A DNA stretch of 5,914 nucleotides from a virus, in the IMG/VR virus record IMGVR_UViG_3300029566_000105, positions 1 through 5,914 of that record; one strand, written 5' to 3'. Positions within the stretch are counted from its first letter, which is position 1. The number at the start of each line of letters is the position of its first letter. Positions 1-5,914 of this stretch are shown piece after piece. Under the pieces are notes generated by a model. It had not been told where the DNA came from. It did not search any database and was given only the letters and a program-made list of their open reading frames with translations. The translations under genes and the position numbers were made by a program.

Positions 1-752
1 CCTAGTCCCGGCTTTAAGCTCATGCATGCAAAAGGTTTTTGCTGTCCTAGTTCGTAGTATGCGTTGGCTTTTTTTCCGTCTATCTCGTACATTTTTTTTG
101 TGACGTATCCCGCAACATATCTGTATGTTTCTGGTACTGCTTGTGCTATTTGGATTTGACCCATGCCCCATAGGTCTTCTAGCCATTTGCTGGTATAGTA
201 TCCGTTGTGATGGATTTTATATAGGTGTTCAAGGTCTGTTGGTTTCCACCCATATAGTATCATGTGGTAATGTGGTCTTGCTGTCTGCTCTCCGTACTCT
301 CCCGCTACAAAATAGCGTAATTTGCCCCTGTAAGCCTTTCTGAGCCGTTTTAAGAATTTTTGAATGTCTGGATACAGTAATGTTTGGACGCTTTCTGGGG
401 CCTTCTCTCCCGGCTTCCAGACGTATTGTACTTTTCTCATGATTTCGCCTGTTTTGAGTATCATACCCGGTACGTGTTCGTCATCGTATGTTAGCGTTAT
501 GAACCACACCTCTTCTTTTAGATATTGTCTTGCTTCCAGTTCTATTCTTGTTGTCCAGTCTTCACGCTGTCTAATTCTGCATCCGATGCACTGTCCGCAT
601 GGTATTAGCATTACCTTTGGATTATACATCAAATCTTCATACTTTAGCTGCTTTCCACAGATTTGAGAAAAGCGGACAAGTGAATACACTCGTCCGCTTA
701 TTTCTTTGTTATCTGGGTTGTACAGCCTGATTAATGGCTTGTAACAACTCAT
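1..752 (-). CDS. Replication initiation protein VP4, N-terminal part. This is a phiX174 gpA-like HUH rolling-circle Rep. The ORF starts at the ATG at 752-750 and runs off the window start. It continues across the circular junction into 5548-5815, for 339 aa in total.
   Basis: My manual minus-strand translation from 752 gives MSCYKPLIRLYNPDNKEISGRVFTCPLFSQICGKQLKYEDLMYNPKVMLIPCGQCIGCRIRQREDWTTRIELEARQYLKEEVWFITLTYDD...ARPHYHMILYGWKPTD...YRYVAGYVTKKMYEIDG... with no stop down to position 1. It is in frame with the 119-aa ORF at 5548-5907; the Met at 5907-5905 equals 92-90. It carries RCR motif 1 (FITLTY), motif 2 (HYHMILY) and motif 3 with paired catalytic Tyr (YVAGYVTKK; compare phiX174 A YVAKYVNKK). 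It also has a CGQCIGC Cys cluster typical of microvirus Rep. The start ATG overlaps the VP2 stop (ATGA). An SD-like AGGTGA sits 9 nt upstream. Confidence 0.92.
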   Translation of the reverse strand, partial: MSCYKPLIRLYNPDNKEISGRVYSLVRFSQICGKQLKYEDLMYNPKVMLIPCGQCIGCRIRQREDWTTRIELEARQYLKEEVWFITLTYDDEHVPGMILKTGEIMRKVQYVWKPGEKAPESVQTLLYPDIQKFLKRLRKAYRGKLRYFVAGEYGEQTARPHYHMILYGWKPTDLEHLYKIHHNGYYTSKWLEDLWGMGQIQIAQAVPETYRYVAGYVTKKMYEIDGKKANAYYELGQQKPFACMSLKPGL

Positions 753-1618
753 CTTAAGTAATCACCTGGTCTTCTTTTTTCTCCGTAGGAGCCTGTTTTG
801 TTTTGCGGTGCTTGATAGCCGCTTTCATGGCCGCTTTTCCTGTCGCTCTTTTTTGGTACGTTTTTGTCAATTGCTTTGCTTGTGTCGTCTCCAATTTCGG
901 TTAGTGTTTTTTGTAACCCGTATGGACTCATGTGTGTGGTGCTGAGCATTTGCTGCCAGCTTTGTGCTGCGTTGTACCAGTCGCTTTTGCTCCAGCTACT
1001 GCTTTCGTATGCGTTTGGTACAAAACCCCCGCTCCGGCTTACTCCTAGTGCGCTGCTGCTTGCAAGTCCCATGCTTGCTCCGCTGATTGTTGCTCCGCTG
1101 CCGCCTGGTGTGCTTGCACCGCCGTTTGCGAATGCCAAAATCGGGTTTAACCCCGCTTTTTTCATATCTTCTACGGCTCTTTGATATGCTGTGCTACTCA
1201 TGTGCTCTTGCCATTCACGGTTTGCTAGTGCTTCTGCACTGTTGTAGTTCATGGCAACGCTATTTTCGATGTGGTTGTATACACCTTGCATGATTGCCTG
1301 TAAGGTGTTGTACCCCATTTGCTTTAGCATGCTTTGGCTGTTGTATTTGCCTTGCATGGCGCTTTCTTGCCCTTGATACGCGTATGCTTGTTTAAGCCAG
1401 TCGTCAACTTGTTGAACGTTTGTTCCCGCTTGACTTCCGCTTTCGGAGTGTCCGCCGCCTTGCTGTGTGCTTCCGCCGCTGCTTTTGCTGCTTCCTTCTT
1501 GTCCGTATCCACCAAATGCGCCGGTGATATTTTTCGCTGCTCCCGCGAATGTTCCGACTGTGTTAGCTATGTTTCCTGCAACGTTAAGTGCCGTCAAAAA
1601 CGTTGATAATCCCGCCAT
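749..1618 (-). CDS. Minor capsid / DNA pilot protein VP2 (H-like), 289 aa
   Basis: The protein is Gly/Ser/Ala/Gln-rich. It has the conserved ...YQRAVEDMKKAGLNPILAF... segment typical of gokushovirus-type VP2. It lies immediately downstream of the capsid gene. Its stop TGA (751-749) overlaps the VP4 ATG (752-750). Confidence 0.85.
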   Translation of the reverse strand: MAGLSTFLTALNVAGNIANTVGTFAGAAKNITGAFGGYGQEGSSKSSGGSTQQGGGHSESGSQAGTNVQQVDDWLKQAYAYQGQESAMQGKYNSQSMLKQMGYNTLQAIMQGVYNHIENSVAMNYNSAEALANREWQEHMSSTAYQRAVEDMKKAGLNPILAFANGGASTPGGSGATISGASMGLASSSALGVSRSGGFVPNAYESSSWSKSDWYNAAQSWQQMLSTTHMSPYGLQKTLTEIGDDTSKAIDKNVPKKSDRKSGHESGYQAPQNKTGSYGEKRRPGDYLR

Positions 1619-1656
1619 TTAAAAATAGCCCGGGTTTTCCCGGGCTTCCTCCTTTC
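1619..1656 (-). terminator. Intrinsic terminator or attenuator hairpin between VP1 and VP2, read on the minus strand. The stem is GCCCGGG-AAAA-CCCGGGC at 1628-1645, followed by UAUUUUU.
   Basis: It is a perfect 7-bp all-GC stem with a 4-nt loop, followed on the coding strand by TATTTTTAA and then the VP2 ATG. An AGGAGG (1648-1653) sits just 5' of the stem. Confidence 0.5.
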
Positions 1657-3285
1657 TTACAGCTTATACAGGCCAGGTACGCTGTACAACGGCATACGCC
1701 GTACGGTCTTGTTCGCTACTCTGATTGCCCCAAAGAATTGAGGCTCGTCCTGCACAATCAGTGTCCGTGCAATCTCTTCTTTACCTTCGCTCATCCATTC
1801 CTGTGAGAGTGTTGGTACGGCTTTGTAGTTGTCTGCATAGTGCCAAAAGTCCAGCGTTCCGGTTGCGTTGCTTCTCATGAGGCCGCTTACTCGGTTTGGT
1901 TTCATGCGATAGTCCGCCCATGCTTCCTGATAGCCAAACGTCTCTTCGTCCGTTGCTGTACCGGTTAGCATGATTTCCTTTTTCTTTACAGGCTGTTCGC
2001 CTAAGTTGGCAAACTGCGGTACATAATAGTCTAGCCTGTCTTTTCTGGACCAGAACCGCTCAAGTCCCTGTTGGTACGTTCGAGTGTGTCGCACGCACAT
2101 GACGCCAATGACGAATCCGTGCTCCTCAAAGCTCTTTGTGAAGGAGCTTTCGTTGATGGGCGTTACTGACATCGCGCCAGTTTCACCGATGGGTGTGTCA
2201 TTGCCGGTTTGCTGGCCGGATGTCTGTACAATTTGGTTCATGTTGACGTGATAGCGTCCGCCGCCTAGATACTCCGGAATCTGTACGGTTTTGTCACTGA
2301 TAGTTACATCCCACAGTGCCTGTATCTGCTCACGGTATCGGCTGCCGCCTCGTGCCATTGCTTCGTAGTACTGCTGTACTGCAATTGCGTTTCTTAGCTC
2401 GTTGACGGTTGTTGCTGTTACGTTTGACAGGTCTGCACCTAAGAACTTCATTGCGTGCTGCTCTTGGGTCGAGTTTCCGTATATTGCCATGACGTTTTGA
2501 TAGTTTTCTATACTGCCGCTGGCGAGGTTTAACCCAATTCCAGTTGCAGTTTGCTTTGTCAGTTCTGCGTTATCGAACATTTTTGTGGGTGCATTGCCCG
2601 TCATTGGTACGGTTACGTCTGGTCCACGCTGAGGATAAGGCAGACAGCTTGTGAAGTAGTCGTGGAACTTATTTACAGGAAGGCACTCTCCTCCTGTGAT
2701 TGCGTTTTTGAGCACCTCATCGATTGTCTGAATCTCTTTTTGCGCATAGATTTCGTTATCATTGCCTGTCTTTAATACGGCTGCATTTTCTACGTTTTGG
2801 TCTCTGAAAAATTCATTCCAGATTTTTACATAAGCTCTGATGGGGAGAGCATTGATTCTAAACGTTTGCTTAATTTTGGTTGGCACACCCATGTAGTCGA
2901 GGATGCTTTTTTCTTTAGGTTCTCCGTTTCCGCTTCCTGTTATTTTGATTTGTGGTACGCTGTATGTTTTGGTAGGCGCCCACGGTGTTTCTTCTACTTC
3001 GCCCATGAAGTTTTTGAAGCTGTCCCACAGAATGCGGTTTGGACAGTAGAAGTAGTATAGGTCGATGTACGCGTCGTCCATGACTGGATATTTCGGCGTT
3101 GTCATACGGATAATTGCGCTGGTATTTATCTGGAATGTATCGCCCGGCAGCACTTCATCTACGAAGAACGGGATAAGTTTGCCGCTGTCGAATGTGGTTA
3201 AGATTGTCTGGTCGCGGTTGAAGCGCGTTCGGCTTGCGTGCATTTCCGGTACGTTTAGGAAATGTCTTTCATTGTTCCTGTTCAT
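1657..3285 (-). CDS. Major capsid protein VP1 (F-like), 542 aa
   Basis: The N-terminus RFNRDQTILTTFDSGKLIPFFVDEVLPGDTFQIN matches the conserved gokushovirus VP1 N-terminal signature (HFDLS...G.L.P....EV.PGD.F). The size is typical. An SD AAGGGAG lies 9 nt upstream of the ATG at 3285. Confidence 0.93.
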   Translation of the reverse strand: MNRNNERHFLNVPEMHASRTRFNRDQTILTTFDSGKLIPFFVDEVLPGDTFQINTSAIIRMTTPKYPVMDDAYIDLYYFYCPNRILWDSFKNFMGEVEETPWAPTKTYSVPQIKITGSGNGEPKEKSILDYMGVPTKIKQTFRINALPIRAYVKIWNEFFRDQNVENAAVLKTGNDNEIYAQKEIQTIDEVLKNAITGGECLPVNKFHDYFTSCLPYPQRGPDVTVPMTGNAPTKMFDNAELTKQTATGIGLNLASGSIENYQNVMAIYGNSTQEQHAMKFLGADLSNVTATTVNELRNAIAVQQYYEAMARGGSRYREQIQALWDVTISDKTVQIPEYLGGGRYHVNMNQIVQTSGQQTGNDTPIGETGAMSVTPINESSFTKSFEEHGFVIGVMCVRHTRTYQQGLERFWSRKDRLDYYVPQFANLGEQPVKKKEIMLTGTATDEETFGYQEAWADYRMKPNRVSGLMRSNATGTLDFWHYADNYKAVPTLSQEWMSEGKEEIARTLIVQDEPQFFGAIRVANKTVRRMPLYSVPGLYKL

Positions 3286-3677
3286 TCTTCTTTACTCCCT
3301 TCTGCCGGCTCTTCTTTCTGTACTTTGTTTTGCTCTTCCATCTCTTTGAGCTTCATTGCGTTAACTTGCGCCGTTGCCATCATCTGGTGGTACTCGTGGA
3401 TGTTTTGCGGCCAGTTGGTTACATCCATTTCCACGTCGTCCAGTGCGCCCTGTGAGAGACTTTTCAGAAATTCCGGGTCGAAACTTGCCTTTCTTACGAT
3501 GTTTTTGATATCACATTCGTCTGCATAGCTTTCGATTTCGGCCTGAATGTCAATACTTTCAGTTTCCTGTAGGTATTCCTCGCCTTTTTCGTTTTTTGTC
3601 CAGACGTACTGTTTTCGTTCTTTTTCCCCGGGATTCGAAAAGAAGGGCTCTCGCCCTTCCTCGTATCGTTTATTCAT
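3282..3677 (-). CDS. Putative internal scaffolding protein (VP3-like), acidic, about 131 aa. The ORF track's alternative upstream start is at 3731.
   Basis: The ORF lies immediately 5' of VP1, with its TGA stop overlapping the VP1 ATG (ATGA at 3285-3282). It is strongly acidic and helical in character (EIESYADECD...EMEEQNKVQKEEPAEGSKEE). I prefer the start at the ATG at 3677 because an SD GGGAGGG lies 8 nt upstream, and because that ATG overlaps the stop of the preceding ORF (ATGAATAA). The functional call is from size, charge and position only. Confidence 0.42.
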   Translation of the reverse strand: MNKRYEEGREPFFSNPGEKERKQYVWTKNEKGEEYLQETESIDIQAEIESYADECDIKNIVRKASFDPEFLKSLSQGALDDVEMDVTNWPQNIHEYHQMMATAQVNAMKLKEMEEQNKVQKEEPAEGSKEE

Positions 3678-3909
3678 TCGGCTTGCCCTCCCATGCCTTT
3701 TCCTTGTTGTTGGTGAATTCTCCGTTTTCATCGTTGAATTCTGCCAGTTTGTATCCGATGTAGTCCTGAGGACTCTGCCCGATGAAGGTGGTCTTGTCCT
3801 TTTCCATCACATCGCACATCCGTGCAAAGGTTGCGTTGTTTTTGCTTTCGCCTACCCATGCGTAGCATTTTGCTACATTGTCGTAGATACCGTAGTATTC
3901 GTGAATCAT
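3670..3909 (-). CDS. Hypothetical protein, 79 aa
   Basis: The start is an ATG with an SD AAAGGAA 8 nt upstream. It is tightly packed with the neighbouring genes; its stop overlaps the next start. No family is recognised. Confidence 0.45.
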   Translation of the reverse strand: MIHEYYGIYDNVAKCYAWVGESKNNATFARMCDVMEKDKTTFIGQSPQDYIGYKLAEFNDENGEFTNNKEKAWEGKPNE

Positions 3910-3926
3910 CGTTTTTTTCCTTTCTT

Positions 3927-4028
3927 TTACAGGCGGATGCCGCCTCTCATAGGTTTCTGGCTTAAGTTGATGCTTTTGCTTTTTCGTGCAGTTACGTTGA
4001 ACATCCGTTTATCTCGGCTTGGCTTCAT
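3927..4028 (-). CDS. Small, highly basic 33-aa ORF, a candidate J-like DNA-binding/packaging protein. It is not in the ORF track.
   Basis: My translation is MKPSRDKRMFNVTARKSKSINLSQKPMRGGIRL*, with 12 of 33 residues K or R. Its ATG at 4028 lies 4 nt after the stop of the 75-aa ORF, which suggests translational coupling. The size and charge resemble phiX174 J and gokushovirus ORF8-type proteins. No strong SD is present. Confidence 0.35.
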   Translation of the reverse strand: MKPSRDKRMFNVTARKSKSINLSQKPMRGGIRL

Positions 4029-4032
4029 TTTC

Positions 4033-4260
4033 TTACGATATGCCATTTTCGTTATACTCCCTTCTTATGATTTCTATTTCGATTGCTTTTGCAAAGCTTT
4101 TCATTTGCCATATTTCATCTATCAGCCTTTTTGCGTCCTCGATGTTAGATACTTTGCGTAGTATCTTATACTCTCTATCGATTTCTTCGTACTTTTTTGT
4201 TAACAGCTCTTCCAGAGTTTCTTTGGTCTGGTCTCGCACGTTCCATGTTTTGTGCATCAT
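4033..4260 (-). CDS. Hypothetical protein, 75 aa, predicted helical and charged
   Basis: It starts with a tandem ATG ATG, with an SD AAAGGAA 7 nt upstream. No family is recognised. Confidence 0.45.
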   Translation of the reverse strand: MMHKTWNVRDQTKETLEELLTKKYEEIDREYKILRKVSNIEDAKRLIDEIWQMKSFAKAIEIEIIRREYNENGIS

Positions 4261-4264
4261 GGTT

Positions 4265-4384
4265 TTATTCCTTTTCGTTTTTCATTTCGTCATGTAAGGC
4301 GTGATAGATTTCGTCAAGCTTTTCGAGAATCTGCATCATGATGTGGATTGCCTGTTTGACGTCTTTAATGCTAATCAGTGCCAA
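4265..4384 (-). CDS. Possible TTG-initiated small ORF of about 39 aa (LALISIKDVKQAIHIMMQILEKLDEIYHALHDEMKNEKE)
   Basis: It fills the 126-nt gap between the peptidase and the 75-aa ORF. A GGGGGTG SD-like motif lies 5 nt before the TTG. It is weakly supported. Confidence 0.15.
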   Translation of the reverse strand: MALISIKDVKQAIHIMMQILEKLDEIYHALHDEMKNEKE

Positions 4385-4386
4385 TT

Positions 4387-4776
4387 TTACACCCCCTTTC
4401 TGTATTTTTTAGTTCGCGTGTCGACGTGTACCCATGTGTTGTAAACGATAATGCCGCAACCATTCGGAATGATTTTATTCAGTTTGTTGGCGATTTCTTT
4501 TGCGGTCATGCCTTCAATCCGTATGTCTGCTGCCATTCCTCGCATATGGTATGAGTACTTTGCACCGCCTACCGCTTTATTCCTTGCTGGTGTCCGGTAT
4601 CCGCTGTTTATGTGTACCGGCTTTCCAACTTGGTTTCTTAGGATGTCTAGGATAGATACTAAATAGCTGTCTATAAATACTACCTGTGATCCGTCTTTAC
4701 ATGCGAATTCTCGTACTTTAAAGTGCTGTCCTATTTTTTCATTTGCTTCTGTGTCCATGATATAGCTTTTTATCAT
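4387..4776 (-). CDS. Zinc D,D-/L,D-peptidase of the Peptidase_M15_3 (DUF882-like) type, a probable endolysin, 129 aa. The ORF-track TTG at 4785 is an unlikely start.
   Basis: The motifs are ...HINSGYRTPARNKAVGGAKYSYHMRGMAADIRI...GCGIIVYNTWVHVDTR. SGYR..N..VGG, SxHxxGxAAD and WVHVD are the Zn-ligand and active-site signatures of M15 peptidases. The ATG at 4776 has an SD AAGGAG 9 nt upstream. Confidence 0.85.
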   Translation of the reverse strand: MIKSYIMDTEANEKIGQHFKVREFACKDGSQVVFIDSYLVSILDILRNQVGKPVHINSGYRTPARNKAVGGAKYSYHMRGMAADIRIEGMTAKEIANKLNKIIPNGCGIIVYNTWVHVDTRTKKYRKGV

Positions 4777-4781
4777 TTTCG

Positions 4782-5000
4782 TCAACTCCTTTTTACTACA
4801 GCTACATCCTTTACGAATTTTTTTTCCGCCTTGTACAGTCCGTCTTCGTCCAGTTCGTCTCCTAGTTCGAATACGTATGTTCTGCAGATGATTTTGTCTT
4901 TCTTCTCGAATAGCTTTTCGTATTTGTATTTTCTTGCTATTACGTAACCAAAGTATTTTAGCTCTGCATAATTTTGTTTGCTCATGTAGACTTTTTTCAT
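4782..5000 (-). CDS. Hypothetical protein, 72 aa. It is the first gene after the candidate promoter. The ORF-track GTG start at 5009 is less likely.
   Basis: The ATG at 5000 has an SD GAGGTGA 5 nt upstream. The protein is Lys/Tyr-rich. No family is recognised. Confidence 0.45.
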   Translation of the reverse strand: MKKVYMSKQNYAELKYFGYVIARKYKYEKLFEKKDKIICRTYVFELGDELDEDGLYKAEKKFVKDVAVVKRS

Positions 5001-5026
5001 GGTTTTCACCTCTTCTGCGACTTAAT

Positions 5027-5063
5027 TATCTTAATTATATTGCTTGTTAATAGGCTTTTCCAA
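5027..5063 (-). promoter_or_regulatory. Candidate sigma70-type promoter on the minus strand: -35 TTGGAA (5063-5058), 18-nt spacer, -10 TATAAT (5039-5034)
   Basis: It has a perfect -10 hexamer and a 4/6 -35 hexamer with the correct spacing. It sits about 35 nt upstream of the first gene of the gene block and downstream of the VP4 terminator. Confidence 0.35.
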
Positions 5064-5119
5064 TGTTTTCTGATGATTGTTATAATTTTGTAACCTTTTT
5101 TCTTGCTTCTTTGTTTTGA

Positions 5120-5160
5120 AAGGCGCTTTAGCGCCTTGCCGTGCGTAGCGAATGCGTAGC
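5120..5160. promoter_or_regulatory. Operator-like element: a perfect hairpin AAGGCGC-TTTA-GCGCCTT (5120-5137), then the direct repeat TGCGTAGC-gaa-TGCGTAGC (5142-5160) with 11-bp phasing
   Basis: These were seen directly in the sequence. They are located about 60-100 bp upstream of the candidate -35. Confidence 0.3.
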
Positions 5161-5192
5161 TCGGCCAATCCATTCCTTTCTCGCTTGCGAGT

Positions 5193-5304
5193 TTTCAACA
5201 CTTTCAACACTTTCAACAGGTTTTCAACAAAATGTTGCACAATGATTTTCGTCATTTTGACGAACTTTCAACAATTCAACAAGTTTTCAACAAATCTTTC
5301 AACA
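5193..5304 (+). repeat. Iteron-like array of nine direct copies of TTTCAACA (one is ATTCAACA)
   Basis: Copies are at 5193, 5202, 5211, 5222, 5266, 5274, 5285 and 5297, with a partial copy at 5351, spaced 8-12 bp apart. The array is in two blocks interrupted by the 5248-5264 inverted repeat. The region is non-coding. Confidence 0.8.
5248..5264. repeat. Inverted repeat TTCGTCA-ttt-TGACGAA. Each arm matches the TGNCGAA heptamer (Spo0A 0A-box-like).
   Basis: It is a perfect 7-bp arm palindrome placed in the middle of the iteron array. Confidence 0.5.
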
Positions 5305-5357
5305 TTGTTTTTTGCTTGTTTTTAACGCATTATCGTTTTAAATTTATACTTTTCAAC

Positions 5358-5366
5358 TTTTCCACA
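5358..5366 (+). promoter_or_regulatory. DnaA-box-like 9-mer TTTTCCACA (fits TTWTNCACA)
   Basis: It is an exact match to the relaxed DnaA-box consensus. It lies directly after the last partial iteron. Confidence 0.3.
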
Positions 5367-5370
5367 GCCT

Positions 5371-5385
5371 CTACTACTACTACTA
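5371..5385. repeat. (CTA)5 trinucleotide microsatellite
   Basis: The sequence is CTACTACTACTACTA. Confidence 0.9.
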
Positions 5386-5394
5386 CAACAAGTT

Positions 5395-5456
5395 AATATT
5401 ATAGCGCGCGTGCGCGCGTGCGCGCTATCGCGCGTGTGCGCACGCGTGAATATTAT
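5395..5456. repeat. A 46-bp GC-rich alternating purine-pyrimidine tract. It has two near-palindromes, at 5401-5428 and 5431-5446, and is bracketed by AATATTAT direct repeats (5395-5402 and 5449-5456). It may form Z-DNA or a cruciform, and is a candidate complementary-strand origin.
   Basis: The alternating stretches are GCGCGCGTGCGCGCGTGCGCGC (22 nt of strict Pu/Py) and CGCGCGTGTGCGCACGCGTG (20 nt). The 28-nt element ATAGCGCGCGTGCGCGCGTGCGCGCTAT is palindromic except for two G/T positions. Confidence 0.75.
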
Positions 5457-5500
5457 TATTTGATGGACTGAATAGTGTGATACATGGAGTCTTTAGACGA

Positions 5501-5536
5501 TAAAAGCCCAGTACCTTACTTGATAGGTACTGGGCT
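5501..5536 (-). terminator. Rho-independent terminator after VP4. The stem arms are 5505-5516 and 5525-5536.
   Basis: On the coding strand a perfect 12-bp stem AGCCCAGUACCU / AGGUACUGGGCU with an 8-nt loop is followed by UUUAUCGUCU. It lies 12 nt after the VP4 stop. Confidence 0.55.
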
Positions 5537-5547
5537 AGGTGACACCG

Positions 5548-5914
5548 TTAGAGTGTCCCCGTCTTCTTTGTTTGCTTTTTGACTATTCTTTCTTTTGTCT
5601 TTAAGTCCTCTGCATAGTCTGTTTCTTCATATTTTAGCCTGTTCTGTTCAATTATTGCCTTTTGCCGGTTTTTTTTGATTCTCCACAGTCTTTCAGGGTT
5701 TTCTGCTTCCATCATTTTTTCATAATAACGCGGTATTTGCGCTCTTTTTCCGTTGGTGCACTGAATATAGCCCTGTTTCCAGATTTCCTCTTTGTGCTTT
5801 TGGTAATATTCATCTCCTAGTCCCGGCTTTAAGCTCATGCATGCAAAAGGTTTTTGCTGTCCTAGTTCGTAGTATGCGTTGGCTTTTTTTCCGTCTATCT
5901 CGTACATTTTTTTT
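5548..5914 (-). CDS. Replication initiation protein VP4, C-terminal part. The stop is at 5548-5550. Positions 5816-5914 duplicate 1-99.
   Basis: The ORF-track protein MYEIDGKKANAYYELGQQKPF...KKTGTL continues the frame of the 1-752 segment across the circular junction. The 99-nt identity of the window ends proves they are contiguous. Confidence 0.9.
   Translation of the reverse strand, partial: KKMYEIDGKKANAYYELGQQKPFACMSLKPGLGDEYYQKHKEEIWKQGYIQCTNGKRAQIPRYYEKMMEAENPERLWRIKKNRQKAIIEQNRLKYEETDYAEDLKTKERIVKKQTKKTGTL
5816..5914. repeat. A 99-nt exact duplicate of positions 1-99. It is the linearisation overlap of a circular genome with a 5,815-nt unit length.
   Basis: My base-by-base comparison found 1-99 identical to 5816-5914. 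The VP4 ORF reads through the junction in frame. Confidence 0.9.

Follow-up and report, generated by a model that had tools for sequence, protein, structure and literature searches.

An invertible non-coding cassette of gut gokushoviruses resembles the DnaA-dependent unwinding module of their probable hosts' chromosomal origins

The DNA analysed here (the window) comprises 5914 bases, which correspond to a circular genome of 5815 nt plus a terminal redundancy of 99 nt. It is the genome of a gokushovirus-type microvirus. All coding genes are located on the minus strand of the window with ribosome-binding sites of the AGGAG type, and the gene for Rep/VP4 spans the junction of the circle (Table 1). 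Beyond the C-terminus of Rep ten residues, TVSPSPVPIK, are encoded in another frame; in some relatives they are in frame and Rep extends by 10 codons into the hairpin that follows the gene. There is only one non-coding region, 538 nt in length (5010–5547), which is bounded by this terminator-like hairpin on the rep side and, at its other end, by the promoter-like site preceding the first gene. The repeat array under study lies between these two elements, so that its earlier assignment to an untranscribed region is plausible. Two smaller features were seen on the promoter side. Between the -10 hexamer of the promoter-like site and the first gene's ribosome-binding site there is a perfect tandem duplication of CTTAATTAT (two copies, 5021–5038), and between the cassette described below and the promoter (5119–5160) we found a hairpin (AAGGCGCT/AGCGCCTT), which is kept in many relatives, together with two direct copies of TGCGTAGC.

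Table 1. Features of the window and their positions.
Feature	Position	Strand	Sequence or remark
Rep/VP4, 339 aa	752..1 then 5815..5548	minus	spans junction
VP1, major capsid protein	3285-1657	minus	
VP5, VP3 and VP2 (pilot protein) genes		minus	
M15 peptidase	4785-4387	minus	
Small ORF	5009-4782	minus	
Promoter-like site	5034..5063	minus	TTGGAA-18-TATAAT, before first gene
Whole cassette (putative DnaA cassette)	5190..5406		behaves as one unit; block-wise inversion in some related genomes
Exact copies of TTTCAACA	5193, 5202, 5211, 5222, 5266, 5285, 5297	plus	
One-mismatch copies of TTTCAACA	5274, 5351, 5359		ATTCAACA at 5274, TTTCAACT at 5351, TTTCCACA at 5359
Distal sub-array A	5192..5229	plus	TTTTCAACA, CTTTCAACA, CTTTCAACA, TTTTCAACA; 9-mer starts 5192, 5201, 5210, 5221
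Box-like site, co-oriented	5233..5241	plus	TGTTGCACA; one mismatch from TTWTNCACA
Palindrome between sub-arrays	5247..5263		TTCGTCA-TTT-TGACGAA
Distal sub-array B	5265..5304	plus	CTTTCAACA, AATTCAACA, TTTTCAACA, CTTTCAACA; 9-mer starts 5265, 5273, 5284, 5296
AT-rich linker, distal array to proximal boxes	5305..5349		
Tandem proximal boxes	5350..5366	plus	TTTTCAACT (5350-5358) and TTTTCCACA (5358-5366), starts 8 nt apart; conserved
Spacer	5367..5370		GCCT, 4 nt; length fixed, sequence variable
Five perfect DnaA-trios	5371..5385	minus	(CTA)5 on plus = 3'-GAT-5' x5 on minus; expected 0.01
Phage-specific motif adjoining trios	5383..5394	minus	AACTTGTTGTAG; in nearly every cassette examined, in 0/33 host loci
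AT-rich stretch past trios	5386..5403		~18 nt; position of DNA-unwinding element
GC-rich alternating block	5404..5448		rep-side boundary of cassette; 20-bp hairpin as single-stranded DNA
Hairpin just after rep stop (5548)	5505..5536	minus	loop TATCAAG conserved, stem covarying; candidate rolling-circle nick site and/or terminator
Candidate Rep nick sites (alternatives)	5513-5528 (hairpin loop) / 5389/5390		

The repeated unit of the array is TTTCAACA. Seven exact copies are present in the window, all on the plus strand within 5193–5304, whereas 0.26 are expected, and none of 200 shuffled sequences reached seven. Counting the three copies with one mismatch as well, the nine repeats plus TTTTCCACA reported in the initial annotation are confirmed. 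The copies are arranged as two sub-arrays of four and a final pair. The proposed spacing of about one helical turn holds inside the sub-arrays (start-to-start distances of 9, 9 and 11 nt in the first and 8, 11 and 12 nt in the second) but not across the 44 nt that separate the sub-arrays or the 54 nt that precede the pair. The final motif TTTTCCACA does fit the relaxed DnaA-box consensus TTWTNCACA exactly and is the only exact match in the window. When one mismatch to this consensus, which is that of E. coli, was allowed, the scan returned 20 sites compared with 12.6 expected and is uninformative on its own.

The array forms the distal half of a 217-bp cassette (5190–5406) that is arranged like the basal unwinding system (BUS) of a Firmicute oriC. 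Eight co-oriented boxes are followed by an AT-rich linker, a tandem box pair, a 4-nt GC spacer, (CTA)5 and an AT-rich stretch; written out on the plus strand, the proximal part reads TTTTCAACT/TTTTCCACA-GCCT-CTACTACTACTACTA-CAACAAGTTAATATTATA. The (CTA)5 block, which is absent from the initial annotation, begins 4 nt past the last box. A composite of box and trios did not arise in any of 2000 shuffles. Describing the repeats as an iteron-like array, with titration as one possible role, is thus incomplete, as the array belongs to a full unwinding layout consisting of tandem boxes, a 4-nt spacer and five DnaA-trios.

A BUS is defined by a DnaA box that deviates from the species consensus by no more than 2 mismatches, points towards the trios when read 5'-TTATCCACA-3' and is adjoined by a co-oriented second box. 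The spacer may span up to 16 nt counted from the better box and is about 4 nt long and GC-rich where it follows the proximal box. At least three trios 3'-NAN-5' (consensus 3'-GAT-5') are required on the strand that pairs with the box top strand, with an AT-rich unwinding region beyond them, and strand separation should depend on both DnaA and the trios. In the window TTTTCCACA serves as the exact TTWTNCACA box, TTTTCAACA matches the box of the host clade described below, TTTTCAACT provides the co-oriented neighbor, GCCT the spacer, and the (CTA)5 block has the orientation of the published definition with which we compared it. Past the trios, the AT-rich region of the window extends for only about 18 nt before the GC-rich hairpin. 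For comparison, the BUS of B. subtilis oriC is composed of DnaA-boxes #6/#7, DnaA-trios and a DnaD recognition element (PMC6669920, PMC8287927, PMC10201434), and its scaffold reads TTATCCACA/AAATCCACA-GGCC-CTACTATTACTTCTACTA (PMC8287927 supplement). Predicted Clostridium systems have TCAACA boxes with A at position 6; the predicted BUS of C. botulinum is TTATTAACA/TATCAACA-AGCC-(CTA)6 and that of C. acetobutylicum TTATCAACA (PMC8287927 supplement). In the C. difficile origin CTACTACTATTACTACTA lies downstream of three boxes. The DnaD recognition element consists of TnnT repeats, which the (CTA)n strand supplies, and the plus strand at the phage trios also has TnnT repeats resembling this element.

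The cassette is predicted to form no structure when single-stranded, in contrast to its GC-rich flank. Around this flank (5394–5456) we noticed a GC-rich block of alternating purines and pyrimidines (CGCGTGCGCG...) in an otherwise AT-rich genome; it lies between TAATATTAT and GAATATTAT, and in some relatives its place is taken by a different GC-rich hairpin. Between the two sub-arrays a palindrome is found, both arms of which fit the Spo0A-box pattern TGNCGAA. We rejected this reading: of 138 related cassettes only 23 have the palindrome in exact form, and host origins show no clear enrichment of TGNCGAA. The palindrome belongs to part of the family only, and a second clade has another conserved sequence in its place. 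Searches of Rfam and of a plasmid collection returned no match.

The cassette is present in more than 150 gut gokushovirus genomes with Rep identities down to 38%. In GenBank, 52 gokushoviruses from human, pig, monkey, mink, raccoon and other samples match the non-coding region, including genomes with coding regions too diverged for megablast. We also selected 80 relatives from IMG/VR by Rep similarity alone. Nearly all complete genomes among them have 4–11 co-oriented boxes, and the strict pattern of trios, spacer and tandem boxes is found in 69 of the 80, with a spacer of 4 nt every time and, in 54 of the 69, a distance of 62 nt from the proximal box to the first distal box. Retention extends to genomes whose Rep is only 38–56% identical to that of the window. 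A search of viral contigs for the core pattern gave at least 119 IMG/VR matches, nearly all of 4–6 kb. With the canonical-box version, TAGTAGTAG-N4-TGTGGATAA, 17 matches were obtained in viral contigs; none was of microvirus size and all but two were on contigs longer than 15 kb. The initial annotation had taken absence of the array from close relatives as grounds for dismissing it, but the relatives do have it.

Conservation tracks the functional motifs, with spacers and linkers varying. All 454 phage boxes are in forward and none in reverse orientation. Single boxes are exchanged for TGTGGAAA in relatives, and for the perfect box TGTGGATAA in L076 and PV067914, as expected of DnaA sites. The only close relative apparently without the cassette, L029, was discarded as an assembly chimera, an 8.8-kb contig with portal, terminase and MuF genes of a tailed phage, and the other apparent absences are contigs ending inside the non-coding region. 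A 10.7-kb contig, L019, carries two opposite cassettes and resembles two joined microvirus genomes. Both L019 and L029 are probably artefacts of assembly in IMG/VR.

We scanned one genome per bacterial species for the trio-spacer-box core of the phage (GTAGTAGTAG-N5-GTKGAAAAGTTGA). This yielded 33 loci (L196–L228), almost all from Clostridia annotated as Oscillospiraceae, Ruminococcaceae, Ruminococcus or 'Eubacteriales', many of them on contigs tens to hundreds of kb long. By tblastn, dnaN begins next to the trio side and/or dnaA ends next to the box side in 31 of the 33, and Pfam confirmed DnaA and DnaN at two loci. Since none of the 33 contains microvirus capsid, pilot or Rep genes, these are chromosomal origins and not prophages. 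As the scan used a pattern derived from the phage, it indicates the probable host at the level of a clade.

On the box side of these loci, beyond the part fixed by the search pattern, the top 8-mer is TGTTGAAA with 154 copies in this orientation and 55 in reverse, often in head-to-tail runs at 9–12 bp spacing. In the two orientations together it reaches 15.7 per kb there versus 0.49 per kb elsewhere in the loci. Being the dominant repeated 8-mer at dnaA-dnaN origins, TGTTGAAA is the probable DnaA box of the Oscillospiraceae/Ruminococcaceae host clade. The trios are exactly (TAG)5 in most host origins and number 3, 4 or 6 in the rest, most also have a 4-nt spacer (GGGC/GGAC), and the 40 nt corresponding to the AT-rich stretch have 80% A+T. 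The phage core is 83–97% identical to some host origins over 35–58 nt. By sequence comparison, then, the phage region reproduces the host origin layout. The earlier remark that the repeat is one mismatch from the DnaA box was right but stopped short of its being the dominant 8-mer at the origins of the probable host clade as well; this, along with the interchange with TGTGGAAA and TGTGGATAA in relatives, strongly supports the suggested link to DnaA and makes it more specific. Some host dnaA-dnaN regions (L203, L215, L219, L202, L226) extend up to about 1.5 kb with well over a dozen TGTTGAAA boxes head-to-tail, a long multi-box architecture that may be undescribed.

The cassette occurs in both orientations. 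In five close relatives (L022, L036, L054, L071, L078) blastn aligned a segment corresponding to window positions 5190–5406 on the opposite strand, with both flanks collinear, and in the distant genomes KT264800 and KX513876 the cassette is opposite in sense to their genes. The GC-rich quasi-palindromes on either side could mediate this inversion. The hairpin after rep lies outside the cassette and is found on the coding strand in 130 of 146 genomes irrespective of cassette orientation. Its stem occurs as CCCAGTACC, CCAAGTACC, GGGCCTAATCC or GGGCCTATACC, each with a matching partner, and the complement of its conserved loop is ACTTGATA, which resembles the core of the phiX174 nick site. Chp2 has ACTTGAT in the loop of a comparable intergenic hairpin, there on the coding strand. 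In the window the hairpin is a candidate for the place where Rep nicks, and the site would here seem to be on the antisense strand.

Over the whole window the coding strand has 38% A and 17.6% T, an extreme strand asymmetry that leaves the antisense strand T-rich; at four-fold sites of the VP1 gene (1657–3285) the values are 44% A and 12% T, with an average of 47% A in relatives. At four-fold sites, genomes with an inverted cassette do not differ in composition from those with a normal one. Base composition alone does not assign the packaged strand, as the coding strand is very A-rich with either orientation and, on the coding strand, Chp2 is T-rich but phiMH2K A-rich. Strand asymmetry and hairpin-loop motif raise the question whether this clade packages the strand complementary to the mRNA.

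Taken together, the inversion of the cassette, the fixed hairpin after rep, the unchanged four-fold-site composition and the lack of predicted single-strand structure indicate that the cassette works on duplex DNA, that it can be separated from the likely Rep site and that it does not act as a promoter element. For B. subtilis it is documented that distal boxes act whatever their orientation and distance. A single-strand origin of complementary-strand synthesis would be expected to give the packaged strand a strong, orientation-dependent fold; the cassette is predicted to have none and occurs both ways round. An UP element or enhancer would hold a fixed position and orientation relative to the promoter, but several clades have the cassette inverted.

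We base our interpretation on the observed sequence layout, the identity with host origins, the conservation and the independence of orientation. With a probability of roughly 0.6, region 5190–5406 is a phage-borne copy of the host's chromosomal DnaA-dependent unwinding module that acts on the double-stranded replicative form. Microviruses replicate, according to the textbook, through nicking of one site by the phage Rep; besides its own rolling-circle Rep, this small single-stranded DNA phage probably recruits the initiator DnaA of its host. Host DnaA would bind the eight co-oriented distal boxes and the tandem proximal pair. ATP-DnaA would then oligomerise from the proximal pair, cross the 4-nt spacer and extend onto the five minus-strand trios, opening the duplex at the trios and the adjacent AT-rich stretch (5371–5403). 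The opened (CTA)n strand would most likely recruit DnaD and the helicase-loading pathway of the host, and the host initiation machinery would replicate or amplify the replicative form alongside Rep-driven rolling-circle synthesis. Judged from sequence, binding of DnaA to the cassette is highly likely and unwinding by DnaA likely, and loading of helicase or theta-type replication can be put forward tentatively. The AT-rich stretch of about 18 nt in front of the GC-rich block is short for two helicases, which speaks against this explanation. To our knowledge microviruses do not require DnaA, and Rep-driven rolling-circle replication should suffice. As the phage-specific AACTTGTTGTAG lies beside the trios, a phage protein may also act here.

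An extended form of this interpretation regards the replicative form as a DnaA-controlled minichromosome of the oriC type, which would undergo theta replication through the host DnaA-DnaD-helicase pathway and use Rep-driven rolling-circle synthesis, started at the hairpin beside rep, for virion DNA only. We know of no report of a theta-type mode in Microviridae and consider this version rather unlikely. If it holds, a 5.8-kb circle would persist like a plasmid in Oscillospiraceae/Ruminococcaceae, in a carrier state without integration.

The unwinding could instead serve Rep itself: a bubble opened by DnaA would expose AACTTG/TTG on the minus strand (5383–5394) in single-stranded form, and Rep would nick there to start rolling-circle synthesis. 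This sequence resembles the phiX174 nick site CAACTTG/ATA, abuts the last trio and accompanies nearly every cassette down to 38% Rep identity, host origins being without it. However, the better phiX-type match ACTTGATA is located in the covarying hairpin loop by rep, which never inverts with the cassette, and the loop of Chp2 is of the same kind; equal four-fold composition in both orientations is also unexpected if cassette orientation set the displaced, packaged strand. The fixed hairpin and the unchanged strand composition weakly count against a second nick site, and we think it improbable.

About as little credit, or slightly less, is given to the array being a DnaA sink, in which some 11 boxes per replicative form would titrate host DnaA and thereby stop host initiation or couple phage expression to DnaA. 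The ten to eleven host-type boxes per genome and their position upstream of the sole promoter-like site agree with such a role, but titration has no need of trios, a fixed 4-nt spacer or a tandem pair offset by 8 nt, all of which are conserved, and the strict co-orientation of boxes towards the trios points to directed oligomerisation. DnaA is a transcription factor in many bacteria, and DnaA or another factor bound to the array, 130–270 nt upstream of the promoter-like site, might activate or repress the single promoter. Inversion in whole clades shifts and reverses the array relative to this promoter and the trios are left unexplained, making a transcriptional role very improbable; the enhancer or UP-like function suggested in the initial annotation is unsupported in view of the same inversion, and the data speak neither for nor against the partition site also proposed there. 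The repeats might instead be iterons recognized by the phage's Rep or some other protein of the phage, like those of iteron plasmids or CRESS-DNA viruses; they are indeed short, direct, tandem and near rep, but the motif is the host origin box, stays unchanged with Rep diverging to 38% identity instead of co-varying with the initiator, and is fixed neither in orientation nor in distance relative to rep and the rep hairpin, so that this can hardly be the case. Equally hard to credit is a homology patch for integration at the host origin or a functionless piece of captured host DNA, as the identity with host origins noted above might suggest, given that the shared stretch is short, no host locus contains microvirus genes, functional motifs are conserved where spacers and linkers vary, and the plasmid collection gave no match.

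If the cassette is indeed a complete host-origin module, a large group of gut microviruses would have a second, DnaA-dependent replication input, and it might offer a concrete mechanism for the persistence in the gut of phages without an integrase. From its sequence, hosts among the Oscillospiraceae/Ruminococcaceae can also be predicted for phages not cultured so far, and with about 220 bp and natural inversion variants it provides a compact natural substrate for studying DnaA-box/trio origins of genetically difficult anaerobes. Full-text searches that combined Microviridae or gokushovirus with DnaA box, DnaA or oriC yielded no relevant paper, and among the papers listed as mentioning both DnaA-trios and bacteriophage no title or opening of an abstract dealt with a phage-borne module. 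While the kind of origin module is known, its occurrence as a mobile, invertible cassette in a rolling-circle single-stranded DNA phage appears to be undescribed.

Among known systems, B. subtilis oriC shares with the phage cassette co-oriented tandem boxes starting 8 nt apart (#6/#7, TTATCCACA/AAATCCACA), a 4-nt GC-rich spacer (GGCC, in the phage GCCT), trios opposite the box top strand at 12 nt from the upstream box to the first trio, an AT-rich stretch past the trios and further boxes upstream. The cassette differs in being located on a 5.8-kb single-stranded DNA phage with a HUH-type Rep, in its boxes of the TCAACA variant, in its short AT-rich stretch followed by a GC-rich hairpin, in the phage-specific motif beside the trios and in its distal boxes, which are all co-oriented. 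The dnaA-dnaN origins of Oscillospiraceae/Ruminococcaceae share with the cassette the box TGTTGAAA, the proximal pair [T/G]GT[T/G]GAAAAGTTGAAA, in most cases (TAG)5, and head-to-tail box runs at 9–12 bp. Unlike the cassette they have boxes in both directions (154 to 55), longer AT-rich regions and dnaA/dnaN flanks, and they are without AACTTGTTG.

Plasmids and prophage-plasmids such as P1 (oriR), pSC101, F and RK2 are also mobile replicons with host DnaA boxes beside the origin. In these origins a few such boxes accompany iterons that serve the replicon's own initiator, and no trio module has been described, whereas the phage has a whole host unwinding module and encodes no iteron-type initiator. 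Like datA and DnaA-box clusters, which are dense boxes outside oriC without box-spacer-trio geometry, the phage array is a dense cluster of putative DnaA boxes outside oriC, but it is set in a conserved trio geometry, which argues for more than binding. A further parallel would be the origin and primosome assembly site of phiX174, non-coding elements on a microvirus genome that recruit host replication proteins, as we propose for the cassette. The phiX174 elements act through Rep nicking or through PriA on single-stranded hairpins; the cassette, in contrast, is predicted to stay without structure in single-stranded form and corresponds to a duplex DnaA site.

Follow-up and report, generated by a model that had tools for sequence, protein, structure and literature searches.

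A conserved strand-specific CG/TG hairpin in the replication region of gokushoviruses

Known replication signals and the gokushovirus noncoding region

Single-strand signals of rolling-circle replicons are already known as a kind. At the single-strand origins (sso) of rolling-circle plasmids and at the minus-strand origins of phiX174, G4 and M13, host enzymes start the complementary strand. The plasmid origins are 150-250 nt long, and those of the ssoA type are marked by a CS-6 sequence (TAGCGT/A) in the terminal loop and by an RSB sequence. The viral-strand origin of phiX174 covers 30 bp and reads CAACTTG^ATATTAATAACACTATAGACCAC, with 18 nt from the G of CTTG to the downstream GACCAC; in the phiX174 record, the A that follows CTTG is annotated as the point where viral-strand synthesis starts. 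The phiX-like phages package their coding strand. In the literature that we searched, microvirus genes are all treated as lying on the viral strand and the signals considered here are not discussed. Searches of the full text returned no description of a gokushovirus origin hairpin, of a CG hairpin or of antisense packaging, and the family of hairpins reported here, with its alternating CG/TG make-up and its wide distribution among gokushoviruses, appears to be undescribed in that literature.

The window, i.e. the whole stretch of 5,914 nucleotides analysed here (IMG/VR record IMGVR_UViG_3300029566_000105), is a complete gokushovirus genome. Its first 99 bases recur at its end, which makes it a circular genome of 5815 nt, and megablast groups it with uncultured gut Gokushovirinae. 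All genes recognisable by ORF reconstruction and Pfam lie on the - strand: the major capsid protein VP1 (3285-1657; Pfam Phage_F, E = 9e-139), VP2 (1618-749), the scaffold protein VP3 (3731-3282), VP5 (3909-3670), an M15 peptidase (4776-4387) and the replication protein VP4 (Rep), which was reconstructed as an ORF running on the circle from 752 to 1 and then from 5815 to 5548 (Pfam REP_ORF2-G2P, E = 1.5e-16). The 3' part of VP4 (5548-5815) ends with a stop codon 2 nt from a GACACC motif that belongs to the origin-like hairpin described below.

The sole long noncoding region (about 5010 to 5547) is bounded on one side by the end of VP4 and on the other by a promoter-like site that precedes the first small ORF. 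It is conserved across many gut gokushoviruses, and the CG/TG block sits within it. Read on the + strand, it also harbors about ten TTTCAACA / TTTTCCACA repeats in the same orientation (5190-5366), a (CTA)n ...CTACAACAAGTT motif directly 5' of the CG/TG hairpin (5362-5394), which is near-invariant in relatives, and a spacer, TTTGATGGACTGAATAGTGTGATACATGGAGTC (5459-5490), found conserved in an alignment of the regions extracted from relatives. The 5' end of this spacer holds the CTACTTGATAGAC motif of the relatives a second time, in degenerate form. The orientation of the repeats with respect to the genes and to both hairpins varies between lineages, and in the KT264784/KX513876 lineage the (CTA)n ...CTACAACAAGTT motif is found on the opposite strand relative to the genes. 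Read on the - strand, this motif includes the AACTTG which, together with ATATTAA in the left flank of the block, had been pointed out in the first-pass annotation as reminiscent of the phiX174 origin. We rejected AACTTG as an origin or the remnant of one, because lineages differ in how it is oriented with respect to the genes and the other signals, and a much better phiX174-like origin is present on the + strand at 5505-5546.

This second element is a perfect 12-bp inverted repeat (stems 5505-5516 and 5525-5536) closed by the loop TACTTGAT (5517-5524) and followed 3' by AGGT and then by GACACC at 5541-5546, all on the + strand. Across relatives, changes in one arm of the stem are compensated in the other, and the loop TACTTGAT stays constant. 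The same design (stem, ..CTTGAT.. loop, stem, (N)TGACAC) is present in all lineages examined, including the cultured phages Chp1, Chp2 and SpV4 and 12 genomes of uncultured gokushoviruses from at least 10 VP1 clusters. Whatever the length of the stem, the spacing between the G of CTTG and GAC(A/C)AC is maintained: of 15 genomes, ten have 18 nt, four (including the window) have 19 nt and one has 17 nt. The hairpin therefore carries what defines a microvirus viral-strand origin, CTTG^AT with GAC(C/A)AC about 18 nt downstream, and shares with the 30-bp phiX174 origin both the CTTGAT nick motif and GAC(A/C)AC 18-19 nt downstream. It differs in that the AT-rich spacer of phiX174 is replaced in gokushoviruses by the 3' arm of the stem, that the nick motif is placed in a hairpin loop and that, in the window, the motif and the genes are on opposite strands. 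We infer that 5505-5546 is a putative viral-strand origin; on the basis of homology with CAACTTG^ATA...GACCAC of phiX174, a nick is predicted between G5522 and A5523 of the + strand. Searching with a 17-mer taken from the origin loop produced 20 matches dispersed over unrelated bacteria, as chance alone could give.

A single hairpin with pairing selected on the + strand

The CG/TG block is a 46-nt sequence, AGCGCGCGTGCGCGCGTGCGCGCTATCGCGCGTGTGCGCACGCGTG, at 5403-5448, located between two copies of AATATTAT (5395-5402 and 5449-5456), exactly as first annotated. It consists of two stretches, 22 and 20 nt long, in which purines and pyrimidines alternate perfectly, with TAT between them, and contains 14 CpG, 5 TG and 1 CA dinucleotides. 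It was also correctly described as a GC island in AT-rich DNA, the local GC content being 0.52 at the block and 0.27-0.30 in its flanks. The longest run of alternation in the genome, 22 nt, lies above the mean of 13.1 (maximum 23) obtained in 1000 dinucleotide-preserving shuffles, and the highest number of CpG in any 46-nt segment is 14 where the shuffles have a mean of 7.8 and a maximum of 12. The block is thus real and non-random.

On the + strand the minimum-energy fold is a single uninterrupted 20-bp stem (left arm 5405-5424, loop CTAT 5425-5428, right arm 5429-5448) made of 15 G-C pairs, 1 T-A pair and 4 G·T wobbles, with a free energy of -27.5 kcal/mol (z = -3.7), a stability matched by none of 200 shuffles. 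The two hairpins of 28 and 16 nt proposed earlier were not recovered, since the best fold is this one stem; the corresponding model, in which each arm folds on itself, was rejected because it has no covariation and does no better than shuffled or slid controls. Nor was the coding strand, for which the structure had been proposed, the better folding one: the - strand reaches -21.6 kcal/mol (z = -1.1) and its stem is broken by C·A mismatches. Over the whole region 5100-5560 the two strands fold almost equally (-77.3 vs -74.9 kcal/mol), so that the strand signal comes from the CG hairpin and not from the region overall. In the + strand fold the left AATATTAT flank (5395-5402) pairs with the right one (5449-5456), and these flanks are an AT extension of the base of the stem in this genome; they look like a direct repeat because AATATT is its own reverse complement. 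The left flank is not conserved in relatives, and at the position of the right flank these have GAATTAGA, GATAAAGT, GAATAAAG or other sequences.

Covariation was analysed in a gap-free alignment of 41 distinct homologous elements with 18 bp per arm. Under the single-hairpin model 99.3% of the pairs are standard and both sides have changed in 11 of the 18 pairs, values that were reached by none of 500 shuffles. When the register was slid by 2, pairing was still 90-93%, with just 4 double-changed pairs. These data show one long hairpin of about 20 bp whose pairing is kept by compensatory changes, and they bear out the proposal that the block forms a hairpin in single-stranded nucleic acid. Its loops across relatives are CTAT, CTT, TTT, CTA, ATTA and similar.

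Within the 18-bp core, the pairs counted on the + strand are 588 Watson-Crick, 145 G·T, 3 A·C and 2 other. Standard pairing is accordingly 99.3% on the + strand as against 80.1% on the other strand, and the + strand hairpin is the more stable one in 66 of 68 distinct relatives (means of -25.8 vs -20.4 kcal/mol). The mutational input was estimated from synonymous changes reconstructed in 56 VP4 genes: per site, changes leading to G·T on the + strand occur at a rate of 7.7 and those leading to A·C at 4.4, which gives a ratio of about 1.7, subject to the imperfect polarisation of changes by parsimony. The excess of G·T over A·C is 48 to 1, and selection is therefore required to account for it. 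A·C pairs on the + strand are purged by selection, whereas the equivalent mismatch on the - strand is tolerated. Selection on pairing thus acts on the + strand, antisense to the genes, which implies that the hairpin works in a single-stranded molecule of + polarity. Overall, the evidence supports a true, selected hairpin acting in single-stranded nucleic acid; the block is a conserved, strand-specific DNA hairpin in the gokushovirus replication region.

Distribution, orientation and the packaged strand

Relatives were collected as 11 GenBank genomes and 80 IMG/VR relatives of VP4. Among the 77 loci of close relatives having both anchor motifs, about 75 carry the CG/TG block at the same site; the exceptions are a near-complete deletion (L068) and a truncation (L051). 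The presence of the block at the same site indicates that it is ancestral. The repeat AATATTAT is absent as a flank in the relatives whose flanks were read, and block-bearing relatives have unrelated right flanks. A degenerate pattern was then used to scan IMG/VR for the breadth of the element, giving at least 120 loci, with gokushovirus calls made by tblastn; gokushovirus contigs account for 63 of the 120 among the pattern matches listed. Together with the reference genomes, these 63 contigs form 19 VP1 clusters at 65% identity, of which at least 16 carry the hairpin, and the VP1 identity of pattern-matched contigs to reference proteins goes down to about 38%. The hairpin is a widespread gokushovirus element, found in well over 100 independent assemblies. 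The search pattern fixed the central 25 nt of the IMG/VR matches; the alternating stems reach well past these, up to 32 bp. The persistence of strictly alternating CG/TG over deep divergence, which is partly an ascertainment effect of the search pattern, suggests a constraint beyond that of any stable hairpin.

The surroundings of the element are variable. In the KT264784/KX513876 lineage, the TTTCAACA repeat module is inverted and has moved to the VP2-VP4 spacer; in the KT264784 lineage the CG hairpin occurs in about 15 of 71 genomes, on either side of the repeats, and is missing from the other 56 or so, the flanks of which are otherwise near-identical. The hairpin is therefore dispensable in this lineage, and we regard it as an accessory, exchangeable module and not as the core origin. 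In a divergent environmental lineage with genomes of 4.4-4.7 kb, the block falls inside VP4, in frame at the 3' end of the gene, and its translation reads ...RARARNAHARAKSKSKSV.

The position of the CG hairpin relative to the origin hairpin also changes between lineages. In the window some 75 nt separate the block from the origin hairpin. Most gut lineages have the CG hairpin 38-180 nt 5' of the origin hairpin, the environmental lineage has it about 1 kb 5' and the KT264784 lineage 69 nt 3'. Among T-rich genomes, it is 313-477 nt 3' in three and about 1.2 kb 5' in a fourth (L269). The strand, by comparison, is coupled: among the matches listed, the origin hairpin is on the wobble-tolerant strand of the CG hairpin in all 49 contigs that have both, one of them (L214) having an additional origin-hairpin match on the opposite strand. 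Among the 63 gokushovirus contigs listed, the wobble-tolerant strand is the noncoding one in 55 and the coding one in 8, and it is the T-rich strand in 62; L199 is an exception to the skew rule. These counts come from lineages that are not independent, and a single ancient inversion may lie behind much of the correlation.

Four lines of evidence favour the + strand as the packaged one. The origin hairpin is on the + strand, and the CG hairpin is selected to pair on the + strand. The composition of four-fold degenerate sites on the coding strand, for which phiX-like phages served as control, is A.44 / T.12 in the window and T.50-.64 / A.05-.12 in phiX-like phages; it is T.70 / A.16 in Chp1, T.51 / A.26 in Chp2 and T.65 / A.28 in SpV4, so that the window mirrors all of these phages. 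In the 56 VP4 genes, coding-strand G>A exceeds C>T per site (7.7 vs 4.4) and C>A exceeds G>T (107 vs 25). Seen from the noncoding strand, C>T and G>T are thus the changes in excess, the pattern that damage to exposed single-stranded DNA should leave; both the four-fold-site and the substitution signals could also arise from selection for A-ending codons. Taken together, these sequence features give about an even chance that the lineage of the window nicks, displaces and packages the + strand, complementary to its mRNAs, and would then be a 'negative-sense' microvirus. With the same evenly balanced confidence, the reading may extend to most uncultured gut and environmental gokushoviruses with an A-rich coding strand, the CG/TG hairpin being their putative complementary-strand origin. 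The cultured phage phiMH2K is ambiguous: its coding strand is A-rich and bears a hairpin with a CTACTTGTTG loop, and an adjacent small hairpin with a CTTGAG loop, followed by TGAG, is found on the other strand.

Possible role of the hairpin and its significance

Its location in a microvirus replication-origin region makes a signal for the start of the complementary strand a reasonable guess for the CG hairpin, and we regard this as the most plausible role of a candidate element. By analogy with known systems, we tentatively propose, at somewhat less than even confidence, an accessory single-strand hairpin on the nicked and probably packaged strand that would signal where the complementary strand starts. 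VP4 would nick the + strand, which would be displaced and packaged. In the packaged single-stranded circle the GC stem would stay duplex while the host single-strand binding protein coats the remaining DNA, and the host primosome, primase or RNA polymerase may use it as a landmark for starting the complementary strand.

The fixed strand, free position and optional presence of the hairpin are what would make its behaviour sso-like. As in the plasmid sso/ssi elements, a noncoding hairpin would be bound to one strand, its position relative to the nick site is flexible, and it is modular, exchangeable and dispensable within the same region as the double-strand origin. At about 45 nt it is shorter and simpler than a plasmid sso, with one 20-bp GC stem instead of an imperfect palindrome, and it has no RSB or CS-6 motifs and no promoter mimic; TAGCGT (CS-6) was found in none of the hairpin loops of relatives. 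The likeness to the sites of PriA in phiX174, primase in G4 and RNA polymerase in M13/f1 is one of general layout. It would be that of a hairpin lying between genes on the strand that a small circular single-stranded DNA phage packages, and like these sites the CG hairpin should resist being coated with single-strand binding protein. It differs from them in being almost purely alternating CG/TG and in being missing from many relatives; it also differs from the M13/f1 minus-strand origin, as a promoter scan identified no -35/-10 pair within 5403-5448 on either strand. That many relatives live without the hairpin speaks against a priming role, and if it does prime, something else can substitute for it.

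An unlikely explanation, although it accommodates part of this pattern, is that the single-strand hairpin has a non-priming role, such as aiding compaction or packaging or protecting against nucleases, or that it is a tolerated, self-propagating (CG)n slippage palindrome. The polymorphism for presence and absence and the partial deletions in L068, L051 and L105 are typical of unstable palindromes, the element moves together with other GC-rich hairpin cassettes, and its alternating dinucleotides would fit an origin by slippage. Pure tolerance, however, would not give compensatory changes together with the 48 to 1 bias of G·T over A·C, which point to purifying selection on one strand, and the element is kept in about 75 of the 77 members of the lineage of the window.

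Quite improbable, in our estimation, is an element of the replicative form that flips to Z-DNA or extrudes as a cruciform under negative supercoiling, which would take up supercoils and tune origin melting or transcription. The block is alternating, CpG-rich and palindromic like (CG)n/(TG)n Z-DNA tracts and cruciform palindromes; an uninterrupted alternating CG-rich purine/pyrimidine run of at least 12 bp defines a Z-DNA tract, and the two runs of 20-22 bp are a classical Z-forming sequence, in a palindrome that could extrude and that has the origin hairpin about 75 nt away. Of the earlier description as a Z-DNA element, the alternation is thus real and Z-DNA is physically possible, but selection for Z-DNA found no support. 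In a duplex, TG is CA on the other strand, and a cruciform needs both hairpins, so that neither predicts the 48 to 1 bias. For Z-DNA it is immaterial whether an A in one arm meets a T in the opposite arm, yet such compensation is seen in a specific register, and the 3-nt loops of most relatives break the phase of the alternation. In addition, the environmental lineage has the element 1 kb from its origin hairpin. Register-specific covariation and strand asymmetry are instead the signature of a single-strand hairpin.

We consider it very unlikely that the element acts as RNA, whether as an intrinsic terminator, a structured 3' end or an antisense RNA. A consensus scan does find it terminator-like on the + strand of the window, where the 20-bp stem is followed by AATATTATTA, but of 66 relatives only 2 have a T-rich tail after the stem on this strand; 16 of the 66 pass the count on the - strand, with tails that, where listed, are alternating TA and not T runs. 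The intrinsic terminator was rejected, as a GC stem with a T run is not kept and the tails are not conserved in relatives. The favoured strand is antisense to all genes here and sense in the T-rich lineages, leaving no fixed relation to transcription, and an Rfam search gave no family match, its sub-threshold hit to MIR834 (15.9 bits for a cut-off of 200) being due to chance.

It is still less probable that the block codes for an arginine-rich peptide, either a J/VP8-like DNA-binding protein or a tail of VP4. In its favour, the block of the divergent 4.4-4.7 kb lineage lies in the reading frame of VP4 at its 3' end and encodes RARARNAHARA ahead of a conserved basic KSKSKS tail, and (CG)n of the CA type is free of stops in every frame. 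No - strand ORF of at least 20 aa covers the block in the window, where the longest stop-to-stop stretch read from the sequence spans 17 codons and has neither an ATG nor a ribosome-binding site; moreover, palindrome, covariation and strand asymmetry are conserved in coding and noncoding contexts alike. Finally, a recent small insertion with an 8-bp target-site duplication (as suggested at first from the exact AATATTAT on both sides in the window), a Xer/dif-type attachment site or an assembly artefact is barely credible, since the block occupies the same site in close relatives and is found in very distant gokushoviruses while its flanks are unconserved, no dif-like site lies within 3 mismatches of the E. 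coli dif core, a VP1 protein-based scan of 185,579 reference genomes found no prophage copy, and the many independent assemblies that carry the element exclude an artefact.

Gokushoviruses are among the commonest phages of the human gut and of water, and their cis-acting replication signals are almost unstudied. Two conserved signals of their noncoding region are defined here, a phiX174-like origin hairpin and an accessory CG/TG hairpin under strand-specific selection, both of which are concrete targets for replicons, infectious clones and host-range experiments. In this phage the replication signals are on the strand opposite its genes, an orientation that makes the textbook assumption that microviruses package the mRNA-sense strand directly testable. 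If the antisense strand is packaged, the orientation of genomes in databases, strand-aware quantification of viromes and models of mutational bias for single-stranded DNA phages would all need revision.

Genome form and strand composition

The first 99 nt of the window are repeated exactly at its end (1-99 and 5816-5914), and the sequence therefore represents a complete, circularly permuted genome of 5815 nt. The coding strand shows an extreme excess of A over T (38% versus 18% overall), as seen also at four-fold sites (.44 versus.12; whole window, with the major capsid protein gene VP1 at 1657-3285, - strand). This skew is the mirror image of that of phiX-like phages, Chp1, Chp2 and SpV4.

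Hairpins and repeats of the intergenic region

A conserved hairpin with the loop TACTTGAT and GACACC downstream (5505-5546, +) has the motif spacing of the phiX174 viral-strand origin. Hairpins of this type are common to every gokushovirus lineage looked at, and in the window the hairpin strand is opposite to the gene strand. It is preceded by a conserved spacer of the TTTGATAGACTGAATAGACTGATACATGG type (5459-5490, +); in many relatives this spacer begins by repeating the origin-loop motif, CTACTTGATAGAC, exactly.

Further 5', a perfect 8-bp hairpin, AAGGCGCT-TT-AGCGCCTT, is followed by two direct copies of TGCGTAGC (5120-5160, +); this arrangement is kept in relatives, and in KX513876 it also occurs downstream of the Rep gene VP4, inverted relative to the genes. 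About ten copies of the repeat TTTCAACA follow in one orientation (5190-5366, +), one of them forming the small palindrome CAACAAAATGTTG (5224-5236). The repeat reads TTTTCCACA in some copies and relatives, a form that resembles a relaxed DnaA box. In the second gut lineage (KT264784/KX513876), the TTTCAACA module is inverted and found at another location. Finally, a (CTA)n microsatellite leads into an invariant CTACAACAAGTTAATAT (5362-5400, +), whose complement, ACTTGTTGTAG, resembles the loop of an intergenic hairpin in phiMH2K (CCTACTTGTTGTAAG).

The CG hairpin in relatives

GGCAGCCCC..GGGGCG and AAGGGGTTGAC..GTCAACCCCTT are examples of extra GC-rich hairpin cassettes that adjoin the CG/TG hairpin (5405-5448, +) in relatives (L019-L027, L056, L059, L097, L112 and others), where they are gained or lost jointly with it. 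In L097, direct repeats of AAATCAAAA lie on both sides of the entire cassette. L027 and L120 belong to a single contig of 10711 nt (IMGVR_UViG_3300045988_004182) carrying VP4 genes from both gut lineages. Two gokushoviruses have probably been fused in this assembly across the repeat region that they have in common, as a chimera or a concatenate.

In a divergent 4.4-4.7 kb IMG/VR lineage (L200, L205, L220, L221, L243, L274, L283 and other contigs), the CG/TG hairpin is part of the VP4 coding sequence, within its 3' end, and is translated as ...RARARNAHARAKSKSKSV; the bases that form the DNA hairpin thus also encode a basic tail of the protein.

A possible spacer for replication signals

The first small ORF (5000-4782) is preceded by a promoter-like TTGGAA-18-TATAAT (5034-5063, -), suggesting that 5075-5547 is an untranscribed spacer given over to replication signals.
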